From the NCBI GenBank assembly GCA_944376845.1, contig CALWDZ010000003.1:59758-123757 (forward strand): a DNA stretch of 64,000 nucleotides. The letters are read 5' to 3'. The translations under genes and the position numbers were made by a program. The notes under the pieces were generated by a model. It was not told where the DNA came from, ran no database searches, and was given only the letters and a program-made list of their open reading frames with translations. This document shows, in pieces, positions 1 to 64,000 of the stretch; positions within the stretch are counted from its first letter, which is position 1; every line of letters starts with the position of its first letter. The DNA is from an uncultured Clostridia bacterium. GTDB lineage: Bacteria > Bacillota > Clostridia > Christensenellales > UBA1242.

Positions 1-576
1 GCTTATCATAGTGCAGATAGTAACGCAAAACAATCAGAAAATGCACTTGTTACAATTGATGCACTCCTTAAAGAAAATAAAATTGATATATCACAAATTG
101 AGTGTATGTCGGTAGTTGTTGGGCCGGGTTCTTTCACAGGTATAAGAATTGGTCTTGGACATGTAAAAGGTATGAGTGTAGCAAAACCAAGCCTTAAACT
201 TATAGGCATCTGTTCACTTGACCTAATGGCACATATATATGTTTTACAATCAAAACCACAAAGCGACTTTTGGTGCGTAATAAATGCACTGAGCGGGAAT
301 ATATTTGCTTGTAAATATAATGCACAAGGCAAACGATGTCTTGAACCTAAAATGCTTACAGGTGAAGAGTTGGCAAGCCTTAGCGGAATAGTTGTTGGGC
401 TTAAAGATGAAAACCTGAGTATTTGTAGTGATTATATTAAATTTACTCCTAAGTTTTTATTAAGTTTGTCCGAGCAATATTATAATGAAAATAAATTCAC
501 ACCAGAAAATGAACTTTTGCCAATATACCTAAGAAAGTCACAGGCGGAGCAGTCGTATGCAGATAAGAAAAATTAA
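1..576 (+). CDS. tsaB: tRNA threonylcarbamoyladenosine biosynthesis protein TsaB (5' end outside window)
   Basis: Frame is open from base 1. VVVGPGSFTGIRIG is the TsaB/YeaZ glycoprotease-fold signature. Overlaps downstream rimI as in the conserved tsaB-rimI pair. Confidence 0.85.
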   Translation, partial: AYHSADSNAKQSENALVTIDALLKENKIDISQIECMSVVVGPGSFTGIRIGLGHVKGMSVAKPSLKLIGICSLDLMAHIYVLQSKPQSDFWCVINALSGNIFACKYNAQGKRCLEPKMLTGEELASLSGIVVGLKDENLSICSDYIKFTPKFLLSLSEQYYNENKFTPENELLPIYLRKSQAEQSYADKKN

Positions 577-991
577 ACCACAGCACAAAACCGCACTTAT
601 TGAGTTATCCAAAAGTAGTTTTGGCGAAGAGAGTTGGACGGAAAGGCAACTTGAAGATGCAATAACTGATGACAACTATATTTGCATAGCCTTGCTTGAC
701 GGCGATGAAATGCTTTCATATTTAATTGCAGTTCAAACACTTGATGACATAAATATTGTAAGCATAGCAACAAAAAGACAACATCAAAGGTGTGGCTTTG
801 CAAGTATGTTAATAAAATGGATGATAAACCTTTGCCAAAATGTAGACAAAACACTGTCACTTGAAGTTAAATCAAAAAATAAAGAGGCAATAGACCTTTA
901 TACAAAACTGGGTTTCAAAACTTTGCACTTAAGACCAAAGTACTATCGTGACGGCGACACTGCTCTTGTTATGTTTTATAGTTGCACCTAA
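557..991 (+). CDS. rimI: ribosomal-protein-alanine N-acetyltransferase (GNAT)
   Basis: 144-aa GNAT-sized product with acetyl-CoA motif QRCGFASMLI. Position directly after tsaB. Confidence 0.8.
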   Translation: MQIRKIKPQHKTALIELSKSSFGEESWTERQLEDAITDDNYICIALLDGDEMLSYLIAVQTLDDINIVSIATKRQHQRCGFASMLIKWMINLCQNVDKTLSLEVKSKNKEAIDLYTKLGFKTLHLRPKYYRDGDTALVMFYSCT

Positions 992-1734
992 GGTCACAAA
1001 TTCTCATAAATAAATATGTGATAGAATATAAAAATAGTTTAGTTAATTATTGTACAATAGGCGAAAGCGAACAAGTTATGCTCTATCTTCATGGCTGGAG
1101 CGGAAGTGTAGATAGTTTTAAACATTTAACGACATCATTAGATTATAAAAACATTCTTATAGACTTTCCGCCATTTGGGGAAAGCGAAGAGCCTAAAACA
1201 CCATACACACTTTTTGATTATGCGGAGATAGTTTATAAAATATTAAAAAAAGAAAATGCAAAAAAAATAAATATAATTTGTCATTCATTTGGTGCAAGAG
1301 TTGCAATACTTTTAATATCAATGTATAATGTGGATGTTGAAAAACTTATAATCACTGCAGGTGCAGGAATAAAACCAAAAAATAAAATAAAAAAAATATT
1401 TAGAAAAATAAAATATAAAATAATAAAAAAAATAAATAAAAAATATTTGGCAGGTTCAAGTGATTATAAAAAATTATCAAATGTTATGAAAAAAACATTT
1501 TCAAATATAATAAATCTCGATATTGCACCATATGCAAAAAAGGTAAATTCAAAAACACTTTTAATATATGGAAATCGTGACAAAGAAACACCAATTTATA
1601 TGGCAAAAAAATTAAATAAATATATTAAAAATTCAAAACTAATAATTTATAAAAATTGTGGGCATTTTGCTTATCTTGAAAATAATGTACAATTTTTAAT
1701 AGATATAAAAACATTTTTAAAAGGGGAAAATTAA
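982..1734 (+). CDS. alpha/beta hydrolase
   Basis: HGWSGS oxyanion region, nucleophile elbow CHSFGA, C-terminal CGHF histidine region and a Lys-rich lid insertion. Start codon uncertain (TTG at 982). Confidence 0.65.
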   Translation: MHLRSQILINKYVIEYKNSLVNYCTIGESEQVMLYLHGWSGSVDSFKHLTTSLDYKNILIDFPPFGESEEPKTPYTLFDYAEIVYKILKKENAKKINIICHSFGARVAILLISMYNVDVEKLIITAGAGIKPKNKIKKIFRKIKYKIIKKINKKYLAGSSDYKKLSNVMKKTFSNIINLDIAPYAKKVNSKTLLIYGNRDKETPIYMAKKLNKYIKNSKLIIYKNCGHFAYLENNVQFLIDIKTFLKGEN

Positions 1735-3353
1735 TGGACTTTTTCAGAGCCACAAATTTACATCTTTATATCGGAATAGTTTTATCATGTGTAAATGGTG
1801 TTTTGATGTGTCTTCTTGCCAGCAAATTTTTACATGTTATTCAACTCTCTGGTTACAAAATTGTGGGTTATAGGGCATATTTAAAAGAAACAAAATGGTC
1901 ATATGTAACAAGACTTGTTGTGCTTTGCTTTATGTCGGCACTTTGCGTACTTGTCACCAATTCGCTACTTGATGGCTATGGAGAATATTATTCATATCTT
2001 GGTCTTATATTCTACTTTTATTTTTGTACCGTGTTTATAATAAATGTCTATCGTGCACCACAAAAAACTCCACTAAAACAAACACACCGTATGCAACGTC
2101 TTACATTTGTGGTGTTCCTTTTAATGTCGGCACTTACTTTCGCTCTTATTATGCTATTTAGTGAATATGTTCCTTTTGTGCGTTTTGGAGTTGTCGCAAT
2201 AACACCAATATTTTTGCCAGTTATTGTTCCACTTGCTCACTTTATTTGCATACCAATGGAAAATACATTTCGTCAGGTTTATAAAAAACGTGCTAAGAAA
2301 AAACTCGCCTCTATGCCAAACCTTATAAAAATAGGCATTACAGGTAGTTATGGTAAAACTACAACAAAGCATATTTTAAATGTAATGCTCAGCACAAAAT
2401 ATAGTGTCTGTATGAGTCCACATAGTTTCAATACTCCAATGGGGCTTACAAAAGTTATAAATAATTATCTTGAAACAAACCATGAAATTCTTATTGCAGA
2501 AATGGGTGCAAGACAAGTGGGCGATATTGCATATTTATGTAATCTTATACATCCAAAACATGCCATAATCACTGGTGTTGGCAATCAACATCTTGCAACT
2601 TTTGGCACACTAGACAATATCTATAAAGCCAAAAAAGAACTGGTAGATGCAATAGAGGATGGTTATGTTTGTTTTAATGCGCAAAATGAAGGCTCTCTTG
2701 AAATGTACAATGAATGTACAAAAGACAAATACCTTTGTGGCATAGACGGTGATTATTTTGTATCTATTTCAAATATAAAAGCATCTTCTAAAGGCTCAAC
2801 TTTTGACCTTAAAATAGATGGAGAAAGCGTCAGTTGTACAACAAAACTGCTGGGCAAAAGTAATCTTGAAGATATTGCACTTGCAGCAGGGCTTGCATAT
2901 AAATTAGGTATTTCGCCACTTGGTATAAAAAATGCAATATCTACATTAAAACCAATACCACACCGCACTGAACTTATAGAAGAAAATGGGCTTACAATCA
3001 TTGATGACTCCTTCAATGCTTCGGTTGAAAGTAGTAAAAACGCACTTGAAACGCTGGCACTATTTGACGGAGAAAAAATTGTGGTTACTCCGGGACTAGT
3101 GGAACTTGGTGATAGTGAATATGCAGAAAATGTAGCATTTGGCGAAAACATAGCAAAGGTCGCCAATAAAGTGATAATAGTAAATAAAACAAATCAACAA
3201 GCACTAATGACGGGACTACTCAAAAGCGGTTTTGATGAAAATAATATACTAGAAGTTGAAACTCTCAATGATGCAAAGCAAAAACTAAAAGACATTCTAA
3301 GTGGCGGAGAAATTGTACTGTTTGAGAATGATTTGCCAGACAACTATATTTAA
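1734..3353 (+). CDS. MurF-like Mur ligase with N-terminal polytopic membrane domain
   Basis: P-loop GITGSYGKTTTKH, EMGARQVGDI, ITGVGNQHLATFG, IDDSFNAS and TPGLVELGD match MurF central and C-terminal domains. The first ~190 aa are hydrophobic helices instead of the MurF N-domain. Confidence 0.7.
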   Translation: MDFFRATNLHLYIGIVLSCVNGVLMCLLASKFLHVIQLSGYKIVGYRAYLKETKWSYVTRLVVLCFMSALCVLVTNSLLDGYGEYYSYLGLIFYFYFCTVFIINVYRAPQKTPLKQTHRMQRLTFVVFLLMSALTFALIMLFSEYVPFVRFGVVAITPIFLPVIVPLAHFICIPMENTFRQVYKKRAKKKLASMPNLIKIGITGSYGKTTTKHILNVMLSTKYSVCMSPHSFNTPMGLTKVINNYLETNHEILIAEMGARQVGDIAYLCNLIHPKHAIITGVGNQHLATFGTLDNIYKAKKELVDAIEDGYVCFNAQNEGSLEMYNECTKDKYLCGIDGDYFVSISNIKASSKGSTFDLKIDGESVSCTTKLLGKSNLEDIALAAGLAYKLGISPLGIKNAISTLKPIPHRTELIEENGLTIIDDSFNASVESSKNALETLALFDGEKIVVTPGLVELGDSEYAENVAFGENIAKVANKVIIVNKTNQQALMTGLLKSGFDENNILEVETLNDAKQKLKDILSGGEIVLFENDLPDNYI

Positions 3354-3399
3354 AATTGCCAAAATTATGGGCAAATACTTTGTTTCTGTGGTGTCAATC

Positions 3400-3434
3400 C
3401 ACACAGTCATTTAGGTAAACTAAACTCCTGCGTG
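3400..3434 (+). repeat. 35-nt conserved motif CACACAGTCATTTAGGTAAACTAAACTCCTGCGTG, second copy at 52500-52533
   Basis: Direct comparison gives about 31 of 35 positions identical to the insert of array unit Y1. Both copies are preceded by a short hairpin of different sequence. Confidence 0.7.
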
Positions 3435-3455
3435 CGGATATGTTAAAATAAAAAT

Positions 3456-4229
3456 ATGGCACAAAAGTCGGCTAAGAAAATAATATATAATATTTTAATG
3501 ATATTATGTGGACTTGTTGGTCTATGGCTTTTTCTAAGCCATATGTTACATTTTTCTTTTCCAGATTATTTTTACACAAATTACCCTAGTTTAGATTTTT
3601 ACTATGGCACAAATGTTGTTTCTATGTGGGCTGACTTGTCTTTTTTTACATATCACACCTTAATTTTCTTTTCACTTTGGTGCATTTTGTATGCAATTTC
3701 AAATTTATTTAATTTCAAAAAACTAAACACATTTTTAATAAACCCTTATGTAATGAGTTTTGTTTTTACAAATTATGTTGTAACTGTCGTTTTATATACA
3801 TTATTTGAGTTGACATCTGGGAATATTACATTTGGCTTATATGCAAATGTGCCACCAGCATATCATAATTTAGGCACAAATATAATTAGCCATTATGTTT
3901 ATTTTATTTTTGCACTTATATTATTTTTAAAAGTAAAATCATATAAAACAAAAAATAGGGGCTTAGGTTTGTTTCCAATTTGTTACTTGCTTTTATACTA
4001 TATAATAGTTAAACTCACAGGGAAATTTGCATATAACATAGAATGGTATCCTTACATTATTTTTGATGCAACATCTATTGGCAAAATTTTTGGTGTAACA
4101 AATTATGTGGCGTGTGTCTTTATTTTAATTTCATTTCTGTTATTTATTGGAGTTGTGTATATGCTTTTGTATAGAAGTTTTGTAAACTTTAAAATAAAGC
4201 AAATAGATACTACTAAAAACACCACTTGA
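3456..4229 (+). CDS. polytopic membrane protein, unknown function
   Basis: 257-aa ORF with about 7 hydrophobic segments. No recognisable motif. Confidence 0.5.
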   Translation: MAQKSAKKIIYNILMILCGLVGLWLFLSHMLHFSFPDYFYTNYPSLDFYYGTNVVSMWADLSFFTYHTLIFFSLWCILYAISNLFNFKKLNTFLINPYVMSFVFTNYVVTVVLYTLFELTSGNITFGLYANVPPAYHNLGTNIISHYVYFIFALILFLKVKSYKTKNRGLGLFPICYLLLYYIIVKLTGKFAYNIEWYPYIIFDATSIGKIFGVTNYVACVFILISFLLFIGVVYMLLYRSFVNFKIKQIDTTKNTT

Positions 4230-4237
4230 ATTTATAT

Positions 4238-4545
4238 TTCATTCTGAACCTTTTTTGTCTGAGCCTTATCTTCTGCTATTCTGACATTATCTTCCGTCAT
4301 TCTGAGCGTAAGCGAAGAATCTCAACTTTACGTCACCCTGACCACTGCTCGCTTTGACGGAGAGGAAGGGTCTCTAAGAGGATGAGACTCTTCGTCAGCC
4401 GTCAGGGAAGCCACACTCAGAGTGACTAGAAAAATGTCATTCTGAACCCTTATGTCATTCTAAACAATCTTTTGTCATTCTGAGCGAAGCGAAGAATCTC
4501 AAAGATGTCTTACTTCGCTCGACATGACAAGAGAGAGTGACATAA
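4238..4545 (+). repeat. cluster of GC-rich short repeats (S modules GTCATTCTGAG..GAAGAATCTC at 4296-4323 and 4474-4500, degenerate copies, and a 95-nt L module at 4332-4426)
   Basis: Repeated GTCATTCTGA[GA]C words. The L module GTCACCCTGACC...CAGAGTGAC recurs at 30.9 and 31.6 kb. GC content is clearly above the flanks. Confidence 0.85.
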
Positions 4546-4548
4546 AAA

Positions 4549-4585
4549 ATGGTACATCTAATTTAATATTAGATGTACCATTTTT
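4549..4585. terminator. bidirectional intrinsic terminator (also the left inverted repeat of the candidate inverton)
   Basis: Perfect 12-bp stem ATGGTACATCTA/TAGATGTACCAT with an A-run upstream and a T-run downstream. Confidence 0.75.
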
Positions 4586-4706
4586 GTACATTTTTTGTAT
4601 ATATTTTGTCTAATCACTAAGATAATATCACTTTTTGAACTATTTTCAAAATAAATTTAATAATTTTTTTTAGAAGAAGTACACCTAATATTAAATTAGA
4701 TGGTCC
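4551..4706. promoter_or_regulatory. candidate invertible promoter element (inverton) upstream of the LRR surface-protein gene
   Basis: 29-nt inverted repeats at 4551-4579 and 4678-4706 match at 25/29 when inverted and 22/29 when direct, and flank 98 bp. On the minus strand TTGAAA (4649-4644), a 16-nt spacer and TGaTATTAT (4630-4622) form a promoter that currently points away from the gene. Confidence 0.45.
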
Positions 4707-4732
4707 GGGGAAATGGGAAAAGGAGAAAAAGT

Positions 4733-6424
4733 ATGAATAGAAAGTCTAAGTTATTCTTAAGTTTAGTATCGTTATGTTTTAGTATAGCAGTACTATGTTT
4801 TGGAGTATATAGTGCACTAAGTGTAAGTTACTCCATAAGTGGTAGTGTAAGTTATGAAATAAACGATGTGTTTGTAGAGTTAAACTTAAGTGTGTATAGA
4901 GAATTATCTACAACACCAGTTAATAGTGCAACACATAATCAAAACATAAGCACAATAAAGGATGCAGGAGATACCATCTCCGAAACAGACTTTGGCAAAC
5001 TTTCATACACCGATCATGAATCCACATACGAGGATGGAGAAGTTAAACCGGGCAATGAAGATGGAATATTTGAAGCAGATTCACCAAATTTAGCCTTAAC
5101 ATACGGCTCACCAACAAACGACAATCAAGGTTATGCATTTTATATAGTAATAGATATACATAACCTAGGCAGTGAGATAATAAACGCACAAATAACAGCA
5201 CCAACATCACTAGAGAACACCATTTTACGTGACTCAGGCAATGTAGAAATAACAGCAGACGGCACAGAGAGAATAGTATTAGGTTTAGCCCTAGACGATG
5301 TAACAAAAGGTATAACAAGTGCTGACTTTACCTATACAATAACAATCACGCGTGGTGAATTGCCTATAGAACCGATAATAGATATGGATTTTGGTATTGA
5401 TGAAATTACAAAAACCGCTACGCTTGCATCTTACACCGGATCGGGTGGTGATGTAATTATACCTAATTCGATAGGCTATAATTCACTTTCTTCAAAGACT
5501 TTAATATTTAACTCAATGGAAGATATGCTATCAGGAGCGAGAGGGATATATTTTTTTCAAGATTTATATATAACACTTCCAAATCAGAAAGCACAACTTA
5601 TTGAAAATCCAGTATTATGGTATATTGATAATTTAGGAAATATCCAATCATCACCACAAAATTATTTTTCAATGACAATACAAACTGTAGAAAGTTATAC
5701 AATTGACCAAGTAGATTATGCTGAATTTAATCAAAAAATGGCACATATGGCCACGACGCTTGCTTTTGGACCTATCCAAATGATAATGCAGAACATGTCT
5801 TTAACTTCAGTAGATGTACAATATGGCACAGAAGACCAATCTTTTACTTTTAATATGGAAAACTATAATGCTTATATGGATGGTGATGATAGCCCAATAA
5901 GTACAGTAATAGATGATTTTATGTCAAAAATGGAATCTGATCCAGAATCGTTATTGCCAGTAACTTATAGTAATTTTGAATATATTGTAGTTGTTAAAGA
6001 TGGTGAATATTCTGTAACAAGTATAGGAGAGAGTGCTTTCTCTAGTTTTAGTTCACTCACTAGTATAGAGATACCAAGCAGTGTAACAAGTATAGGCTCT
6101 AGTGCCTTCAATAATTGCTCTGCTTTAGAAACAATAACCTTTGGAGCGAACTCGCAACTAGAGAGTATAGGAGGGTCTGCCTTCTCTGGTTGTTCCAACT
6201 TAACCAGCATCACAATCCCAAGCAATGTGACAAGTATAGGCGATGAGGCCTTCGAAAGTTGTTCACTAGAAACATTAACATTTGAAGATGCCGATAGTAT
6301 ATGGGTGCTTAATGATAATACCGAGATTATAATAAGTGACCATACTGCTCAAGAACTTGCAGATTTTATAACAGACAACTACACTTACATGTATTCTACC
6401 TGGACAAAAAAGCAATCAGCATAG
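4733..6424 (+). CDS. surface protein with N-terminal signal anchor, TasA-like N-domain and C-terminal BspA-type leucine-rich repeats
   Basis: RBS AAAGGAGAAAAAGT precedes the ATG at 4733. Hydrophobic N-terminus ends in FGVYSA. C-terminal repeats SIGESAFSSFSSLTSIEIPSSVTSIGSSAFNNCSALETITF are typical of the BspA/LRR_5 type. Confidence 0.75.
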   Translation: MNRKSKLFLSLVSLCFSIAVLCFGVYSALSVSYSISGSVSYEINDVFVELNLSVYRELSTTPVNSATHNQNISTIKDAGDTISETDFGKLSYTDHESTYEDGEVKPGNEDGIFEADSPNLALTYGSPTNDNQGYAFYIVIDIHNLGSEIINAQITAPTSLENTILRDSGNVEITADGTERIVLGLALDDVTKGITSADFTYTITITRGELPIEPIIDMDFGIDEITKTATLASYTGSGGDVIIPNSIGYNSLSSKTLIFNSMEDMLSGARGIYFFQDLYITLPNQKAQLIENPVLWYIDNLGNIQSSPQNYFSMTIQTVESYTIDQVDYAEFNQKMAHMATTLAFGPIQMIMQNMSLTSVDVQYGTEDQSFTFNMENYNAYMDGDDSPISTVIDDFMSKMESDPESLLPVTYSNFEYIVVVKDGEYSVTSIGESAFSSFSSLTSIEIPSSVTSIGSSAFNNCSALETITFGANSQLESIGGSAFSGCSNLTSITIPSNVTSIGDEAFESCSLETLTFEDADSIWVLNDNTEIIISDHTAQELADFITDNYTYMYSTWTKKQSA

Positions 6425-6508
6425 ATATAAATAAAAAATAGGCACGCTTGAATAATAAATTCATCAGTGCGCCTATTTGTACTCACCACTATGGTGAGTT
6501 AAGTTTTT

Positions 6509-7342
6509 TTAATATTCTGCAAGACTTGCAATACCTATGGCACCAATACCGACGTGTACACCAAAGACTGGTTCAAGGCCAACTTCTTCAATATTTTCAA
6601 GTCCAAGCATTTGTTTTAACTTTTCTGCAATTTTTGGTACATTAACTTTATCATAGATATAGCAAATATATATCTTTTTCAGTTTTTTAGGTAGTAGTGA
6701 AATTGCATCGGTTATCGCTTTTGTAAGCCCTAAAACTTTTTTTGTTATGGAAAGTTTGCCATCAGCAAATTTAAACAAAGGTTTAATTTTAAGTATGTTT
6801 GCAAGAGTTGCACCAAGTGTACCAATTCGTCCGCCTCTTTTTAATGCATCCATTGAGTCTGGAACAAATTGAATAGCAAGTGATTTTTCTATTTTTGGAA
6901 GGAGTTCAAGTAACTCATCAAAAGATATGCCCGCTTTAATGTGGTCAACAACTTCTTCAGTCATCATCCTTCCGCAAGTTGCTGCTTGTCTTGAATCGTG
7001 TGCAACAACACGTTTGCCTTCAAATGAATTTGCTGCAATTGTAGCGGAATTTATTGTGCCACTTAGTGCATTTGATATTGTAAGAATTAAAATTTCAGCA
7101 TCAGGGTCTTCACTATAAATTTTATTTATTGCATCCATAAAATCCTGAGGTGAAGGCTGAGAGGTGGTAGGGAAGTACTTTGATGTTTTCATTTTTTCAT
7201 AAAAATCTGCCCAAGTATCTTCAAACCCTTCTTCATAAATTTCTTCGCCTAAAATCATTTTTAAGCGTACAACTTCAATTTTATTTTCTTCTGCGTATTT
7301 TCTTGAAATTCCAAATGTGGAATCGACGATAAGTCTAATCAT
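6509..7342 (-). CDS. degV: DegV family fatty-acid-binding protein
   Basis: MIRLIVDSTFGIS start, preceded by AGGAGA. Length and sequence are typical of DegV. The upstream part of the tracked ORF lacks an RBS. Confidence 0.8.
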   Translation of the reverse strand: MIRLIVDSTFGISRKYAEENKIEVVRLKMILGEEIYEEGFEDTWADFYEKMKTSKYFPTTSQPSPQDFMDAINKIYSEDPDAEILILTISNALSGTINSATIAANSFEGKRVVAHDSRQAATCGRMMTEEVVDHIKAGISFDELLELLPKIEKSLAIQFVPDSMDALKRGGRIGTLGATLANILKIKPLFKFADGKLSITKKVLGLTKAITDAISLLPKKLKKIYICYIYDKVNVPKIAEKLKQMLGLENIEEVGLEPVFGVHVGIGAIGIASLAEY

Positions 7343-7532
7343 TGTTAATCTCCTAATTAAGATAAGAAAAATATATTTTCTTTTCAAATCAATTATACAT
7401 AAACACAGAAAAAAAGCAACTTTAATTGACTTATAAATTTAAACACAGTAAGTTTTGAAACAAAAGTGGACTTATTGTGACATTTTTTTGACTTAAATTA
7501 CAATAGTTTGATAAACTAAACTTGGAGTTATT

Positions 7533-8069
7533 ATGAAATTAGATGAAATTGAAGATTATATAACAAAATCTCTTTTAATACTTATGAAAGATACGCCTTT
7601 TGAAAAGATAACTATGGAAAAGGTGGCAGTAAAGGCTGGTGTTTCTAGGCGTACTATATATAGATATTTTGACAACAAGTTGCAAATCTTAGATACAATT
7701 TTTAAAAATATTGTAGATAACTATGCAAAAAAGATAAAAGATGACTTAAATTCTCATGGCAATGTACTAGTCACTAGTTTTGAGTTTATTTTAGACAATG
7801 CAGATGTTTTTATTTTGGCATATAAAAATAATTTGCTAGACAATATAACCATGGCTATAAAAGAAGTGGTTAAGGACATTGTTTTGCATCAAAACAAAGA
7901 GGCAAAAAACTGGTCTAAAAAATACTTTGATTGCTATATTTCTTTCACCACTGGAGGAATATATAGGTTACTCTATGAATGGTTAAAGACAGGTTCAGAT
8001 AAAAACCCTGTTGAAGTTTTTGATGTGTATAAAAATGTTATAGCAGATTTGGATAAAAGTTTTAGTTAA
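7533..8069 (+). CDS. TetR/AcrR family transcriptional regulator
   Basis: N-terminal HTH VAVKAGVSRRTIYRYFDNK. 178 aa. Confidence 0.8.
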   Translation: MKLDEIEDYITKSLLILMKDTPFEKITMEKVAVKAGVSRRTIYRYFDNKLQILDTIFKNIVDNYAKKIKDDLNSHGNVLVTSFEFILDNADVFILAYKNNLLDNITMAIKEVVKDIVLHQNKEAKNWSKKYFDCYISFTTGGIYRLLYEWLKTGSDKNPVEVFDVYKNVIADLDKSFS

Positions 8070-8193
8070 TTTCTATTATGATGCCTGTATGTATTAAATT
8101 ATATAATTGATTATATACTAATTTATAGGTAAAACTCAAAATTGCTTTGAAAGTATTTTTATCTATGCTATTATAAAAAAACAAGGAGTAAAA

Positions 8194-8811
8194 ATGGAAC
8201 AGAATGAAACAATCGTTGAGGTTGTAGGGGAAGAAAAAAAGAAAAATATTAAAAATCTAATTATAGCAGGCCTTTTATCTGCTTTGTCCGGTTTATTAGG
8301 CTGTCTTGTACTTGGTTTTTTGCTTTCTGTTGGGTTTGTTGCTTCAATAAGCGGTATCATTATAACGGCAGCGATGTTTTACACATTTCAAAAATTCTAT
8401 AAGACAAATTCTAAGTGGCTTTATGTATATATTGTTAGCGTGGCAATAGTTGAGATTTTTCTAACGGTTTTGATTGCCGATGGGCTCATTGTTCAAACTA
8501 TAGTGCGTGCAAATGAGGGGCTGATAATTTCCTTTGGTGAAGCAATAAGTTTAATTTTTTCAGAAGGTGAACTAATTGGTGCATTTTTTACTGACTTTTT
8601 GATGTCTGTTTTGTTTGCACTTATTGGAATAGGTATTATGATATTCGACCTTGTTCAAAGACAAAAACGTAGAGAAGCAGTTGTATCATCAATGACAAGT
8701 GAAATAAAAAAAGAAAATGAAGCAGTGTTTACACCAGCGACAGTTGTTGAAAAAGAGGATGATAAGACTGATAAAAACCAAGATGTGGATGCTGATTCAG
8801 ATAAACAATAA
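8194..8811 (+). CDS. membrane protein with acidic C-terminal tail, unknown function
   Basis: ORF with about 4 hydrophobic helices. RBS AAGGAG lies upstream. Confidence 0.5.
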   Translation: MEQNETIVEVVGEEKKKNIKNLIIAGLLSALSGLLGCLVLGFLLSVGFVASISGIIITAAMFYTFQKFYKTNSKWLYVYIVSVAIVEIFLTVLIADGLIVQTIVRANEGLIISFGEAISLIFSEGELIGAFFTDFLMSVLFALIGIGIMIFDLVQRQKRREAVVSSMTSEIKKENEAVFTPATVVEKEDDKTDKNQDVDADSDKQ

Positions 8812-8866
8812 TTTGCTGTTGTAAAACATAACGAATTGTGGTACAATTAAAAACATAGGAGTAATT

Positions 8867-9169
8867 GTGCCAAAAGATGGTGATGGCTTTGTCTGTGATG
8901 ATCAAGGCCGTGCCATAATAAATGTCGGCGCAGAAAATTACGACGACATTTTTTCACCATATTGTTATAAAGGCGGAGATACACTTTCGTCATCTCTTGT
9001 GGAATATTTAAATCAAAAATCAAATGTTATTTCGCTTGAGTATGACTTAACAATTAAATTTCATGTAAAAGATGCAAATGTTGCAAAACCACCCCAAACA
9101 TCGAAATCGTTGAGTTTGAACCATATTAAAAGGAACTTTCATGTATTATCAAATTTTTCATATAGGTAA
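8867..9169 (+). CDS. hypothetical protein (GTG start, 3' end overlaps the GT2 gene; possible frameshift near 9096-9105)
   Basis: RBS AGGAG lies 5 nt before the GTG. The +1 frame after the AAAACCACCCC run ends ...NIEIVEFEPY just before the GT2 RBS. Confidence 0.35.
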   Translation: MPKDGDGFVCDDQGRAIINVGAENYDDIFSPYCYKGGDTLSSSLVEYLNQKSNVISLEYDLTIKFHVKDANVAKPPQTSKSLSLNHIKRNFHVLSNFSYR

Positions 9170-10418
9170 CATTGTTTTCTACATTCTTTTAGCCATTTCT
9201 TTTGTGCTACTTTTACAAAAGATTATTTACCATATAGTTGGATTATTTCCAGCGAAAAAATTTAAAGACGCAAAGAAAAATCATAAGTTTGCTATTTTAA
9301 TCCCTGCTCGCAATGAAAGTAAGGTTATTGAGCAGTTACTAATTTCCATTGAAGAGCAAAATTATGATCATGACCTTATTAAAACGTATGTAATAGTTGA
9401 AAGTGAAGATGACCCTACATGTGATATTGCCAAAAGATACAAAAATACAGAGATTTTTGTAAGACAGCATTTGGAAAATAAAGGTAAGGGTTACGCTTTG
9501 GACGAAGCCGTAACGCACATTTTTAATAGCGGTGAAGAATTTGACGCATTTTTTATATTTGATGCAGATAATATTTTAGACAAAAACTATGTGAGTGAGA
9601 TGAACAAAGCATTTGACGAAGGTTATGAAATAGCACTCGGCTATCGCAATAGCAAAAATTGGAATGACGGTTGGGTAGCAAGTGCTAGTGCATTAACATT
9701 TTCTATGGTAAATACATTTCAAAATAAATGTAGGTCACGCTTTACTAAAAATGTGATTATTAGTGGCACTGGTTTTTATGTTTCTGCAAATATTTTAAAA
9801 AAACTTGGTGGCTGGAAATTTTTTGAACTTACTGAAGATTATGAACTTTCACTTTATGCAACTATAAACAATGTAAAAGCAACTTATAATGAATATGCTG
9901 AGTTTTATGACGAGCAACCAACAAAACTAAAAGTTTCTTGGACTCAGCGTTTAAGGTGGGTGAAAGGCTTTTCAAATGTTACAAAAAAATATAAGAAAAA
10001 ACTGGTGAAAAGTTTTGTTGTAGATAAAAACAATAGGCTTTGTAAATTCGAATATATTATGAGTATATTGCCAGTTGTAAGCATTTTGGCGACATCGCTA
10101 CTTTATACTGCATTTACGTTAATACTTGGAATTGTTGGCTCAATACTAGGTGACCCTGTTTGCGTTTCTGTGTATACCGCTTGTATCATATCGGCGCTTG
10201 TCATATACTTTTTCTTTGTAATTTATGCATTTGTTATGTTCTTATCGGAGCGAAAACATATAAATATAAAGTTATGGAATAAAATTGTCTGCTGTTTTAT
10301 GTTTCCACTTTATATGGCATTATATATTCCAATTTATATTCAATCGATTTTCAAAAAAGAGGTAGAATGGAAACCCATTGAACACAAGGTAAAAATGGAA
10401 AAACCTAAAAATAATTGA
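9141..10418 (+). CDS. processive family-2 beta-glycosyltransferase (cellulose/chitin/PNAG-synthase-like) with C-terminal TM helices
   Basis: ILIPARNES, FIFDADN, LTEDYEL and QRLRW form the D,D,D,QxxRW signature of processive GT2 enzymes. Confidence 0.75.
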   Translation: MYYQIFHIGNIVFYILLAISFVLLLQKIIYHIVGLFPAKKFKDAKKNHKFAILIPARNESKVIEQLLISIEEQNYDHDLIKTYVIVESEDDPTCDIAKRYKNTEIFVRQHLENKGKGYALDEAVTHIFNSGEEFDAFFIFDADNILDKNYVSEMNKAFDEGYEIALGYRNSKNWNDGWVASASALTFSMVNTFQNKCRSRFTKNVIISGTGFYVSANILKKLGGWKFFELTEDYELSLYATINNVKATYNEYAEFYDEQPTKLKVSWTQRLRWVKGFSNVTKKYKKKLVKSFVVDKNNRLCKFEYIMSILPVVSILATSLLYTAFTLILGIVGSILGDPVCVSVYTACIISALVIYFFFVIYAFVMFLSERKHINIKLWNKIVCCFMFPLYMALYIPIYIQSIFKKEVEWKPIEHKVKMEKPKNN

Positions 10419-10469
10419 CAACATTTATTCATTAAAATACAATTTAAAATAAGGTAAGTATGGTAAACT

Positions 10470-11120
10470 ATGGAAAAAGTTGAAAAAATTTTAAAATATT
10501 ATTTGCTAACTCATAAATTAAAAGAAACAGTTCGCAGTGGTTGGAAATATTGGAACGTCAAGGCAAAACGCCTTGAAAGTGTTGCAGAACATATCTATGG
10601 TACTTGTATGCTTGCAATTGCAATTTGGTCTGAAACATTACCACCTGTCAACCTATCTGAAGTTTTGATGACGCTCGCCGTTCATGAAACTGAAGAAATT
10701 ATTATAGGTGACTTAACGCCTTTTGATGCTGGATATAAAGATAAAAAAACAAAAGGTGAACAGGCGGTTAAACAAATTTTTTCTGGACTTATGGCAGAAG
10801 AAGTATTTGTAACCTTGATTAAAAATTTTGATAAAAAGTCAACTCCTGAAGCACAATTTGCATATAAGGTTGACAAACTTGAATGCGATATTCAAGCTAA
10901 GATATACGATGAACAAAATGCATTAAAACTTGAGAATGCTGATGAAAAGATAAAAAAAGATGTTAGAATTAAAAAATTGTTAGAAAAAGGCGTAAAAGAA
11001 CCGCATAAATTTTTTGTGTATTTCGATAGACAGGCACTACAAAAAAATTCTGCACAAGATGACGATATTTTTATGGAAATTAGTAAATACATTGAAAAAC
11101 ATCGTTTGCCAAAGGTGTAA
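10470..11120 (+). CDS. HD-domain phosphohydrolase (YfbR-like 5'-nucleotidase family)
   Basis: ESVAEHIYG ... AVHETEEIIIGDLTPFD matches the H..HD..D metal motif pattern. Confidence 0.7.
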   Translation: MEKVEKILKYYLLTHKLKETVRSGWKYWNVKAKRLESVAEHIYGTCMLAIAIWSETLPPVNLSEVLMTLAVHETEEIIIGDLTPFDAGYKDKKTKGEQAVKQIFSGLMAEEVFVTLIKNFDKKSTPEAQFAYKVDKLECDIQAKIYDEQNALKLENADEKIKKDVRIKKLLEKGVKEPHKFFVYFDRQALQKNSAQDDDIFMEISKYIEKHRLPKV

Positions 11121-11215
11121 AATTTATTGACAATTTATATTAGATATGATACTATATTCTCCGTGAGTTTTTATAAGAAATGTTTAAAATGCTCACAGTG
11201 CCAATCAAGCAATAT

Positions 11216-11257
11216 GCGCCCATAGCTCAATTGGATAGAGCGTTGGTCTACGGAACC
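11216..11257 (+). pseudogene. orphan 5' half of tRNA-Arg(ACG) (acceptor 5' strand through anticodon loop)
   Basis: 42 nt identical to 11422-11463 of the intact gene, plus 5 identical upstream nt. No matching 3' half follows. Confidence 0.85.
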
Positions 11258-11421
11258 TGCTTGGCTTATGTACCTATATGCTCACTTTGCTGGTGGCAAA
11301 GTATCGCTCTAAGGCACAAAGCCTGCGCTTCCCCAAAAAGTTTACAAGTAATACTTTTTGGGGGCCCCGAACAGAAACCTTTGGTTCCTAATTTGGTTAA
11401 CAAAGGCACACAATTTAATAT

Positions 11422-11498
11422 GCGCCCATAGCTCAATTGGATAGAGCGTTGGTCTACGGAACCAAAGGTTGGGGATTCGAGCTCCTCTGGGCGCACCA
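11422..11498 (+). tRNA. tRNA-Arg (anticodon ACG), CCA encoded
   Basis: Manual cloverleaf: acceptor GCGCCCA/TGGGCGC, D arm GCTC..GAGC, anticodon stem TTGGT/ACCAA with loop CTACGGA, T arm GGGGA-TTCGAGC-TCCTC. Confidence 0.9.
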
Positions 11499-11503
11499 GA
11501 AAA

Positions 11504-11534
11504 TAAAAAAATATCACGTGTGTGATATTTTTTT
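11504..11534. terminator. bidirectional intrinsic terminator
   Basis: ATATCAC-GTGT-GTGATAT hairpin flanked by A-run and T-run. Lies between the tRNA-Arg gene and the convergent GT2 gene. Confidence 0.7.
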
Positions 11535-12483
11535 AATAATTGAACATTTGCATTAGTTTATAGGCAACGCCACCATATTTTCTAAAAGAGTGAAAGTTCT
11601 TTTTATTTTTCTTAAAATCTTTATATGTTGATTTTAAAGTATTGTTTATATCATTTAAAATTTCTTCATTTTTATATTTATTTATATGCATAAGATATCG
11701 CATTTCAATATTTACCAAAAATTGCCATGCTTTTGCATAAGAAGCATATTTCACATCGATTTTTTCTGCTAGAGAAACAAGTTCTTTCATGCCATAAAGA
11801 CAAGTAAGTTTTCTTTCTGATAAATTTTTTGCTGAATTACTGTTTGGATTTACAACATACATATATGTTTTTATAGGTAAGTAATAAAATGTTTGGCAAT
11901 TCATAACATATTTGAATAAAAAGTTTAGGTCATCAAAATAATAGCAGTTTTCATCAAATCTAACATCTTTTAATATTGATTTTTTAAAGAGTTTATTCCA
12001 AACAACTCCACCTCCATATGTTGGGAAAGCTAAAATTCCTTTAACAAATTCGTCTTTTTCAACATATTTTCCATTTACAGAAAGTTGTTTAATTGTATTT
12101 TCTTTATACTTTTCTTTTGGCTTTGTTCTTAAAAAATCTACAATGCCCATATCTCCTTTTGAAGCGGCTTTAACAAGACATTCAATGTGAGCGGGCAGCA
12201 TATAGTCATCTGGGTCAATAAAAGTAAAATACTCGCCACTAGCATTTTCAATTCCCATATTTCGAGCAGTGGAGCATCCGCCATTTTGTTTATCAAAAAC
12301 TCTTATTCTATTGTCAGTTTTAGCAAGTTCTTGGCATATTTGAAGGCTATTATCTTTTGAACCATCATTTATAATAAGCAATTCAAAATTTTTGTATGTT
12401 TGATTTAAAATACTTTGTACACATTTGTTTAAAAATTTTTCTGCATTGTATACAGGTAAAATTATTGAAACTAAATCTTCCAT
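11533..12483 (-). CDS. family-2 glycosyltransferase
   Basis: VSIILPVYNAEKFLNKCVQSILNQTY...LIINDGSKD and a DPDD motif. Confidence 0.8.
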   Translation of the reverse strand: MEDLVSIILPVYNAEKFLNKCVQSILNQTYKNFELLIINDGSKDNSLQICQELAKTDNRIRVFDKQNGGCSTARNMGIENASGEYFTFIDPDDYMLPAHIECLVKAASKGDMGIVDFLRTKPKEKYKENTIKQLSVNGKYVEKDEFVKGILAFPTYGGGVVWNKLFKKSILKDVRFDENCYYFDDLNFLFKYVMNCQTFYYLPIKTYMYVVNPNSNSAKNLSERKLTCLYGMKELVSLAEKIDVKYASYAKAWQFLVNIEMRYLMHINKYKNEEILNDINNTLKSTYKDFKKNKKNFHSFRKYGGVAYKLMQMFNY

Positions 12484-12498
12484 TTTTTCTCCTTTGTT

Positions 12499-13647
12499 TT
12501 ATTTTTTATAAAGTAAATCACCAATATCTTTCGCCGCATTTGGACGTCTTAATATTTCTATATTTTTTCTTATTTTCTCAAGTCTTGCTGTATTTTGAAA
12601 AAACCTATCAACAACAGCATAAGCCTGATTATCTTTTTCTATGTAATCACAGGCATCTCGTTGTTTCAAAAATAACATGTTATCATATTCTTGAAAAGGA
12701 AGCGCTTTGTTTGCAATGATGGGTAGGTGTTTATTAAAAGCCTCTGCAATAGCCACTCCACCAATTTTACCGATGAGAACATCAGAGGCACTCATCATTA
12801 CATCGACATTGTCTACAAAGCCATAAATAAATATTTCTTTTTTGATTTTTCTTTTCTTTTTCAGTTTTTCAAGTTTTGTTTTGAGTTTGGTGTTCCTTGC
12901 ACATACGCATAAAATTTGAAAATCACTTTTGCATTTGTTCAGGTTCATAATGGTTTTAGCAATATTGCCAAAACCGACGCCACCACTCATAATCATAATT
13001 GTGTTTTTATTTTCATCAATTCCAAGTTGTTTTCTTGCTTCAATTTTGTTTATTTGTTGTGAAAATTTTGTTTGAACAGGTATTCCTAAACTTATTCTTT
13101 TTGAAATATCAAAGCCTTTTTTTAAAAGCACATCATCAAAGTCGTCGGTTGGGGTAATTATGTAATCAACTTTGGTCAATAGTTCAGTGTATGGTGCAAC
13201 ATCATAATCAGAAACTACGGTAACTATTTTTGCTTTTAAAGCATTTTCATTGCCTTCATTTCTTAAATCGGTCATAATGATTCCCGCAAATGTATGTGCA
13301 CAGAATATTGCGTCAGGTTTAAAATCATTTATGACTTCTTCAATATAGGGTTTTGCTGGTGTTATGAAATTTTTTCTTAAAGAAGGTGCTTTTTTGTGAA
13401 TATCTCTATTTTTTAATTTTTCATAACTATGATTTGCAAGTCGAAGGGCATATTTTACTAAAGTAAAGTATCCGTCATTTACCATCCAATTTGCTTTCTT
13501 TTTCTTTTTGCTTTGATTGCCATCTTTAAATAAATCTATTTGTTTAATTTCAACATCATTATAAGTCTGCTGGATATATTTTGAGATTGCTAAACTCATT
13601 GAGTTATGACCTTGTCCGGCTGAAACGGTCAATATAAGTATTTTCAT
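12499..13647 (-). CDS. ugtP: MGDG-synthase/UgtP-like diacylglycerol glycosyltransferase (GT28)
   Basis: MKILILTVSAGQGHNSMSLAI N-terminus and C-terminal GKIGGVAIAEA region are typical of UgtP/MGDG synthase. Confidence 0.65.
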   Translation of the reverse strand: MKILILTVSAGQGHNSMSLAISKYIQQTYNDVEIKQIDLFKDGNQSKKKKKANWMVNDGYFTLVKYALRLANHSYEKLKNRDIHKKAPSLRKNFITPAKPYIEEVINDFKPDAIFCAHTFAGIIMTDLRNEGNENALKAKIVTVVSDYDVAPYTELLTKVDYIITPTDDFDDVLLKKGFDISKRISLGIPVQTKFSQQINKIEARKQLGIDENKNTIMIMSGGVGFGNIAKTIMNLNKCKSDFQILCVCARNTKLKTKLEKLKKKRKIKKEIFIYGFVDNVDVMMSASDVLIGKIGGVAIAEAFNKHLPIIANKALPFQEYDNMLFLKQRDACDYIEKDNQAYAVVDRFFQNTARLEKIRKNIEILRRPNAAKDIGDLLYKK

Positions 13648-13780
13648 TTGTACTCCTATTGTTTATTATATATGAAAAACAACAGTGAGTCAATATATAT
13701 TTACATTTAAAAATGTTTACAAAAAAGTATAATTTAGTTTAAAATTATATTTAAAATATTGCATTTTTTTGGAGTTTTTT

Positions 13781-14141
13781 ATGAATAAATTATGTTTTGA
13801 ATCTGTTTCTGATAAAAATAGTAAGGTGTTGATTTTGGGCAGTTTTCCTAGTGAAAAAAAGTTTAAAAGAAGGCTTTTATTATGGAAACAAAAGTAATAG
13901 ATTTTGGAAAATATTATTTGAATATTTTGATGAAAAATTAGTTGACGACATACAAAGCAAAAAGAAATTTCTACTTACTCATAAAATTGCACTTTGGGAT
14001 ATTGTCAAAACTACAAATTTAAAAGGCTCGAGTGATTTAAAACTTCAAAACCGGATAATTGAAATAAATGATATTTCATCATTTTTACAAACACATCAAA
14101 ATATAAAAGCAAATGTGTCCTTTTCTAAACATATGGTTTGA
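13781..14141 (+). pseudogene. family-6 uracil/hypoxanthine-DNA glycosylase (DNA-deoxyinosine glycosylase), frameshifted and 3'-truncated
   Basis: The ATG at 13781 gives ...VLILGSFPSEK, then a stop. The next frame continues SLKEGFYYGNKSNRFWKIL...ALWDIV...GSSD. The shift is at the A7 run 13856-13862. The expected C-terminal ~50 aa are absent. Confidence 0.7.
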
Positions 14142-14259
14142 AAATCTTGATAGAGTTTTTAAGTAATAATGGTCATTTTGAGATTTTATATCATATATAT
14201 TTATAATTTTTATTGAAATGTGAAAATGTATGTGTTACAATTACATTTAGGGAATAAAA

Positions 14260-16242
14260 ATGAAAAAGACGAAAGAAATAGATGGATATAGGGCTATTTT
14301 GCCACTACTTTTTATAGTTTTTGCCATAATCTTTGAAATGGCAAACTTTTTGTATTTAGGTTTTACTGATTCTAGTGGGCACTTAATGGTGTTTCCTTCT
14401 TATTTTTTATTTGACCTTGGCATTATAATTATAATTGCTGGAGTGATTTATCTTGTCACAAACAAAGTGGCTATGAATGTTTTATACTATTTCTTTTTAT
14501 CAATACAATTTATTTTAAATGTTGTAAACTCAACGCTTTATGCTATTTTTGGCGATATATTATCTTTTGACTCTTTATTTTTAGGTGCTGAGGCCACTTC
14601 GGCATTGACGGTGGAGCTTATTGATTGGATAGGGGTGCTTATCAATGTTCTTTTATTTGCTGCAATGATAACATTGACCATACTTTTTCAAAAAAAGTGT
14701 AAACTTGTATTTAAATATCAAAAATTTTCAAAAACAGCATTTATTATGGCTTCATTTTTGCTTTTTCAAACTGTTGGGTTTACTTTGGTTGCACTAGAAA
14801 GACAATCACTTCAACCAGCAGTTTCTGCTGAAAATGAAATTGAAACAAGTGACGAATATCTTTGGGACCATTTTCAATTTAAACTTGATGCATTTAAAAA
14901 ATTTGGACATTATGGTTTTTATACAAAAAGTTTTTTAAATTACATTTTTAGTGATCCTATTGAAGAAACTGAATATAAAAATTACATAGATGAAGGTCAC
15001 AGGTCGGGAAACAATTTGGCACCTCTTTATGGTGACAATTTGGTTGTTATTCTTTGTGAGAGTTTGGATTGGTTTGCAATAGACCCTTACAATACTCCAA
15101 CTCTTTATAGATTGGCGGGCGGAGATGATACAATTGTATTTAACCAGTTTTATGGAAGAAATAGAACAAATATAAGTGAAGCACTTACACTTATGGGGTT
15201 CACATCTAAAAATTATATGTTAACTACACCTACAAATAGTGGTTACAATTTTACATATTCACTTCCAAATTTATTTAAATCTGCAAGCCAAGATGACAAT
15301 GTTACAACATCATATTTCCATGGTAACGATAAAGGTTTTTATAGCAGAAATGATACACATGGTCAAAATGGAGTTGGATTCGACAATCTCTATTTTGTAG
15401 ATTCATATACGGGAGTACAGCAATTTGGTGGGTTTTATCACTGGATATCTGATTTGGAATTCACATCAAACCTTATGGATGAGTTTTTGCCAACCGATAG
15501 ACAGTTTCTGACTTACTATGCGACTATTACAACTCACGGTCCATATGACTATGAGCAAAATTACCTAGATGATTGTTATCAAACATATTATGATAATTTC
15601 GATAAGTTCAAAACTTGGTTTATTGAGAATACCAATTTTATATTCCCAGAAGATGAAGAAACATTAGAACTTTTTAGACATTACAAATCAGCGATGATTG
15701 ACCTTGATAGAACAGTTGAAAATATAATCAACCAACTTGACGAAAGGGGACTTACTGATAACACATCAATACTTTTATTTGCAGACCATAACTCATATTA
15801 TTCCAATCTGTGCTATAGAATTAAAGGAGTAGAGAAAACAGAATTTTCAAACACATATGTAAATAATATTCCAATGTTTTTGTATAGCCCAAAATTGTTT
15901 GACCTTTATGGAGATGACTTTGACAAAGTAGAAAACACCTATTGTAACACCTATGATATTTTGCCAACAATATGCGACCTTTACGGACTTGCATCAAATG
16001 ACAATTTGTTCCAAGGTTATTCTGTGTTTAGTGATGAGATTGATAATTCGTTATTCGTATCTAATTTAGGCGGAATGTTTACCGATGATATTTTTAGTTT
16101 TAATATTTCGGATGTATATTTGGTTAACGATAATGTTAGTGAACTAGAAATTGAAAAATTTAAATATAACGCAAATAAATATTGGAAAAAACAAGAATAT
16201 ATAGAAGTTATATTAAAAAATGGAATAAACGGGTCATATTAA
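14260..16242 (+). CDS. LTA synthase family protein (N-terminal 5-TM domain plus extracellular sulfatase-type domain)
   Basis: Architecture and size (660 aa). Sulfatase-fold region with LCESLDW and FADHNSY motifs. Confidence 0.7.
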   Translation: MKKTKEIDGYRAILPLLFIVFAIIFEMANFLYLGFTDSSGHLMVFPSYFLFDLGIIIIIAGVIYLVTNKVAMNVLYYFFLSIQFILNVVNSTLYAIFGDILSFDSLFLGAEATSALTVELIDWIGVLINVLLFAAMITLTILFQKKCKLVFKYQKFSKTAFIMASFLLFQTVGFTLVALERQSLQPAVSAENEIETSDEYLWDHFQFKLDAFKKFGHYGFYTKSFLNYIFSDPIEETEYKNYIDEGHRSGNNLAPLYGDNLVVILCESLDWFAIDPYNTPTLYRLAGGDDTIVFNQFYGRNRTNISEALTLMGFTSKNYMLTTPTNSGYNFTYSLPNLFKSASQDDNVTTSYFHGNDKGFYSRNDTHGQNGVGFDNLYFVDSYTGVQQFGGFYHWISDLEFTSNLMDEFLPTDRQFLTYYATITTHGPYDYEQNYLDDCYQTYYDNFDKFKTWFIENTNFIFPEDEETLELFRHYKSAMIDLDRTVENIINQLDERGLTDNTSILLFADHNSYYSNLCYRIKGVEKTEFSNTYVNNIPMFLYSPKLFDLYGDDFDKVENTYCNTYDILPTICDLYGLASNDNLFQGYSVFSDEIDNSLFVSNLGGMFTDDIFSFNISDVYLVNDNVSELEIEKFKYNANKYWKKQEYIEVILKNGINGSY

Positions 16243-16253
16243 AAAACCAAGAC

Positions 16254-18179
16254 TTAACTCTTGGTTTTCTTTATTTTATTTACACGCATTGCATTTAATA
16301 TTGCGAGCACTGCTACTCCCACATCACCAAATACCGCAAACCACATATTTGTTATTCCAACTGCGGAAAGAGCAAGTATTGCAATTTTTATAGCAATAGA
16401 GAAAACTATATTTTGTTTTACAATCTTAAGTGTTTTTTTAGCAATTTTTTTGGCTAAAATTATACCATTTAAATCATCTTTCATTAAAACAATGTCCGCT
16501 GCTTCAATGGCGGCATCGCTACCAACATTTCCCATAGCAATTCCAATATCAGAACGCATAAGAGAAGGAGCGTCATTTATTCCATCGCCTACGAAACAAA
16601 CAATGTCTTTTTGTTGTTTTGTATTCATAATATTTTCTATTTCATCAACCTTATCTTGTGGGAGAAGCGATGCCTTATAATCACTTATACCAATACCTTT
16701 TGCCACTTTTTCCGCTACATTTTTATTATCTCCGGTTAACATTATTGTTTTACAACCGTAACTATTTAACTTACTTATTACATCTTTTGTTTCGTCTTTA
16801 ATTTGGTCAGAAATTAGAATATATCCAATAAACGTATCATTTTTCGCAACATAAACAACTGTTCCTGTTCCATCTTGATGTGGATACTCTATTTTATTTT
16901 CTTGCATAAGTTCAGCATTACCGCAATATATTGTTTCGTGACTATTAGATGCTATTACACCTTTGCCACCAATATTGGTTAAAGTATAGCCACTTGGAAT
17001 TGGTTTGTTATAATAATTTAAAATGCATTTTGCAATCGGATGACTAGATGCATTTTCAGCAATTGAGGCAAGTTTTAAAATCTCTTCGCCATTTTCTTTT
17101 GGAAAAACTTTAGTTACAGTGAAATTGCCTTTTGTTAAAGTCCCAGTTTTATCAAAAATATATATGTTCGCACTGTTTAATTTTTCAAGATAATTTGACC
17201 CTTTTATAAGAATTCCGTTTTTGGAGGATGTTCCGATGCCAGCAAAAAATGATAATGGAATAGATATAACCAAAGCACAAGGGCAGGAGACAACAAGGAA
17301 ACTTAAAGCACGATAAATCCAAGTAAACCAGTTTGATGTTATCAAAGATGGCACTATGGCAAGTAAAACTGCAACAGATACAACAATTGGAGTATAATAC
17401 TTTGCAAATTTTGTTATAAAGTTTTCTGCTTTTGATTTTTGTGAAGCGGCATTTTCAACAAGTTCTAAAATTTTATTGACTGTGCTGTCGTAGAAAATTT
17501 TAGTAACTTTCACTTCAATTTGTGACTGAATATTTACACAACCGCTTAAAATCTCATCGCCATCTTTAACTTCTTTTGGAAAAGATTCTCCAGTTAGTGC
17601 TTTTGTATCAAGGGTGGTTGTACCTTTAATCACTATTCCATCCAGTGGTATTTTTTCACCGGGATTTATGACAATAATATCACCGATTTTTATAATACTA
17701 GGGTCAACTTTGTCAATATTTTCGCCAACTTTCAAGTTGGCATAGTCTGGGCGTATGTCCATAAGTTTTGATATTGATTTTCTCGACTTATTTGTGGCAT
17801 AACTTTGAAAAAATTCTCCCACTTGATAAAAAATCAACACCGCACATGCTTCATCAAAACCTTCTATTTCTTGTCCCATAACACCTTTGGTTATAGCAAG
17901 TGCAAAAGCACCTAAGGTTGCAAAAACCATTAAAAAATTTTCATCAAAAATTTTCCCATGGAAAATATTTCTTGTTGCTCTAAAAATTATATCATAACCA
18001 ATAATAATATACACCAAAAGATATAAACAAAAGGGTAGGAGCCACGAGAAGTTGCCAGTCAGTATATTGCCAAGCACAAAAATTTTATCCAAAGTAAAGA
18101 TTATGATAAATAAAGTAAGGGCTACTATTATTCTTATTAAATTTCTTTTTTCTTTTCTGGTGAGTGATTTTTCTTTCAT
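16254..18179 (-). CDS. heavy-metal-translocating P1B-type ATPase
   Basis: SCPCALVISIP (CPC), DKTGTLT phosphorylation site, TGES, GDGINDAP. Start taken at MKEKS, which is preceded by AGGAGA. Confidence 0.9.
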   Translation of the reverse strand: MKEKSLTRKEKRNLIRIIVALTLFIIIFTLDKIFVLGNILTGNFSWLLPFCLYLLVYIIIGYDIIFRATRNIFHGKIFDENFLMVFATLGAFALAITKGVMGQEIEGFDEACAVLIFYQVGEFFQSYATNKSRKSISKLMDIRPDYANLKVGENIDKVDPSIIKIGDIIVINPGEKIPLDGIVIKGTTTLDTKALTGESFPKEVKDGDEILSGCVNIQSQIEVKVTKIFYDSTVNKILELVENAASQKSKAENFITKFAKYYTPIVVSVAVLLAIVPSLITSNWFTWIYRALSFLVVSCPCALVISIPLSFFAGIGTSSKNGILIKGSNYLEKLNSANIYIFDKTGTLTKGNFTVTKVFPKENGEEILKLASIAENASSHPIAKCILNYYNKPIPSGYTLTNIGGKGVIASNSHETIYCGNAELMQENKIEYPHQDGTGTVVYVAKNDTFIGYILISDQIKDETKDVISKLNSYGCKTIMLTGDNKNVAEKVAKGIGISDYKASLLPQDKVDEIENIMNTKQQKDIVCFVGDGINDAPSLMRSDIGIAMGNVGSDAAIEAADIVLMKDDLNGIILAKKIAKKTLKIVKQNIVFSIAIKIAILALSAVGITNMWFAVFGDVGVAVLAILNAMRVNKIKKTKS

Positions 18180-18187
18180 TTTTTCTC

Positions 18188-18406
18188 CTACAAAATTACT
18201 TTGCAATCAGGTTCAATGTGCTTACAGGTTTTAACTACCTTTTTTATAATTTCATCAAATTTTTTTTCATCCGCTTCAAGCGTTAAACGTTGTGTAATAA
18301 AACTCACGCTGGCGAATTCAACACCTTCAATCTTTTTTATGGCATTTTCCATTTTGTTTGCACAGTTTACACAATCTAAATCTTCTAAAACAAAAATCTT
18401 TCTCAT
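18188..18406 (-). CDS. heavy-metal-associated (HMA) domain metallochaperone-like protein
   Basis: 72-aa product with a CVNC (CxxC) motif in a ferredoxin-like HMA pattern. RBS GGAGG precedes the ATG at 18406. Confidence 0.8.
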   Translation of the reverse strand: MRKIFVLEDLDCVNCANKMENAIKKIEGVEFASVSFITQRLTLEADEKKFDEIIKKVVKTCKHIEPDCKVIL

Positions 18407-18451
18407 AATTCCTCCAAGTATTATTATATTCAAATCTTAAATAATTGTTTC

Positions 18452-18469
18452 TTTGAACAAATATTCAAA
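18452..18469. promoter_or_regulatory. candidate ArsR/SmtB operator TTTGAACAAATATTCAAA
   Basis: Imperfect palindrome TTTGAA-N6-TTCAAA between arsR and the HMA/ATPase genes. Confidence 0.5.
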
Positions 18470-18497
18470 TGTTATTTAAAAAACAAAAGGAAATTTT

Positions 18498-18809
18498 TTA
18501 TTTTTCTAATATGTGGCTTAAACCCATTTCCATAATTTTTGTAACATGGTCGTCATCAAGAGAATATTTGACTTCTTTGCCTTCTTTTACGCCTTTGACA
18601 AGTTTTGCCGAGCGTAAAATTCTCAGTTGGTGAGAAACGGCAGAAATTGTCATAGAAAGTTTATCGGCAATTTCTGAAACATACATTTCAGATACCTGTA
18701 GACATGCCAAAATTTTAACTCGTGATGAATCACCAAACATTTTAAATAGTTCAGCAAGTTCACACAATGCGTCTTCATTGGGTAATTCATTTTTAATTTT
18801 GTTTTCCAT
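18498..18809 (-). CDS. ArsR/SmtB family metalloregulator
   Basis: ELFKMFGDSSRVKILACL...VSEIADKLSMTISAVSHQLRILR winged-helix signature. Confidence 0.85.
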   Translation of the reverse strand: MENKIKNELPNEDALCELAELFKMFGDSSRVKILACLQVSEMYVSEIADKLSMTISAVSHQLRILRSAKLVKGVKEGKEVKYSLDDDHVTKIMEMGLSHILEK

Positions 18810-18823
18810 AACCTCTCACAATA

Positions 18824-18841
18824 TTTGAATGTTTTTTCAAA
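18824..18841. promoter_or_regulatory. second TTTGAA-N6-TTCAAA palindrome upstream of arsR
   Basis: TTTGAATGTTTTTTCAAA lies 15 nt upstream of the arsR start codon. Confidence 0.45.
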
Positions 18842-18946
18842 TGTTCAAATGTATTATATGTATTTAAAATTTCTTTGTCAACTTTTTTAAAGAAATATTT
18901 ATTTAAGCAAAATAATATGATATATTAAGAAAGTCAAATTAGTGAA

Positions 18947-19864
18947 ATGAAAGAGAAGTTTAAAAAATTATTTGATAGCATATTACATCCAAAGGTTTGG
19001 GTTTATATTTTATTTATTGTTTTAACTATCATTGTATGCATAACTACCATACTTTTAACTATAAATGTGGAAGCAAATGTTTTGTCTTATATTTTATATG
19101 TTTTAAGTTTTTTGATATTAGCCTATACAGTTTATATGTCATTTTATTTTTATCCTAAAATAAAAAAGTATTTTATAGAACGCGCTATGAAATATAAATT
19201 TACTAGAAAATATTTGACCGATTTCACTTATAGATCTTTAGTATCTGCCTGCATATCATTTATTATCAATGTTACTTACGCTATATCTCAAGGTGTTTTG
19301 GCAATCTTAGCACATTCAATTTGGTATGCGTCACTTTCTACATATTATTTGGCACTTTGCCTAATAAGAGGCGGTATTGTATTTAACCATTTAAAAAGAA
19401 GAAAAGTTGAAGATGAAAAACAGTATGAATTAAAACAAGTAATTTCGTACAGAAATTGTGGAATTTATTTGAATATATTAACAGTTGCACTTTCTGCATC
19501 AATAATTCAAATGGTTGTTATAAATCAAGGATATAAATACGCTGGAATTATGATATATGTAATGGCGGCATATGTTTTTTATAAATTTTATATTGCCATT
19601 AAAAATATATTTTGTGCAAGAAAAAGTAAAGATTACACAACGCAATCTATAAGAGATTTAAACCTTGCCGATGCTTTAATGTCTATGTTTGCACTTCAAA
19701 CTGCTATGTTCCAAGCATTTGGTGATGGGTTTGACCCTTATGCATTCAATTCTGCAACAGGAACAGTTGTTACACTTTCAATCATTGCTATTAGTCTTGT
19801 AATGATAATTGGCGGAACAAGAAAAATAAGAAAATTAAAAAGTGAAAAATCAGTAAAAAATTAG
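18947..19864 (+). CDS. polytopic membrane protein, unknown function
   Basis: 305-aa ORF with about 6 hydrophobic helices. Confidence 0.45.
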   Translation: MKEKFKKLFDSILHPKVWVYILFIVLTIIVCITTILLTINVEANVLSYILYVLSFLILAYTVYMSFYFYPKIKKYFIERAMKYKFTRKYLTDFTYRSLVSACISFIINVTYAISQGVLAILAHSIWYASLSTYYLALCLIRGGIVFNHLKRRKVEDEKQYELKQVISYRNCGIYLNILTVALSASIIQMVVINQGYKYAGIMIYVMAAYVFYKFYIAIKNIFCARKSKDYTTQSIRDLNLADALMSMFALQTAMFQAFGDGFDPYAFNSATGTVVTLSIIAISLVMIIGGTRKIRKLKSEKSVKN

Positions 19865-19932
19865 TTTATTACTAAATTATTGCACGCCGCACAACTCATT
19901 CCAGTAATATCATATTTCTGCATACATACTCC

Positions 19933-20757
19933 TTAATTTTTAAGTTGTTCCCAAGATTTTATATGGTGAATAGAAATACCGTAGTTGTTTGGTAAACTTT
20001 CACAAACAATTTGCAATTGTTCATTCATATATGTTTTACCTTCTTCGTAGTATGAAACAATGTCTGTTTCATCGCTTTTTGCAGTTTCTGCACCTAAAAT
20101 TACTATTTTATTTATGTTTTTGGCATATTCTAGTTCTTCTTTTGATACTTCAAGCATTGCATTAGCGCTATCTCTATAACTCATTAAAAATGTCCTGTTT
20201 GCAATATCAATCATATGTGCATATGCGGGTTTTGTCGCACCATTAAAAGTAATTTCATCGTCAAACCAAAAGGGAATGTCATAATCAAACTTGATTTCAG
20301 GAAAAGTTTCCTTTAAGTAATATGCTAAATCAATCAGTGAATATATATACTGTGTTCTGTTGTCTTCAAAATCATCAAATTGGTGTGGTTCAACATCCAT
20401 ATGAATTCCGCTATAAAGGTAGTTATCAGAATAGTTGACGAATTGTTCAACTGTTTTCTTTGCTAAGTCAAAATCTAAAAGCCATTGTTTATCTCCGACA
20501 AGCCAATATACATCAATATTATTGTCTACCATATTTTGAACCATGTAGGTATTTTCAAAATCACTGTCACAAAAATATATTTCGTTTACATCGTTGTCTA
20601 TTGCAAAGTCAAGGTAAGTTTTGTCTAAACTATAGTCCCACCACCAAACTCCTTTTACAAATTTTGGTTGGTTTGAAAAGTTGCATCCGAAAAATACTGT
20701 ACAACAAAATATTAGTATGTAAAAAAGACATAACTTTTTCATAATTTTATTATACAT
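19933..20757 (-). CDS. putative lipoprotein, glycoside-hydrolase-like fold
   Basis: Signal peptide with lipobox-like FFGC. IHMDVEPHQ-type motif. Function not assignable. Confidence 0.45.
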   Translation of the reverse strand: MYNKIMKKLCLFYILIFCCTVFFGCNFSNQPKFVKGVWWWDYSLDKTYLDFAIDNDVNEIYFCDSDFENTYMVQNMVDNNIDVYWLVGDKQWLLDFDLAKKTVEQFVNYSDNYLYSGIHMDVEPHQFDDFEDNRTQYIYSLIDLAYYLKETFPEIKFDYDIPFWFDDEITFNGATKPAYAHMIDIANRTFLMSYRDSANAMLEVSKEELEYAKNINKIVILGAETAKSDETDIVSYYEEGKTYMNEQLQIVCESLPNNYGISIHHIKSWEQLKN

Positions 20758-20838
20758 TATACTATCGTTTTTTCAAATTTTTTGTTTGACAATTTTTGCA
20801 TTTTTTTGGTAGTGTAAATAATGTAAAAGGAGAAAAAT

Positions 20839-21510
20839 ATGGAACAAATGCAGACACAAATGCCACTTATTGGCGATCCTGCGCCAGCATTTAAGGCAAA
20901 TACAACACAAGGGGAAATCAATTTCCCAGTAGACTATAAAGGTAAATGGGTGATATTATTTTCACATCCAGCAGATTTTACTCCAGTTTGCACAACTGAG
21001 TTTATGACATTCGCTTCTATGATGGACGAGTTTAAAGCACTCAATACCGAACTTGTTGGACTAAGCGTAGATTCAATTTATTCGCATATCGCTTGGCTCA
21101 GAAAAATTCAGGAACTTGAATGGAAGGATAAAAAACATATAGAAGTCAAATTTCCTTTAATCGAAGATATAAAAATGGAAATTGCAACAAAATATGGTAT
21201 GATTCAGCCAAATCAATCAACAACACAAGCGGTGAGAGCAGTGTTCATAATTGACCCAAAAGGAATAATTAGAACAATACTTTATTATCCAATTTCTACA
21301 GGAAGAAATTTTGATGAAATAAAGCGTATAATTCTTGCTCTTCAAAAAGCAGATAAAGATGCAGTTGCAACTCCAGCAGATTGGAGACCGGGTGACGATG
21401 TCATCGTTCCAACGGCAGGTTCTTGCGGTGTTGCAAAGGCAAGGGTAGAGGCAAATGACCCAAATATGTATTGCCTTGATTGGTTCTTATGCTTCAAACG
21501 TGAAAAATAA
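20839..21510 (+). CDS. peroxiredoxin (Prx6/archaeal-type subfamily)
   Basis: FSHPADFTPVCTTEF peroxidatic Cys motif. C-terminal CLDWFLC. Confidence 0.85.
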   Translation: MEQMQTQMPLIGDPAPAFKANTTQGEINFPVDYKGKWVILFSHPADFTPVCTTEFMTFASMMDEFKALNTELVGLSVDSIYSHIAWLRKIQELEWKDKKHIEVKFPLIEDIKMEIATKYGMIQPNQSTTQAVRAVFIIDPKGIIRTILYYPISTGRNFDEIKRIILALQKADKDAVATPADWRPGDDVIVPTAGSCGVAKARVEANDPNMYCLDWFLCFKREK

Positions 21511-21598
21511 CAAAAAAGTCGCCAAAGTGCGACTTTTTTATCTTATTATAAAATTTTTGTTGCAAAATGAAAGTGAATGTATTATACTACTTAAGTTT

Positions 21599-21674
21599 GG
21601 ATCGCTAGCTCAGTTGGTAGAGCATCTGACTCTTAATCAGGGGGTCCAGGGTTCGAACCCCTGGCGATCCACCA
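21599..21674 (+). tRNA. tRNA-Lys (anticodon CTT), CCA encoded
   Basis: Manual cloverleaf: acceptor GGATCGC/GCGATCC, anticodon stem TCTGA/TCAGG with loop CTCTTAA, T arm CAGGG-TTCGAAC-CCCTG. Confidence 0.9.
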
Positions 21675-21680
21675 CAACGT

Positions 21681-21709
21681 AAATGGAGAAGTTTACTCCA
21701 TTTTTTTTG
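21681..21709 (+). terminator. intrinsic terminator after tRNA-Lys
   Basis: ATGGAG-AAGTTTA-CTCCAT followed by T8. Confidence 0.7.
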
Positions 21710-21717
21710 TTTTGCAA

Positions 21718-21742
21718 CTGATTAAGAGTCAGGACTCTTAAT
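21718..21742 (+). other. hairpin built from an exact reverse complement (15 nt) plus a direct copy (10 nt) of the tRNA-Lys anticodon arm
   Basis: CTGATTAAGAGTCAG is the reverse complement of 21626-21640. It is followed by GACTCTTAAT. Confidence 0.8.
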
Positions 21743-21762
21743 ATTCGAAGAATATAACATCG

Positions 21763-21844
21763 TTTCGTGGTCACAAACTCGCAAGCGGTTTGCTCCCTCT
21801 CAACTCGTTATCAGTGGGTCCGGGGTTCGAGCCCCGCGAGAAAT
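21763..21844 (+). other. tRNA-like fragment (T arm CGGGG-TTCGAGC-CCCCG with partial acceptor pairing, no canonical cloverleaf)
   Basis: T arm at 21821-21837. TTTCGTG/CGAGAAA can pair at 6 of 7 positions. The D and anticodon arms do not fold canonically. Confidence 0.4.
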
Positions 21845-21925
21845 CTCATATATGTCTCACTCTGTTCGACAAGGCACAAGACTGTTTCACAAGGCATAGT
21901 AGTAGGCGTACAAGACACAAAATGT

Positions 21926-21962
21926 GTCATTCTGAGGCACCGTCAGGTGCCGTGAGAATCTC
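21926..21962 (+). repeat. S-module repeat GTCATTCTGAG-(GCACCGTCAGGTGCC)-GTGAGAATCTC
   Basis: Conserved clamp words with a hairpin insert. Confidence 0.8.
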
Positions 21963-22011
21963 GTTCATTTAGTTAGAAAATTTTAATAATTATTTGTACT
22001 GATTTTTAAAA

Positions 22012-22905
22012 ATGTGTATAATGAAAATTATGGATAATATCAATAATAATTTTAGAAAAAAATTTAATGAAATAATAAAAAATAATAATTTTTCCGAAAT
22101 TGGCGAGCATAATTCGGTAATAAAAAGAATTAAAAATATAATTTCAAACACAAAGCCAAATAAAGAAAAATTTTTTGTTGCAGACGGAATTTGGGCGCAA
22201 AACCGTATTCTTGAAACAAATACAAATATTGATGCACTTATTATTTGTCCTGAATGTGTTTACACCAATGAAGCGGTTATGATTATTGAAAAACTGATGC
22301 AAAAAACCACAAATCGCTACATAGTTTCAAAAAAGACATATGAAAAAATTGCAGAAAGAGATAAACCAGACGGGCTTATGAGCATTGCTAAACTGCCTAT
22401 GCCTGAAATAGCAAAATTTAAACCACATAAAAAAAGTATTATTTTGGTACTAGATGGCATTGAAATACCGGGCAATATTGGCACAATGCTTCGTGCTTGT
22501 GATGGTGCTGGCGTTGAAGCGGTGTTTATATGTAATCGTCGTGCAAGACTAACACATCCAAAACTCATAAAAGGCAGTATGGGTGCAGTTCTAACTATTC
22601 CAATGTATGAATTTGAAGATGTCGCATCGTGTTACAAATTTTTAGAAGATAACAATTACACGATATTTTTGGCTGATACTCGTGCAAAAAACACTTATTT
22701 TACTCAAAAATATCCGTCTCACACTGCCTTTGTTATGGGCAATGAACGTCATGGCATATCACGTGAATGGTATACTTATCCAGTTGAAATGATTTCAATA
22801 CCAATGCTTGGGAAATGCGACTCATTAAATGTCGGAGTATCTGCCACAATACTTATATATGATGCTTCAATGAAACTTAGGTCATCGGTCATCAAAGTAA
22901 TCTAA
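22012..22905 (+). CDS. TrmH/SpoU family RNA 2'-O-methyltransferase
   Basis: LVLDGIEIPGNIGTMLRACDGAGV, FVMGNERHGIS and SLNVGVSATILIYD are SPOUT motifs 1-3. Start codon uncertain. Confidence 0.8.
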   Translation: MCIMKIMDNINNNFRKKFNEIIKNNNFSEIGEHNSVIKRIKNIISNTKPNKEKFFVADGIWAQNRILETNTNIDALIICPECVYTNEAVMIIEKLMQKTTNRYIVSKKTYEKIAERDKPDGLMSIAKLPMPEIAKFKPHKKSIILVLDGIEIPGNIGTMLRACDGAGVEAVFICNRRARLTHPKLIKGSMGAVLTIPMYEFEDVASCYKFLEDNNYTIFLADTRAKNTYFTQKYPSHTAFVMGNERHGISREWYTYPVEMISIPMLGKCDSLNVGVSATILIYDASMKLRSSVIKVI

Positions 22906-23047
22906 GCGTAATATTTTTTATTTTTTACACCACCATATAATGTATAATAAAGATTATATGCCACAAAAACTTTATAAAATTACTTGCCAAGTATATTTTA
23001 TGTGAGTTATAATAAACGCGAAAAGGTGTAATTAAGCGAGGTGAAAT

Positions 23048-23644
23048 GTGAGTAAACTTACAAGATACATAGTGCTGGGCATCGCCGTTTGTATGCTACT
23101 TGCAGTTGGCATATATGGCGTGTATAGTGCCACACGAGTTGAGTATACATTAAGCGGTTCAATTTCATATGACGCTGGTGAATTTGAAGCGACCTTTAAA
23201 TTCACTCATATTTCCGGCGCAGAAAATGCCAATGAAGAGCCTTTGTCAAAAGGCGTCTCTTTGCTTGATAATGGTTCTGCTGCGGTTAGCAGTGCGGGAA
23301 GTTTAACATTAAACCAAACCTTGTATTTTACAAATTCTTTACCAGATAAAGTGAATGACATAATAATTGCACTTAATGTCACACATCAAATGCCATATAG
23401 TGTGCGTGTGACGGTATCTCCAGGTACAGCATTTTCATCGGGAGGTTCATATAGCGGACTTGTCACCTGTCAAGCCAGCACAAATCAATCTTCTTGGGGA
23501 AATGACGTTTCAATTGTTGTTGCCGGAAACCAGACAGAAGGCACAACAATTTACATAAAATTTTCTAGCACAATAGAGAACCTGCAAAACTTACCTGCAA
23601 CTAACACAGGTTCACTTGTAAATGTGTTGCTTGAAAGCGTTTAA
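23048..23644 (+). CDS. small secreted/anchored protein sharing the N-terminal anchor and first domain with the 4733 and 23738 gene products
   Basis: GTG start after GAGGTGA. N-terminus LLAVGIYGVYSATRVEYTLSGSISY aligns with VLCFGVYSALSVSYSISGSVSY of the LRR protein. Confidence 0.6.
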   Translation: MSKLTRYIVLGIAVCMLLAVGIYGVYSATRVEYTLSGSISYDAGEFEATFKFTHISGAENANEEPLSKGVSLLDNGSAAVSSAGSLTLNQTLYFTNSLPDKVNDIIIALNVTHQMPYSVRVTVSPGTAFSSGGSYSGLVTCQASTNQSSWGNDVSIVVAGNQTEGTTIYIKFSSTIENLQNLPATNTGSLVNVLLESV

Positions 23645-23694
23645 AAAAAACACCTGCAAAAAACACCTGCAAACAAAATTGTCTTAACACCTGC
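23580..23694 (+). promoter_or_regulatory. cluster of five same-strand ACCTGC(AA) words across the 23048-gene 3' end and the intergenic region
   Basis: ACCTGC at 23580, 23593, 23652, 23665 and 23689. The 13-nt spacing occurs twice. Confidence 0.35.
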
Positions 23695-23737
23695 TTAATT
23701 TTTTAACTTAAATAAAGTTAATGGGAGAACTGGGAGA

Positions 23738-26700
23738 ATGAAATCTTTAAAAACTAAGATAGCCACCGTATTTAGTTTTATATGCCTAGCACTGTCAATG
23801 GCAGTGTTTGGCGTTTTTTCTGCAATCAATATACAAAATAATACCAATGGTCAACTTGGCTACATAGATAAAACTTGCTACATACAAAATTCGTCTGGAA
23901 GTAAAACATTTTACTCCACAATAGAAAAGGCTTATGCTAGTGCCACCGATGGTGACGCTATTTGTGTTTTTGAGGATATATCACTTTCAGCGGACTTTTC
24001 GGTTGAAAAAAACATATCACTTATGGCGGTTTCTTCAGATGTTACACTAAATCTTTCAGGATACAACATTGTTATTGGTAGTGGCAACACACTCACTTTG
24101 GGTGGTGGCTTAAATACATTAACACTTTCTTCAAGTTCAAATAGTACAATACAAAATGAAGGCACATTAAATGTCTATGGTGGAATTATTTCAAGTGCGG
24201 AAATTACCAATATGGGCGAATTGACATTTTTTGGCGGACAAGTAGATACCATAGCAAATACAGGACTTGTCACACTTTCGCAGTCTGCACAAATCAATAC
24301 AATACAAACAACACAACAAACCGCAGGAGAAACCGATGCGGGAATTTTTGTTTCTTCAAACTTTGTAGCAACTTCACCAATACAACTTATTATAAGTGGC
24401 GGAACACCTACACCGGGTCAACAAGTTGCATATTTTCAAGAGTTGGCAGATGCACAAAATTTTGCGGACTATTTCACCTTGACGAACTCTGGATATTTCT
24501 TGCACACTTCGGGCAATTCACTTTTAATAGGTCAATACATCACACCACCAACAGTAAGTGGACAATCTACTTTCATGTATGATGGTACTTTAAAGACATT
24601 GCGATTTAGTGGTTTAACATCATTAATGAGTGTTTCGGGCGACACACAGACTAATGCTGGAGATTACACCGCAACGGTATCACTTACCGATAAAACTAAT
24701 TATCGTTGGTCAGATACAAGAGATAGTGTTGATAAAGAATTCCGTTGGAGCATTGACCCTGCACAACTTGAATATCCAACAGTTGAACAAGATGAATTTA
24801 CATATAACACTCAATCACATTCACTTGTATTTAGTGGATTAAATAAGGATTTAATGGAGGTTAGTGGAACAACATCTGCAACAAATGTTGGAACATATGC
24901 AGCACGTGTAAGTCTTAAAGATAAGGTAAATTACACATGGGTAGATGGTGAAACTGGTGATGTAACATATCCATGGACAATAAACAAACGTCAATTAACT
25001 ATTCCAACCGCTAATCCAGCAAGTTATACATACACAGGGTCTGTTATAACTGCAACTTATACAAACCCAGATTCCGAGAATATAACACTTGGCGGGGATT
25101 TGACTGCGACAGTGGTTGGCAGTTACACCGCAACGGCGACAATAAAAGACACTGCAAACAATGAATGGACAGATGGAACAACATTAGTTAAAAATATTGA
25201 ATGGTCAATCACAAAAGCCGATCTTTTGGCACCAGATGGGCTCATATGGATACCATCTGAAGATAAATCGTCAGCAACGGCAAGATGGAATGCTGTGTCA
25301 GGTGGACAGTCATACACAGTTACAGTACTTGTCAATGGTTTACCAAGCGATCTTACAAAGACTATAAATTCAACAGAAGTTAACTTCACATCAACTGAAC
25401 TTAATGCGCTAGACAACGGCACATATACCTTCCGCGTTCAAGCAATTGGCAATTCTAACTACAACGATAGTCCTACAGCAACCTCGGGCAACTTGTATAG
25501 ACTTGTCTACATGACAAACGATGGTACAAGTACAGTCCATGCAAGACAGTACTATACACAAGGACAAAGCATATCAGCACCTAGTAAACCATCACGCACA
25601 GGCTACAACTTTATCGGTTGGGCAACTACAAACACGGCAACATCAGATAACTTGCCATCAACCGCCACAGAATCAGATACATACTATGCAGTATGGAGAG
25701 CAATTTCATATAATATATCCATTAACAACGCAAGTGGCACTGGTGGTTCTGTAGCACCTTCAACCTATACTACATCTGCAAAAGATCAGAGAATAACAAT
25801 AACAGAGCCAACACGTGTGGGCTACACATTTAACGGTTGGGCAATTAAAGTTGACGGTTCATATAGTGGAAAAGAACCAACAGTAAGCGGAACAACACTC
25901 ACAATACCAGCAAATTGCTATGGTAACATTACTCTTACTGCAACTTGGACAGCAAGACAATATAATATTACTTTAAATCAAAACAGTGGCACTGGTGGTA
26001 CTATCAATACAGCAACATATAATACCTCAACCTCAAGTCAGACAAGAACATTAACAAACCCAACAAGAGCAGGTTATGAATTTGCTGGTTGGGCAATTAA
26101 AGTTGACGGTTCATATAGTGGAAAAGAACCAACAGTAAGCGGAACAACACTCACAATACCAGCAAATTGCTATGGTAACATTACTCTTACTGCAACTTGG
26201 ACAGCAAGACAATATAATATTACTTTAAATCAAAACAGTGGTACTGGTGGTTCTATCAACACAGCAACATATAATACCTCAACCTCAAGTCAGACAAGAA
26301 CATTAACAAACCCAACAAGAGCAGGTTATAGATTTGCTGGTTGGGCAATTAAAGTTGACGGTTCATATAGTGGAGAAGCACCAACAGTAAGCGGAACAAC
26401 ACTTACAATACCAGCAAATTGCTATGGTAATATTACCCTTACTGCAAATTGGACATTGGCTATTTACACCATTACATTTGAAAGAAATAGTGGTACATGG
26501 GCAAGTGGTTACCCTGTACCAAAATCCTACAATATAAATTCAGGTGAAATCACATTACCAACAGCAGACAATATCTATCGTACAAACGATATCTTCTCAG
26601 GTTGGTATACTTCATCCACCTTCTCAGGAGATCCTGTAACAAGCATTCCAGCAGGTTCAACCGGTAACAAAACCTATTATGCACAATGGACAGAGGCTGC

Positions 26701-29053
26701 GGTATATAACACAACCCGTAACTTAGGTTATAGTGACCTTACAACTGCAATAGAAAAGGCTAATGCGGGCGAAACCTTGGATGTCTTGAGTAATTTGACA
26801 TCTACTGAAACTTATATTGTAGATAAATCTCTTACAATTCAAGCAAATACAAATGATGTTGAAGTGGAGGGCTCATTTAATGTTTCCGTAGGACATCTCA
26901 TTTTGGGTGGTGGAGCGAAAAGTTTAACCATAACAAGTTCAGTTGATGCAATAACTATTTCGGGTACCGCAAATTTAACCACTAATAATCTCATTGTAAA
27001 TGTCACTACAAAATCTTCTGCAATAGTTAGCACAACTACTGGTGAAATAAATCTAGTAGGTGGAAAGATGGATGCAGTTAATCCTTATAGTCTTTCTAAT
27101 AATGTTTATTGTATAGAAGTTTCTGCTGGCACTTTGACAATAAGTAATGTTATGATAAATTCTGATACAAAATATGTTTCTTTATACAATAGTGGAGCAG
27201 AAGTGTATATAAATGGGACACAAACCATTATATATGGGATTGACAACTCTATTGGAACAATGACTATAAATGATGGTGAAATATTCAATACTTCGTCATC
27301 CAGTAGTGCAATCGACAATTCTGGCACTTTGACTTTATACGGAGGAACTATAACTGCTGGAAAGTGGGCTGTGATTAGTGGTGGAGATGGATATGGGATC
27401 TCAAATTCGGGAACTCTAAAAATTAATGATGATGTAACAATATCAGGTGGTGATAGTGGTTTATATATTGATTCTGGCTTGACAGAAATTAGTAAGGGTT
27501 CAATCAAAGGAAATCTGTACGGAATTTATTGTATAGGTGGAGATATTAATATATCAGGAGGATCATTCATAGGTACTCAAACTGCTGGAATTTACAATGA
27601 TGGTGGAAACATAAATATTTCGGAAATGACAATGATAGTAGAAATTTCATCTGATAATTATGGAATTTTTAATAGACAAGGTACGATTGAAATCTCAGCA
27701 GGTACAGTAACTGGTGAAGTAGGAATACGAAATGCTCACGAATATAGTACCGTTTCTTATATAGTAGCTACATATGCGACATTAACTGTTTCAGGTACAG
27801 CTAATATAATAGGAACACAATATGGAATAGAAAATGAAGGGCAAGGCTCACTGTATGTAAAAGGAGGAATAATAAAAGGTTCATCCACCACCTCATCGAG
27901 AGGTATTTCTATAGATACTTATTTAGACGTTAACCAAGGCGATGTTGATACAGCTATTATAGAAATATCAGGTGGAGAGATATCAGGATATCAAGGAATT
28001 AATACTAATCATTGGTTAGATATTGATGATAGTAATGGTAAAGTGTATATATCTGGTGGAAGTGAACCTGATAATTCTACCGATAATAATATAAAGGCAG
28101 CAGGAATTTATTATTATCCGTCAGCTTATACTGCTGATAATAATATTTCTGCTGGAACTATCAATGGCTACTATGGTATTTACGTGTCTGGATCCACTAG
28201 TAATGATTCTTTCTCTTTAGTTATAAGCGGTACAGCAGAAATTGTAGGTACACAATACGGAATATATAACGAATCAAGCGGTACCGTCAATATTCGTGGT
28301 GGAACAGTTACTGCAAATGGAAATGGTGGTAGAGGAATAGAAAACTCTTCTGGTATTGTCAACATCAGTGGTGGAAAGATACAAACAACTGGTAAAGCTG
28401 CTTTCTCTATATACAATTATGATGGAACAGTTGATATATCGTCTAAAGCACAAGTCACAGCAGTATATAGAGGAATTTATAGTAGAGGTAGTTCAAGTAA
28501 TGTAACTATAAGTGGTGGGACAGTTACTGTAACTGGATCTAGTGGTAGAGGAATACATAACTCTTCTGGTAGTGTTACAATCAGTGGTGGAACGGTACGA
28601 ACAACTAGTAGTACATCTACTTACTCTATATACAATTCAAATGGAACAGTTGATATATCGTCTAAAGCACAAGTCACAGCAGCATATAGAGGAATTTATA
28701 GTACAGGTAGTTCAAGTAATGTAACTATAAGTGGTGGAACGATAAATGGTAGCACTTATTGTATCTATTTAGATTCATCAGCTACACTTAATCTTAGTGG
28801 TTCTCCTACTTTCAGTGGGAGTAGAAGAATTCACTGCAATACTACATTAAATACAAGTGTTCCACATAATGCACCTATTTATGTTTCATCTCCTTTAAGC
28901 CTTAGTTCAACTATTAGGTTATCCGCTAGCTCAAATGGATATATTGTTAGGGGGTCTATCTCTTCTTTGGATCAATATTTTAGTGCTTATTCTGGTAGTA
29001 TTAGTAGTCCAATTTATTCTATGGGAACGTATGGTCTTAGGTATAGTGCATAA
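23738..29053 (+). CDS. giant (1771 aa) cell-surface adhesin-like protein
   Basis: N-terminal anchor, then MBG-like repeats (NAGDYTATVSL..NY), an Fn3-like module and six Listeria-Bacteroides (InlB B-type) repeats (PTRTGYxFxGWA). About 750 aa of G-rich beta-helix-type repeats follow (ISGG, GIYN.GG). Confidence 0.85.
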   Translation: MKSLKTKIATVFSFICLALSMAVFGVFSAINIQNNTNGQLGYIDKTCYIQNSSGSKTFYSTIEKAYASATDGDAICVFEDISLSADFSVEKNISLMAVSSDVTLNLSGYNIVIGSGNTLTLGGGLNTLTLSSSSNSTIQNEGTLNVYGGIISSAEITNMGELTFFGGQVDTIANTGLVTLSQSAQINTIQTTQQTAGETDAGIFVSSNFVATSPIQLIISGGTPTPGQQVAYFQELADAQNFADYFTLTNSGYFLHTSGNSLLIGQYITPPTVSGQSTFMYDGTLKTLRFSGLTSLMSVSGDTQTNAGDYTATVSLTDKTNYRWSDTRDSVDKEFRWSIDPAQLEYPTVEQDEFTYNTQSHSLVFSGLNKDLMEVSGTTSATNVGTYAARVSLKDKVNYTWVDGETGDVTYPWTINKRQLTIPTANPASYTYTGSVITATYTNPDSENITLGGDLTATVVGSYTATATIKDTANNEWTDGTTLVKNIEWSITKADLLAPDGLIWIPSEDKSSATARWNAVSGGQSYTVTVLVNGLPSDLTKTINSTEVNFTSTELNALDNGTYTFRVQAIGNSNYNDSPTATSGNLYRLVYMTNDGTSTVHARQYYTQGQSISAPSKPSRTGYNFIGWATTNTATSDNLPSTATESDTYYAVWRAISYNISINNASGTGGSVAPSTYTTSAKDQRITITEPTRVGYTFNGWAIKVDGSYSGKEPTVSGTTLTIPANCYGNITLTATWTARQYNITLNQNSGTGGTINTATYNTSTSSQTRTLTNPTRAGYEFAGWAIKVDGSYSGKEPTVSGTTLTIPANCYGNITLTATWTARQYNITLNQNSGTGGSINTATYNTSTSSQTRTLTNPTRAGYRFAGWAIKVDGSYSGEAPTVSGTTLTIPANCYGNITLTANWTLAIYTITFERNSGTWASGYPVPKSYNINSGEITLPTADNIYRTNDIFSGWYTSSTFSGDPVTSIPAGSTGNKTYYAQWTEAAVYNTTRNLGYSDLTTAIEKANAGETLDVLSNLTSTETYIVDKSLTIQANTNDVEVEGSFNVSVGHLILGGGAKSLTITSSVDAITISGTANLTTNNLIVNVTTKSSAIVSTTTGEINLVGGKMDAVNPYSLSNNVYCIEVSAGTLTISNVMINSDTKYVSLYNSGAEVYINGTQTIIYGIDNSIGTMTINDGEIFNTSSSSSAIDNSGTLTLYGGTITAGKWAVISGGDGYGISNSGTLKINDDVTISGGDSGLYIDSGLTEISKGSIKGNLYGIYCIGGDINISGGSFIGTQTAGIYNDGGNINISEMTMIVEISSDNYGIFNRQGTIEISAGTVTGEVGIRNAHEYSTVSYIVATYATLTVSGTANIIGTQYGIENEGQGSLYVKGGIIKGSSTTSSRGISIDTYLDVNQGDVDTAIIEISGGEISGYQGINTNHWLDIDDSNGKVYISGGSEPDNSTDNNIKAAGIYYYPSAYTADNNISAGTINGYYGIYVSGSTSNDSFSLVISGTAEIVGTQYGIYNESSGTVNIRGGTVTANGNGGRGIENSSGIVNISGGKIQTTGKAAFSIYNYDGTVDISSKAQVTAVYRGIYSRGSSSNVTISGGTVTVTGSSGRGIHNSSGSVTISGGTVRTTSSTSTYSIYNSNGTVDISSKAQVTAAYRGIYSTGSSSNVTISGGTINGSTYCIYLDSSATLNLSGSPTFSGSRRIHCNTTLNTSVPHNAPIYVSSPLSLSSTIRLSASSNGYIVRGSISSLDQYFSAYSGSISSPIYSMGTYGLRYSA
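25835..26460 (+). repeat. 252-bp (84-codon) tandem repeat, about 2.5 copies, first two about 98 percent identical
   Basis: GGTTGGGCAATTAAAGTTGACGG recurs at 25835, 26087 and 26339. Only 5 or 6 substitutions separate copies 1 and 2. Confidence 0.9.
28405..28739 (+). repeat. 219-bp (73-codon) tandem duplication in the beta-helix region
   Basis: CTCTATATACAATT...AGTAATGTAACTATAAGTGGTGG recurs at 28405 and 28624 with few substitutions. Confidence 0.8.
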
Positions 29054-29081
29054 AAAATACTTTCTGTGGTCTCAACTACTT

Positions 29082-29126
29082 GTCATTCTGAGTCCAACTT
29101 CAACGCGTCGACCTGCGAAGAATCTC
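29082..29126 (+). repeat. S-module repeat with ACGCGTCGAC-containing insert
   Basis: GTCATTCTGAGTCCAACTTCAACGCGTCGACCTGCGAAGAATCTC is nearly identical to the copies at 30866 and 31536. Confidence 0.85.
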
Positions 29127-29159
29127 AAAAAATGCAAGGCATTTTGCCTTGCATTTTTG
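29126..29159 (+). terminator. intrinsic terminator of the adhesin gene
   Basis: ATGCAAGGC-ATTTT-GCCTTGCAT followed by T5. Confidence 0.8.
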
Positions 29160-29222
29160 TATTTTTACTTGTTAAAAGAAATATGCTATGTTATTATAAT
29201 CTTAGTTAACAAAGGAGAACTT

Positions 29223-30434
29223 ATGAATTTAAATTTCATAAATCAAATTGCTTTTTTTAAGAGAAAAACTGGCAACAAAGTGCGTAAACTAACCAGATTT
29301 AAAAACAAATCAAGTGTTGAGTATAATGCATCACTTAGTATTAAAGATATTTTGGAACCGCTTATTGAAAAAGATATGCGAGACATCAATAAGATGATTG
29401 AAACCCTTTTTCGTAAACTTATGGCAAATAGAATGGGGCTTTTTACCATTGTCAAATTTGATATGAAAAATTATTTTCCATCCATATCACTTCGCTATGC
29501 TTATGATTTTTTCATCAAAGATAAAATTAGCGAAAAATATCATCCACTTTTTGAAAATTATTGTGATAATGTTAAATACAATCTTCAAGGGCTTCCACCG
29601 TCAAGCAACTTTGCGGCAGTTATGTCAAAGGCACTAAAAGACGAACTATTTGCATTTTTTAAAGTTGATGGACTAACCGATTGCTTTTATTATGTAGATG
29701 ATTTTGTGCTATTATTCAAAAAGCGTGTAAATGAAATTTACATCAAATTTGGTATTTTGGAATGTATTAAAAATGTATTTTTTAAACGCAACAAATTACA
29801 ATATCAAAACAAAGTTAAGGCACATATTGATGACTCAAAATATACTTTTTTGGATGATACAAAACTTCCTGGCAGTTTTACATGGCTAGGTTATAAAATC
29901 GGCATTTCATATGGTTGGCAGGGCATTGGCATAACGCTAGATATGGCAGATTACAAGATGGAAATATATAGAAAAGCATTTTTTGACGCCGTTAAACAAA
30001 ATTATGCTGATGAGGAAAAGATGCGTTTGATGCTATATTCTAGCACTCGCAGTGTAGTTACAAAAATACACAAGCAGGGGAAACCAGATAAAAATGTCAG
30101 CATTTCACCATTTAAATTTTACAAAAACTTCAAAAAGTACCCAGAACTGGTAGGTGAAAACACTCGACGTTTTATGCAAGGAGTGATTGTAGATGCTTTT
30201 AGACAACAAACTATTGCCATGCCATTTTATTTAAAAGATAAAGATCCAAACAGCGGTTACAATCTATGGCATAACTTTTTTAACAGCAAAGCCATTGTAT
30301 TAAATAAAACATTTGGATGGTCTTATGAAAAACTTTATAACACCATGAAAAAATATTCCAAACTTGACATTCACTCAAAGTCATATGAACAACTTGCAAA
30401 AATGTATATAGATAATTTTGTGATAAAACTTTAA
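29223..30434 (+). CDS. stand-alone reverse transcriptase, class unassigned (retron/UG-Abi-like architecture)
   Basis: RBS AAAGGAGAA precedes the ATG at 29223. Motifs occur in order: FDMKNYFPSI, LQGLPPSSNFAAVMSKAL, CFYYVDDFVLLF (YVDD at 29691-29702), FTWLGYKI. A ~150-aa C-terminal extension has no endonuclease or maturase signature. Confidence 0.8.
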   Translation: MNLNFINQIAFFKRKTGNKVRKLTRFKNKSSVEYNASLSIKDILEPLIEKDMRDINKMIETLFRKLMANRMGLFTIVKFDMKNYFPSISLRYAYDFFIKDKISEKYHPLFENYCDNVKYNLQGLPPSSNFAAVMSKALKDELFAFFKVDGLTDCFYYVDDFVLLFKKRVNEIYIKFGILECIKNVFFKRNKLQYQNKVKAHIDDSKYTFLDDTKLPGSFTWLGYKIGISYGWQGIGITLDMADYKMEIYRKAFFDAVKQNYADEEKMRLMLYSSTRSVVTKIHKQGKPDKNVSISPFKFYKNFKKYPELVGENTRRFMQGVIVDAFRQQTIAMPFYLKDKDPNSGYNLWHNFFNSKAIVLNKTFGWSYEKLYNTMKKYSKLDIHSKSYEQLAKMYIDNFVIKL

Positions 30435-30441
30435 TATTTAT

Positions 30442-30470
30442 TTGTAAATTTTTTTAATTTGTGTTATATT
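30442..30470 (+). promoter_or_regulatory. sigma-70-type promoter TTGTAA-17 nt-TGtTATATT
   Basis: -35 at 30442-30447, extended -10 at 30462-30470, 8 nt after the RT stop codon. Confidence 0.5.
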
Positions 30471-30476
30471 ATGTTT

Positions 30477-30570
30477 AAGGTTGCGAGAGCGACTGAATTA
30501 CCCGAATTCGAAACAAGATCTCAGATGTTGTTTCATGCGGGTGGGGCTGCGGCGCCACCCCTTTTTTTTT
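30477..30570 (+). ncRNA. candidate ~95-nt small RNA (or structured RT 3' UTR) ending in a strong intrinsic terminator
   Basis: Bounded by the promoter above and by a GC-rich hairpin at 30538-30561 plus T9. Internal hairpins GAATT-ACCCG-AATTC and GAAACA..TGTTTC. No RBS for the 33-codon ORF it contains. Confidence 0.4.
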
Positions 30571-30696
30571 AAAACTAAAAAATAACTCTTGATAGTTTCG
30601 TTTACTGCCAAGCGTGTCCGCACAGTTACGTACGTTTGTACGCGCCTGCGCGGACACACTTGTCGAGCCTTACTCTCAAGGTTATTTTTTAGTTTT
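30571..30696 (+). repeat. 126-nt multi-helix element A1 (family with 52329-52454)
   Basis: 16-bp terminal stem AAAACTAAAAAATAAC/GTTATTTTTTAGTTTT, junction motif CGTTTACTG, inner stem GTGTCCGC/GCGGACAC, core hairpin CGTAC-GTTT-GTACG, junction motif GTCGAGCCT. Confidence 0.8.
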
Positions 30697-30735
30697 AAAT
30701 ATTATTTAGCCTTGTCTTTCTTCGCAAAAACGATG

Positions 30736-30781
30736 TGCGCGGACTTGTCGAGCCTTACTCTCAAGGTTATTTTTTAGTTTT
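30736..30781 (+). repeat. partial second copy (3' half) of element A1
   Basis: TGCGCGGAC-TTGTCGAGCCTTACTCTCAAGGTTATTTTTTAGTTTT duplicates 30647-30696 with a 4-nt deletion. Confidence 0.8.
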
Positions 30782-30795
30782 AAATATACTATTTA

Positions 30796-31066
30796 GTCAC
30801 CCTGACCGCTCTCAGACCACTTGTCATTCTGAGGAGCGAAGCGACGTGAGAATCTCATCATCTTGTCATTCTGAGCCCAACTTCAACGCGTCGACCTGCG
30901 AAGAATCTCTATCATATGTCACCCTGACCACTGGCCCGCTTTGATGGAGAGGAAGGGTCTCAACTATAAGAGATCCTTCGTCAGCCGTCAAGGAAGCCAC
31001 ACTCAGAGTGACTAAAAAAATTGTCATTCTGAGCCTCGACCCGCAGAGACGGAGACGAAGAATCTC
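30796..31066 (+). repeat. repeat block left of GIY-YIG (S and L modules; contains the left ~177-bp direct repeat at 30821-30997)
   Basis: Near-identical to 31491-31666. Confidence 0.9.
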
Positions 31067-31086
31067 TTTAAGCATTTGCCAAATAT

Positions 31087-31401
31087 ATGAATTTGTGTAA
31101 TAATCTTACTATGTATTATGTTTACATTTTATCCAATAAAAACAATACGGTTTTATACATTGGAGTTACAAATAATTTGGTAAGAAGAGTTTATGAACAT
31201 AAACAAAAATTTGTTCAAGGTTTTACAAAAACTTATAATGTAGACAAACTTGTTTATTATGAAATTTTGTATGATCCATATAATGCAATTACAAGAGAAA
31301 AACAATTGAAAGGATTGAAAAGAAAGAAAAAAGATATGCTAATAAATAATTTTAATCCGGATTGGCACGATTTATATCAAGATATTTGTAATAGCGTATG
31401 A
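31087..31401 (+). CDS. GIY-YIG nuclease family protein (small UPF0213/COG2827-type)
   Basis: YYVYILSNKNNTVLYIGVTNNLVRRVYEH...AITREKQLKGLKRKKK is the GIY-YIG core. The start may be the ATG at 31111. Confidence 0.85.
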   Translation: MNLCNNLTMYYVYILSNKNNTVLYIGVTNNLVRRVYEHKQKFVQGFTKTYNVDKLVYYEILYDPYNAITREKQLKGLKRKKKDMLINNFNPDWHDLYQDICNSV

Positions 31402-31700
31402 GATCCTTCGTCAGCCGTCAAGGAAGCAGTTCTCAGGATGACACACACAGTCTTCTGAGCATATTTTTCTGTCATTCTGAGCGTACTTTTTTGTCATTCT
31501 GAGGAGCGAAGCGACGTGAGAATCTCATCATCTAGTCATTCTGAGCCACACTCCAACGCGTCGACCTACGAAGAATCTCTATCATATGTCACCCTGACCG
31601 CTCCCCGCTTTGACGGAGAGGAAGGGTCTCAACTATAAGAGATCCTTCGTCAGCCGTCAAGGAAGCAGTTCTCAGGATGACACACACAGTCATTCTGAGT
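31399..31700 (+). repeat. repeat block right of GIY-YIG (contains the right ~177-bp direct repeat at 31491-31666 and a 60-nt segment duplicated at 31401 and 31640)
   Basis: Direct sequence comparison. The GIY-YIG stop codon is the first triplet of the block. Confidence 0.9.
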
Positions 31701-31704
31701 CAAG

Positions 31705-32166
31705 TCACACGGCATCGTCAGAAATGTGATGAGTTTTATTCTTTAAACAAAATAGAGCGTATAAAGGTACTGATTTTATGTTGTTTTCAAAACCAAAATT
31801 TTTAGATGAAACTCTAATAGAGTAGATAGGATTATATTTTTTTACAAACACACCAAGACTTTTTGCTTGGACATTGTCTACATATTTGCATTCAATTGGG
31901 ACTATACCATTCTCTAACTGAATAACAAAGTCAAGTTCAGCCTTTCCATTGGACTCCCAATAATATGGTTCAAGCCCAATTGAAATAAGTTGTTGCATAA
32001 CATAGTTTTCAGATATTGCACCTTTGGCATCGCTTGACAACATATCCATTAAAATATTTTGATAGTTTAAATTTAAACTATTTGATAGCAAGCCTACATC
32101 ACTCATATATATTTTATAACTTAATAAATCTTCATAAATTTTTAAAGGCATCAATTTAAGAAGCAT
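31705..32166 (-). pseudogene. C-terminal remnant of a DUF4143-type AAA ATPase
   Basis: Only the ~150-aa C-terminal region is present (…AELDFVIQLENGIVPIECKY…). The ~250-aa ATPase part has no room before gltX. Confidence 0.6.
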
Positions 32167-32251
32167 ATCACAAAAAAGGGGAACAAGTCAAATATTTTTA
32201 CAAAAAGTGGAACGACTTTTTGTAGAAATTGTATATTTTTTGTCATTCAGT

Positions 32252-33769
32252 TTATTTGGTGTCCTTAGAAAGATATTTCATAAGTTCAATCTCATCTTCA
32301 TCAATAGGTTGTTCTTCCATATCAATTAAAGGTTCACCAAGGTCAATATTTAATGCATCAATGCTTGCTTGAATACGTTTAAGTGATTCTTCTTTTCCAA
32401 GTAAATAAAGCATTTCACCAGCACCGCCAGGGGTGACTGTGTGAGCAGTAACAGCAATACGTACTGGCCACATAAGTTTGCCGATTTTCATTTCTTTATG
32501 CTCTGCATATTTTGCAAGTAGGGCATTCAAATTTTCAACTTCAAACTCTGTGCTTGCAAGAAGTGGGAAAATCTTAACCAAAATGTCACGAGACTGCAAT
32601 TTATCTAGTTTATTTTTCTTGTTTTCAAAAAGTGGTGTATCAACTTTAAAATCACTTAAAAATGCAAATAGTGGAACAATATCACTAAATTTGTTTATTC
32701 TACTTTGTGCAAGTGTGGATGCAAAGTCCCATTTATCAAAAATTGGTTTAGGAAGGTCTTTTATATATGGCATACTTGCATTTTTAAATGCTTCATGGTC
32801 AAGTTTTTGAATGTACTGAGCATTGAACCAGTCAAGTTTTTTATAATCAAAAATTGCATCACTCTTGACAATGCCATCCACATCAAAGTGCTCAATAAGT
32901 TCATCAAGCGAGAAAATTTCCTGTTCACTTTTTGGATTCCAGCCGAGCAGGCTAATGTAATTTACAATTGCGTCACTAAGGTATCCTTCTTCAAGTAAGT
33001 TATTGAAACTAACTGAGCCATGGCGTTTACTAAGTTTACTAACCGAGCCATCTTCATTTCTACCCATAATTGTAGAAAGGTGAATGGTTTTTGGTGGTTC
33101 CCAGCCAAAAGCCTCATACAAAAGTTGGTATTTTGGTGTAGAAGAGATATACTCTTTTCCACGAATCACATGTGTGATATTCATAAGGTGGTCATCTACA
33201 ACATTTGCAAAGTTATATGTTGGTAGTCCATCACGCTTTAAAAGCACTTGGTCATCAAGGCTTTCATTTTCAACGGTTATTGTACCATAAACTTCATCTG
33301 TAAATGTGGTTGTGCCACTAAGTGGAACTTTTTGGCGTATAACATATGGCTTTCCTTCACTCAAATTTTTTTCTATTTCTTCTTTTGAAAGATTTCTACA
33401 ATGTCTATTATATCCAAAGCCTTGTTCTTCTTTTTCATCAGGGTCGCAAAAACAATAATATGCATATCCGCTTTCTACAAGCATTTTGGCATATTTTTGA
33501 TAAATTTCTTTCCTTTCACTTTGTACATAAGGGCCATAGTTTCCGCCAATGTCGGGACCTTCATCGTGGTTTAGATGTGCTATTTTTAGAGTGTTATATA
33601 TAACCTCAGTGGCTCCTTCAACATAACGCTTTTGGTCAGTATCTTCAATTCTTAAAATAAACTTGCCATTATGGTGCTTTGCAAACAAAAAGGCAAATAG
33701 TGCCGTACGTAAATTACCTATGTGCATATATCCAGTTGGACTTGGTGCGAAACGTGTTCTAACTTCCAT
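32252..33769 (-). CDS. gltX: glutamate--tRNA ligase
   Basis: RTRFAPSPTGYMHIGNLRTALF (HIGH) and KLSKRHG (KMSKS). Confidence 0.95.
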   Translation of the reverse strand: MEVRTRFAPSPTGYMHIGNLRTALFAFLFAKHHNGKFILRIEDTDQKRYVEGATEVIYNTLKIAHLNHDEGPDIGGNYGPYVQSERKEIYQKYAKMLVESGYAYYCFCDPDEKEEQGFGYNRHCRNLSKEEIEKNLSEGKPYVIRQKVPLSGTTTFTDEVYGTITVENESLDDQVLLKRDGLPTYNFANVVDDHLMNITHVIRGKEYISSTPKYQLLYEAFGWEPPKTIHLSTIMGRNEDGSVSKLSKRHGSVSFNNLLEEGYLSDAIVNYISLLGWNPKSEQEIFSLDELIEHFDVDGIVKSDAIFDYKKLDWFNAQYIQKLDHEAFKNASMPYIKDLPKPIFDKWDFASTLAQSRINKFSDIVPLFAFLSDFKVDTPLFENKKNKLDKLQSRDILVKIFPLLASTEFEVENLNALLAKYAEHKEMKIGKLMWPVRIAVTAHTVTPGGAGEMLYLLGKEESLKRIQASIDALNIDLGEPLIDMEEQPIDEDEIELMKYLSKDTK

Positions 33770-33865
33770 AAATTACCTCTAGTACAATATATAATTCACG
33801 ACAAATTTTGTCAAGGCTTTTGGTATATGTGTTGGCAAACTTTCATATGTTATTTTGAGGCAAAG

Positions 33866-34126
33866 GTGTTTAATTTTTTTAGTGAACTTGTGGCAGATTT
33901 TGGACTGGAAATTGACAAGTTAAATAGTTTTAACATTGTCAATATGTCCAACAAACTTGTGTACATAGAGGGTCAAAAAGGAGTTGTAAAAATAGGCTCC
34001 GAAAGTATGTCCATTCGCGTTAAAGGCGGTGTTGTAGTTGTATTTGGACAAAACCTTAAACTCAAAAAAATCACGGGCACAACTGTTTGTATTGTGGGTA
34101 AAATTGAGGGAATAGAGTGTAAATAA
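33866..34126 (+). CDS. yqfC: YabP/YqfC family sporulation protein
   Basis: The beta-rich pattern ...VYIEGQKGVVKIGSESMSIRVKGGVVVVFGQNLKLKKI...IVGKIEGIE and the position before yqfD support the call. GTG start after GAGG, uncertain. Confidence 0.6.
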   Translation: MFNFFSELVADFGLEIDKLNSFNIVNMSNKLVYIEGQKGVVKIGSESMSIRVKGGVVVVFGQNLKLKKITGTTVCIVGKIEGIECK

Positions 34127-35232
34127 TGTATAAATTCACAATTAGTCCTAGAAATACTGAAAAGATATTTGGCAAACTTTCATCAAAGTTTGATATTTTT
34201 GATGTTAATAAGTCCGAAGAAAATGTTATCTTTTTTTGTCACAATAAAGATAGAAAAAAAATTCAAAAAACACTTAAGTTTTATGGGCTTTCTGATTTTA
34301 AATGTCAGCCAGTTCGCTCAAGCAGTGTACTGAGTCGATTTACAAGTTTAGGAATACTTTTAGGCATAGCCTTTAGTGCAATTCTGTGGATTATATCAAG
34401 TTTTTTTATCACCGATGTGGTGATAATGGGAGATATAGACTTTACAGAACAAAAAGTCTATGAGGTTTTGTCAAGTAACAATATTCACGAGTTTACACCA
34501 AAATCTAAAATTGATGTAGAGGCACTTGAAAACCAAATTCAAAATATTCCATACATAAGTTATGTAAGTATAGTTTTTCGTGGCAATGCACTGATTATAA
34601 ATATTCGCGAGCAATTAACAAATACTGAAATTGTAGATTCTGGGAGTTTTGCGCCAATTGTTTCAATTTATGATTGTATGATAACTCAAATCAAACTAAT
34701 TCAAGGTACGCTTGCGGTAAAGACGGGTGATATTGTTAGGGTGGGTGATGTGCTTGTGTATCCATATGCTACCGATAGTAAAGGAAACACCCGTTCTGTT
34801 CAGCCACTTGCTGATATTGTTGCCGATGTGTATATCACGACGGTTTTAACAGTTTATGACCAAAGAATCGAGCGTGAATACACTGGCAATGTAATAAAAA
34901 ATTATGAAATAACTTTTATGGGGCTACCTTTGTTTTCCACAAATAATGAAATAACTTTTTCAAATTATGAAACAGAAGAATATACAAATTACATATCTAC
35001 TGCAATCTTACCTATAAAAATCACATACCACAACTATTATGAATACAATAATGTCACTATCGATGCCAACTTTTCTGAAAATTTGCAATTTTATATTGAT
35101 AAAACTCGTCAAACTGCCTTGCTAAATGTTAAAGATTATGACATAATAAAAAATGAAAGTCATGTAATTCGCGACTATGATGGATATCATGTTGTTGAAT
35201 ACTCATTGACTGTAAATAAAAAAATAGCATAG
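34126..35232 (+). CDS. yqfD: sporulation protein YqfD
   Basis: 368 aa with a central TM helix. Synteny yqfC-yqfD-ybeY-era-recO as in Bacillus. Confidence 0.7.
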   Translation: MYKFTISPRNTEKIFGKLSSKFDIFDVNKSEENVIFFCHNKDRKKIQKTLKFYGLSDFKCQPVRSSSVLSRFTSLGILLGIAFSAILWIISSFFITDVVIMGDIDFTEQKVYEVLSSNNIHEFTPKSKIDVEALENQIQNIPYISYVSIVFRGNALIINIREQLTNTEIVDSGSFAPIVSIYDCMITQIKLIQGTLAVKTGDIVRVGDVLVYPYATDSKGNTRSVQPLADIVADVYITTVLTVYDQRIEREYTGNVIKNYEITFMGLPLFSTNNEITFSNYETEEYTNYISTAILPIKITYHNYYEYNNVTIDANFSENLQFYIDKTRQTALLNVKDYDIIKNESHVIRDYDGYHVVEYSLTVNKKIA

Positions 35233-35238
35233 GTAATT

Positions 35239-35703
35239 ATGATAATAAATTTTAACAATTTAAAAGATGAAGTTTTAAGAGAAAATATTACCAATATATT
35301 TTCTATTGCCTTAAAACAAACAAAAACAAAAGATAATATTTCAGTAAATATCACAGTTGTTTCACAAAACGAAATAAGAAGATTAAACAACGAGTTTAGA
35401 GGTGTAGATAAAGTCACTGATGTATTATCTTTTCCACTTTTTGAAAAAGACGAAATTAAGGGTGAGGAGATGCTTGATAATTTTATTACAAGTGACATAG
35501 GCGACATCGTCATATGTAAAGTTAGGGCAAAACAGCAAGCACAAGAATATGGACATAGTTTGCTTCGAGAGTTTTGTTTTTTGGCACTTCACGGGCTTTT
35601 ACACCTTCTTGGCTACGACCATATAGAAAAACAAGATGAAGAGGTTATGTTTCCACTCCAAAAACAAATTTTACAAAAGGCAGGGCTTATAAATGAGTTA
35701 TAA
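35239..35703 (+). CDS. ybeY: rRNA maturation RNase YbeY
   Basis: HGLLHLLGYDH zinc motif. Confidence 0.9.
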   Translation: MIINFNNLKDEVLRENITNIFSIALKQTKTKDNISVNITVVSQNEIRRLNNEFRGVDKVTDVLSFPLFEKDEIKGEEMLDNFITSDIGDIVICKVRAKQQAQEYGHSLLREFCFLALHGLLHLLGYDHIEKQDEEVMFPLQKQILQKAGLINEL

Positions 35704-36592
35704 GTTTGGGTATATTGCAGTTGTTGGTAAGCCAAATGCAGGCAAGAGTACTCTCGTCAATTTTTTAACTAAAAATAAGGTTGCTATAGTTTCACCAAAG
35801 GCACAGACAACAAGGAATAATATTTTAGGCATACTTACAACCAAGGATTTTCAACTTGTGTTTATAGATACACCGGGTTTGCATAAATCTAAAAACGCAC
35901 TTGACAAGTTTATGAACAAAAATATTAGAAGTGCAGAAGGTGGAGCGGATGTTATTTTATATTTAATTGATAGCACAAAGATTATTGATGAGTTTGAATA
36001 TGATTATTTAACATCATTAAAGCAAAAGTCTGACGGCGAAATAATAATAGTCTTAAACAAAGTTGATTTAGTTAAAAAACCAAAATTACTACTGACTTTA
36101 CAAGAACTTTCTACGCTCGGCTTTGAAAACATTGTACCAATAAGCGCGAAAACGGGCGAAAATGCTGACAGTCTTATGGATATGATTTTAAAATATTTAC
36201 CAGAAAGTCAAACTAAAAACTTTTTATATGATGAAGATTATTACACCGACAAATCGCTAAAATTTATGGTTAGTGAAATTGTGCGCGAAAAGGCATTATA
36301 TTATTTAAATGACGAAATACCTCACGGAATAAGTGTAAATATCACCAAATTTGAACTAAAACCAACTCTTTTGGTGGTTGAAGCGGATATTATTTGTGAA
36401 AAAGATAGCCACAAGAGCATAATTATTGGGAAAAATGGTGCTATGATTAAAAAAATCGGCCAAAATGCACGTGAAGATATGGAGGCGCTTGTTGGCACTA
36501 AAGTGCTTTTAAAACTTTTTGTCAAAGTTAAAAAAGATTGGCGAGAAAACATAAACTTTTTAACAGAATTTGGTTATAAAAATGAAGATTAG
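35693..36592 (+). CDS. era: GTPase Era
   Basis: GKPNAGKSTL (G1), DTPG (G3), NKVD (G4) and a C-terminal KH domain. Confidence 0.95.
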   Translation: MSYKFGYIAVVGKPNAGKSTLVNFLTKNKVAIVSPKAQTTRNNILGILTTKDFQLVFIDTPGLHKSKNALDKFMNKNIRSAEGGADVILYLIDSTKIIDEFEYDYLTSLKQKSDGEIIIVLNKVDLVKKPKLLLTLQELSTLGFENIVPISAKTGENADSLMDMILKYLPESQTKNFLYDEDYYTDKSLKFMVSEIVREKALYYLNDEIPHGISVNITKFELKPTLLVVEADIICEKDSHKSIIIGKNGAMIKKIGQNAREDMEALVGTKVLLKLFVKVKKDWRENINFLTEFGYKNED

Positions 36593-36664
36593 TAAATTTT
36601 TTATTTGATTTTGCATACAATATTAGTATAATAGAAATATAAGGTACAAAAGCAAGAGGTTGTT

Positions 36665-36832
36665 ATGGAAAGGTTCGTATCAGATAATGCACAAATACTG
36701 TGGAATATATTTAAAGAAACTGGTAATGTAAACATATACCTTTTGTATCATGCCGTTCAGCACAGTGATGACAAAGTGCTTGACTACTACATTGGTAAAG
36801 AAAAAACTGCCGATGAGGGAATGGAACTTTAA
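36665..36832 (+). CDS. yqzL: YqzL family small protein (55 aa, below the ORF-track cutoff)
   Basis: RBS AGAGG precedes the ATG at 36665. The LWNIFKETGNVNIYLLY pattern and the era-yqzL-recO position support it. Its stop overlaps the recO ATG (TAATG). Confidence 0.65.
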   Translation: MERFVSDNAQILWNIFKETGNVNIYLLYHAVQHSDDKVLDYYIGKEKTADEGMEL

Positions 36833-37539
36833 TGGGTATCAAGGTAAAGGCTATCGTTATTGGTGCAACTGATTATAAGGAAAAGGACAAGCGTATAACA
36901 CTTTTTTCGCTTGAAAAGGGCAAAATCTACGCAACGCTTAAATCTGTCAAATCACCAAATGCAAAACTTAAATTTGCCAAAGAACTTTTTTGTTTTGGCG
37001 ATTTTTTTATTGATACACCCTCTATGATTGTGACTGGCGTAGATGTTGAAAATAATATGTTTGAACTCACAAAAGACATAGATAAATATTATATCGCTTG
37101 TGCCATTTTGGATGTGGTAAACACTGTTTTAAAAGAAGGTGAAACCAATGCTCCATTATTTTTAGAAACGCTAAAAGCACTTGGTGCTATTGCCTATGAT
37201 AATGTAAACGATAAATATGTTTTGATTAAATATCTTTTGTCGGTGTTTTCTGCAATGGGATATTTTGTTGCACTTTCAAATTGCTCTGTTTGTGGAGAAA
37301 AATTTTCTGGTAAACGTTATTTAAATTTAGATTTTGGTGAAGTGGTGTGTGTGGCGTGTAAAAGTGCGAATTGCATTGAAATTTCTGCAAGGGCAGGTAC
37401 AGCCCTCAAACTGCTTAGTGAAACCGATTATGATAAACTTTCAACACTGAAATTATCTAAGGGTAGTGAAGATGAGGTATTAAACATTTTGAATATAAAT
37501 TTTGACAGGCGTTTCAATAAAAAATTAAAATTACTGTAA
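36832..37539 (+). CDS. recO: DNA repair protein RecO
   Basis: OB-fold N-terminus, zinc finger CSVCG...CVAC, and synteny. Confidence 0.85.
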   Translation: MGIKVKAIVIGATDYKEKDKRITLFSLEKGKIYATLKSVKSPNAKLKFAKELFCFGDFFIDTPSMIVTGVDVENNMFELTKDIDKYYIACAILDVVNTVLKEGETNAPLFLETLKALGAIAYDNVNDKYVLIKYLLSVFSAMGYFVALSNCSVCGEKFSGKRYLNLDFGEVVCVACKSANCIEISARAGTALKLLSETDYDKLSTLKLSKGSEDEVLNILNINFDRRFNKKLKLL

Positions 37540-37612
37540 AAAATAAGCACTATTTGTTTGCTTATTTTTTTTTGATGCTTTACACTATATTGGTTTGAAA
37601 AATGGAGGAAAA

Positions 37613-40234
37613 ATGACAAAGTATGTTTATCTTTTTAGTGAAGGCAATGCGTCTATGCGTAACCTTCTAGGTGGCAAAGGTGCAAACTTAGCCGAAATGA
37701 CAAATATTGGGCTTCCAGTGCCACAAGGTTTCACAGTTACAACAGAGGCTTGTACAAAGTATTATGATGATGGCAAGGTGCTTAATGACGAAGTTATTTC
37801 GCAGGTAGAAGCAGGACTTAAAAAACTAGAAGAAATTACAGGCAAAAAGTTTGGTGACAAAAAAAATCCATTACTTGTTTCTGTTCGTTCAGGGGCAAGG
37901 GCGTCTATGCCTGGAATGATGGATACAATACTTAATCTTGGAATAAATGATGAAGTTGTTGTTGGGCTTAGTGAACTTACAGGAAATGAACGCTTTGCCT
38001 ATGATAGTTATAGAAGATTTATTCAAATGTTCAGTGACGTTGTTATGGGGCTTGATAAGAGTAAATTCGAAAGAATTATCGATGAAATGAAAGAGAAAAA
38101 AGGCATTAAACTTGATATAGAGTTTACTGCAGAAGACCTTAAAGAAATGGTTGTAAAATTTAAAGAATTTTACAAAAAAGAGATGAAATCAGATTTTCCA
38201 ACTGATCCAAAAACTCAACTTATTGAGGCAGTGAAAGCGGTGTTTAGGTCATGGGATAATCCAAGAGCAAATGTTTATCGCCGTATGAATGATATACCTT
38301 CAAGTTGGGGTACAGCGGTAAATGTTCAAACTATGGTGTTCGGCAATATGGGCGAAACCAGCGGTACTGGTGTTGCATTTACTCGTAACCCAGCAACTGG
38401 TGAGAAAAAACTTTTTGGTGAATATCTTATGAATGCACAGGGTGAAGATGTTGTTGCGGGAATAAGAACACCAAATCCAATTTCAACTCTTGAAAAACAA
38501 AATCCAGAGATATATAAGCAATTTATTGAAATTTGTGAAACACTTGAAAATCACTACAATGATATGCAAGATATGGAGTTTACAATTGAAAAAGGTAAAC
38601 TTTATATGCTTCAAACCCGTAATGGCAAGCGTACAGCAAAAGCCGCACTAAAAATTGCTGTTGATCTTGTTAATGAAGGTAGAATAAATAAAGAACAAGC
38701 ACTACTTATGCTTGACCCTAAACAACTTGATGCACTTTTGCATCCAACTTTTGATGAAAAGGACCTTAAAAATGCAGAAGTTATTGCTCATGGTCTTCCA
38801 GCATCCCCAGGTGCTGCAACTGGTAAAATTGTGTTTACAGCAGAAAGAGCAAAAGAACTTAGTTCAAATAAAGAAAAAGTTGTTCTTGTTCGTCTTGAAA
38901 CATCTCCAGAAGATATAGAAGGTATGGCAGTTAGTCAAGGTGTTTTGACAGCACGTGGTGGTATGACATCACACGCAGCAGTTGTAGCACGTGGTATGGG
39001 AACAGCATGCGTTGCAGGTTGCAGTAGCCTTTCTGTTGATGAGGATAATAAAGTTTGTACAATTTCTGGAAAGACATATCACGAAGGTGATGAAATTGCT
39101 TTTGACGGTTCAACAGGTAACGTCTATGGCAGAAAGATAGATACAAAACCAGCCGAAGTTTCTGGTGATTTTGCTACTATTATGGAATGGGCAGATAATG
39201 CACGAAGACTACAAGTCCGTACCAATGCCGACAATCCACGTGATGCAGAAGTAGCGTATAAGTTTGGAGCAGAAGGTATTGGACTATGCAGAACAGAGCA
39301 TATGTTTTTTGAGACAGATCGTATTCCAGCAGTTAGAGAAATGATTGTTTCATCTACTGTAGAAGAGAGAGAAAAAGCACTTGCCAAACTTCTTCCTATG
39401 CAAAGAAAAGATTTCATAGGACTATATAAAGCAATGAAAGGAAAGCCAGTTACTATAAGGTTTTTGGACCCACCTCTACATGAATTTTTGCCACACACAG
39501 ATGAAGAAATTCGTACACTTGCAAAAGATATGGGCTTGACTTTTGATAAACTTAAACACACAGTTGAAAGTTTGCATGAATTTAATCCAATGATGGGTCA
39601 CCGTGGACTTAGACTTGCTGTAACATATCCAGAAATAGCAAGAATGCAGACACGTGCAGTCATCGAGGCAGCACTAACAGTTAAAAAAGAGGATGGTTAT
39701 GATATTCATCCAGAGATTATGATACCACTCACTTGTGAGGCAAAAGAATTTAACTATGTTCGCGACATTGTTGCACAAACCGCAGATGAAGTAATCAAAT
39801 CTAGTGGCGAAAAACTTGACTACAAAATTGGTACAATGATTGAAATTCCTCGTGCAGCACTTACAGCCGATGAAATTGCAAAGACGGCGGAATTCTTCTC
39901 ATTTGGAACAAATGACCTTACTCAAATGACTTTTGGTTTCAGTCGTGATGATGCTGGTAAATTCTTAGACGCATATTACGATAAAAAGTTATTTGATAGC
40001 GACCCATTTGCTCATGTTGACCAAAAAGGTGTTGGCAAACTTGTAGATATGGCAGTTAAACTTGGAAAAAGTACAAGACCAAATATAAAACTCGGTGTCT
40101 GTGGAGAACATGGTGGTGACCCTCAATCTATTGATTTCTTCCACAGAGTAGGGTTAACATATGTTTCTTGCTCACCATATCGTGTGCCAATCGCACGCCT
40201 TGCCGCAGCACAAGCAGCAATTAGGAATAAATAA
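37613..40234 (+). CDS. ppdK: pyruvate, phosphate dikinase
   Basis: MTKYVYLF..GGKGANLAEM, phospho-His region GGMTSHAAVVARGMG, C-terminal PEP-utilising domain. RBS GGAGGA. Confidence 0.95.
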   Translation: MTKYVYLFSEGNASMRNLLGGKGANLAEMTNIGLPVPQGFTVTTEACTKYYDDGKVLNDEVISQVEAGLKKLEEITGKKFGDKKNPLLVSVRSGARASMPGMMDTILNLGINDEVVVGLSELTGNERFAYDSYRRFIQMFSDVVMGLDKSKFERIIDEMKEKKGIKLDIEFTAEDLKEMVVKFKEFYKKEMKSDFPTDPKTQLIEAVKAVFRSWDNPRANVYRRMNDIPSSWGTAVNVQTMVFGNMGETSGTGVAFTRNPATGEKKLFGEYLMNAQGEDVVAGIRTPNPISTLEKQNPEIYKQFIEICETLENHYNDMQDMEFTIEKGKLYMLQTRNGKRTAKAALKIAVDLVNEGRINKEQALLMLDPKQLDALLHPTFDEKDLKNAEVIAHGLPASPGAATGKIVFTAERAKELSSNKEKVVLVRLETSPEDIEGMAVSQGVLTARGGMTSHAAVVARGMGTACVAGCSSLSVDEDNKVCTISGKTYHEGDEIAFDGSTGNVYGRKIDTKPAEVSGDFATIMEWADNARRLQVRTNADNPRDAEVAYKFGAEGIGLCRTEHMFFETDRIPAVREMIVSSTVEEREKALAKLLPMQRKDFIGLYKAMKGKPVTIRFLDPPLHEFLPHTDEEIRTLAKDMGLTFDKLKHTVESLHEFNPMMGHRGLRLAVTYPEIARMQTRAVIEAALTVKKEDGYDIHPEIMIPLTCEAKEFNYVRDIVAQTADEVIKSSGEKLDYKIGTMIEIPRAALTADEIAKTAEFFSFGTNDLTQMTFGFSRDDAGKFLDAYYDKKLFDSDPFAHVDQKGVGKLVDMAVKLGKSTRPNIKLGVCGEHGGDPQSIDFFHRVGLTYVSCSPYRVPIARLAAAQAAIRNK

Positions 40235-40242
40235 TTGACAAC

Positions 40243-40271
40243 GAAATTTATTTGTGATAATATTCCAATAA
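40243..40271 (+). promoter_or_regulatory. near-consensus promoter TTGACA-17 nt-TAATAT for the precursor peptide
   Basis: -35 at 40243-40248 and -10 at 40266-40271, directly after the ppdK stop. Confidence 0.6.
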
Positions 40272-40282
40272 GGAGGGTGAAG

Positions 40283-40399
40283 ATGCAATCTTTAGTATTA
40301 AAATTTTTCTCATCAGCAATGATAAAGAAAAACACCTCACGCATTGTCACACAGGCAAGAGGGGAAGCGACATGGGCTTGTGGCATTGATGAATGTTAA
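40283..40399 (+). CDS. 38-aa candidate RiPP precursor MQSLVLKFFSSAMIKKNTSRIVTQARGEATWACGIDEC
   Basis: Strong RBS AAGGAGGG lies 5 nt upstream. C-terminal Cys-x5-Cys core. Immediately upstream of the radical SAM/SPASM gene. Confidence 0.6.
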   Translation: MQSLVLKFFSSAMIKKNTSRIVTQARGEATWACGIDEC

Positions 40400-40412
40400 A
40401 AACTAAATAGTT

Positions 40413-40455
40413 AAAATATCTGGTCATTTTAGTTTTTAAAATGACCGGATATTTT
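40413..40455 (+). terminator. 18-bp hairpin (attenuator/partial terminator) between precursor and maturase
   Basis: AAAATATCTGGTCATTTT-AGTTTTT-AAAATGACCGGATATTTT with one G-U pair. Confidence 0.6.
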
Positions 40456-40472
40456 TGTATAAAGGAGAAAAG

Positions 40473-41714
40473 ATGTACAATATAAAATCTGGCACAAGGA
40501 TGGTGCAAACCTTAAAAAATAAAAAGGATAAAGTGTTCACATTATATAACAATTCTATAAATAAAAGTATTGAGATAAATTATATGGGGGCTCGGTTGTT
40601 GCGACTTATTAAAAATAAAAGTTTGAAAATTGAAAATTTATTAGGACTTTCTTTTATACAAGAACTGATACAGTTAAATTTTATTACAAACGAAGAAAAT
40701 AGTAATGTAATGCTTTCAAAAAAATGTCACTATAAATATCCATTAACATCAATATCTTTGGAATTAACCAATCAATGTAACTTAAACTGTGTGCATTGTT
40801 ATGGTAGTTATGGCGCAAATGTTAAGGGATGTTTTCTGCCTTTTGATTGGATAAAAAATAATTTATCTGAATTTAATAAATTAAATGTTTTAAAAATTGC
40901 TCTCACTGGTGGAGAATCTACTCTACATCCTGATTTTTTAAAAATTGTGGATTTCATACTTTCTAACGGATTCGAATTGTGTGTTTTTACTAACGGTTTC
41001 AATACTAACATTATTAAGCAAATGCTTAAAAATACAAAACAATATCATTATGTGGTAAAAGTTAGTTGTGATGGGCCAGAGCAAATACATAACAAAATAA
41101 GGAGGAGTCCATATTCTTTTTTTAGGGTAATTGAAACACTAGATATATTAAAAAAATATCCAAATATAACAACTTATATATCAACCGCAGTTATGCCCGC
41201 AAATATAGATTATATTAGTGATTTTAAGAAATATATAAAGCGCAACTATCCTAATTTTATCCATACTTTAGATTTGGTATTTCCGTCAGGAAATGGTAAA
41301 GATAACTATTTTAGTTTACAAGAACTAAAAAATGTAAAAAAACAAATTCCTGAATTATTTAATTATTCTGAAGGGAATCATAGCAGATTTAGATGTTCTG
41401 GAGGAGTTAATCAATGCACAATTAGTCCAGATGGAACAATGAAAATTTGTAATGCCGCTTGTGCAGATGCGTTTGCTTTTAAATCTAATGTTTTTGATTT
41501 ATCTTTGAGAAAAGCCTGGCTTCATGGTGGAAAAAATATTTCATATTTTCGTAAGGAAAAATTTAAAAATACAAAAGATTGTGTAAATTGTAAAATAAGG
41601 TCAATATGCAAAATGAACGATTGCAGAGTAATGGCTTACTTTTATAAAGGAGATATACATTGTAGTAATCCAATCACTTGCATATCCGCCCAAAATTATT
41701 TTAAACAGTCGTAA
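40473..41714 (+). CDS. radical SAM/SPASM-domain peptide maturase with N-terminal PqqD-like recognition element
   Basis: CNLNCVHC (Cx3Cx2C) and C-terminal CVNCKIRSICKMNDC plus additional Cys clusters. RBS AAGGAGAAAAG precedes the ATG at 40473. Confidence 0.8.
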   Translation: MYNIKSGTRMVQTLKNKKDKVFTLYNNSINKSIEINYMGARLLRLIKNKSLKIENLLGLSFIQELIQLNFITNEENSNVMLSKKCHYKYPLTSISLELTNQCNLNCVHCYGSYGANVKGCFLPFDWIKNNLSEFNKLNVLKIALTGGESTLHPDFLKIVDFILSNGFELCVFTNGFNTNIIKQMLKNTKQYHYVVKVSCDGPEQIHNKIRRSPYSFFRVIETLDILKKYPNITTYISTAVMPANIDYISDFKKYIKRNYPNFIHTLDLVFPSGNGKDNYFSLQELKNVKKQIPELFNYSEGNHSRFRCSGGVNQCTISPDGTMKICNAACADAFAFKSNVFDLSLRKAWLHGGKNISYFRKEKFKNTKDCVNCKIRSICKMNDCRVMAYFYKGDIHCSNPITCISAQNYFKQS

Positions 41715-41730
41715 TTAGGAGAAAAATTCT

Positions 41731-42204
41731 ATGGAAGAATTAAGAACACTTAACACAACATTAACAGTATTTTTTAAAGATAACAAAATACTTCTTGGTG
41801 AAAAGAAAAGGGGGTTTGCAAAAGGTACATTAAATGGTATCGGGGGTAAGCAAGACGAAGGCGAAACCATTGACGAGGCAATGATAAGAGAATGTCAAGA
41901 AGAAATTGGAGTAACACCTATAGATTATGTTTTGATAGGAAAAATTCATTTTGATGTATGGTACAAGGGCGAACGTGTAAATATGTATATGCATGTTTAC
42001 ACTTGCACAAAATTTGATGGTGAAATAATAGAAACTGAAGAAATGCTTCCAAAGTGGTACGACATAGACAATATACCATATGAAAAAATGCTAGCAGATG
42101 ACCTTTTGTGGATGCCTATGGCACTTGAAGGGAAACAATTCGTTGGAGATGTTAAGTTTGATAAAAATATGAAGATGCTAAGTCATGACTTTAAAGAAAT
42201 TTAA
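41731..42204 (+). CDS. NUDIX hydrolase (MutT-like)
   Basis: Nudix box GIGGKQDEGETIDEAMIRECQEEIGV. Confidence 0.85.
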   Translation: MEELRTLNTTLTVFFKDNKILLGEKKRGFAKGTLNGIGGKQDEGETIDEAMIRECQEEIGVTPIDYVLIGKIHFDVWYKGERVNMYMHVYTCTKFDGEIIETEEMLPKWYDIDNIPYEKMLADDLLWMPMALEGKQFVGDVKFDKNMKMLSHDFKEI

Positions 42205-42273
42205 TTCAAGGTTTGTCAATAAGTTTAAACAAGAAATCTCTTATAAATATTCAACTTTTATTAGTCAAAAAAA

Positions 42274-43005
42274 TTGAATTATGATACACTTATATACAAG
42301 GGGATAAGTATGATAGAAAGTTTGATATTTGGAGCATTAAGCATAGTTTTTTGTATAATTTTTTGTATTTTTAGGGCACAAAAAGCAGACGTGTTTACAT
42401 TAGCATTAAAATCCATTTCTTCTATTTTCTTTATTTTATGTGGCATTTTTGCAATAAATTATGTTTCATCTAGTATATTTAATTTATTTATAATAGCAGG
42501 GCTTGTATTTGGTCTTGTGGGTGATATTATTCTAGATTTGAAAGTTATGTATAATGAAAATAGTGACCAGTATTTTGTATTTGGTACATGTTCATTTATG
42601 ATAGGGCATTTCTTCTATTTTGCAAGCACACTTATATATAACATTGACATGTTGCCAACTCATACCATTTGGAATATTTTGGCATCACTTGGGGTTGCAA
42701 TACTATTGACACTTATAATACTATTATCATCGAAAAAACTCAACATGAACTTTGGGAAAATGAAGTGGCTTGTGGCAGCATATAGTTTTGTACTCACATT
42801 TATGGTGGCATTTTCAATTTCAATTGCAATATTTAGTCCAATATTTTGGATATTTGCCTCGGGAATGATAGTTTTCTTCTTTTCAGACCTTGTACTTTCA
42901 ATGCAATATTTTGGTAATAGGACGGAGAAAGTTTGGATATATATAAATCATATTCTTTATTATGTAGCACAAGTAATGCTTGCTTTATGTGTACTATTTA
43001 TCTAA
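42274..43005 (+). CDS. YhhN/lysoplasmalogenase family membrane protein
   Basis: GLVGDIILD and FFFSDLVLS motifs with about 8 TM helices. Start uncertain. Confidence 0.6.
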   Translation: MNYDTLIYKGISMIESLIFGALSIVFCIIFCIFRAQKADVFTLALKSISSIFFILCGIFAINYVSSSIFNLFIIAGLVFGLVGDIILDLKVMYNENSDQYFVFGTCSFMIGHFFYFASTLIYNIDMLPTHTIWNILASLGVAILLTLIILLSSKKLNMNFGKMKWLVAAYSFVLTFMVAFSISIAIFSPIFWIFASGMIVFFFSDLVLSMQYFGNRTEKVWIYINHILYYVAQVMLALCVLFI

Positions 43006-43045
43006 AATTTTTTTAAAAAAAAGATTGGTTTTTGACAATCTTTTT

Positions 43046-43122
43046 TGGTGCACCGCACACGATTTGAACGCGTAACCCTCGGTTCCGAAGACCGATGCTC
43101 TATCCAGTTGAGCTAGCGGTGC
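43046..43122 (-). tRNA. tRNA-Arg (anticodon TCG), CCA encoded
   Basis: The reverse complement folds: acceptor GCACCGC/GCGGTGC, anticodon stem TCGGT/ACCGA with loop CTTCGGA, T arm ACGCG-TTCAAAT-CGTGT. Confidence 0.9.
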
Positions 43123-43237
43123 ATAAAATATAAATCAACAAGCCAAACAAACTATATTACTTATAAGTCAATTTGTGGCAAGGAGATTTATATTATTTTA
43201 AATAATGTTTATATGGATATTATCAAAGCCCCTTAGG

Positions 43238-44965
43238 TTACAATGTCATTTCATTGTCTTTTACGTAATGTGCTGTTTCTTTCATAAATTCAGAATACTC
43301 ACTTTCGGTTAAAAGTCCACTTTCTTTAAGATTTTTTAAAAAGCAAACATCATTACGAATTTTTTGCTGTGATTTAATATCCATTGAATAAAAGTAGTTT
43401 CTGATAATTTCAGGACCATTTTTATTTTCTACTTTTACCAACTCGTTTAAAAGTCCATTATAAAAATATTTTGAACGTTGAAGGTGAGGTGATAATTGTT
43501 TTTCATTATTTAGTAAAAAATATACATTATTTCTACACATTTTTTCAAATAATAATTGATTATTTGAAATGCATTTTATAACAAGGTCTGAATTCATATA
43601 GTCTGTAATATCGAAATCATATTGCTCCATAATTTCTAGGTACTGCTTTATAATTTCAATTTTTGCATCATTATTTTTAGGCAGATAATTTTTATCTTCA
43701 TCAAATAATCTTTTAAATAATTCTTGTTTTGGAATTACCTTTTGATAATTGTCGTAAATTTCAGAAGTAGGTGAGAGTACTTGTTGATATATTTCAAAAA
43801 CTTTATAATCATCAGGATAAAAACTAGGTAATTCTACATCATTAACAAAATTTTCTATAAATTTTCTTTGACAAATAGGGAACATATTAAGGTTAAATTG
43901 TGGGATTTTAGAAGATGATAGTTGCTTATTTTTATAATAATTAAAATAAGCACGATTTCTTGAATCACTATACGAATTTGATTTTTCACCTCTATTTTTC
44001 GAGAAAATATCTGAAAATTTTAATGTTTTTAATTTGTCTTTGGATTCGGCAGCATATTTGTCAATTACCATTTTTGAAATCATATTATAAAGTGCTGAAA
44101 AACCTGCTGAAACATTTGAACTAATATAATACCTATCGTTTTTAATTGAATACTCATAGGAACGATAGCAAGCATCAAACAATAACGATAATTTCATAAT
44201 ATCTGATTGAGTTTGATGAAAATTTGAAGCAAGATAATTAATGAAACCATTTACATTCGATGAGAAATAATAATTCATTATTTTTTTCTCATCACAAAAT
44301 TTCAAAATGGCACTAAACATTTTAACAGGAAAGTCATAATATCTTTCATTTACAGGTTCATATCTTTGTGCCAATATTTCGGTGTATGCCTCATTAAGCA
44401 TTGTATGTATGTTTTGCTTAAATATATTCCCCGATGGAAAACATTCTAAATTTGTACATCTAAAACCACATTTATTATCGTTTGCGGAAACCGAATGTAT
44501 CATTTCATGAAGTAATGCATGCGGAAGAAGTGGCGATGATAAATAACTTGCATCTATAGTTATACAATGGCTGTTTGGGTTGTATTTTCCAGCACAGCCC
44601 TTAATGCTTCCAATTTTATAATTAACTGAAGTTAAATTATCGGACATTTTTTCTTGTAATTCGTTTGGCATTTCGGCAATTATATTTAGCATAGAAAGTT
44701 TTGCTATAATAAGGGCATTCTGGAAATGCGTTTTTTCTTGTTGAGAATGTAACTGCTGTTGATAATCTTCATATAAAACATCATCTACAAAAGGTTTTAA
44801 AAAAGCATCTAGTGACTTTGATTTTACGTTTATGAATTTTTCATTTTGTAACTTAAAGTAGGTATATGCTAAATTTTTCTTGTCACGGCAAACAAAAATC
44901 TCATTTCCTTTGTGAGAAAAAGAATAAAGTATGTAATAATTTTTATCCAAATTTTCAAAATTCAT
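43238..44965 (-). CDS. hypothetical protein with HExxH motif (possible metallopeptidase)
   Basis: 575-aa ORF. HALLHEMIHS is the only recognisable motif. Confidence 0.4.
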   Translation of the reverse strand: MNFENLDKNYYILYSFSHKGNEIFVCRDKKNLAYTYFKLQNEKFINVKSKSLDAFLKPFVDDVLYEDYQQQLHSQQEKTHFQNALIIAKLSMLNIIAEMPNELQEKMSDNLTSVNYKIGSIKGCAGKYNPNSHCITIDASYLSSPLLPHALLHEMIHSVSANDNKCGFRCTNLECFPSGNIFKQNIHTMLNEAYTEILAQRYEPVNERYYDFPVKMFSAILKFCDEKKIMNYYFSSNVNGFINYLASNFHQTQSDIMKLSLLFDACYRSYEYSIKNDRYYISSNVSAGFSALYNMISKMVIDKYAAESKDKLKTLKFSDIFSKNRGEKSNSYSDSRNRAYFNYYKNKQLSSSKIPQFNLNMFPICQRKFIENFVNDVELPSFYPDDYKVFEIYQQVLSPTSEIYDNYQKVIPKQELFKRLFDEDKNYLPKNNDAKIEIIKQYLEIMEQYDFDITDYMNSDLVIKCISNNQLLFEKMCRNNVYFLLNNEKQLSPHLQRSKYFYNGLLNELVKVENKNGPEIIRNYFYSMDIKSQQKIRNDVCFLKNLKESGLLTESEYSEFMKETAHYVKDNEMTL

Positions 44966-44967
44966 AA

Positions 44968-45414
44968 TTATTCCTTATTTTTTCCAAGCCCAGTTGAACC
45001 GAAACCTTCAACCCCTCGAGTAGTGTCATCAAGTGTTTCTACAACTTTTGTTTTTGCATAGCAAACTTTGTTGATGACAAGTTGTGCGATTTTTTGACCC
45101 TTTTTAATTTCATAGGGTTTATTTGATAAATTATAAAGTATCACACAAATTTCACCACGATAGTTTTCATCCACTGTGCCAGGGGAGTTAAGAACGAAAA
45201 CGCCATTTTTGAGTGCTATTCCGCTTTTACTTCTAACTTGTCCTTCTGTGCCTTTTGGAAGTTGCATTGAAAGTCCTGTTCCAACTTTTTGCCACGTAAA
45301 TGGTTGTATAACTATGTCTTCTACGCTATATAAGTCCATACCTGCGTCACCAACATGAGCATAGTCAGGAATAATGGCATCTTTATTTAGTTTTACAAAT
45401 TTTATTGTTTTCAT
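44968..45414 (-). CDS. dut: dUTP diphosphatase
   Basis: GDAGMDLYS, NSPGTVDENYRGE and RGVEGFGSTG motifs. Confidence 0.9.
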   Translation of the reverse strand: MKTIKFVKLNKDAIIPDYAHVGDAGMDLYSVEDIVIQPFTWQKVGTGLSMQLPKGTEGQVRSKSGIALKNGVFVLNSPGTVDENYRGEICVILYNLSNKPYEIKKGQKIAQLVINKVCYAKTKVVETLDDTTRGVEGFGSTGLGKNKE

Positions 45415-45460
45415 CCTTTCTCCTTAATTATAAATCAAAGTAAATATTTTGTAAATACCT

Positions 45461-45949
45461 TTAATTTATTTCTTTAACATTATCAGGTATGAAGATATTA
45501 TGAGCATCAGCATCCATATCGTTTGAAACAATTTTGTCAGTTGTAAGTTTTAAATATTTTATATTTGCTTGTGCTAAAACATTTCCATCTATGTCCAAAA
45601 TTTTTGCTTCACTTTGAACAAATCTTGATGTATTAGATATGACTTTGCCAATTCCTTTAAGCGGTACATTATATGGAACAGGTTTTCTAAATTTTGTAGT
45701 TATCTCCATTGTTACGCCAAAAGTATTTTCAAGTGGCCATAAACTTCTAAGACCAAGTTCATCTAACATGGCGGTTATCATCCCTCCATGTGTGCGCTCT
45801 GGATAACTTTGGTGGAATTCTTTAAACTCAAATGTGCTCATCACACTACCATCTTCCATTTCATAAAAAGGTGCTTTTAAACTGCTAGGGTTTTCCACTC
45901 CACAAATAATACACATTTTACTATTACATTGTTTTGTTTTTACTTTCAT
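45461..45949 (-). CDS. PaaI/hotdog-fold thioesterase with N-terminal Cys-rich segment
   Basis: [13 protein letters not shown] hotdog motif. Start uncertain (ATG 45949 or TTG 45976). Confidence 0.6.
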
Positions 45950-46049
45950 AGAAGAAATAATATCACAAAACTGCAAAATAACAAATCATTTAACAATATT
46001 TATTTTATCGTCATACAATGAAATGAATACACTTAAAAGGAGAAGGACA

Positions 46050-46916
46050 ATGCCATGTAATTGTAATAATACGCCACCACCATGTTGTGAAAATATTTTC
46101 GCAACAAACACGGTGACGAGAAGTCAACGCGGTCCACAAGGTCCTACAGGTCCAACCGGACCAACAGGCCCTTCTACTGGAGCGACTGGTCCAACCGGTG
46201 CAACAGGTCCAACCGGTGCCACAGGTCCTACTGGAGCAACTGGTCCAACAGGTGCACAAGGCCCACAAGGAATACAAGGTATTCAAGGATTTGCTGGTAT
46301 ACAAGGTCCTACAGGAACAACGGGTGCCACGGGACCAACAGGAGCCACAGGAGCGACTGGTCCAGCCGGAGCGACTGGTCCAACTGGACCTGCCGGAGCA
46401 ACAGGCGCGACAGGTGCAACCGGACCAACAGGTGCAACAGGTCCTACTGGTGCCACTGGAGTTACGCCAACATTTACTATTGGTACCGTAACCACTGGAG
46501 CACCTGGAACCACTGCAACGGCTAATATAACTGGAACTGCACCAAACTTTTTCTTGAATTTGATAATACCTCAAGGTGCCACAGGTCCAACTGGGGCAAC
46601 GGGACCAGCAGGTACGACAGGTGCAACCGGCCCAACTGGACCTATAGGAACATTAGGTGCAACAGGTCCAACAGGAGCAACTGGGGCGACAGGTGCTACA
46701 GGCCCAACGGGACCTGCCGGAGCAACGGGTACCACTGGAGCAACTGGACCAACCGGCCCAGCGGGAGCAACGGGAGCAACAGGCCCTACAGGACCAGCAG
46801 GTGCAACTGGTGCAACGGGTCCAACTGGACCTGCCGGGGCAACAGGTGCTACAGGTCCAACCGGACCAACTGGAGCGACGGGACCAACCGGACCAACTGG
46901 CCCAACTGGACCATAA
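46050..46916 (+). CDS. collagen-like triple-helix repeat protein (BclA-like surface protein)
   Basis: RBS AAAGGAGAAGG. Cys-rich N-terminus [13 protein letters not shown]. Two G-x-T blocks are separated by [39 protein letters not shown]. The protein ends inside the repeat. Confidence 0.85.
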
Positions 46917-46926
46917 TGACAAAAAA

Positions 46927-46957
46927 ATATCCGCATTATTTGGCGGATATTTTTTTA
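46927..46957. terminator. bidirectional intrinsic terminator
   Basis: ATATCCGC-ATTATTTG-GCGGATAT with flanking A and T runs. Confidence 0.75.
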
Positions 46958-47692
46958 TAATGTATTTTCAAGTGTATTTATTTTAACAAATTCATAACAA
47001 ATTTTATGTTTATAGCCACTTTGTGTAACAAATTCAATATTTTTGGTTTTGAAGTTATTTATAAGTTTTTGTTTAAAAATTTGTTCTCCAATATTTTTTG
47101 GCAATTTGCACATTATTGGAGGTGGCATATCCTTATCATAAATTTTTGAACAAATAAGGTCAAAAACATAGTAGTCTTCATTTATTTTTAAAACATTAAA
47201 ACTGTGGAGTTCTTCAATACCATCAAAATTTATATTTGACGCTACAAGTGCGCAATCAAAATTTAATAATTTAAAAATGTTATGGGCAAAAGTACTTCGC
47301 TCAAGACATTGACTAATTCTTGTATTTTTTAATGATGACAGTGTAACATTTTCGCCACGATCTTGTTCTAGTTTGTATTTTTGTATATACGCAATAGGGT
47401 CAACTGAACCTATTCCAAAATAATCAAGAACATAGTTTTGAACAACTTTGCAAATGTCATTAACTGTTAATTTGTTTTGTTTTTTTATTTGTTGAATTTT
47501 TGAAATTATGTCGTGATATGCTTTATAATCATCCAACACAAAATATGTGTATCCTGCAAAAACCAATGAATTTTTGTCTAGAAAATCCAAACAAATGGTT
47601 GTTTTATAATCTTGCGGAGTATAGAATTTTGCTACTTTGAATTTTTTCATATATTTTATATTACCACTAAAGTTTATCTTCGTCAATGTCAA
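46955..47692 (-). CDS. hypothetical protein (possible transglutaminase-like Cys-His-Asp fold)
   Basis: 245-aa ORF. QCLERSTFAHNIF...ELHSFNV...VFDL spacing resembles the papain/transglutaminase core. Weak evidence. Confidence 0.35.
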   Translation of the reverse strand: MTLTKINFSGNIKYMKKFKVAKFYTPQDYKTTICLDFLDKNSLVFAGYTYFVLDDYKAYHDIISKIQQIKKQNKLTVNDICKVVQNYVLDYFGIGSVDPIAYIQKYKLEQDRGENVTLSSLKNTRISQCLERSTFAHNIFKLLNFDCALVASNINFDGIEELHSFNVLKINEDYYVFDLICSKIYDKDMPPPIMCKLPKNIGEQIFKQKLINNFKTKNIEFVTQSGYKHKICYEFVKINTLENTL

Positions 47693-47765
47693 TATTGCAA
47701 ATTTAAGTTTACATTTAGTAAAGAAAATGATATATTGTAATGTATTATCAATTTAGGAGAAAACA

Positions 47766-49190
47766 ATGAAAAACAAAGCGATTACTTCACGTGATATTGA
47801 TTTTGCAAAGTGGTATACTGACATAGTTAGATGTGCAAAACTTGCAGAATATTCAAACACTAAAGGTTGTGTAATTTTGGAGCCAAATGGTTATGCAATT
47901 TGGGAAAAAATGCAAAGTGTATTAGATAAAATTTTCAAACAAACTGGGCATCAAAATGTTTCTATGCCTATGCTTATTCCTGAAAATTTGTTAAGAAAAG
48001 AAGGAGAACTTGTTGAAGGTTTTGCACCTGAATGTGCTTGGGTTACTATAGGTGGACAAAATACTCTCGATGAAAGGCTTGCAATACGTCCAACAAGCGA
48101 AACACTATTTTCTGATTATTATAGTTTAAAAGTTAAATCTTATAGAGATTTGCCAAAACTTTACAATCAGTGGTGCAACGTTATGCGTTGGGAAAAGGAA
48201 ACAAGACCATTTTTAAGAACACGTGAGTTTTTATGGCAAGAAGGACATACTGTTCATGCAAACAAAGAAGAAGCCGAAGCGGAAACTCTAAGAATGCTTA
48301 ATGTTTATAAAGATTTTTTTGAAAAATATCTTGCAATTCCTGTAATTTGTGGAAAAAAGACAGAAAAAGAAAAATTTGCAGGCGCTGAATATACCTATAC
48401 TATTGAAGCACTTATGTATAATGGAGTTAGTTTACAAAGTGCAACATCACATTATTTTGGACAAAAATTTGCAAAGGCTTATGATATTAAGTTTTTAAAT
48501 AAAAATAATGAGTGGGAATATGCTTACCAAACTTCTTGGGGCTGTTCAACTCGTATGATTGGTGGGTTAATTATGGTGCATAGTGATGATAATGGTCTTG
48601 TCCTTCCACCAAACATAGCACCACGACAAGTAGTTATTGTTCCAATAGGTGAGGACGAAGAAGTTAAAGCACTTGCAAGTAAATATCTTAAACTTTTATC
48701 AGATGCAGGCATAACAGTATTTTGTGATGATTCTGACCGTTCACCAGGATATAAATTTGCCGAACATGAGGTAAATGGAATACCAGTTAGAATTGAAATT
48801 GGAGCAAGGGATCTTGCAAACGGAGAAATTACACTTTCAAGACGTGACACAAGAGAGAAGGTAAATGTAAGTGCAGTTTGCGATATTGTTGAAACAGTTA
48901 AAAAACTTATGAGCGATATTCAAGAAAACCTTTATAATCGTGCTTTGAAGAGAAGAGATTTACTCACTTATAGAACAGACGATATCAAAGAAGTTGAAAA
49001 TATAATCAAGACAAAACCAGGCTTTATTTATGCACATTGGTGTGGTGATGAGGCTTGTGAACTTAAAATGAAAGAAATCGGTGGCATAAAGTCAAGATGT
49101 ATAACAAGTGAACCTGTTTCTGACGGCGACAAATGTGTTGTTTGTGGTAAACCGGCAAAACATATGGTTGTTTGGGGAACTCAGTATTGA
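47766..49190 (+). CDS. proS: proline--tRNA ligase (archaeal/eukaryote-like type, no INS editing domain)
   Basis: FAKWYTDIV..., class II motifs, and a C-terminal Zn-binding CVVCGKPA. 474 aa. Confidence 0.9.
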   Translation: MKNKAITSRDIDFAKWYTDIVRCAKLAEYSNTKGCVILEPNGYAIWEKMQSVLDKIFKQTGHQNVSMPMLIPENLLRKEGELVEGFAPECAWVTIGGQNTLDERLAIRPTSETLFSDYYSLKVKSYRDLPKLYNQWCNVMRWEKETRPFLRTREFLWQEGHTVHANKEEAEAETLRMLNVYKDFFEKYLAIPVICGKKTEKEKFAGAEYTYTIEALMYNGVSLQSATSHYFGQKFAKAYDIKFLNKNNEWEYAYQTSWGCSTRMIGGLIMVHSDDNGLVLPPNIAPRQVVIVPIGEDEEVKALASKYLKLLSDAGITVFCDDSDRSPGYKFAEHEVNGIPVRIEIGARDLANGEITLSRRDTREKVNVSAVCDIVETVKKLMSDIQENLYNRALKRRDLLTYRTDDIKEVENIIKTKPGFIYAHWCGDEACELKMKEIGGIKSRCITSEPVSDGDKCVVCGKPAKHMVVWGTQY

Positions 49191-49232
49191 CATTTTTCGC
49201 ATTTATGTTAAACTAAAACCAAAGGAGTTACT

Positions 49233-50501
49233 ATGAAATTTACTATTGACTTTCATGAACTCAATAAACTACCAAGATTTCTTAAAAATCAGGCACATGA
49301 TACTTATCCACTTTATGTAAGATGCCCAATGGAGTTGGCACCTATTTGCGATGATGTTTATAGCGATATTTTAAATGCCACGCGGGACTATAATGTTGAA
49401 ACAAACATTGTATTTACTGTGACTAATTATAATATTGACGCAAAAACACTTGAAAATTTAAAAACTATTTCTGATAAAGAAAATATAAATATTCTTCTAG
49501 AAGATACATCTGAATCTGTGGCTAATAATGAAAAAGATTATATAGATCTTGATATTGCAATTGCAGCTACCAAAAAGTTAGATGATTGCATTGAATTTAT
49601 AAGACAAAACAAATTTTCACCATTTGAAACATTGCTTTTTGCATATATTTATGCAACAAAAAGACCATATAATGAAGAGAAGAAAAATCAATCATTGGTT
49701 TTGTCTCGTTCAGTATTTCATGTTTTAACTTGTGACAAAATTGTTTGCTCGGGATATTGTAATATCATTAGGGCATTGGTAGAAAAATATGACGACCCAC
49801 GTCTTTTGGTTTTTAAAAATACAACAAAATACAAAACATGGGATATTCATGATCTTCACGCAACTCTAATTTCATATCTTAGAGATAAAAAATACAATAT
49901 AAATACTTATTCATATTTAGACCCAACTATTGATTCGGAAGAAAAGAATGTTAGAAATTTTATAGATAGAAGATTTTCTTTAAGTGGCTTTATGGTTCCA
50001 TTACGAGATATACGTCATTTACATGATAGACCATTTATGGTTAATGAATCTGATTATTATGATGATGATAGTTTTATATACAAAAGTTATTTAGATTTTA
50101 TTACAGATAAAGAAAATAATAATAGTTTTGCTTACAATGGTATTGAAATTGCAGATGGCTTTAAAAAGTCTTTAAATGACAATTTTGCAATTATTGATTA
50201 TTATAGTAAAAAATATCAGGCACTAAAAAATAAATATCCAAGTATGGTTGCACAAGTGGAAGAACAGCCTGAGTTTATAACTGAAGATTTATATAAATTT
50301 AGTAAACCAATTACTTTACAAAAAATAAAAATTGCACTTTTGAAAGTAGTTGGATGTATGACCGATTTAAAAGGTGAGCAATTAAAAGGTTTTGTTAATC
50401 AAGTAGTTAATAACAATGTAAAATATATAGACCAAAAATACGATGAAGGTGCTACCAACGCTTTTTCAAAAGAAAATTATAAACATAACTACGAAAAATA
50501 A
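49233..50501 (+). CDS. hypothetical protein
   Basis: 422-aa ORF with RBS AAAGGAG. No recognisable motif. Confidence 0.4.
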   Translation: MKFTIDFHELNKLPRFLKNQAHDTYPLYVRCPMELAPICDDVYSDILNATRDYNVETNIVFTVTNYNIDAKTLENLKTISDKENINILLEDTSESVANNEKDYIDLDIAIAATKKLDDCIEFIRQNKFSPFETLLFAYIYATKRPYNEEKKNQSLVLSRSVFHVLTCDKIVCSGYCNIIRALVEKYDDPRLLVFKNTTKYKTWDIHDLHATLISYLRDKKYNINTYSYLDPTIDSEEKNVRNFIDRRFSLSGFMVPLRDIRHLHDRPFMVNESDYYDDDSFIYKSYLDFITDKENNNSFAYNGIEIADGFKKSLNDNFAIIDYYSKKYQALKNKYPSMVAQVEEQPEFITEDLYKFSKPITLQKIKIALLKVVGCMTDLKGEQLKGFVNQVVNNNVKYIDQKYDEGATNAFSKENYKHNYEK

Positions 50502-50545
50502 TAAAAATATTTGTAAAAACTTAAATTAGAGAGTAATATATACGT

Positions 50546-52330
50546 ATGAAACATTTAACAAGTGAACAATTGAGGTCGATGTATATAAAGTTTTTTGTCG
50601 ACCACGGACATGTACAAATTCCTTCTGCATCAGTAATTCCAGAAAATGACCCAACGGTGCTTTTCACCACTGCAGGTATGCATCCACTAGTCCCATACCT
50701 TCTTGGAGAAAAACATCCAGCAGGCAAAAGACTTACTGATTATCAAAAATGCATAAGAACAGGTGATATTGATGATGTAGGTGATTCTTCACACTGCACA
50801 TTTTTTGAGATGCTAGGTAACTGGAGCCTTGGAGATTATTTTAAGGAACAAATGATTGCATGGAGTTATGAGTTTTTAACAAGTCCAAAATATCTTGGAA
50901 TTGACAAAAATAAAGTTGCCGTTTCAGTTTTTGCTGGCGATAATGAAATGCCTCGTGATGAAGAAAGTGCAATGCTTTGGGAAAAAGCAGGAATAAACAA
51001 GGAAGACATTTACTACCTTTCAAGAGAGCATAACTTTTGGGGACCGGCAGGTACAACAGGCCCTTGCGGTACAGATACAGAGATGTTTATAAAAGTCAAA
51101 GAAAAATGTTCAAAAGATTGCTCACCGGCATGTTCTTGTGGTGCATTTTTGGAAATTTGGAATGATGTCTTTATGGCGTATAACAAAAACGCTGATGGCA
51201 CTTATTCGCCATTAAAGCAAAGAAATGTCGACACCGGAATGGGCTTGGAGCGAACATTATGTGTTTTGAATAATGAACAATCAGTTTATGATACCGACCT
51301 TTTTGAAAATGCCAGGAAAAAATTAGAAGAACTTACAGGACTTAAATATGGTGAGAATGGAAAAATAACGAAGGCATTTCGTGTTATTTTAGACCATATC
51401 CGTACTGCTGTTTTTATGCTTGGTGACCAAAATGGAATTGTTCCAAGCAATGTTGACCAAGGTTATATCTTGCGTAGAATACTTCGTGGTGCAATTCGTC
51501 ATGCACGCACCGTCGGACTTAAAGAAGGTGAGCTGAATGAAATTGCAAAACAATATATTGAAAAATATAAAGATGTCTATCCAGAACTTTTACAAAATAA
51601 AGATAAAATTAATGAAGAAATAACAAAAGAATACAAAAAGTTTATGAGAACACTTGAAGGTGGACTAAAAGAATTTGAACGCACTGTAAAAAAATTAAGT
51701 GGTGATACAATTGATGGTGTTACAGCATTCCATCTTTTTGATACCTTTGGTTTTCCACTTGAGATGACTATTGAACTTGCAAAAGAACAAAATCTTAAAG
51801 TAGATGTGGATGGCTATAAAGAAGCATTTAAAAAACATCAAGAGATTTCACGCGCGGGAAGTGAACAAAAATTTGCATGTGGTCTTGCAGATAACCAAGA
51901 GGCAACTACTCATCTTCACACAGCAACACATCTTTTGCATGCAGCACTTAAAAAAGTAATTTCACCTGATGTAAATCAAAAAGGTAGCAATATAACAGCG
52001 GAAAGGCTGCGCTTTGATTTTAATCTTGATAGACCTTGCACAAAAGAAGAATTGCAAAAAATTGAAGATATGGTCAATGATGTCATAAAGCAAAATATTC
52101 CAGTCGTTATGGAAGAAATGACTGTTGAAGAAGCAAAAAATCGTGGTTTTATAGGACTATTTACAAATAAATACGGTGACAAAGTCAAAACTTATAGAAT
52201 AGGTGATTTTTCAAAAGAAATTTGCGGTGGGCCTCATGCAAATTTTACTGGAGAACTCGGACATTTCAAAATTGTAAAAGAGCAGTCTTGCAGTGCGGGG
52301 GTACGCAGGATTAAAGCCATCCTCGAATAA
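50546..52330 (+). CDS. alaS: alanine--tRNA ligase, short form (594 aa, no C-Ala domain)
   Basis: N-terminal FTTAGMHPLVPYLLG, WNDVFM, editing-domain HTATHLLHAAL and CGGPH. Ends at GVRRIKAILE. Confidence 0.85.
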   Translation: MKHLTSEQLRSMYIKFFVDHGHVQIPSASVIPENDPTVLFTTAGMHPLVPYLLGEKHPAGKRLTDYQKCIRTGDIDDVGDSSHCTFFEMLGNWSLGDYFKEQMIAWSYEFLTSPKYLGIDKNKVAVSVFAGDNEMPRDEESAMLWEKAGINKEDIYYLSREHNFWGPAGTTGPCGTDTEMFIKVKEKCSKDCSPACSCGAFLEIWNDVFMAYNKNADGTYSPLKQRNVDTGMGLERTLCVLNNEQSVYDTDLFENARKKLEELTGLKYGENGKITKAFRVILDHIRTAVFMLGDQNGIVPSNVDQGYILRRILRGAIRHARTVGLKEGELNEIAKQYIEKYKDVYPELLQNKDKINEEITKEYKKFMRTLEGGLKEFERTVKKLSGDTIDGVTAFHLFDTFGFPLEMTIELAKEQNLKVDVDGYKEAFKKHQEISRAGSEQKFACGLADNQEATTHLHTATHLLHAALKKVISPDVNQKGSNITAERLRFDFNLDRPCTKEELQKIEDMVNDVIKQNIPVVMEEMTVEEAKNRGFIGLFTNKYGDKVKTYRIGDFSKEICGGPHANFTGELGHFKIVKEQSCSAGVRRIKAILE

Positions 52331-52905
52331 AACGCAAAATTGTGGGTGTCTGCGTCGTTTACTGTCGGGCAACCCTCACACAATCACGTACAAAGTACGC
52401 TCGTGCGTGAGGGCACCCGCCGAGCCTAGCATCCACCGCACAATTTTGCGTTTTAATTTATTTTAATTGTCATTTCATCGTTTACCGTTAAAGTGAGTTC
52501 ACATAGTCATTTAGGGAACTAAACTTCTGCGTGACACAACAAGTCGAGCCTCGTCTTTGCCGCACAATTTTGCGTTTTTTATATTATATTAGTGTGTCTG
52601 CGTCGTTTACTGTCGGGCAACCCTCACACAATCACGTACAAAGTACGCTCGTGCGTGAGGGCACCCGCCGAGCCTAGCATCCACCGCACAATTTTGCGTT
52701 TTTATTTATTTTAATTGTCATCGCATCGTTTACTGTCAAGTGAGTTTACATAGACTATTTTAAGCCCAAAAGCGAGAGTTTTGACGATGTCGAGCCTCGT
52801 CTTTGCCGCACAATTTTGCGTTTTTTATATTATATTAGGGTGTCTGCGTCGTTTACTGTCGGGCAACCCTCACACAGTCACGTACAAAGTACGCTCGTGC
52901 GTGAG
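52329..52905 (+). repeat. tandem array (~247-bp period, 2.4 copies) of alternating 126/123-nt X and Y units of the CGTTTACYG...GYCGAGCC element family
   Basis: X1 52329-52454, Y1 52455-52580, X2 52581-52703, Y2 52704-52826, X3 (partial) 52827-52905. The X units are nearly identical. The Y units share their flanks but differ in a ~55-nt insert. Confidence 0.9.
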
Positions 52906-52926
52906 CGTGTGGTAATCTCTACTTGT

Positions 52927-52960
52927 GTCGTTCTGAGGAGCGAAGCGACGTGAGAATCTC
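52927..52960 (+). repeat. S-module repeat GTCGTTCTGAGGAGCGAAGCGACGTGAGAATCTC
   Basis: Matches the copies at 30823 and 31493. Confidence 0.8.
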
Positions 52961-52971
52961 ATCATTTAAAA

Positions 52972-52999
52972 GACTTCATTTTTGTGTGAAGTTTTTTTA
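52972..52999 (+). terminator. intrinsic terminator closing the alaS-array unit
   Basis: ACTTCA-TTTTTGTG-TGAAGT followed by T7. Confidence 0.65.
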
Positions 53000-53056
53000 T
53001 TATATATTGGTTTTTTTATTTAAATATGCTAATATATTAGTTATAGAGAGTGTATT

Positions 53057-53926
53057 ATGAAATTTGACATAAATAAAATTTTTTTAAAAAGAAAAGCCAA
53101 AGTTGGTATTGCTTTTGGTGGAGGTGGAGCAAGAGGATTTGCACACCTTGGAGTAATAAAGGCTTTTGAGGAATATGGGATAAAGGCGAGTGATTTTGCT
53201 TTTATTTGTGGTACTAGTGCTGGCAGTATCATTGGTGCATTTTATGCTGCCGGGTATACTTTTAGTCAAATGATGAAAATTGCTAAAAACATAAAGGAAG
53301 AAGATATACGCACAAACAAAATTCCTTTTATGCCATCCAAAACTGATGGTATAACAGATTTAATTATTGCACAACTTGGTGATATAAACATAGAAGATTT
53401 GCCACTTCCTTATGCGTGTGTGGCTTGTGACATAAAGTCCACGAAAGAAATAATTATCAAAAAAGGCAACCTTGCAAAAGCGGTTGCGGGTAGTTGTTGT
53501 GTTCCAGGAGTTTTTGTACCTGTCGTGTTTGAAAAATATCATCTTTGTGATGGCGGTCTTAAAAATACAATTCCAACAAGTGTTCCTAAAAGATTTGGTT
53601 GTGATTACTGTATTGGGGTTGATGTCAATAAACATAGAACATATGGAACAGATAGTTTAAAACTTGTTGATGTTGTGTCATGCTCAATTCGCGTTTTAAT
53701 GGAAAATACTGCACTTAGAGGGTACCTTAGTGCTGATGTTATGATAGGTCCCGAAACTAAACGATTTTCAGCGTCAAAGACTGAGGGTATGATGGATATG
53801 GTGGATGAAGGATATAAAGAAACCATAGATAAAATGCCTGAAATATTAGCATTACTTAGTAAAAAGCCACAAAAATCAAAGTTTAAAGAACAGTTTAGTA
53901 GTGAGGAACCAGAAATCAATGGTTAA
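53057..53926 (+). CDS. patatin-like phospholipase
   Basis: GGGGARG oxyanion motif, GTSAGS (GxSxG) and DGG catalytic Asp motif. Confidence 0.85.
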   Translation: MKFDINKIFLKRKAKVGIAFGGGGARGFAHLGVIKAFEEYGIKASDFAFICGTSAGSIIGAFYAAGYTFSQMMKIAKNIKEEDIRTNKIPFMPSKTDGITDLIIAQLGDINIEDLPLPYACVACDIKSTKEIIIKKGNLAKAVAGSCCVPGVFVPVVFEKYHLCDGGLKNTIPTSVPKRFGCDYCIGVDVNKHRTYGTDSLKLVDVVSCSIRVLMENTALRGYLSADVMIGPETKRFSASKTEGMMDMVDEGYKETIDKMPEILALLSKKPQKSKFKEQFSSEEPEING

Positions 53927-55052
53927 AAAGAAAAAACAAAAGAGAAATTTAAAGTTAAGATTTTGTATATTTTTTCTGTTGTCACTTGTTGTATGTTCAA
54001 CATTTTTCTTTAATGATACTTTAGAAGTTTGGATAAATTCGCTAATCAATCCACCAATTTCTGAAGATGTTGAAAATTGCGAACTTAAAGTTCATTTTAT
54101 AGATGTAGGTCAAGGTGATAGCATTCTTGTTGAATTTCCAGACGATAAAGTTATGCTTGTAGATTCTGGACCAGGCTCAAATGAAGATGACCTTCTTACA
54201 TATCTAAACAATGTTTTCGCGACAAGAGAAGATAGAGATATAGATTATTTTGTTGTAACTCACCAAGACGAAGACCATGTTGGCGGTGCTGATGTTGTGT
54301 TTGATAATTTTAATATACTAACATTTTATAGACCAAATGTTTATACTGATGATGAAATGGATAAATTCGGCTATTCATCTTCACAAGCAAACGCATGTAA
54401 TACTGCGTGTTTTACTACAATGATTGAAAAGGCATACCAAGAAAATTGTGAAATTTTTGTTTCAGAGCGTATGTTAAATCCACTATTTTTGGAAGATACC
54501 AGCGAATATGATGTCCAATTTTTGTCACCATCTGAGTCAAAGTATACTGATGCCAACAATTATTCACCAATAATACTAATAGAGTATAAATATCGTAAAA
54601 TAATGCTTACTGGTGATGCCGAAACTCAAGTTGAAGAAGAAGTTCTTGAAAATTATGGTGATATACCAGGTTTTTTACAGTGTGATATTTTAAAACTAGG
54701 TCACCATGGCAGTAACACATCAACATCTCAAGCATTTTTGGACGCGGTCAATCCTAGTTATGTAGCAATTTCAGTTGGTGAAGGTAATAGTTATAAACAT
54801 CCAAGCGATGAAGTTGTTGCACGCGTAGCAAATCTAGTCGGTGAACAAAATATTTTTAGAACTGACACTATGGGGAATATTGTATTTGGCATAGATGCTG
54901 ACAATCTGGTCGCAGGCAGAGGTACTATACAAATAACCACCTTAAAGGGTGCAATATTTAACATACATATAGAGTGGTGGTGTGTTGTTCTTGGCATAGA
55001 ATGTATACTATTTGTAATAATTATTACACCAAAGAAAAAATATAAAGATTAA
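53901..55052 (+). CDS. ComEC-related metallo-beta-lactamase-fold hydrolase with N- and C-terminal TM anchors
   Basis: HFIDVGQGDS, THQDEDHVGG and LGHHGS motifs. The start is GTG 53901 or ATG 53919. Confidence 0.7.
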   Translation: MRNQKSMVKKKKQKRNLKLRFCIFFLLSLVVCSTFFFNDTLEVWINSLINPPISEDVENCELKVHFIDVGQGDSILVEFPDDKVMLVDSGPGSNEDDLLTYLNNVFATREDRDIDYFVVTHQDEDHVGGADVVFDNFNILTFYRPNVYTDDEMDKFGYSSSQANACNTACFTTMIEKAYQENCEIFVSERMLNPLFLEDTSEYDVQFLSPSESKYTDANNYSPIILIEYKYRKIMLTGDAETQVEEEVLENYGDIPGFLQCDILKLGHHGSNTSTSQAFLDAVNPSYVAISVGEGNSYKHPSDEVVARVANLVGEQNIFRTDTMGNIVFGIDADNLVAGRGTIQITTLKGAIFNIHIEWWCVVLGIECILFVIIITPKKKYKD

Positions 55053-55166
55053 GAAAGGCTATAGCATAAAAATACTCGCACATAAATGCGGGTATTTTTA
55101 TGTAATGTTAAGTTTGACAATATTATATAGATTATGTTAAACTTTATTGTTAAAAAGGACAAGAAT

Positions 55167-58100
55167 ATGAAAAAAGAACAAGGAATGCCAGATTTTGTTA
55201 AATTAGAAAAAGATGTATTAAAATTTTGGGAAGATGAGCACTGTTTTGAAAAGATGCGTGAGCAAAATTCAAAAAAGAATAAATGGTATCCATTTTTAGA
55301 TGGACCAATAACTGCAAATAATGAAATGAAACTTCACCATGTTTGGAATAGAGCACTTAAAGATATCATGCTCCGTTACAAGAGTATGCAAGGATATGAC
55401 AGTTGTTTTCAAAATGGTTTTGATGCACAAGGACTTTGGGTTGAGGTCAATGTTGAAAAAGAACTTGGACTTAAAGGTAAGCCTGATATTATTTCCTATG
55501 GTATGGATAATTTCGTTGAAAAGTGTATTGAAAGAGTTAAATACTATTCATCAATTATTACACGCCAATCAAAGAGGCTTGGTCAGTGGATGGACTGGGA
55601 GCATTCATACTATACAAATACCGATGAAAACATCACATCTATTTGGTATTTTCTTAAAAAATGTTATGAAAAGGGCTGGTTAATTGAAAAGCATAGGCCA
55701 ATGCCATGGTGCAGTCATTGCGGAACATCACTCAGTGAACACGAAGTTGCGGACAACTATCAAGATATGGAGCATTTGGCAGTGTTTTTCAAATTGCCAA
55801 TAAAAAATAGCGATATGTCCATAGTTGTTTGGACAACGACACCTTGGACACTTTCTTCAAATGTTGCAGTTGCTGTAAATCCAGACCTTGATTATATAAT
55901 ATGTAAAGTTAAAAGCACAAATAGAAAACTTATTGTTTGTAGTGATGCAAAAAAATGTTTAAAAGATGACTTTATAAGTATTGAAAAAACAGTTAAGGGA
56001 AGTGAACTTGTAGGGCTTGAATATGAAACTTGTTTCCCTGACCTTAAACAGCAAAATTTTGTGCATAAAATTGTTGCCTGGGACATGGTTGATGCAACCG
56101 AAGGCTCAGGTGCTGTTCATATCGCACCAGGATGCGGACAAGAGGACTTTGAACTTGGTGAGAAGTTGGGACTTGAAAAAGTTTGTCCAGTTGATGAAAA
56201 TGGGGTATTTTATTCCGATTTTGGTTTCCTTTCTGGCAAAAAGACGACAGAAGTTGTAGACCTAGTTTTTGATGAACTTAAAAAACAAGATAAACTTTAT
56301 TACACACATAAACATAAGCATCGCTATCCAATATGTTGGCGTTGTAAAAATCCACTCATTTTTAGATTAAGCAAAGAGTGGTATTTAAGTGCTGACGAAA
56401 TTCGTCCAGAACTTATAAAAGCGATTGACACAGTTGAATGGCAACCTGCATTTACCAAAAAGCGTATGTTAGATTGGCTCACAAATATGGGTGACTGGAA
56501 TATTTCGCGTAAACGTTTTTATGGACTTCCACTGCCATTTTATAGATGCGAGCATTGTGGAGAACTTACAGTTGTAGGCTCGCTAGACGAATTAAAGAAA
56601 TTGTCAAGTAGTGCTGAGGTTGATGCTTTGCCTCATTTGCACCGCCCATATATAGATAAAATTGAAATAACTTGTCCAAAATGTCATCATAAAGTAAAAC
56701 GTGTTAGTGAAGTTGGTGACTGTTGGCTTGACGCGGGGATAACTCCATTTAGCACAAAACAATATTTTACAAACAGAGAGCATTGGGAAAAGGATTTCCC
56801 AGCAGAGTGCGTAATCGAAATGAAAGAGCAAATTAGGCTTTGGTTCTATTCACTTTTATTTATGAGTGTAGCACTTGAACATCGTGCTCCATACAAAAAA
56901 GTTATAGGCTTTGCTATGCTCGTTGCTGAAGATGGCTCAAAGTTTAGTAAATCAGGTCCAAACAACATAAATTTTGATGAAGTGGTAGAAAAATTTGGTG
57001 CTGATGTGTTGCGATACATTTTTGCCGCTAATAATATGCAAAATGATACTCGTTTTGGTTTTAGTATTTGTGATGAAACTCGTAGAAAGATTTTGGGGCT
57101 TTGGAATGCATATGTATTCTTTAACACATATTATGTGCTAGATAATCCAGACATTTTGAACTTTAAGCCTGATAACCTTGACATAGTAGATAAATGGCTA
57201 ATAGTTTCAGTAAATAAGTTTATTCGTGACAGCATAGAAAATTATGAACATCAAAAATACTTTAGTGTCATTAAAGACTTTGAAGCCTTAATTGATGATG
57301 TATCAAATTGGTACATTAGAACAAGCCGTAGAAGATTTTGGAAAAGCGAAGGTGATGATAAACTTTGTGCATATTTCTCGCTATACTATGCACTAAAAAA
57401 TATCACAAAAGTTATGGCTCCAATTATGCCATTTATGTGTGAGCATATATACCAAAATTTAGTAAAATCGGTTGAAAAAAATGCAAAACTTTCAATTTTT
57501 ATGGACGGTTTTGCTAATGTAAGTTTTGATATTAAGGATGAGAATATATTATCTCAAACAGTAGTTGCTCGAAATGTTATAAATCTTGCACAACGTCTAA
57601 GAAATGAAAATCAGTTAAAGATAAAACAGCCATTAAAAGCAATGTATATTACATGTGATAATAGCGCAAAAAGTGCAATACTTGCATATGAAAATATCAT
57701 AAAAGATGAACTGAATATAAAAAATATCATATTTGAAAAAGACGCAACAAACTTTAATGATGAATATTTGCAAGTCAACTTTAAAAAAGCGGGTGCTGTT
57801 TTAAAAGGTGATGTCCAAAAAGCAAAGGCAGAGTTGTTAAATGCAACAACCGAGCAGATGCAAGAACTTGTAAAACAGTTTAAAAATGGCAGTGTTAACC
57901 TTTTGGGTCAAAACCTTCCAAGTGATTTGTTTATACTATGTCTAAAACCTAAAAAGGACTATGTTATAGCAAGTGAAAATAATGTAACTGTTGTGTTAGA
58001 TATTACACTTGACGAAAACTTGATGCTTGAGGGACTGCTTCGTGAACTTATCCGTGCAATTCAGGTGTTAAGGAAAGAAGGTGGGTTAAAAATAGAACAA

Positions 58101-58277
58101 AGAATTGGGCTTGAAATACAATCAAATGATGAAACAATAAACAAAGTTGTAACAAAATACTTAGATAAAATAAAATCTGAAGCATTAGTTACAAAATATG
58201 GCGATATAAATGATACTACTATTTCTCAGACTGTAAATATTGGTGGTGAAGACGTAATTATTAAAATTAAGGGCTAA
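55167..58277 (+). CDS. ileS: isoleucine--tRNA ligase (type 2)
   Basis: PFLDGPITANNEMKLHHVWN (HIGH region), CP1 editing domain, KFSKSGPN (KMSKS). About 1036 aa from the ATG at 55167. Confidence 0.9.
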   Translation: MKKEQGMPDFVKLEKDVLKFWEDEHCFEKMREQNSKKNKWYPFLDGPITANNEMKLHHVWNRALKDIMLRYKSMQGYDSCFQNGFDAQGLWVEVNVEKELGLKGKPDIISYGMDNFVEKCIERVKYYSSIITRQSKRLGQWMDWEHSYYTNTDENITSIWYFLKKCYEKGWLIEKHRPMPWCSHCGTSLSEHEVADNYQDMEHLAVFFKLPIKNSDMSIVVWTTTPWTLSSNVAVAVNPDLDYIICKVKSTNRKLIVCSDAKKCLKDDFISIEKTVKGSELVGLEYETCFPDLKQQNFVHKIVAWDMVDATEGSGAVHIAPGCGQEDFELGEKLGLEKVCPVDENGVFYSDFGFLSGKKTTEVVDLVFDELKKQDKLYYTHKHKHRYPICWRCKNPLIFRLSKEWYLSADEIRPELIKAIDTVEWQPAFTKKRMLDWLTNMGDWNISRKRFYGLPLPFYRCEHCGELTVVGSLDELKKLSSSAEVDALPHLHRPYIDKIEITCPKCHHKVKRVSEVGDCWLDAGITPFSTKQYFTNREHWEKDFPAECVIEMKEQIRLWFYSLLFMSVALEHRAPYKKVIGFAMLVAEDGSKFSKSGPNNINFDEVVEKFGADVLRYIFAANNMQNDTRFGFSICDETRRKILGLWNAYVFFNTYYVLDNPDILNFKPDNLDIVDKWLIVSVNKFIRDSIENYEHQKYFSVIKDFEALIDDVSNWYIRTSRRRFWKSEGDDKLCAYFSLYYALKNITKVMAPIMPFMCEHIYQNLVKSVEKNAKLSIFMDGFANVSFDIKDENILSQTVVARNVINLAQRLRNENQLKIKQPLKAMYITCDNSAKSAILAYENIIKDELNIKNIIFEKDATNFNDEYLQVNFKKAGAVLKGDVQKAKAELLNATTEQMQELVKQFKNGSVNLLGQNLPSDLFILCLKPKKDYVIASENNVTVVLDITLDENLMLEGLLRELIRAIQVLRKEGGLKIEQRIGLEIQSNDETINKVVTKYLDKIKSEALVTKYGDINDTTISQTVNIGGEDVIIKIKG

Positions 58278-58279
58278 TT

Positions 58280-59128
58280 ATGAGATATAACGAAGAGTGG
58301 AAAGATTTTGAAGTGATTTCAACTTCAAAAGGCGAAAAATTGGAGCGATGGGGTAATGTTTACTTACTTCGCCCAGATCCACAAGTCATTTGGGATACTG
58401 GCAAATCTTTAAAAATTCCAAAACTTTGTGCACATTATCATAGAAGTAGTTCTGGTGGTGGCAATTGGGAATATTTAAAGAAAATACCAGATGAATGGGT
58501 GGTTTCATGGCGTGATTTAAACTTTTTGATAAAACCGATGGGCTTTAAGCACACCGGTCTTTTTCCAGAGCAAGCGACTAATTGGGATATGATGATATCT
58601 TTAATTAAAAATGCAGGTCGTGAAATAAAAGTACTTAATCTTTTTGGTTACACAGGTGGTGCAACAGTTGCTTGTACAAGTGCTGGTGCAGTAGTTACTC
58701 ATGTAGATGCAAGTAAAAATATGGTTGAAAGGTGCAAACAAAACATAAAGTTATCCAATCTTTCAGATAAACCAATTCGTTATATTGTGGACGATTGTCA
58801 AAAATTTATTGAGCGTGAAATAAGGCGAGGTAATCACTATGACGCAATCATTATGGACCCACCAAGTTATGGCCGTGGACCAAGTGGCGAAATGTGGAAA
58901 CTTGAAAACAATCTTTTTGATTTTGTCAAACTATGCAAAAATATACTTTCTGACAAACCACTTTTTGTGCTTATAAATTCATATACAACGGGACTTCAAC
59001 CTTTGGTTTTAAATAATATATTAAAACTTGTGTTTGGCGATGGAAATATTTCATCTTACGAAGTTGGTATAAAGTGTAGTGATGGCTTAATTTTGCCATG
59101 CGGTGCAAGCGGAGTGAAAATATGGTAA
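58280..59128 (+). CDS. class I SAM-dependent methyltransferase (RlmI/RlmK-like)
   Basis: LNLFGYTGGATVA SAM motif and IIMDPPSYGRG motif IV. Confidence 0.7.
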   Translation: MRYNEEWKDFEVISTSKGEKLERWGNVYLLRPDPQVIWDTGKSLKIPKLCAHYHRSSSGGGNWEYLKKIPDEWVVSWRDLNFLIKPMGFKHTGLFPEQATNWDMMISLIKNAGREIKVLNLFGYTGGATVACTSAGAVVTHVDASKNMVERCKQNIKLSNLSDKPIRYIVDDCQKFIEREIRRGNHYDAIIMDPPSYGRGPSGEMWKLENNLFDFVKLCKNILSDKPLFVLINSYTTGLQPLVLNNILKLVFGDGNISSYEVGIKCSDGLILPCGASGVKIW

Positions 59129-59802
59129 ATATTGTTTATGAAGATAATCATATTTTAGTGTGCGTTAAACCACAAAACATTCCATCGCAGGCGGATGAAA
59201 GTGGTGATGCTGATATGCTTAGTATTGTGAAAAACTACATCAAAGAAAAATATCAAAAACCAGGTAATGTATATGTTGGGCTTGTGCATAGGCTTGATAG
59301 GGTGACGGGCGGACTTATGGTGTTTGCAAAGACCTCCAAAGCAGCAAAAAGGCTTAGTGAAGAGATAGTTAGCCATGAAATGCAAAAATCATATCTTGCT
59401 GTATGTAATGGTTATTTAAAAAAAGATGAAGATAAACTTGTTGACTATTTGAAAAAAGATAGCAAAAATAACTTGGTTAAAATTGTGTCAAAGACAACTC
59501 CTTTTGCAAAAAGAGCAGAACTTGATTATATCGTGCTTTCAAAAAAAGATAATTTAAGTTTAGTAGAAATCAATTTGCATACGGGCAGAAGTCATCAAAT
59601 AAGAGTTCAATTAAAAAATGCAGGTGCACCAATATTTGGTGACCATAGATATGCAGGTGTTAAACAAGGTAATCTTGCACTTTGGGCATATAAACTTTGT
59701 TTTATTCATCCAACAAAAAAAGAAAAAATGACATTTATTTATTTTCCACCAAATGAAAAACCTTGGAATTATTTTGAAAAAGAAATAAATAATAAAAAAT
59801 AG
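59122..59802 (+). CDS. RluA family pseudouridine synthase
   Basis: HRLDRVTGGLMVFAKT catalytic Asp motif and GRSHQIRVQL. RBS GGAGTG precedes the ATG at 59122. Confidence 0.85.
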   Translation: MVNIVYEDNHILVCVKPQNIPSQADESGDADMLSIVKNYIKEKYQKPGNVYVGLVHRLDRVTGGLMVFAKTSKAAKRLSEEIVSHEMQKSYLAVCNGYLKKDEDKLVDYLKKDSKNNLVKIVSKTTPFAKRAELDYIVLSKKDNLSLVEINLHTGRSHQIRVQLKNAGAPIFGDHRYAGVKQGNLALWAYKLCFIHPTKKEKMTFIYFPPNEKPWNYFEKEINNKK

Positions 59803-59810
59803 GAGATAAA

Positions 59811-61586
59811 ATGGAAAGAGAAAAAATCGAGGAAAAATATAAATGGGATCTAACTGAATATTTTAAAGATTTATTGTCTTGGCAAAATATGTTTGATTAT
59901 GTTCAAAATAATTATAAAGAAATATTAAATTTTGAGCACAAATTAAATAATAAAAATGACATTTTATTATGTCTTGAAAAAGAAAGCGAAATTTCAAGTA
60001 AACTTGGACTTTTATATGTCTATGCAAGCCTTAAAACCAAAGAAAATTCGACTAATTCAATATATCAAAATATATTAAATAAAGTAGAAAAATTATCAGT
60101 TGAAATTAGTGAGGCATATTCATTTATTGATAGTGAATTAAATGACCTTTCTGATGAATATTTAAAACAATTAGCAAAAGATGTTGATTTTAAAAATTAT
60201 GATTTATATTTTTTAGATATTATAAAAAATAAAAAACATATGCTTTCAAAAAAAGAAGAAAAATTACTTGCAAAAACAGGACTTTTTTCAGGACAATTTT
60301 CATCAATTTTTGATAAGATTGACACGGCGGATATAAGATTTGATGATATCTTGGATAGTAAAGGAAATTCATACAAAATGAATAATTCTGTTTACAATCG
60401 TTACAGTCAGTCAACCGATAGAACGCTTAGAAAAAATGCTTTCATCTCTATGAACGGAGCATATGGGAAGTTAAATCAAACAATTACAGAAGTTTATCTT
60501 GGTAATATAAAATCCGATTGTTTTTATAGTCAAATCCGCCATTTTGAAAGTTGTCTTGATGCTTCAATGTTTGCTGAAGATGTTGATAAAAATGTATATA
60601 AAACACTTGTTGAAAGTGTAAATTCAAATCTTGGTGTGTTTCATAAATATTTTGATTTAAAAAGACAAATACTTGGACTCGATAAAATTGCAATTTTTGA
60701 TATGCGTGCACCATCGTGTGATAGCCTTGAAAAAGCCTATTCATATGAAGAGGCATATGATATTGTTCTGGATGCTTTAAAAGTGCTTGGAGATGATTAT
60801 ATTGAAATTTTAAAACTTGCAAAAGAAAAGCGCTGGATAGATGTCTTTACAAATGATGGCAAAGATACTGGTGCGTTTTCTTGGGGTGCATATGGCAAGC
60901 ATCCTGTTGTGCTACTAAATTATGAAAGTACAATAAATGATGTATTCACTTTGGCACATGAACTTGGGCATAGTATGCACACATATTTTTCAAATAAATC
61001 ACAGGTTGAGCAAAAAGCGGGATATGAAATTTTCGTTGCGGAAGTTGCATCAACTGTCAATGAAATGTTACTTGTAAATTTCTTTCTTTCAAAGGCAAAA
61101 AATAGCCAAGAAAAGCTATACTTTCTCGACTATTTGTTTAAAATGTTTTATTCAACAATATTCCGTCAAACTCTTTTTGCAGAATTTGAAGAATATGCAC
61201 ATAATGCCTATGAAAATGGTGATGACACAACTGCTCAGGCACTCAATGCATATTATTATAATCTAAATAAAAAATATTTTGGCGAAAATGTTGAACTCGT
61301 AGATGAGATAAAATACGAATGGTCGCGTATTCCACATTTTTATTCGTCTTTTTATGTTTATAAATATGCTACAGGGCTTATTTCAGCATTCTATATTGCT
61401 AACAAAATATTTAGTGGTGATAAAGAAGTGCTTTCGGGTTACAGAAAGTTTTTATCGCTCGGCTCAACTCTCGATCCAGTATCGCTTTTGAAAGTTGCAA
61501 AAGTGGATCTTGCACAAAAGTCAACATTCGACTATGTATTTGCCGAAATGGATAAACTACTTCAAACCTACAAGTCACTTATCTAG
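59811..61586 (+). CDS. pepF: oligoendopeptidase F (M3B)
   Basis: HELGHSMH zinc motif. 591 aa. Confidence 0.85.
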   Translation: MEREKIEEKYKWDLTEYFKDLLSWQNMFDYVQNNYKEILNFEHKLNNKNDILLCLEKESEISSKLGLLYVYASLKTKENSTNSIYQNILNKVEKLSVEISEAYSFIDSELNDLSDEYLKQLAKDVDFKNYDLYFLDIIKNKKHMLSKKEEKLLAKTGLFSGQFSSIFDKIDTADIRFDDILDSKGNSYKMNNSVYNRYSQSTDRTLRKNAFISMNGAYGKLNQTITEVYLGNIKSDCFYSQIRHFESCLDASMFAEDVDKNVYKTLVESVNSNLGVFHKYFDLKRQILGLDKIAIFDMRAPSCDSLEKAYSYEEAYDIVLDALKVLGDDYIEILKLAKEKRWIDVFTNDGKDTGAFSWGAYGKHPVVLLNYESTINDVFTLAHELGHSMHTYFSNKSQVEQKAGYEIFVAEVASTVNEMLLVNFFLSKAKNSQEKLYFLDYLFKMFYSTIFRQTLFAEFEEYAHNAYENGDDTTAQALNAYYYNLNKKYFGENVELVDEIKYEWSRIPHFYSSFYVYKYATGLISAFYIANKIFSGDKEVLSGYRKFLSLGSTLDPVSLLKVAKVDLAQKSTFDYVFAEMDKLLQTYKSLI

Positions 61587-61823
61587 CATTCTTCCAATAT
61601 TTATACCAATCATAAGCCACATAAAATCGTCACACGAGTTTTTAGGTTGACATCTTGGTGGACAAGGTGGTGGACATGGGTTTGGACATGGTGGTGCACA
61701 AAAATCTGGGAAGGCAGGTGATGTGTAGTGATTACCACATGGGTCACAACCACAGCCACAACGCATATCTATGTGTGGATATTCTTTGTAAACTCTATAA
61801 TCTCTTGTCATAAGTTCCTCCAC
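61575..61823 (-). CDS. Cys/Pro-rich small protein (spore-coat-like composition)
   Basis: 82-aa ORF containing CGCGCDPC and CAPPCPNPCPPPCPPRC. Confidence 0.5.
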   Translation of the reverse strand: MEELMTRDYRVYKEYPHIDMRCGCGCDPCGNHYTSPAFPDFCAPPCPNPCPPPCPPRCQPKNSCDDFMWLMIGINIGRMLDK

Positions 61824-61837
61824 ACCATTATATGTAT

Positions 61838-62131
61838 TTAGTTTATTTTAGTGAGATGTGATAAATCTATTTTGTCACTCTCAATTTTTTTTGTGTTTTT
61901 TTCATTTTTTTGTGTGGCACTAAGTGCATTTGCAAGCATTGGGTTTATATTTGGCATATTGGTCAAAGTTGGCAAAATATCACTAAAATTTTTTCCAGAT
62001 AAAATAAGTGGCAAAATTTTTTGCAAAAGTGGTGTGTTGTTTGAATTTTGCTGCGACGTATTAGTATTTGCGTTATTTGCATTGCTATCCATGTTCATAT
62101 TGGGATATAAATTAAAATTATTTTCCATCAC
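61838..62131 (-). CDS. Asn-rich hypothetical small protein
   Basis: 97-aa ORF, co-oriented with and adjacent to the Cys/Pro-rich gene. Confidence 0.4.
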   Translation of the reverse strand: MMENNFNLYPNMNMDSNANNANTNTSQQNSNNTPLLQKILPLILSGKNFSDILPTLTNMPNINPMLANALSATQKNEKNTKKIESDKIDLSHLTKIN

Positions 62132-62182
62132 TAAATATAATATGCATTCATATAATATTTTAGTGAAAAAAGGAAAATTTTT

Positions 62183-62470
62183 ATGAAGTTAAGTGAGTTT
62201 AAGTCTACACAAAAAAAAGAAGAAAAACAAGAAAAAATAAATAATGAGCCTCAAAAAAAGTCAACTGAAGATGTAGAAAAACTTTTTGATAAATACAAGG
62301 ATATGGATTCTAATTCTTTAATGCAAGAACTCATAAAAAATGTAGATAAGCAAAAAAGTGATGGTAGTTTTGATTTCGAAAAACTTCAAAGTCAAATTAG
62401 CCAAGTATTACCATATCTTTCAACTGATCAACAAAAATATTTAATGACAATTTTATCGCACCTTAAATAA
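62183..62470 (+). CDS. hypothetical small charged protein
   Basis: 95-aa ORF with RBS AAAGGAAAA. Confidence 0.4.
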   Translation: MKLSEFKSTQKKEEKQEKINNEPQKKSTEDVEKLFDKYKDMDSNSLMQELIKNVDKQKSDGSFDFEKLQSQISQVLPYLSTDQQKYLMTILSHLK

Positions 62471-62478
62471 TATGATAT

Positions 62479-63603
62479 ATGAGAAAAATAGATACAAATT
62501 TAGAAAATGTTTTTATGCTGTCGAAGTCTAAACCAAAACAAGTATGCCTTGTGGAAGTGTTTGACTATGCTAAAGCAAGAAGATATTTTGAAAAAAAGAA
62601 TGTAAGTATATTAAAGGAATATAGGTTCTTAAGCCTTTTTTGCATAGATGCAACACTTTCCGATGTATATGATTTTGCACGTATGCCTTTTATTAAATAC
62701 ATAGCGCATTCAAGCCGTGTGCAATCATTTTGTAATGTTGCTAGAAAAATTATGGGAGTTGATGATATTGAATATAATGGCGAAAACATTTGCGTGGCAA
62801 TAATAGATACAGGCATTAGTCCTCATCTTGATTTCACTTTAGGGAAAAATAGAATAAAAAAATTTATAAATTTTGTATCAGATAGGACATCACCATATGA
62901 TGACAATGGGCATGGTACTTTTGTTGCTGGAGTATTGTCGGGAAGCGGTATTATGTCTTTTGGAAAATATAGTGGCTTTGCAAAAAATGCAGATATAATA
63001 TCAATAAAGGCACTCGATAAAAACGGTGAAGCAACAGCAACAACAATTTTAGACGCTGTTGAATGGGTATATAAAAATCATAAAAAATATGATATTCGTA
63101 TTGTTTGTATGAGTTTCGGAAGTGAACCCTTAGGGGCTAATGACCCTATTATGCGCGGTGCGGAAAAACTTTGGAATAGTGGAATAGTTGTTGTTGCGGC
63201 TGCAGGAAACAGTGGTCCTGATTATTACACAATAAAAAGTCCAGGTATATCTTCGAAAATAATAACTGTTGGCGGGTTTGATGATAATAGAATAGGTGAT
63301 ACTTTCAATGAAAATTTCTTTGAAATAGCACCATTTTCTTCACGCGGGCCAGCGTTTTCAAGAATAAAGCCAGATGTGGTTGCACCAAGTGTAGATATAG
63401 TTTCTTGTGGTAGACATAGCGATTATGTTCAACTTTCTGGAACAAGCGTTTCTGCACCTATGATAGCAGGCATATGTGCACTTATTTTACAAAAATATCC
63501 TCGTCTTATACCTGACCAGGTGAAAAAAATTTTGCTTCAATGTTCAAAAGGAATAACTCACAACAGGAATTTGGAGGGAATGGGGTATCCTGTATTAAAA
63601 TAA
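62479..63603 (+). CDS. S8 (subtilisin) family serine peptidase
   Basis: Catalytic triad contexts AIIDTGI (Asp), HGTFVAG (His) and SGTSVSAPMIAG (Ser). Confidence 0.9.
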   Translation: MRKIDTNLENVFMLSKSKPKQVCLVEVFDYAKARRYFEKKNVSILKEYRFLSLFCIDATLSDVYDFARMPFIKYIAHSSRVQSFCNVARKIMGVDDIEYNGENICVAIIDTGISPHLDFTLGKNRIKKFINFVSDRTSPYDDNGHGTFVAGVLSGSGIMSFGKYSGFAKNADIISIKALDKNGEATATTILDAVEWVYKNHKKYDIRIVCMSFGSEPLGANDPIMRGAEKLWNSGIVVVAAAGNSGPDYYTIKSPGISSKIITVGGFDDNRIGDTFNENFFEIAPFSSRGPAFSRIKPDVVAPSVDIVSCGRHSDYVQLSGTSVSAPMIAGICALILQKYPRLIPDQVKKILLQCSKGITHNRNLEGMGYPVLK

Positions 63604-63620
63604 AAAATAGGATGATAATC

Positions 63621-64000
63621 CTATTTTGTAATTTCTTGATTTGATTTGATTGTATTTTTTCTATGTACAAACGCAACAACGGCAGCAATTAAAGAACCTA
63701 CAAAATCGCAAATTAAATCATACATAGTGTCAAAAAGTGCCTCTCTGCCTACTAAACCTTGCCATCTTTGAGCATTCTGACCAGGGATAACGCCATCAAA
63801 TATAAACTCAATAACTTCCCAAACACCACCAATCATCATTGAAAATGAAAATACAAATAAGCATATCCAAAATGGGCTAAGTTGCGTTTTCCCAAGTTTG
63901 CTATATACATCATAAAACAAAAGTCCGAATAGTATTCCGCTGGCAAAATGTACAATTTTGTCAAGGAGAGGGAATATCAAATAAACACCCCATGCAGAAC
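63621..64000 (-). CDS. small membrane protein, N-terminus may lie outside window
   Basis: Frame stays open to base 64000. Hydrophobic helices and a DKIVHF motif. Family uncertain. Confidence 0.45.
   Translation of the reverse strand, partial: SAWGVYLIFPLLDKIVHFASGILFGLLFYDVYSKLGKTQLSPFWICLFVFSFSMMIGGVWEVIEFIFDGVIPGQNAQRWQGLVGREALFDTMYDLICDFVGSLIAAVVAFVHRKNTIKSNQEITK

Follow-up and report, generated by a model that had tools for sequence, protein, structure and literature searches.

A gene-following, covarying hairpin-repeat family in Christensenellales-like Clostridia

Two 126-nt elements, A1 and X1, in a 64,000-nt stretch of DNA from an uncultured Clostridia bacterium (hereafter the window) are members of a large family of hairpin repeats in Christensenellales-like Clostridia, apparently one that has not been described before. 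Its members share one architecture with covarying helices, take the polarity of the gene upstream, often hold the stop codon of that gene inside their outer stem, are gained and lost between relatives, are duplicated in tandem, and occur independently of the reverse transcriptase (RT) that neighbors A1. We favor, with a probability of roughly 0.5, the view that the family is a non-autonomous repeat of the REP/BIME, ERIC, or attC kind, which would spread by duplication and insertion and be recognized as a folded single strand.

The geometry of the two copies given in the initial annotation is reproduced base for base, including their lengths (Table 1). Within each copy, the two 16-nt terminal arms are perfectly complementary; from one copy to the other they change at 6 positions. 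The inner stems pair as GTGTCCGC/GCGGACAC in one copy and CCCTCAC/GTGAGGG in the other. The core hairpins read CGTAC-GTTT-GTACG and CGTAC-AAA-GTACG, and the junction motifs lie at offsets 29 and 28 (CGTTTACTG) and 92 and 91 (G(T/C)CGAGCC). Each junction motif occurs 6 times in the window, always on the + strand, compared with 0.3–0.4 occurrences expected from shuffles, and 6 occurrences were reached in 0 of 100 shuffles. Here, the + polarity of an element is the direction running from CGTTTACTG to GYCGAGCC, in which A1 is co-directional with its upstream genes. On the + strand, the two 126-nt copies fold with z-scores of −9.6 and −6.5, and on the − strand with −11.6 and −8.5; A1 itself folds better on the − strand (−65.7 kcal/mol) than on the + strand (−55.4 kcal/mol).

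Table 1. Repeat units and adjoining features in the window, with scores from covariance model R1.
Feature	Coordinates	Strand	Remarks
A1, complete type-I element	30571..30696	+	R1 111 bits
A1 junction 1, 5' strand (TCGTTTACTGC)	30598..30608	+	seen in every family member collected, partly by ascertainment because the search pattern demanded the motif
A1 junction 1, 3' strand (GTCGAGCCT)	30662..30670	+	motif match
A1 apical hairpin P3 (ACGTAC-GTTT-GTACGC)	30628..30643	+	
A1', 5'-truncated unit	30743..30787	+	exact 45-nt duplicate of A1 3' part, 100% identity
Terminator hairpin and T-run of RT-linked small RNA	30529..30570	+	context of A1
X1, complete type-I element, first array unit	52329..52454	+	R1 110.5 bits
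alaS stop codon TAA, within base of X1 terminal helix	52328..52330	+	X1 5' arm begins inside the stop
Y1, both junction motifs, 3' arm same as X1	52457..52577	+	R1 41.9 bits
X2, X core and 3' arm	52578..52704	+	R1 88.3 bits; 97% identity duplicate
Y2, second Y unit, same 3' arm	52705..52823	+	R1 21.2 bits
X3, truncated X unit	52838..52906	+	R1 partial match 52869–52905, 27.7 bits
Decayed relic behind Mur-ligase gene (gene by Pfam)	3354..3445	+	R1 match 3400–3434, 30.4 bits

In total, about 9 units at 3 loci are found in the window: A1 is accompanied by a partial copy, alaS is followed by an array of five units, and a Mur ligase gene by a decayed relic. All copies listed in the initial annotation stand, but its list was incomplete, as the relic was added by our covariance model (R1, see below). 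A1 does abut the RT-linked small RNA, as had been noted, starting immediately after the T-run of the terminator, and its partial copy A1' contains junction motif 2 and the 3' arm. In the array, Y1 differs from X1 in its interior and has a degenerate 5' arm, the 5' arm of X2 is replaced by an AT-rich spacer, and X3 is cut off past the 3' strand of its apical hairpin by a unit of another repeat family (GTCGTTCTGAGG...GAGAATCTC). The relic begins directly after the TAA stop (3351–3353) of ORF 1734–3353. Its 5' arm is X-like, its junction motif 1 degenerate, and its apical module intact, while the 3' part is missing.

A unit of about 125 nt comprises an outer stem (P1, about 25 bp in two parts), an asymmetric conserved loop (TCGTTTACTG / GYCGAGCCT), an inner stem (P2), a second conserved loop, and an apical hairpin (P3, 5–6 bp with a variable loop); both P2 and P3 covary. 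The consensus of junction 1 is TCGTTTACTGY opposite GYCGAGCCT, and on the − strand GGCU(C)G(R)C is paired with G(R)CAGU while AAACGA is unpaired. Junction 2, between P2 and P3, was missed in the initial annotation; it sets GGAG opposite UGAC on the − strand (i.e. tandem G.A), and flanks the A1 apical hairpin as TTA / CGC compared with AGTCA / CTCCTG in the family consensus. When the junction was inspected, by eye only, neither a K-turn nor a sarcin-ricin motif was supported. The junction is common to two subtypes. Type I, to which A1, X, and Y belong, has the interior AGTCA-hairpin-CTCCTG, while type II, the Christensenellaceae form, has the interior GATGACC-loop-GGTC and arms TTATAAAC...GTTTCTAA, its copies ending in A-runs rather than T-runs.

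A scan of one genome per species with the pattern TCGTTTACYG-N50-58-GYCGAGCCT returned at least 117 stretches. Among the matches listed, about 50 are single chance matches in high-GC genomes, and at least 68 copies form the long hairpin; at least about 65 true loci emerge from this species-representative scan, all of them in Clostridia, Christensenellaceae, or Christensenella MAGs. Copies can be dense, i.e. 3 loci in the 64-kb window and elsewhere as many as 4 within 5.6 kb, every one following a gene of its own. The covariance model R1, built from 24 type-I copies, recovers at least 105 copies in at least 69 loci.

Covariation, which the initial annotation had seen between the two window copies and proposed to pursue with a covariance model and a wider scan, persists across the family. 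In the R1 alignment, whose fitting to the model flatters these numbers, standard pairs occupy 86.9% of cells, compared with 56.8% in shuffles and 31–41% with slid partners, 35 of 37 pairs are altered on both sides, and the covariation score is 0.592 vs 0.148. An unfitted RNAalifold analysis agrees, giving 37 pairs of which 30 have compensatory changes. From a MAFFT alignment of the + strand of all 65 copies, RNAalifold gave only 11 pairs because the variable stems are misaligned there, and it yields the full structure when the type-I subset is aligned on the − strand. The pairing excess over shuffles and the two-sided changes thus uphold the earlier view that structure constrains the element, in which helices covary around conserved junctions.

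The motif had also not been recognized as a known RNA family, and our searches agree. Against Rfam 15, the whole window returned 3 tRNAs only at the gathering threshold, both copy regions gave nothing at the element at E ≤ 10 except a 14-bit T-box match (E = 2.2), and twelve other loci had no match on their elements. No family match was found in plasmids and phages, nor by blastn against 5,426 E. coli genomes (28 Gb). Literature searches by sequence string and keyword led only to primers and to papers on MITEs or REPs in general, with no description of the family. Two further sets of candidates were rejected: 104 matches of the two-motif pattern in viral contigs, all single chance cases in high-GC phage without a hairpin, and 4 matches from a metagenome scan with an X-specific 19-mer, which are chance occurrences in coding sequence that R1 does not match.

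One piece of the earlier argument does not carry the weight given to it. The compensated 16-bp terminal stem was offered as evidence of constraint, which it supports only weakly: the outer stem is locus- or lineage-specific, with the termini being the least conserved part of the element, its wobble pairs lack a strand preference (59 G.U on one strand vs 49 on the other), and it can consist of the last host codons and an inverted copy of them. As such, compensation in this stem is not ordinary covariation. At a queA locus (L114), for example, the native terminal codons of queA make up the 5' arm; the protein ends FGDACLIL* at the same position as solved QueA proteins, and the 3' arm holds the exact reverse complement of the last queA codons. 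Synonymous codon differences at orthologous queA loci (L213 and L211) are matched by differences in the 3' arm, and the same matching is found at an acs-like gene and others. In arrays, an identical 3' arm is found on every unit and the 5' partner on the first unit only. X-type arms, for their part, move with the element: the ACGCAAAATTGTG arms in the window and in L149, L152, and L189 differ in the outermost 4–5 bp only, and complementarity is kept in each copy. We infer that long hairpins lengthen or mend their outer stem with the upstream flank as template (quasi-palindrome template switching), with the coding arm presumably protected by selection.

Elements follow genes and take their orientation from them. 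Among the listed loci, the upstream ORF and the element point the same way in 51 of 61 cases, and in 46 of the 103 full-length copies listed the stop of a long co-oriented ORF falls within the arm on the motif-1 side, while only 2 have the stop of an opposite-strand ORF within the other arm. Stops no more than 60 nt from motif 1 lie inside the predicted terminal helix in 30 of 34 cases and are TAA equally often (30 of 34); the distance from stop to motif 1 has three preferred values (about 14, 23–25, and 28–33 nt). The start of X1 on the alaS stop is therefore correctly described in the initial annotation, but it is a habit of the whole family rather than a peculiarity of one copy. At this locus, the sequence is consistent with the element having supplied the alaS stop codon. 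Because elements occur on both strands of single contigs (L107, L160, L204, and L212), every one downstream of its respective gene, polarity is set by the gene, and an orientation set by replication was rejected; in the window, the + strand is the leading strand.

The upstream genes include alaS, queA, pfkA, and rpsI, i.e. housekeeping genes in conserved synteny, and Christensenellaceae copies are often at orthologous sites across species (queA, rpsI, a purF-like gene, and an acs-like gene). Elements are also found behind an RNase P RNA gene (L151) and behind terminators, namely those of rpsI and, for A1, of the RT-linked small RNA. Terminator-like signals come after the element at 19 loci and before it at 11, which places the element inside the transcript; lying in the 3' UTR, it probably affects the mRNA. 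A function as terminator or with an antisense promoter of its own was rejected, as no promoter box at a fixed distance was found on the antisense strand, where consensus scans did not exceed shuffles, and type-II copies end in A-runs.

Given this placement, the family may instead be a cis-acting module of the sense strand in mRNA 3' UTRs, a reading that we consider unlikely. In this case, the outer stem, in which the 3' arm pairs with the stop and the codons before it, would have to be opened by the terminating ribosome, the loops would bind a protein, the module would set 3'-end stability, processing, or termination efficiency of the mRNA, and mobility would be secondary. The polarity that tracks the upstream gene (46 vs 2) on both strands of a contig, the stops inside the helix, and the terminator-like signals that more often follow the element all speak for it, and strict polarity with stop embedding suggests a link to transcription or translation that a DNA-level parasite would not obviously need. 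The sense apical loops, of GNRA or G...A type, are also in its favor, as are the copies that occupy orthologous sites in different species and match codon changes by changes in the 3' arm; the latter fit a conserved function as well as they fit a selfish element. Against such a module, elements also lie behind non-coding genes and terminators (RNase P RNA, the RT small RNA, and rpsI), and close relatives lack an element behind alaS.

The strand signals within the hairpin also bear on this module, and they conflict. In the core helices P2b and P3, the model-fitted alignment has 138 G.U pairs on the − strand and 6 on the + strand, and minimum-free-energy folds, which are not model-fitted, have 107 antisense vs 16 sense. 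The sense strand, which is the one expected in the transcript of the upstream gene, thus shows A.C mismatches in its core helices where the antisense strand has G.U, the opposite of what is expected for a functional sense RNA helix, and the internal loops give tandem G.A pairs on the antisense strand only. In 47 of 64 copies, folding of the − strand yields the more stable structure, and conserved G.U pairs, like the tandem G.A motifs, are confined to that strand. Among distinct apical tetraloops, however, 8 of 14 are GNRA on the sense strand and 0 of 14 on the antisense strand, and most pentaloops are G...A on the sense strand. Selection signatures therefore point to opposite strands in different parts of one hairpin, the core to the antisense and the apical loops to the sense strand. 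A mutational cause of the asymmetry is unlikely because + is the leading strand and polarity follows genes anyway. The signals may reflect an attC-like bottom-strand DNA fold, a cDNA, an antisense RNA, or an mRNA hairpin that has been weakened while the DNA hairpin is kept.

A function of the antisense strand is improbable in our view, though several of these signals argue for it. It could take the form of an antisense RNA ending over the upstream stop, as a regulator or as an insulator or terminator for antisense transcription, or of an attC-like recombination site in bottom-strand ssDNA. The core G.U excess, the more stable − strand fold, the tandem G.A motifs and conserved G.U pairs, and the full 37-pair architecture, which RNAalifold returned from the − strand alignment only, would all be explained, while selection on the apical loops seems to act on the sense strand and an antisense promoter at a fixed distance is absent.

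The parallels with attC sites concern size, structure, stop-codon position, and the bottom-strand fold. Like attC, the element is an imperfect palindrome in the 57–141 nt range whose structure is kept while its sequence varies, lies immediately after and often overlapping the stop of a co-oriented ORF, shows a bottom-strand wobble asymmetry, and forms arrays. The interior of attC is variable, however, whereas the element has two strongly conserved internal loops, and the genes upstream of the element are core housekeeping genes in conserved synteny rather than cassettes, with no ORFs between the units of arrays. Neither an integrase nor an attI was found among the 21 window ORFs scanned, and no association with cassettes was seen. 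The R''/R' boxes of attC (RYYYAAC ... GTTRRRY) are absent from the window arms AAAACTAAAAAATAAC and AAAACGCAAAATTGTG, and AAC/GTT boxes (GCCTAAC and GTTATGC) are found in the Christensenellaceae subtype (type II) only, with spacers of 3 and 2 nt. The attC spacer is about 5 nt. A related and more speculative idea, to which we give slightly less credence than to antisense function, is that these elements form a class of polar hairpins at gene 3' ends in which the antisense fold is selected and the outer stem is rebuilt from host codons, being either a family of attC-like single-strand recombination sites outside integrons or a SINE-like repeat spread through cDNA.

Comparison of relatives reveals how the elements come and go. 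Behind alaS, two relatives whose AlaRS is 94% identical (L222 and L223) have no element; their homology to the window stops 10 nt before the alaS stop and resumes at a patatin gene. Insertion boundaries are not definable from these genomes because the sequence downstream of alaS is wholly different between them. The MAG that provides L223 also carries an X copy at another locus (L149) that is 91% identical to X1, while its flanking genes are about 77% identical. A1, too, is missing from three loci with RT homologues (L227–L229), which likewise speaks for recent gain. Copies are also mosaic, as A1 and the copy in L108 have P2 in common and differ in P3. The arrays are tandem duplications: the alaS array has the order X1-Y1-X2-Y2-X3 at a period of about 124 nt and was duplicated with a 248-nt period at 97–98% identity, and units of L147 repeat every 97 nt with identical cores. 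In the copies inspected, we found no consistent target-site duplication and no flanking direct repeat. Behind queA in L128 (− strand view, 5520–5700) and behind the acs-like gene in L122, a decayed duplicate of the last ~9 codons of the gene lies downstream of the newer unit, as the 5' arm of the older unit, an arrangement that indicates that new units are added at the end of the gene and displace older units outward together with a copy of the gene tail.

These features agree best with the repeat reading preferred here. REP, BIME, and REPIN repeats of Proteobacteria, which are linked to RAYT transposases, are likewise abundant extragenic hairpins found mostly at gene 3' ends within transcripts and in clustered arrays; compensatory changes keep their hairpins, some copies persist at orthologous sites, and they are thought to be recognized as folded single strands, as we propose here. 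The present family has the high copy number, extragenic position, and clustering of REP-type repeats. It differs in that a REP is 20–40 nt long with a GTAG or CGTC tag, while the element is about 125 nt without a conserved tag, and in that a REPIN is two inverted copies of one REP, while the element is a single hairpin with two non-complementary loops (TCGTTTACTG and GYCGAGCCT). Its strict gene polarity, the stop codon inside the stem, and the Clostridia host also set it apart from REP.

ERIC/IRU repeats of Enterobacteria provide a second likeness, being imperfect palindromes of about 126 nt that occur in many copies in transcribed intergenic regions with no known transposase. The element family has no sequence similarity to ERIC (i.e. 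no match in the 5,426 E. coli genomes). In ERIC both orientations occur and the sequence is kept, whereas in the element family structure and loops are kept, the stems vary, and copies are polar relative to the gene.

Under the preferred reading, a putative trans-acting factor would recognize and propagate the folded single strand through the two conserved loops. The element would settle at the 3' ends of transcription units with the polarity of the upstream gene, usually with the stop in the outer stem, and hairpin-promoted tandem duplication would then amplify it locally into arrays such as the one at alaS. Recognition in trans of a folded single strand is something we infer; none of the 21 window ORFs scanned belongs to a transposase-like family, RAYT included, and no transposase, integrase, or other partner gene was seen in these ORFs and in the stretches of up to 8 kb around matches.

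An ordinary MITE, i.e. a deletion derivative of an insertion sequence whose terminal inverted repeats are recognized as double-stranded DNA, is very improbable. The size, inverted termini, intergenic location, multiple copies, and recent gain and loss do recall one, and Correia, RUP, and other MITEs are similarly small, have inverted ends, lie near gene ends, and may affect mRNAs. These, however, have conserved terminal repeats and target-site duplications, while the termini of the present element are its least conserved part, variable by locus or derived from it, and no duplication was seen, which bears out the earlier argument against a classical MITE, whose terminal inverted repeats would be conserved. 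Conservation is instead centered on two internal loops that are not complementary to each other, covariation in the internal stems is extensive, and orientation relative to genes is strict. No insertion sequence with ends matching the junction motifs was seen in the loci examined.

The least probable reading, and one already largely refuted for this RT, makes the element part of the neighboring RT system, as a retron-like template or an RT-mobilized SINE-like element: A1 directly follows the small RNA behind a retron-like RT, 5'-truncated units that keep their 3' end exist, and an antisense-strand fold would suit cDNA, but the truncated units that are clearest arose by simple tandem duplication, a search of 5.8 billion proteins turns up just 9 clusters of the RT family against a widespread element, and the surroundings (about 4 kb) of the other ~120 listed loci are free of RT homologues. 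Three loci with RT homologues (L227–L229) keep the downstream small RNA and terminator without the element, so it is not conserved with the RT as a retron ncRNA would be, and the co-occurrence with the RT that the initial annotation proposed to test does not hold. A1 has landed after the small-RNA terminator, and its link to the RT is incidental. No homologue of the nearby GIY-YIG nuclease was found at other element loci either.

The neighborhood of A1 has features of its own. The RT (ORF 29223–30434) has a YVDD motif and weak retron-type matches, without a Pfam match, and its annotated start overlaps the end of a gene for a 1771-aa protein with Listeria-Bacteroides repeat domains, in which three 252-nt tandem repeats (25590–26455) are 78–80% identical. 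The conserved small RNA (AAGGTTGCGAGAGCGACTGA ... GAAACA-hairpin-GTTTCAT ... terminator) lies about 100 nt downstream of this rare, divergent RT, and a downstream position is unusual for retrons; the RT and small RNA together span 29223–30570 in the window, 2501–3900 in L227, 2501–3860 in L228, and 2501–3900 in L229. A second, unrelated family of small hairpin repeats (GTCATTCTGAG ... GA(A/G)AATCTC, plus GTCACCCTGACC units) occurs at 4313–4426, 30800–31080, 31400–31700, and 52920–52965. It clusters around the GIY-YIG nuclease ORF (31087–31401), one of its units truncates X3, and similar units come after the RT small RNA in the relative L228. At 31705–32166 (−), a 153-aa DUF4143 fragment matches only the C-terminal third of PDC-S01, a candidate defense protein of PADLOC (E = 1.4e-45), and is probably a truncated gene in a repeat-rich spot.

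Elsewhere in the window, the 5' part of a tRNA gene is present a second time as an exact 47-nt copy (11211–11257 and 11417–11463), 206 nt ahead of the intact tRNA (11422–11495). A long run of 9-nt repeats (Gly-X-Y, collagen-like) occupies 46100–46920 (ORF 46023–46916), and a collagen-like repeat region also adjoins alaS in the relative L224. The AlaRS ORF (50546–52330) and its relatives (L222–L226) are only about 595 aa long, and the window AlaRS ends AILE*, one residue earlier than the AILEK* of its closest relatives. A typical bacterial AlaRS has ~870 aa, so that ~595 aa would mean that the usual C-terminal domain is missing.

Hairpin repeats such as REP, ERIC, and attC are known mainly from Proteobacteria, and a structurally elaborate counterpart from gut Clostridia, the health-associated Christensenellaceae among them, is apparently new. 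Copies are numerous, and in some stretches almost every gene is followed by one. Given this abundance, the overlap with stop codons, and the placement of the last codons of essential genes in a long helix, the family is likely to influence the 3' ends of mRNAs, the annotation of genes, assembly, and the stability of the genome nearby. Its unusual features are the strict polarity with the stop inside the stem and the selection signatures on opposite strands of one hairpin, and model R1 allows the family to be annotated by others. If the attC-like version of the polar hairpin class were true, a core gene with its hairpin would resemble a proto-cassette, and this would bear directly on the unsolved question of how integron cassettes and attC sites arose.

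Follow-up and report, generated by a model that had tools for sequence, protein, structure and literature searches.

The region from 30796 to 31701 of the window, the whole 64-kb stretch of DNA that was analyzed, is a dense cluster of repeats of a single family around a small open reading frame. Two blocks within it, 30821-31012 and 31491-31681, are direct repeats that are ~91-95% identical: 30821-30932 aligned with 31491-31602 over 112 nt with 95% identity, and 30935-31012 aligned with 31604-31681 over 78 nt with 91% identity. Pairwise alignment of the two blocks gave a mean identity of 91%, with the mismatches clustering at the 3' end of the long module. Each copy consists of two short (S) modules, which follow the pattern GTCATTCTGAG, a variable part and GARGAATCTC, and one long (L) module of 95 nt. 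Together the two copies bracket a gene for a 96-aa GIY-YIG nuclease at 31111-31401. An initial annotation of this DNA had described near-identical direct repeats, each made of two S modules and then one L module, and both statements were confirmed.

The cluster begins with the truncated 5' end of an L-type left half (GTCACCCTGACCGCTC, 30796-30811), which matches the starts of both L modules; this and the modules that follow lie on the plus strand unless indicated otherwise. Copy A of the direct repeat comprises S1 (30821-30857), a short monomer module that runs from GTCATTCTGAG to GTGAGAATCTC and forms a weak hairpin with a 5-bp stem, S2 (30863-30910), the tip of which recurs at 29082 and 31535, and the gene-less dimer L1 (30918-31012). 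In L1 a spacer of 8 nt separates the left half (30918-30961) from the right half (30970-31012), which is inverted. The nuclease gene itself is part of a 420-bp unit (31023-31442, plus strand) that is composed of a left module, a promoter-like site, the gene and a right module, and that occupies different positions in different strains, as described below. Its left hairpin module is S3 (31023-31066). The right hairpin module (31400-31442) is on the minus strand, where it reads GTCATCCTGAG through to GAAGGATCTC, and overlaps the stop codon of the gene. Comparison with the other repeats identified truncated S heads (GTCTTCTGAGC and GTCATTCTGAGCG) in the junction at 31443-31490. Copy B of the direct repeat then follows with S1' and S2' (31491-31580) and the second gene-less dimer L2 (31588-31681). 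The cluster ends in another truncated S head (GTCATTCTGAGTC, 31687-31701), also recognized by repeat comparison.

The repeat family is strongly overrepresented in the window. With at most one mismatch GTCATTCTGAG occurred 18 times in the 64 kb versus 0.65 expected, and a stricter half-hairpin definition gave 17 modules versus 0.18 in shuffled sequences. All half-hairpin counts reported here use the strict module definition; a looser first regular expression, the matches of which were mostly false positives, was dropped. Three other plus-strand clusters of the family are present in the window, each without a nuclease gene. The first, at 4296-4528, consists of an S module, an L module, another S module and a second dimer. 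The second is a solo S module at 21926-21960 with a good distal stem, and the third is a solo S module at 29082-29124, located between the stop codon of a surface-protein gene and its terminator and upstream of a reverse transcriptase (RT) gene. The gene at 31111-31401 is the only one of the GIY-YIG nuclease type in the whole window.

All modules share the order GTC, A-Y-N3, a variable middle, the complement of N3-R-T, and C, and the tags of the window modules show the base pattern TGTCAT/CGTCAC. In the class found here the stem is 5 bp long and is followed by a conserved 3x3 internal loop (GAG/GAA) and by a tip that varies (6-25 nt). The two halves of an L module, inverted relative to each other across the 8-nt spacer, pair in a single long hairpin, for which DNA folding energies of -19.2 kcal/mol (z -3.3) for L1 and -21.7 kcal/mol (z -4.0) for L2 were calculated. 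Modules S1-S3 have just the 5-bp closing stem and folded no better than shuffled sequences. In thermodynamic terms the only convincing hairpins are those of the L modules and of the S module at 21926 (z -3.3), so that the S modules are in general weaker than the earlier description as modular hairpin units implied. Most S modules fold poorly on their own, and some of them may have decayed or may be bound differently. By the arrangement of their halves, the L modules in the window are a gene-less version of the left half-gene-right half layout, and the S modules are solo left halves.

Searches for other functions of the modules were negative. Terminator scoring of the window modules gave no qualifying candidate, and no T-tract was found. 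At the gathering threshold the Rfam models matched three tRNAs only in the whole window, and a search of 30400-31800 at E <= 10 returned nothing credible, with no match to a COG2827 RNA motif. A literature search with the repeat sequences themselves gave no match. The sequence CTGAGGAG in S1 had suggested a hammerhead-like core. On inspection this was rejected, as the motif is missing from the other modules and from the GTCATTGCGAG class that dominates among relatives.

The gene callers placed the start of the nuclease gene at the upstream ATG at 31087, giving a 104-aa protein. Because homologs begin with M-x-YYVYIL and because a promoter-like site ends at 31104, translation likely starts at 31111, which gives a protein of 96 aa (MYYVYIL...). 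The promoter-like site, TTGCCA-17-(TG)AATAAT at 31076-31104 on the plus strand, is a consensus match with 10 of 12 positions and an extended -10 element. Its end is 6 nt upstream of the ATG, and the mRNA would therefore be near-leaderless. At the other end of the gene the TGA (31399-31401) overlaps GAGATCCTTCG...CTCAGGATGAC, an S-type module in reverse, in agreement with the earlier observation that the reading frame ends at a module boundary. Over 53 nt the module stretch at the stop codon is identical to 31639-31691, which covers the right half of L2.

The encoded protein is a single-domain GIY-YIG nuclease. The match to PF01541 (E 1.2e-17) spans residues 9-81 of the 104-aa reading frame and no second domain was detected. 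Searches with PADLOC and NCBIfam returned no meaningful family for it; the NCBIfam model for group I intron endonucleases, TIGR01453, scored 16 bits versus a cut-off of 56. The protein is a distant relative of PDB entry 1zg2. By BLASTP it is 49% identical over 90 aa, gap-free and with E 8e-30, to a 94-aa protein of N. gonorrhoeae, the only homolog in that organism. Judging from its length and its NTS-flanked context, we infer that the gonococcal protein is the ortholog of NMV_0044, the SsnA of N. meningitidis.

The Ssn family of single-domain GIY-YIG nucleases was described by Chenal et al. (2025, Nat Commun; PMC11893778). Minimal bacterial GIY-YIG proteins had once been grouped with Slx1 (PMC1564403). 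SsnA of N. meningitidis is a single-domain protein of 94 aa that belongs to CDD family cd10448, and it recognizes a hairpin of the form GTC, an AT-initiated stem and C in single-stranded DNA, which is cut a few bases upstream (PMC11893778). The NTS hairpin (CGTCATTCCCGCGMAVGCGGGAATCYRG) is bound only as single-stranded DNA; the enzyme is inactive on double-stranded DNA, RNA and the opposite strand, and RNA is not bound (PMC11893778). Cleavage depends most on the three bases before the palindrome and binding on the C after it, and mutations at Y6, Y17 and E64 abolish cleavage (PMC11893778). Three SsnA homologs were also assayed and behaved alike on the hairpin repeats that flank their genes (PMC11893778). 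Such flanking is typical for ssn genes, with the motif nearby in 71% of the homologs and on both sides in 42% (PMC11893778). In Neisseria the enzyme reduces transformation by NTS-bearing DNA (PMC11893778).

Several features connect the window gene to this family. The E value of 8e-30 is below the threshold of E < 1e-10 that served to define SsnA homologs (PMC11893778), and Y5, Y16 and E63 of the window protein align with the catalytic Y6, Y17 and E64 of SsnA. In the window modules GTC still precedes the stem, the stem still begins with AT and C still follows it; these were the positions critical for cleavage and binding in the SsnA study. The gonococcal ortholog has an NTS/dRS3 repeat directly 3' of its gene. 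With tblastn, homologs were found in Neisseria, Sinorhizobium, Azospirillum, Sphingobium and Rhizobium in a plasmid collection that includes some whole chromosomes. At all three loci that were read (Neisseria, S. meliloti and A. lipoferum) CGTC repeats flank the gene, so that the gene-hairpin association is likewise present in the latter two species. Based on the 49% identity, the conserved Tyr/Tyr/Glu residues and the preservation of GTC, AT-stem and following C in the modules, the gene at 31111-31401 very probably encodes an Ssn-family nuclease, with the S and L modules as cognate repeats that represent a divergent version of the Ssn-related motif (SRM) within the NTS/dRS3, CGTC-tagged REP superfamily. 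The locus is a new and somewhat divergent example of a known nuclease/repeat system and no new kind of element. That the nuclease and the repeats are partners and that the former acts on the latter had been proposed in the initial annotation; this relation is established biochemically for the Ssn family (PMC11893778), and by analogy it would apply to the window pair as well.

A genome scan covered the 80 closest homologous loci, with 57-69% protein identity and 447 kb of sequence in total. These loci come from phyla that include Ignavibacteria, Planctomycetes, Elusimicrobia, Patescibacteria, Chloroflexi, Nitrospirae, Clostridia and Proteobacteria. In the relatives the left half has the form GTCATTGCGAG-variable-GAAGCAATCT(C) and is positioned 15-45 nt upstream of the ATG, and the right half, GAGATTGCTTCG-variable-CTCGCAATGAC, is inverted and located at the stop codon. 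A right half was found at the stop in 45 of the 80 loci, starting directly after the stop codon in 26; 44 loci have a left half no more than 120 nt from the ATG, and 35 have both halves. Among 216 hairpin halves in the 447 kb, 149 were less than 200 nt from the gene, with the expected orientation bias, which is the enrichment of the repeats beside GIY-YIG homologs that the initial annotation had proposed as a check. Of the 216 halves, 144 have T before GTC and 51 have C. From lineage to lineage, the stem triplet and its complement change together (TGC/GCA, TCT/AGA, CCT/AGG, TTC/GAA, CCC/GGG).

In Ignavibacteria the gene occurs at one syntenic site across genera, which resembles vertical inheritance. 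One Melioribacter MAG carries three 100% identical copies with unrelated flanks, which differ only in a hairpin tip, and one identical protein is encoded in a block of ~825 nt that recurs in at least four gene neighborhoods. S. meliloti possesses an internally deleted copy of the gene between the same two repeats. No relatives of the nuclease were found in phage genomes or viral contigs, and metagenome scans for the promoter region of the unit and for the L-module core gave no match.

The published SRM motif, HGTCWYN(0-2)YYVSBRHN(0-5)WNVSBRGN(0-2)RNCYNB, had 0 matches in the window; the same regular expression matched 9 times in the gonococcal locus and 4 times in that of Azospirillum. Near the gene the motif was present in 1 of the 80 closest loci and the interrupted-stem form in 62. 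The subclade therefore uses a distinct repeat class, with a 5-bp stem, a GAG/GAA internal loop and a variable tip, which we regard as variation and not as a different system.

The window locus and the Neisseria Ssn/NTS-SRM system both have a single-domain GIY-YIG protein of ~95 aa with conserved catalytic residues, a gene flanked on both sides by oriented GTC-tagged repeats with an AT-initiated stem and a following C, and repeats that are dispersed in intergenic clusters. The Neisseria repeat has an 8-bp stem and a loop of 4-5 nt, whereas the window repeats have the 5-bp stem, an internal loop and the variable tip, and also form a 95-nt dimer (L) of which the halves pair together. The window host is an uncultured, low-GC gut bacterium that is Clostridia/Christensenellales-like, and the activity of its nuclease is predicted by analogy with the characterized enzymes. 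The role found in Neisseria, limiting natural transformation, might not apply in such a host.

Similar relations exist with the CGTC-tagged REPs of Di Nocera et al. (2013), which include Neisseria dRS3 and Rickettsia RPE-4/6 (PMC3733652). The window modules resemble them in the unpaired C/TGTC tag, the stem starting with A-T and T-A pairs, the short tail, the frequent dimers in opposite orientation and the intergenic clusters. CGTC-tagged REPs require a stem of 8-9 bp and a loop of 4-5 nt, however, so that the stem and loop of the window modules are outside the four defined families. No dedicated enzyme was found for CGTC-tagged REPs in that study (PMC3733652). The Ssn gene is the enzyme associated with them, which does not imply a role as transposase.

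The locus was compared with that of a sister strain, L084, which has an identical Ssn protein and of which the DNA on the gltX side is 98% identical. In L084 the order is surface protein, repeat cluster with ssn, RT gene, three S modules and gltX, as compared to surface protein, S module, RT gene, repeat cluster with ssn, ATPase fragment and gltX in the window. The shared block starts at the GTC of S3. Over 31023-31442 there are 3 mismatches in 420 nt (99.3% identity), and the identity stops abruptly at GTC... on one side and ...GAC on the other; the RT block is 91.7% identical only. The S1'-S2' segment of the window is 94.8% identical to the cluster that follows the RT gene in L084. In relatives whose GltX is 87-90% identical, the 10-15 kb surrounding the locus contain neither modules nor ssn, and in one of these relatives the surface-protein gene adjoins gltX. 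Two relatives (L090 and L091) have kept the RT gene and its small RNA and have neither the repeats nor ssn, and relatives L088-L091 are without a module corresponding to that at 29082. The window locus is a variable island with the RT gene and a truncated ATPase gene.

Because L084 has the 420-bp unit across the RT gene and both repeats and gene are missing from more distant relatives, the unit is polymorphic and appears to relocate between repeat clusters in closely related strains. The strain comparison indicates that the cassette is not a fixed feature of the locus and is independent of the RT gene, and that repeats and gene come and go together. The difference between the two strains could equally reflect movement of the RT block instead of the ssn unit. 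Strain presence or absence had been suggested earlier as a check on the cassette, which proved polymorphic among the window strain, L084 and the relatives with 87-90% GltX identity. Four loci of the subclade have the gene bracketed by direct repeats of adjacent modules, of 177 nt here and ~45, 75 and 80 nt elsewhere. Such bracketing would be the expected trace of integration by recombination through a shared repeat. No short target-site duplication was seen at the unit, where long direct repeats of neighboring modules flank the gene.

These observations, combined with the properties of the characterized enzymes, suggest how the system may operate. When single-stranded, the strand carrying GTC-AT...AT-C would fold into at least the basal stem. 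Ssn would bind the folded strand via the palindrome and the C just after it and would cut a few bases 5' of GTC, leaving double-stranded DNA, RNA and the complementary strand uncut. The dispersed modules would thus mark cleavage sites in single-stranded DNA that enters the cell or becomes exposed in it. The unit itself would have been moved most likely by repeat-mediated recombination, which Ssn nicks may have stimulated, and the 177-bp direct repeats would be copies of an S-S-L composite repeat to the left and right of the block that was inserted. In the window the strand that is predicted to be cleavable is the lagging-strand template, a point of similarity with REP/REPIN-RAYT and IS200/IS605 systems.

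A more far-reaching explanation is that the hairpin-ssn-hairpin arrangement is an autonomous transposable element of a new type with the S and L modules as non-autonomous derivatives, and that Ssn itself copies and spreads the repeats according to the logic of REP/REPIN-RAYT systems. We consider this possible but doubtful. It extends the explanation of the locus as an Ssn nuclease with its repeats and is compatible with it. The layout is indeed insertion sequence-like, a hypothesis also raised by the authors of the Ssn study (PMC11893778), and as in REP/REPIN-RAYT and IS200/IS605 systems a nuclease gene is found between inverted copies of a hairpin repeat that is dispersed in the genome, with gene-less repeat doublets and recognition of hairpins in single-stranded DNA. 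The L modules as gene-less form of the left half-gene-right half arrangement, the deleted gene copy of S. meliloti, the sharply bounded 420-bp unit at two positions in sister strains, the three copies with unrelated flanks in Melioribacter, the recurrent ~825-nt block and the occurrence of 57-69% identical family members across very distant phyla all point in the same direction. The resemblance to REP/REPIN-RAYT and IS200/IS605 is architectural only, however, since the window enzyme is a GIY-YIG hydrolase and not an HUH/Y1 tyrosine transposase, and the window lacks a GTAG tag. A GIY-YIG hydrolase forms no covalent intermediate and no strand-transfer activity is known for this type of enzyme. 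A target-site duplication was not seen, the Ignavibacteria gene stays at one syntenic site, and the phage and viral sequences contained no relatives. Furthermore, ordinary homologous recombination between repeats can account for the relocation. The mobile or selfish cassette of the initial annotation is supported in part, by the polymorphism and apparent relocation, whereas spreading of the repeats by the nuclease itself is conjectural. That the unit is currently active, moving itself and gene-less S and L derivatives by a new mechanism as the missing 'REPtron' of the CGTC-type repeats, is a tentative proposal to which we assign the same low probability. By analogy with the family, the ends of the unit would fall 0-4 nt from the Ssn cut site expected on each strand. 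If the proposal is true, the interrupted-stem class that dominates the 80 closest loci would be a large unrecognized part of the REPtron system.

The other explanations are much less probable. In a homing-endonuclease cassette an empty repeat, for example at the L spacer, would be cut as double-stranded DNA and the gene copied in by double-strand-break repair. The catalytic fold is that of I-TevI-type homing endonucleases as well as Slx1-type nucleases, and the gene takes up exactly the 'loop' position separating two halves also found as a gene-less dimer. We nevertheless regard this mechanism, and with it the homing-endonuclease analogy of the initial annotation, as very improbable: the protein has nothing beyond the catalytic domain and lacks both a DNA-binding and a RING domain, the TIGR01453 score of 16 bits is far from the cut-off of 56, ssn is in a chromosomal intergenic context with no intron or intein around it, and the left half next to the gene is of the S type and not the L type. 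The characterized Ssn members, moreover, cut only single-stranded DNA beside a specific hairpin and are inactive on double-stranded DNA (PMC11893778). Even less credible is a coincidence in which generic intergenic palindromes, acting at the RNA level as terminators or in mRNA stability, have accumulated in a tolerant region beside a nuclease gene. The three window clusters without a nuclease gene and the variable character of the island, with its RT gene and truncated ATPase gene, could be taken to favor this. Piling up of repeats where insertion is tolerated, the alternative offered in the initial annotation, is insufficient to explain a gene-hairpin geometry that is fixed across phyla, including the overlap with the stop codon, and the joint presence or joint absence of repeats and gene among relatives. 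In addition, the modules lack a T-tract and none scored as a terminator, and RNA is not bound by SsnA (PMC11893778). The proximity of the RT gene also raised the idea of a retron-like system in which the RT makes single-stranded DNA that is processed by the nuclease, in line with the action of Ssn enzymes on single-stranded DNA hairpins. An RT gene is beside ssn in the window, in L084 and, with a different RT, in L085 and L086. The two RTs show little relationship to each other (27% identity over 94 aa), all 80 wider loci lack an RT nearby, RT and ssn are arranged in a different order in the window and in L084, and L090 and L091 have the RT and small RNA with neither repeats nor ssn. The probability of such a linkage is minimal, and it was rejected.

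It was only in 2025 that minimal GIY-YIG nucleases were described, and tested, as partners of hairpin repeats of their own. The locus studied here adds an Ssn member from a low-GC Clostridia-like gut bacterium, and each new nuclease/hairpin pair is a candidate site-specific reagent for cutting single-stranded DNA. It also offers a clean natural comparison, with the 420-bp unit at different positions in two near-identical strains and absent, together with the repeats, from distant relatives. The repeat architecture that it adds is invisible to the published search motif. Since that motif misses the repeats at 79 of the 80 closest homologs, the reported association between ssn genes and hairpin repeats is probably underestimated.

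An RT-like ORF of 403 aa with a YVDD motif (29223-30565) lies upstream of ssn, the gene for the single-domain GIY-YIG nuclease. A search against Pfam returned no matches for this ORF, even at E ≤ 10, and retron-type RT models matched it only weakly (PADLOC RT_III-A, 1.6e-6; NCBIfam retron St85 RT, 1.5e-3). At its 3' side a small-RNA-like element of about 110 nt (30470-30565) carries a promoter-like site of its own and a terminator hairpin. Both the RT and the small RNA are kept in two more distant relatives that have neither the repeats nor ssn at this locus (L090 and L091), and the changes in the RNA stem are compensatory. The ORF and the small RNA may constitute an uncharacterised system of an RT and a non-coding RNA. 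The DNA between the RT and the repeat cluster (30568-30790) contains an exact 45-nt direct repeat (30658-30702 and 30743-30787), both copies of which end in a 19-nt stretch complementary to 30568-30586. In the sister strain L084 this repeat unit is present once, compared to two copies in the window.

The end of the repeat cluster abuts an ATPase fragment, a minus-strand ORF of 153 aa (31705-32166) that covers a DUF4143/AAA-type protein only in its C-terminal third. It matched the PADLOC model PDC-S01 with an E-value of 1.4e-45 over model positions 295-435 of 439, and it is missing from L084. The length of a neighboring surface protein with Flg_new repeats (23738-29053) differs greatly among close relatives: at 1771 aa, the protein in the window is much shorter than those of L084 (2591 aa) and the relative L088 (2654 aa). 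A further S module, the short hairpin-type repeat, occurs at 21926. It is located 3' of a broken-tRNA-like sequence that follows a tRNA-Lys (21599-21674) and resembles an anticodon arm near 21720 and, with GGGTCCGGGGTTCGAGCCCCGCGA, a T-arm near 21815. ARAGORN called the tRNA-Lys alone in the region 21599-21965, leaving the second sequence uncalled; the latter may be an old integration scar.

All solo or left-type modules in the window (12 of 12) read GTCAT or GTCAC on the plus strand. GC skew is positive throughout the window and the plus strand holds most of the genes, so the predicted cut strand would be the lagging-strand template. Since the modules form just four clusters, this bias is suggestive and not proven. 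Each L module, the gene-less dimer, additionally carries a leftward, minus-strand promoter-like sequence, TTGACG-17-TATAGT (30963-30991 and 31632-31660), recognized by consensus match only.

Behind the nearest other ssn locus (L085, 72% identity) lies a different RT (L085 694-1746) with an IGNQISQ motif that is putatively DGR-like. Repeat modules occur on both sides of this RT, and tandem repeats of about 24 nt come after it. In groundwater metagenomes (L092-L101) an identical 97-aa Ssn protein is encoded in a block of ca. 825 nt that is about 95-99.7% identical between copies. The neighbors of this block include DnaB/replication genes, a DDE transposase and pilin-like genes, among others, and one copy is arranged in tandem with another GIY-YIG gene.

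One Melioribacter MAG contains three ssn units of about 470 nt (L024, L025, L028) with the 18-nt terminal inverted repeat CAATGYTGTCAGGTTAAG at their ends. These units differ only at two isolated bases and at the right-hand hairpin's tip, which carries an extra 46-nt palindrome in one of the three; hairpin tips seem particularly prone to change. In Sinorhizobium meliloti an intact ssn adjoins a second copy of both flanking repeats, between which only the final ~100 nt of ssn are present (L082 1160-1320). This is an internal-deletion derivative, and it suggests a possible route by which gene-less repeat dimers originate.

Follow-up and report, generated by a model that had tools for sequence, protein, structure and literature searches.

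A probable two-gene RaS-RiPP cassette with a candidate cysteine-derived cross-link in an uncultured Clostridia bacterium

Radical SAM/SPASM enzymes are a major source of new peptide cross-linking chemistry, with most of the predictable families being uncharacterised. Several described systems resemble the gene pair considered here. The streptide operon (StrA/StrB/StrC) consists of three genes, encoding a precursor, a radical SAM/SPASM enzyme and a transporter, and SCIFF-type systems commonly consist of just a precursor gene and a maturase. In the mycofactocin system, MftC acts on the C-terminal Tyr of MftA. The sporulation killing factor of Bacillus subtilis (SkfA) is a sactipeptide, and its enzyme, SkfB, has a truncated Twitch domain and one auxiliary cluster (PMC10114670). 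For PapB and QhpD, Cys-Asp/Glu thioethers made by SPASM enzymes are established (PMC9413430; PMC10114670), and those of PapB tolerate varied spacing (PMC9413430).

A cassette with elements of these systems has been detected in a 64-kb stretch of DNA from an uncultured Clostridia bacterium (the window, 64,000 nucleotides of contig CALWDZ010000003.1). A search with Era placed the host no more precisely than in an uncultured Clostridia lineage, with 58% identity to the closest named relative. A first-pass annotation had proposed an unannotated ORF for a 38-aa Cys-containing peptide and, downstream of a hairpin, a 413-aa enzyme, and both have been confirmed at the positions listed below. It is very probable that the two genes constitute a genuine precursor-maturase pair. 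The fuller reading, that of a functional-looking two-gene RaS-RiPP cassette with promoter and Shine-Dalgarno sequence, attenuation, an RRE-type maturase and a Cys-derived cross-link, is favoured with some reserve. The features of the locus are as follows:

40232-40234: stop codon of ppdK, with the TTGACA of the promoter beginning immediately 3'
40235-40263, + strand: putative sigma-70-type promoter (TTGACA 40235-40240, 17-nt spacer, TAATAT 40258-40263)
40270-40277, + strand: precursor Shine-Dalgarno sequence, AAGGAGGG, 5 nt 5' of the ATG at 40283
40283-40399, + strand: precursor peptide gene, 38 aa, identified by conservation, purifying selection and a motif unique in the window
40413-40460, + strand: stem-loop (40413-40455; 19-bp stem, 5-nt loop) and U-run (UUUUUG)
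40462-40467, + strand: maturase Shine-Dalgarno sequence, AAGGAG
40473-41714, + strand: radical SAM/SPASM maturase, 413 aa
40473-40727, + strand: maturase N-terminal domain (residues 1-85), with a RiPP-recognition-element-like fold in the AlphaFold model
40749-41372, + strand: radical SAM core (residues ~93-300), with CxxxCxxC (40776-40799) and a match to Pfam Radical_SAM
41373-41714, + strand: SPASM domain (residues ~301-413), with seven conserved Cys and a fold matching SPASM enzymes

The expression signals of the precursor gene are largely those described in the first-pass annotation. The near-consensus promoter reported there was found to match the consensus at 10 of 12 positions, with a spacer terminating in TGA/TGn (an extended -10), and is the top promoter-like site within 39900-42400. 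Promoter-like sites as a class show no excess in such an AT-rich sequence (8 observed vs 14.8 expected), so that the promoter match by itself constitutes weak evidence. In L081, L088 and L091, which of all family loci are the closest, TTGACA-16/17-TAxxAT is present at an equal distance (17-19 nt 5' of the ATG). The strong ribosome-binding site claimed upstream of the small ORF is likewise in place, and a G/A-rich site, of the AGGAGG type in most cases, precedes all nine of the family precursors examined. The hairpin stands where it had been reported, with a stem of 19 bp in place of the 18 bp claimed; it has a folding energy of -22.4 kcal/mol (z = -6.55), equalled by none of 200 shuffles. A search of Rfam with 39500-42500 gave no family match to the hairpin, the only hits being sub-threshold hairpin-like microRNA matches. 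Hairpins in the equivalent position but of unrelated sequence have been found in 11 of 12 family loci, which makes what had been described as a common feature of such loci an architectural constant of this family. Placed between the two genes, the element probably works as an attenuator or a partial intrinsic terminator.

The translated precursor, MQSLVLKFFSSAMIKKNTSRIVTQARGEATWACGIDEC, can be divided into a leader of approximately residues 1-26 and a core corresponding approximately to its C-terminal end, GEATWACGIDEC. Within the core, W31, C33 and the C-terminal C38 are invariant, and D36 and E37 are acidic. When the window is translated in all six frames, the pattern W.C....C-stop turns up a single time, with 0.08 expected by chance. 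The cassette is identical or one base apart in six independent assemblies, one of which (L098) carries a Trp-to-Arg change in the precursor. Public assemblies lack an annotation of the precursor and have an antisense 87-aa ORF called in its stead; since the precursor is overlooked in public gene calls or gives way there to the antisense ORF, mining of the family needs motif-based searches.

The maturase belongs to a discrete and rare family, not named before, whose members occur in uncultured gut-type Clostridia. Among 1.84 billion protein representatives, approximately 32 full-length clusters at 50% identity score at least 320 bits, with the next full-length protein outside the family at about 176 bits. 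Conservation of the small ORF beside homologous maturases, which the first-pass annotation had singled out as a check, was recovered from both directions. Starting from the enzyme, an ORF of 29-39 aa lies immediately upstream of the maturase in 12 of 14 family loci, and these ORFs terminate in an invariant W-x-C-x4-C-stop. Starting from the peptide, a metagenome scan gave 57 pattern matches, only four of them true ORFs that encode a leader and end in a stop codon; in all four a family maturase lies ~70-130 nt downstream; the peptide homology search used N-terminally extended ORFs. W-x-C-x4-C ORFs were not found at L002 and L003, whose maturases share 33-34% identity with the window's enzyme and which are treated as a divergent or degraded subclade, L002 having an IS110-like transposase upstream and L003 a different Cys-terminated ORF together with a frameshifted maturase. 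No family member was found in viral contigs, where the best match has 28% identity. The precursor core is under purifying selection, judging from substitutions among relatives that are almost all synonymous: L088 and L091 differ in core codons 25-37 by 11 synonymous changes and one Asp-to-Glu.

The AlphaFold model of the maturase has a pLDDT of 92.4, and residues 9-67 form three strands followed by three helices, with pLDDT >90. Pfam PqqD (PF05402) was not detected in the maturase, and the profile aligns with the SkfB chain from query position 43 onward. The core matches Pfam Radical_SAM with E = 5.9e-18, and the CNLNCVHC motif noted earlier corresponds to C102, C106 and C109, invariant across 29 family sequences. 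The Cys-rich SPASM C-terminus was also borne out, although its Pfam SPASM score of 19 bits is slightly below the cut-off of 21.5: the pattern C308-x12-G-x4-C326, C370-x2-C373-x5-C379-x4-C384 is followed by C403, the first six Cys being invariant in the 29 family members and C403 conserved in at least 90% of them. No conserved eighth Cys precedes C308 in the family alignment, so that cluster I would have three ligands from Cys. Searching solved structures with the SPASM domain alone, as a single sequence and as a profile, gave no useful match, leaving no alignment by which the Cys ligands could be assigned on CteB or anSME.

Rather than clustering with sulfatase-maturating or cofactor enzymes, a possibility raised in the first-pass annotation, the maturase falls in its own family, and the solved enzymes closest to it, SkfB and CteB, are both peptide thioether synthases. 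SkfB is the best match among solved structures both by sequence (E = 1.9e-28) and by fold, with CteB second by fold. Foldseek gave SkfB, CteB and SuiB as its best matches (alignments of 406-485 columns), but identity to SkfB and CteB is just 15-18%, and SuiB, which makes a C-C bond, and anSME match the fold almost equally well. No curated cut-off was reached in an NCBIfam scan of the maturase, where partial matches include SkfB, AlbA, StsB and PapB as well as WgkB and heme/NirJ-type models, and no peptide model was matched by the precursors. Because neither maturase nor precursors reach a curated family cut-off, the chemistry is not transferable by homology.

Taken as a working model, the strong promoter and ribosome-binding site would yield an abundant 38-aa precursor, while the hairpin and U-run past the stop codon would allow only a fraction of transcripts to reach the maturase gene, the partial read-through keeping substrate in excess of enzyme. 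The putative N-terminal recognition domain of the maturase would bind the basic, hydrophobic leader. The radical SAM cluster would then generate a 5'-deoxyadenosyl radical, with a hydrogen being abstracted within the last ~11 residues, E-A-x-W-x-C-x-x-[D/E]-x-C, and one or both invariant Cys forming a thioether with a neighbouring residue through one of its carbons. The cysteine would probably be bound at the incompletely ligated auxiliary cluster I, and the acceptor would most plausibly be the acidic residue (ranthipeptide-like) or an alpha-carbon (sactipeptide-like), giving a small C-terminal macrocycle. The leader may be cut off, perhaps behind the Gly that stands before Glu, and the product may serve as a signal or a narrow-spectrum antimicrobial.

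A Cys thioether is the most likely cross-link, with belief and doubt about evenly balanced. SkfB and SkfA share with the window cassette an N-terminal domain, which in the window maturase is a putative recognition domain, the radical SAM core and a small precursor encoded just upstream, and the Cys-donor thioether chemistry proposed here would be a further likeness. Unlike SkfB with its Twitch domain, the window maturase possesses a complete SPASM domain with seven Cys, the precursors are unrelated, and the cut-offs of sactipeptide maturase models were missed for SkfB (TIGR04403, 62.9 vs 300 bits), AlbA (54.5 vs 850) and StsB (44.2 vs 625). With SCIFF/CteB and PapB, the cassette has in common the radical SAM and SPASM architecture with a putative RRE, a precursor in which Cys occurs together with candidate acidic or hydroxyl acceptors, and an occurrence mostly in Clostridia. 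The differences are that the window precursor has an invariant Trp and two Cys, as against six in SCIFF-type precursors, that the PapB model scores 51.3 vs 340 bits with the SCIFF maturase model not within the best 25 NCBIfam matches, and that most family loci carry an additional ABC exporter. A ranthipeptide-style combination of Cys and a candidate acidic acceptor is present in the core of all 14 distinct precursors, the acidic residue between both Cys being at -3 in 13 of them and at -2 in L163. Given this shift, and a Glu upstream in the core that is missing from L001 and L161, a fixed Cys-acceptor spacing is absent. An ordinary thioether would be of incremental value, whereas participation of the invariant Trp or of the terminal Cys would make the family the source of a new reaction type.

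That the family performs an undescribed radical SAM cross-link is a possibility, if a fairly doubtful one. The link, in keeping with the strict W-x-C-x4-C-COOH signature, would be Trp-Cys (tryptathionine-like), Trp-acidic residue or a decarboxylative cyclisation of the C-terminal Cys, and the product an 11-residue bicyclic signal or antimicrobial of uncultured gut Clostridia, in which case copies lacking an exporter could mark intracellular use or a cheater/receiver state.

The Trp has no obvious role under the thioether model. In an alternative reading, the same gene pair makes a Trp-centred cross-link in place of a thioether from Cys to a carbon of an aliphatic residue; the indole would be joined through a C-C or C-heteroatom bond in the style of streptide, tryglysin, darobactin or WprB, or the link would be an unprecedented Trp-Cys bond. 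The Trp is invariant and lies two residues ahead of the first Cys in every precursor, in a short C-terminal core like that of streptide; SuiB, a Lys-Trp cross-linker, gives the highest TM-score to the maturase model (0.66); and the order precursor, radical SAM enzyme, transporter resembles the streptide operon. Identity to SuiB is, however, 14%, and the Cys, invariant in the family, are irrelevant in streptide. The usual Trp partners, Lys or Arg, are not conserved in the core, and a KxxxW test found no conserved Lys in the family core alignment. WgkB is a partial NCBIfam match that misses its cut-off (51.8 vs 650 bits), a literature search for a radical SAM Trp-Cys link gave nothing relevant, and the two invariant Cys and seven-Cys SPASM domain suit thioether synthases better. 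A Trp-centred cross-link is rather unlikely.

As for the cassette itself, its context in the window differs from that of most relatives. The description of a minimal two-gene locus holds for the window's copy, where tblastn across the 64 kb found no ABC transporter, in agreement with the lack of an adjacent protease or exporter noted before; it does not hold for the family, in which precursor and maturase are directly followed by a cognate ABC exporter in 15 of 17 loci. This dedicated exporter, which is without a peptidase domain, would secrete the product in the relatives. Its absence from the window implies that another transporter exports the product here or that the product remains intracellular. 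From a single unannotated ORF the analysis has arrived at a defined family. It is marked by a signature of 8 invariant residue positions, by its cognate exporter and by a recognisable operon order that runs from promoter and precursor through a putative attenuator hairpin to maturase and ABC, and approximately 14 natural core variants are usable directly as a substrate panel.

The missing exporter and the Trp-to-Arg assembly could also mean that the window's copy is drifting. Carried further, this would make the cassette an inactive or decaying remnant, its exporter lost or never acquired and no product secreted, an explanation that also draws on a related lineage without the cassette, in which ppdK directly adjoins the NUDIX gene, the window cassette being situated between these same two genes. 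Against it, both ORFs are intact with all family-invariant residues present, promoter, Shine-Dalgarno sequence and hairpin have been kept, and the sequence is near-identical across the six assemblies. The L093 clade is likewise without the exporter and its precursor is conserved nonetheless, the two-gene arrangement is common in SCIFF-type systems, and an exporter could be encoded elsewhere in the genome. Decay is considered distinctly improbable.

A reaction at the C-terminal residue, for instance an MftC-like oxidative decarboxylation of the terminal Cys followed by cyclisation, is very unlikely. Cys is always the final residue of the precursor, MftC, likewise a SPASM enzyme, modifies a short peptide at its very C-terminal end, and the mycofactocin maturase model (TIGR03962) is the second-best NCBIfam match, covering residues 94-405. 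Nevertheless, its 83.5 bits are far under the 265-bit cut-off, the mycofactocin precursor ends in Gly-Val-Tyr and not in Cys, and neither a separate MftB-like chaperone nor MftD, MftE, MftF or other mycofactocin genes are present beside the window cassette. As the case of StsB shows, MftC chemistry cannot be predicted from a likeness to MftC (PMC10288494).

The weakest alternative, a sulfatase-maturating or cofactor radical SAM enzyme beside a chance reading frame, could appeal to anSME among the fold matches and to the partial heme and NirJ-type matches, but is already contradicted and barely credible given the conservation, purifying selection and reciprocal peptide-first recovery of the small ORF, the recognition-type N-terminal domain of the model (not known from anSME), an anSME sequence match of merely E = 8e-5 with the anSME model TIGR03942 not within the best 25 NCBIfam matches, and the absence of sulfatase or cofactor-biosynthesis genes near the cassette.

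Additional observations concern the core and the surroundings of some family loci. The window core contains A-C-G-I, and the maturase model of the ACGX-repeat system (TIGR04340) is a partial match; identity with that system was rejected, with a score of 52 vs 400 bits, a single copy instead of a repeat, and ACGX unconserved in the family, where GCGG, QCGG, VCQG, ICMG and ICSG are found elsewhere. A literature search for the core strings gave only two chance nucleotide matches. Peptide-sensing regulators are found near some family loci, a likeness to streptide: an RNPP-type regulator lies near the cassette in L001, and an agr-like set together with an HTH in L092.

The cassette comprises a 38-aa precursor gene and a 413-aa radical SAM/SPASM maturase gene, laid out in the window as follows.

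Elements of the cassette (window positions)
40234, + strand: end of ppdK, the upstream neighbour of the cassette
40235-40263, + strand: promoter-like site, TTGACA (40235-40240), 17-nt spacer ending TGA, TAATAT (40258-40263); 10/12, TG-extended
5 nt upstream of the ATG at 40283, + strand: RBS, AAGGAGGG
40283-40399, + strand: precursor ORF, encoding MQSLVLKFFSSAMIKKNTSRIVTQARGEATWACGIDEC
40413-40455, + strand: hairpin, 19-bp stem and 5-nt loop, then UUUUUG
40473-41714, + strand: radical SAM/SPASM maturase gene

The small ORF is genuine and paired with the maturase. An ORF of 29-39 aa has been found upstream of the maturase in 12 of 14 family loci, with a G/A-rich, mostly AGGAGG-type RBS, and ends in G-E-[A/T]-x-W-x-C-x-x-[D/E]-x-C-stop or a close variant (...VEAAWGCGGDCC, ...GGEAAWQCGGECC, ...GETNWACGHESC, ...GEANWVCQGENC, ...GGEATWACGKESC, ...GEATWACGAGDC, and further ...GGNWICMGDNC and ...QGNWICSGESC). 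The Trp, the Cys two residues after it and the Cys at the very C-terminus are invariant. Between the two cysteines there is always an acidic residue, placed at -3 except in the locus L163, 1 of the 14 sequences, where it stands at -2. Translating the window in all six frames yields the motif once (0.08 expected). Core differences between close relatives are almost only synonymous, as between loci L088 and L091, where codons 25-37 carry 11 synonymous changes and one Asp-to-Glu. In a reverse test, scanning the back-translated motif against a metagenome collection gave 57 matches, near chance expectation; only four were short leader-bearing ORFs with a stop, and all four had a family maturase downstream. 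Among the chance matches, an identical open frame of ~55 codons (...GETARTVGEACWRCRGDSCW) recurs across many soil metagenome contigs (L104, L112, L115, L121, L122, L129, L132, L138, L145, L156 and L157), and probably belongs to an RNA gene or non-coding stretch under strong conservation, with no connection to the cassette. Public gene calls of the window locus omit the 38-aa precursor and annotate an 87-aa antisense ORF, almost certainly spurious, which lies over the end of ppdK and part of the precursor (window 40123-40386, - strand; 4651-4914 in the matching loci L094-L098).

The maturases form a discrete family, given the score gap in a profile search of 1.84 billion representatives, where full-length members reach at least 320 bits and the next full-length radical SAM/SPASM protein ~176 bits. 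A database search likewise returned a tight group of ~32 proteins (34-65% identity, E < 1e-56), with the next matches only at E ~1e-19. Pfam detects Radical_SAM (5.9e-18), a SPASM match of 19 bits, just under the 21.5 cut-off, and no PqqD domain; for the N-terminus, proposed earlier to be PqqD-like, a confident AlphaFold model (pLDDT 92.4) shows a domain of three strands and three helices ahead of the barrel. The proposed radical SAM cluster and Cys-rich SPASM C-terminus are borne out by a 29-sequence alignment, in which C102/C106/C109 and seven SPASM cysteines (C308, C326, C370, C373, C379, C384, C403) are conserved, with no eighth conserved Cys upstream of C308. None of the 62 partial NCBIfam matches comes close to its cut-off (the best, in bits against cut-off: TIGR04133 86.5/425, MftC 83.5/265, SkfB 62.9/300, AlbA 54.5/850 and PapB 51.3/340), and the nearest proteins outside the family pass no curated cut-off either. 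Among solved structures, the fold comes nearest to SkfB, CteB, anSME and SuiB, and the sequence profile to SkfB (1.9e-28) and CteB (5e-9). In loci L003 (5686-7028) and L117 (3444-4687) the maturase gene is split into two reading frames, a frameshift or assembly error.

The promoter, RBS and ORF described in the first-pass annotation match the region 40235-40399, and its hairpin is present with a stem of 19 rather than 18 bp. The promoter-like site is the best of 39900-42400; such sites are not enriched in this AT-rich DNA (8 observed, 14.8 expected), and a TTGACA-16/17-TAxxAT promoter also lies 17-19 nt upstream of the ATG in the closest relatives, L081, L088 and L091. The hairpin has an energy of -22.4 kcal/mol (z = -6.55; 0 shuffles fold equally well), and in 11 of 12 loci the precursor-maturase spacer forms a stable hairpin, mostly with a T-run behind it, the hairpin sequences being unrelated between loci. 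Given this layout and what is generally known of bacteriocin operons, the hairpin is probably a leaky terminator setting a high precursor-to-enzyme ratio, by which precursor would be made in excess of maturase.

Firmly established are a precursor made up of leader and core, an enzyme in which a probable recognition-type domain precedes the radical SAM and SPASM domains, and the co-inheritance of the two. In CteB, the substrate thiolate reportedly occupies auxiliary cluster I. A Cys-derived thioether would be the favoured product here, since the characterised enzymes closest to the maturase make thioethers, since seven rather than eight conserved SPASM cysteines are compatible with a substrate thiolate on that cluster, and since an acidic residue is always near the cysteines, as in PapB and QhpD substrates (PMC9413430; PMC10114670; PMC8326336). 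The invariant Trp, the varying position of the acidic residue and the obligatory terminal Cys speak against a simple thioether; the maturase may instead form a Trp-centred link, or may carry out an MftC-like reaction at the C-terminal residue.

The cassette resembles sactipeptide/ranthipeptide and streptide operons in its working, but none of the membership tests run placed it among them. No NCBIfam model matches any family precursor, the ~10 precursor clusters in a 5.8-billion-cluster protein database are all unnamed, and no description of the motif was found in the literature searched. It is best regarded as a new family, so far without a name, in the well-known class of radical SAM/SPASM-modified peptides. 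Uncharacterised families of this kind are known to number in the thousands (PMC10288494), which makes this one moderately surprising to a specialist; it stands out from them by its sharply defined motif, by a Cys that always ends the peptide and by the lack of an exporter in this copy. Among 17 loci with downstream sequence, 15 carry a ~530-aa ABC exporter (ABC_membrane + ABC_tran) starting at the maturase stop codon or a few bases away. All of these belong to a single exporter family (29-88% identity) and are like bacteriocin-type peptidase-ABC exporters, but without the peptidase domain. The reported absence of an adjacent exporter extends to ABC transporters of any kind throughout the 64-kb window, and one further clade, L093, is exporter-less. 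In the window, a NUDIX gene follows the maturase after 16 nt and is probably co-transcribed with the cassette, given this gap and the lack of any terminator found from stop to start (41714-41731).

The cassette is accessory, since a related lineage (Era ~75% identical; loci L100-L103, for example L100 4741-5000) keeps the synteny ybeY-era-yqzL-recO-ppdK-NUDIX with the cassette absent. There, ppdK has a terminator hairpin of its own, 260 nt upstream of NUDIX, which has its own promoter region; a 48-aa ORF called there bears no likeness to the precursor, and ~2 kb downstream a radical SAM protein of 579 aa is encoded separately (L100 7182-8921). No family member was found on viral contigs; TraG/T4SS-type conjugation genes adjoin family locus L162 (7115-9287), a hint of horizontal transfer. 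Other family loci neighbour an RNPP-type regulator (HTH_3 + RNPP_C at L001 3664-5496, preceding the locus), an agrB/histidine kinase/LytTR set (L092 77-3048) or further HTH regulators, hinting at quorum-sensing control, which is known for streptococcal RaS-RiPPs and SCIFF peptides (PMC8326336).

The host belongs to an uncultured Clostridia lineage whose Era has 58% identity to the nearest named Era protein. Six assemblies of this species carry the cassette unchanged or with a single-base difference; in one of them, a metagenome assembly (L098), T-to-C at the equivalent of window 40373 turns the invariant Trp31 into Arg, either a sequencing error or a sign of relaxed constraint in the exporter-less copy. 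A 575-aa protein at window 43238-44965 (- strand), with a weak sub-threshold SprT-like (zinc-metalloprotease-type) Pfam match, is kept at the same position within the host species in L094, L095, L097 and L099 and replaced in L096.

Follow-up and report, generated by a model that had tools for sequence, protein, structure and literature searches.

The ERIC (or IRU) sequences of enterobacteria are imperfect palindromes of ~127 bp, found in transcribed intergenic regions in tens to hundreds of copies per genome; each forms one long interrupted hairpin by gene ends, compensatory changes keep the fold, and the elements have no transposase of their own. REP sequences are shorter (20–40 nt), carry a conserved GTAG head, alternate in orientation and are tied to RAYT transposases; those of E. 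coli that lie within ~15 nt of stop codons reportedly affect translation, an observation ascribed to Liang, Rudd and Deutscher (2015). The array described here lies directly downstream of alaS in a window of 64,000 nucleotides (the whole stretch of DNA analysed), and the hairpin family to which its units are assigned below resembles ERIC in its similar size, its long interrupted hairpin, its position beside gene ends, its compensatory changes, its copy number and its apparent lack of a transposase of its own. There is no sequence similarity to ERIC: the 22-nt ERIC2 primer sequence, which belongs to the ERIC consensus, gave zero matches across the window at up to three mismatches.

The alaS gene (50546–52330, + strand) encodes an AlaRS of 594 aa with the Pfam domains tRNA-synt_2c and tRNA_SAD. 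Its TAA (52328–52330) lies inside the 5′ outer arm of the first array unit, X1, which is a stop-anchored member and supplies the stop codon of the gene. A sequence-only reading had divided 52329–52905 into five alternating X and Y units, and this tiling was reproduced, with Tandem Repeats Finder reporting 52346–52905 at a period of 124 and 4.5 copies; direct-repeat families in the array are spaced 246–248 nt apart. The X units are near-identical, as had been stated (X1 and X2 are 97% identical over 146 nt). Two short motifs were said to occur in every unit: CGTTTACYG is present in all five (52356, 52479, 52604, 52727 and 52850) and once more at 30599, giving six sites in the window against 0.40 expected, whereas GYCGAGCC is present in the four full units (52419, 52543, 52667 and 52789) and missing from the truncated X3, with further sites at 30662 and 30747 (six in the window against 0.32 expected). 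The distance between the two motifs is 53–55 nt in all full units. The 3′ arm CGCACAATTTTGCG stands at the end of the complete units at exactly four sites (52437, 52561, 52685 and 52807), and its 5′ partner, (T)AAAACGCAAAATTGTG, is found once only, both as previously described. This single 5′ outer arm (TAAAACGCAAAATTGTG; 52328–52344, + strand), which includes the alaS TAA, is the perfect inverted complement of all four 3′ arms.

X1 (52329–52455, + strand) is a complete member, scoring 92.3 bits with the covariance model discussed below; it consists of an outer helix, the TCGTTTACTG loop strand, an inner helix, an ACGTAC-type apical hairpin, the GCCGAGCCT loop strand, the 3′ arm and a T-run, and is predicted to fold at −59.8 kcal/mol on the + strand (z −7.3, U-run included) and at −69.0 kcal/mol on the − strand. 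The core of X2 (52581–52704, + strand; 91.8 bits) is identical to that of X1 (109 nt at 100%), and the outer 16 nt of its 5′ arm are exchanged for TATATTATATTAG. X3 (52827–52905, + strand) is 3′-truncated inside the inner helix, with 68 nt that are 98.5% identical to X1 and a partial covariance-model match at 52870–52904. X2 and X3 share duplication junctions. Y1 (52456–52580, + strand; fold z −0.9) has both loop motifs and the 3′ arm without a 5′ partner, together with an TCATTTAGG-type apical module, and its core resembles those of the loci L039, L005 and L016. The flanks of Y2 (52705–52826, + strand; fold z −0.4) are those of Y1, at 88% over 50 nt on the 5′ side and 100% over 38 nt on the 3′ side, and the earlier remark that the two centres are dissimilar is accurate: the 55-nt core of Y2 is unrelated and forms no hairpin, with BLAST similarity to Y1 confined to the flanks. 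By their model scores Y1 and Y2 are degenerate members (36.8 and 23.2 bits, respectively, against 92 bits for X1 and X2).

The linker 3′ of the Y units is similar to the stretch beyond the final terminator (direct-repeat family D3). The array is closed, as had been noted, by an S-module, which belongs to another family of dispersed repeats (GTC(A/G)TTCTGAG..GCGAAGCGA..GAGAATCTC) with 18 matches in the window against 0.65 expected; this copy (52926–52965, + strand) is 97.5% identical to 30822–30861 and 31492–31531. Beyond it, an A/U-rich hairpin followed by U7 (52968–52999, + strand) has a 12-bp stem in both the MFE and centroid structures and is probably the final intrinsic terminator of the region. 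The terminator proposed near 52999 is thus recovered as a fold but not by a consensus terminator scan, which made no call anywhere in 52200–53100, a range that also includes the −59.8 kcal/mol hairpin of X1 and the UUUUAAUUU that follows it.

An independent short-read assembly (ERR4096478) ends at 52373 (L001) and restarts near 52942 (L185). Because these breaks fall at both edges of the array, the number of units, five, is without independent confirmation, and their exact placement would also suit an assembly artefact, in which mis-assembly collapsed or expanded one or two copies into the alternating array. We consider this very unlikely, as the units differ from one another (X, Y1, Y2 and the truncated X3), their junctions are unique, and comparable arrays occur in many independent MAGs, including a 555-nt array with the same unit layout in two of them (L090 and L093).

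The window contains a second locus of this kind. Z1 (30566–30702, + strand) is a complete member at 101.1 bits, with predicted folds of −51.6 (+ strand) and −61.8 (− strand) kcal/mol; its outer arms differ from those of X1 yet are complementary, and a GC-hairpin/T9 terminator lies directly 5′ of it. Z2 (30703–30790, + strand) is a 5′-truncated copy without the TCGTTTAC motif, the 3′ 45 nt of which (30743–30787; loop strand, 3′ arm and linker) are 100% identical to 30658–30702 of Z1. There is also a weak covariance-model match at 3400–3434 (20 bits, E 0.15).

Scanning a genome collection with the exact motif pattern gave at least 116 loci among the matches listed, ~90 of them genuine, and nearly all of the genuine loci among these listed matches are from Clostridia/Christensenellaceae gut MAGs. 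The covariance model (R1) covers 136 members in 97 loci, and conservation of the loop motifs extends to 33 model-found members outside the exact scan pattern. Judged by their sequence, the array units are members of an uncatalogued family of ~135-nt, rod-like interrupted hairpin repeats, built on a common plan in which a variable outer helix leads to an asymmetric internal loop that is invariant (TCGTTTACYG opposite GYCGAGCCT), followed by an inner helix that is variable but covarying and, at the apex, by one of a few types of module. Model R1 defines membership by both loop motifs 53–55 nt apart, a self-complementary core and complementary outer arms; X1, X2 and Z1 score as members, Y1 and Y2 as degenerate ones, and X3 in part. 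In the family, 88.7% of cells are paired, compensatory change is found in 795 cells against 271 in shuffles, and the covariation score is 0.627 against ~0.1 with the partners slid. The constant-flank/variable-core layout, which had been called unusual, is instead the normal architecture of the family, with invariant loop motifs around a covarying helix. The suggestion that the locus is a hotspot for a modular repeat family is supported by the second window locus and by more than 90 loci in related MAGs, often arrays.

Rfam 15 gave no match to the array even at E ≤ 10 on both strands of 51800–53400, nothing but tRNAs in the whole window, and nothing for the elements of 15 related loci; the twister, pistol, hatchet, hairpin and hammerhead ribozymes, ToxI and Clostridiales-1 were set aside for want of Rfam 15 similarity, and ToxI-like membership was likewise rejected. 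A full-text literature search and a motif search of paper supplements found no description of the hairpin family. A phage origin was rejected (one chance match, without the hairpin, in 2.9 million viral contigs), as was a small-peptide reading of the units.

The strong covariation and the invariant loops in a rod-like fold would also be expected of structured small RNAs transcribed independently from either strand, each with its own promoter or processed from a precursor, the loop serving as a protein-binding or catalytic site; the G.U pairs and tandem G.A motif of the family are RNA-like too. The candidate promoter proposed for the X units, TTGCCG-17-TATATT, does occur twice, 5′ of X2 and X3, but matches 9 of 12 consensus positions and is weak as a promoter. 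Across the family, −10-like boxes in the flanks number 68 and 80 on the two strands, and show no positional peak other than at the palindromic arm ends, so that no strand-specific promoter signal accompanies the family and a dedicated antisense promoter was rejected. Terminator tails are missing from most members in either direction, the Y units and later array units are degenerate, and the lack of Rfam 15 similarity extends to ribozyme families. The earlier idea of a separately transcribed structured-RNA locus therefore receives little support, and we regard independent small RNAs as improbable.

Members lie directly at gene 3′ ends in sense orientation, with the upstream stop codon inside the 5′ strand of the outer helix. 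Their orientation is that of the flanking (upstream) genes in a ratio of 58:3, the upstream stop codon falls inside the 5′ arm in 43 of 98 copies, and it lies at most 32 nt from the motif in 38 of 66 intergenic regions, against 8.6 expected (P < 1e-5, simulation). The neighbours of members are housekeeping genes, and other ORFs too end inside the element. The queA-like and acs-like genes and rpsG carry it in several species, with 3′ arms complementary to species-specific codons, and the cores are genome-specific at orthologous loci. No recurrent transposase or other non-housekeeping family was found among 459 ORFs within 2.5 kb of members; in the window, Pfam analysis of nine neighbouring proteins returned aminoacyl-tRNA synthetases, patatin, a metallo-β-lactamase-fold protein and DUF4143.

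Orthologous sites show presence/absence polymorphism: between rpsG and fusA, some genomes have a 12-nt spacer and others one of 413–578 nt with 2–3 units, and alaS has the array here and none in the relatives. Where AlaRS is 94% or 82% identical, alaS is followed by a plain small terminator without any unit, and because these orthologous loci are without the array, the implied tie to alaS is rejected. The window AlaRS (594 aa) is one residue shorter than the 94%-identical orthologs (595 aa, ending ...ILEK*). Since the same hairpin sits on the stop codons of many unrelated genes of gut Clostridia, the array is a local pile-up of an element spread through the genome and not an alaS-specific structure. 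In 10 of 11 arrays, the best outer helix is that of the unit next to the gene (mean score 39.5 against 18.4), and orphan 3′ halves exceed orphan 5′ halves by 37 to 17. At least six T in 11 nt at the end of the 3′ arm are found in ~25% of members, so intrinsic termination cannot be the general function of the family.

The two strands of the element are not equivalent. The core folds better on the strand antisense to the mRNA in 109 of 117 members (mean MFE −46.1 kcal/mol, against −39.9 kcal/mol for the mRNA strand), and the three conserved G.U pairs and the tandem G.A motif exist on the antisense strand only; by these predicted folds, the inner domain suits the antisense strand better than the mRNA strand. 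Outside the three conserved columns, wobble-type mismatches are nearly strand-symmetric. A mutational bias was rejected as the source of the asymmetry by reasoning that it would give the opposite of what is observed, since C-to-T pressure on a G-rich leading strand would place wobble pairs on the gene-sense strand. The GC skew of the motif strand is positive in 80 of 89 loci. For separating replication-linked from transcription-linked orientation, the 8-kb loci do not extend far enough, codon usage dominates GC3 skew, and only five loci are informative.

These strand properties bring in a DNA-level element, in which a trans-acting recombinase or HUH/Y1-type transposase reading the invariant loop would act on the folded antisense single strand, much as for integron attC sites or REPs with RAYT, and arrays and core swaps would arise from repeated, site-specific, gene-proximal events. 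The better-folding antisense strand with its conserved G.T positions fits such an element, and the near symmetry of the wobble mismatches is as expected if selection does not act on one RNA. The orientation bias fits replication direction equally well, given the skew. Units of one array with common arms and different cores are cassette-like, the cores at orthologous loci are genome-specific, and the location 3′ of ORFs, with stop-codon overlap and a better-folding bottom strand, recalls attC. Nonetheless, neither window locus has a recombinase, transposase or reverse transcriptase nearby, and none recurs in the 459 neighbouring ORFs; the structured strand, as deduced from GC skew, would be the leading-strand template and not the lagging-strand template used in IS200/IS605-type transposition; the attC R-box consensus is absent, or reversed in order where something similar occurs; and the upstream genes are housekeeping genes, not cassettes. 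We therefore regard this explanation as unlikely.

Our preferred interpretation, to which we give a probability of about one half, is that the array is a cluster of REP/ERIC/MITE-like structured repeats in which X1 is the 3′-end hairpin of alaS and the later units are decaying tandem duplicates. That X1 is a co-transcribed 3′ extension of alaS, as the sequence-only reading had offered, is plausible on sequence grounds because of the 58:3 co-orientation and stop-codon overlap seen across the family. At the mRNA level, the final bases of alaS would pair with the 3′ arm ~110 nt downstream, giving a helix of ~40 base pairs, broken by internal loops and followed by a U-run, which would end and/or protect the transcript; any ribosome terminating at the UAA would need to unwind the outer helix. 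It is a general feature of transcript 3′ ends to have stem-loops near stop codons, whether or not a U-run is present (PMC13613805). The later units would be tandem segmental duplicates of a segment comprising core, 3′ arm and downstream linker rather than independent genes, and such duplication would leave them with a 3′ arm and without its 5′ partner. The duplications were probably driven by hairpin formation in replication or by unequal exchange; the duplicates would then decay, with cores swapped with other genomic copies, to give Y1, Y2 and the truncated X3. A putative trans-acting factor may read the invariant loop and spread or homogenise the family within genomes. Several points weigh against this interpretation. 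Simple duplication fails to account for units with common arms and different cores (Y1/Y2 and the units of other arrays), the apparent preference of the inner domain for the antisense strand sits poorly with a role at mRNA 3′ ends, and we know of no established DNA-level mechanism for stop-codon anchoring.

The predominance of 5′-truncated copies with intact 3′ ends may also be read as a retroelement-like signature, in which gene-sense transcripts are reverse-transcribed from their 3′ end and copies, often 5′-truncated, are re-inserted beside the gene end. This would explain both the antisense (cDNA) structure and 3′ arms that copy the gene end: the strand in cDNA sense folds better, the 3′ arms are complementary to gene-specific coding ends, and sense orientation would require no promoter of the element's own. 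However, no reverse transcriptase was seen in any neighbourhood, and the truncated copies stand in tandem instead of being dispersed, in keeping with local duplication. To our knowledge, no such re-insertion mechanism exists in bacteria, and we give this origin a very low probability.

A possible, though doubtful, further reading is that the family is a gene-end element of a new kind: the stop and last codons of the host gene form one strand of a long helix, and the complementary 3′ strand is either templated on the gene end or selected. Were the 3′ strand templated at each insertion or turnover, this would be a mobile element directed at stop codons and making an outer arm of its own; were it kept by selection, it would be a translation-sensitive mRNA 3′-end switch, opened by terminating ribosomes, with a loop read by a dedicated protein. 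On either option the arrays would record successive gene-proximal events. Anchoring by a targeting or templating mechanism would amount to a new mode of repeat propagation, and anchoring by function to a new class of translation-coupled 3′-end structure.

Most of what is known of the Christensenellaceae-like Clostridia, which are prominent in the gut, comes from MAGs; in them, core genes (such as alaS, rpsG and a queA-like gene) have a high-copy structured element on their stop codons. The element breaks short-read assemblies, as seen at this array, can alter protein C-termini, as in the AlaRS shortened by one residue, and probably influences both the 3′ ends of mRNAs and the expression of operons, the rpsG-fusA spacer being one example. 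It also provides a clean natural case of coding sequence covarying with a downstream non-coding arm, and a covariance model is now available for annotating the family.

The family was also compared with other described systems. A CRISPR array, with identical repeats of 23–50 nt and unique spacers, was rejected, as the units recur at 124/247 nt, the would-be ‘spacers’ (X cores) are repeated and self-complementary, and no cas gene is found among the nine neighbouring proteins; a retron msr-msd was rejected, with no reverse transcriptase beside either locus or recurrent near members. X1 and Z1 resemble Rho-independent terminators in lying between an A-run and a T-run at the expected position of a gene terminator, but the hairpin is ~10 times the typical length, its internal loops are conserved, and ~75% of members have no T-rich tail. 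The likeness to attC is closer: both are structured sites 3′ of an ORF, often with its stop codon, in the same orientation and with a better-folding bottom strand, and in both, short conserved motifs flank a variable covarying helix of 60–140 nt and arrays occur. Membership was rejected, since the base of the structure does not carry RYYYAAC...GTTRRRY boxes and the invariant motifs sit in the internal loop; the GTTAGGC/GCCTAAC of one subfamily is reversed in order relative to attC and not conserved in other subfamilies. No integron integrase is found among the neighbours and there is no attI, the upstream genes being alaS, rpsG, queA-like and acs-like, and the array units, unlike attC sites, are not separated by ORFs.

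The family shares with bacterial MITEs (Correia/NEMIS, RUP, BOX) terminal inverted repeats, presence/absence polymorphism, genome-specific homogeneous subfamilies and a modular build. Its outer arms are complementary over 16–30 nt, as MITE terminal inverted repeats are, with class C ends reading TTAAG...CTTAA; many copies have TA or TTAA at both ends, either a duplication or part of the repeat, with no further direct repeat beyond. It differs from MITEs in that its termini are the least and the internal loop the most conserved part across genomes, and in that the 5′ arm can be the coding sequence of the gene itself (queA and acs orthologs). No parent IS or nearby transposase was found among the 459 ORFs within 2.5 kb of members or by Pfam among the window neighbours. 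Relative to ERIC, the family belongs to a different phylum, only its internal loop is invariant while both helices vary freely, its orientation is almost fixed (58:3), the stop codon lies in the helix, and arrays of units without a 5′ arm are common. Membership of REP/BIME was rejected, since the units are ~135 nt long, share one orientation and have no GTAG head, and RAYT was not seen. The family nevertheless resembles REP/BIME as extragenic palindromes at gene 3′ ends, in mosaic clusters with short modules (here the S-modules), in stop-codon proximity and, putatively, in the stabilisation of mRNA 3′ ends. By analogy, this hairpin family, typical of Christensenellaceae-like gut Clostridia, may be regarded as functionally analogous to REP/BIME, ERIC or MITE elements.

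The alaS gene (50546–52330) is directly followed by an array with a period of 124 nt and 4.5 copies, spanning 52346–52905 (Tandem Repeats Finder), whose direct repeats are spaced by 246–248 nt and whose first and third units, X1 and X2, are 97% identical across 146 nt (repeat finder). The window contains six copies of the motif CGTTTACYG where 0.40 are expected (five in the array, one at 30599), and six of GYCGAGCC where 0.32 are expected (four in the array, two near 30.7 kb). The 3′ arm, CGCACAATTTTGCG, is present in four exact copies in the window, all perfectly complementary to a 5′ partner arm, (T)AAAACGCAAAATTGTG, which exists as a single copy at 52328–52344 and within which the alaS TAA falls. 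X2 and the truncated last unit, X3, are near-identical to X1 except that 16 outer nt of the 5′ arm are missing, and the two have one junction in common; the intervening units, Y1 and Y2, have common flanks around differing 55-nt centres, and the linker 3′ of the Y units is similar to what follows the final terminator (repeat family D3). The sequence-only reading of the array is thereby reproduced in its period, spacing, motifs, 3′ arms, single 5′ partner, and the constant flanks and unrelated centres of the Y units. Copy number rests on one assembly: the ERR4096478 short-read assembly stops 45 nt into X1 and restarts inside the S-module, a second short dispersed repeat. An assembly artefact is nonetheless unlikely, as the units are distinct from one another and comparable arrays occur in independent MAGs.

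A second window locus (30566–30790; units Z1 and Z2, the latter a 5′-truncated copy) carries both motifs at a spacing of 54 nt; the outer arms there are unlike those of the alaS array in sequence, yet again mutually complementary. Scanning one genome per GTDB species with TCGTTTACYGYY-N46-58-GYCGAGCCT gave at least 116 loci; among the matches listed, approximately 90 are genuine hairpin elements, nearly all from gut or rumen MAGs labelled Clostridia, Christensenellaceae or Christensenella, which together with the second locus bears out the earlier suggestion of a repeat family, and the remainder are chance matches within genes of high-GC taxa. A covariance model trained on 56 members finds 136 in 97 loci, 33 of them outside the exact pattern but with AGGCTCG and AG(T)AAAC still at 82–100%. 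It scores Z1 at 101 bits, X1 and X2 at 92 each, Y1 at 37 and Y2 at 23, with a partial match to X3; a weak match at 3400–3434 on the minus strand (20 bits, E 0.15), limited to the apical-module region, may be a fragment or chance. The family has no match in Rfam 15, viral contigs gave one chance match only, and we found no published description of it in the literature.

Each member is an interrupted hairpin of approximately 135 nt in five parts: an outer helix of 16–30 bp, different from genome to genome and from locus to locus; an asymmetric internal loop that is invariant, with strands TCGTTTACYG (5′) and GYCGAGCCT (3′); a freely variable inner helix of approximately 12 bp; a small, conserved second internal loop; and an apical hairpin of few types (TCATTTAGG...CTAAA, ACGTAC...GTACG, GACC...GGTC). 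Covariation is strong: 88.7% of cells in the family alignment are paired, two-sided changes occur in 795 cells (271 ± 14 in shuffles), and the covariation score is 0.627, compared with approximately 0.1 when partners are slid by 1–3 columns. X1 (−59.8 kcal/mol, z −7.3) is a complete, textbook member that is anchored at the stop codon of alaS; the Y units, which fold no better than shuffled sequence, are degenerate members. The layout of constant flanks and variable insert therefore stands, but is not unusual, being the normal architecture of an invariant loop with covarying helices.

Counting upstream reading frames of at least 100 codons on the same strand, the upstream stop lies inside the 5′ arm of 43 of 98 copies, and very few copies are 10–110 nt away from it. 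With one unit per intergenic region, the stop is within 32 nt of the motif in 38 of 66 regions against 8.6 expected under uniform placement, a count matched in none of 100,000 simulations. Orthologous genes of different species bear the element at the same place: for example, five genomes have it on a queA-like gene (...FGDACLIL*), two on an acs-like gene and several on rpsG. For the first two of these genes the natural coding end serves as the 5′ arm, and the 3′ arm is complementary to synonymous codons specific to each species. The window alaS has its TAA within the arm, and its product has one residue fewer than the 94%-identical orthologs. Stop-codon embedding and the array traits at alaS are thus a family rule rather than a local specialty; there is a substantial chance, roughly one in four, that a new mechanism of targeting or templating, or else a function coupled to translation, lies behind the anchoring.

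The proposed positional link to alaS itself did not hold. The alaS of relatives with 94% (L118, L119) and 82% (L120) identical AlaRS is followed by an ordinary short terminator, and the covariance model finds no unit after alaS in these or in the approximately 80%-identical L122–L124. In the closest relative (L118:5571–7776) the alaS–patatin interval is occupied by a short ORF that, judged by eye from its N-terminus, may be an IS3-family transposase fragment, and then by a 631-aa leucine-rich-repeat protein; with a repeat array there in the window, this is a variable spot in the lineage. The window AlaRS (594 aa) has catalytic and editing-associated SAD domains and no Pfam match past residue 589; close homologs are all 593–625 aa, so a short AlaRS is the norm in this lineage. 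The rpsG–fusA spacer measures 12 nt in part of the genomes; in the rest, a close relative of the window organism among them, it reaches 413–578 nt and holds two or three units and then S-modules. In another pair of MAGs (L029:3075–4296, L094:6199–6745) the flanks are 96% identical and the interval from a tRNA gene to the next gene is wholly different: one has a gene-length open reading frame of approximately 270 codons, the other a pair of hairpin-repeat units together with another type of repeat (TAAAATAGACAAAAGTAGGAGAAAAAGGC...). A terminator-like hairpin (AAATCGC..GGCGATTT) stands on either side of one of these units.

Of 11 arrays, 10 have their best outer helix in the unit nearest the gene (mean score 39.5, versus 18.4 for later units); later units retain the same 3′ arm without a 5′ partner, and orphan 3′ halves outnumber orphan 5′ halves by 37 to 17. 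Conserved stem-loops near stop codons are general at transcript 3′ ends, with or without a U-tract (PMC13613805). On the most likely reading X1 forms the 3′-end hairpin of the alaS mRNA, here with a U-run after it, and would have displaced the native terminator; were the units instead independent small-RNA genes, promoters and terminators would be expected, and these are missing. Extra units probably arose when core, 3′ arm and downstream linker were duplicated in tandem, plausibly through 5′ flaps that hairpins stabilise on the nascent lagging strand, where the better-folding strand lies, or alternatively by unequal exchange. Retro-copying would account for 5′ truncation and for folding of the cDNA strand, but lacks a reverse transcriptase and sits poorly with truncated copies in tandem. 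Following duplication, units would have decayed and traded cores with copies elsewhere in the genome; even orthologous loci have cores particular to their genome, implying some homogenising process. A putative trans-acting protein presumably reads the invariant loop.

Elements and flanking genes share orientation in 58 cases and oppose in three, which favours a role in the sense transcript; since 80 of 89 loci have a G-rich motif strand, the bias would equally follow from replication direction, and the 8-kb loci analysed fit both causes alike. The inner domain is better suited to the opposite strand: in 109 of 117 members the core gives the better fold there (mean MFE −46.1 versus −39.9 kcal/mol on the sense strand), and that strand has G.U at three conserved positions where the sense strand has A.C, and it alone has a tandem G.A motif. 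Beyond these three columns wobble-type mismatches are near-symmetric (80 versus 51 in the inner helix, 76 versus 112 in the outer), and the family shows no associated signal of an antisense promoter. A DNA-level substrate for recombination or transposition, attC-like or REP-with-RAYT-like, would explain both the strand asymmetry and the cassette-like cores, but is without an enzyme; the genes adjoining members are housekeeping, with no recurrent transposase, recombinase or reverse transcriptase among them.

S-modules (GTCATTCTGAG..GCGAAGCGA..GAGAATCTC) are a second dispersed family of short hairpins, with 18 matches against 0.65 expected, 14 on the plus strand (4296–4484, 21926–21936, 29082–29126, 30823–31699, 52926–52965). 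At three independent loci they follow arrays of hairpin units, namely at alaS, at the 30.8-kb locus and at rpsG–fusA in the related locus L089; the family is present in a further related locus, L005, as well. Within the repeat-rich, gene-poor stretch at 30.8–31.7 kb, which adjoins a truncated DUF4143 ORF (31705–32166, minus strand), a 177-nt segment of S-modules and related modules is duplicated (30821–30997 and 31491–31666; 95% identity, approximately 670 nt apart). Immediately 5′ of Z1, and 3′ of a 499-aa ORF without Pfam match, lie four hairpins (30478–30572, plus strand; −36.5 kcal/mol, z −3.7), the last GC-rich and followed by T9; having no Rfam match, they may be a small RNA or structured 3′ UTR. 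The window's sole strong compositional outlier (52% GC versus 32%) is a 297-aa collagen-like ORF with Gly-X-Thr/Pro repeats (46023–46916, plus strand).

In kind, the hairpin family is a structured intergenic repeat. It behaves like ERIC, REP/BIME and MITE elements and resembles integron attC sites in some respects, yet fails at least one defining test of each. It differs from these in combining an invariant internal loop with freely covarying helices, in its near-fixed orientation, in placing a stop codon within the outer helix, one strand of which is sometimes the gene's own codons, and in forming arrays where the 5′ partner exists for the gene-proximal unit only.
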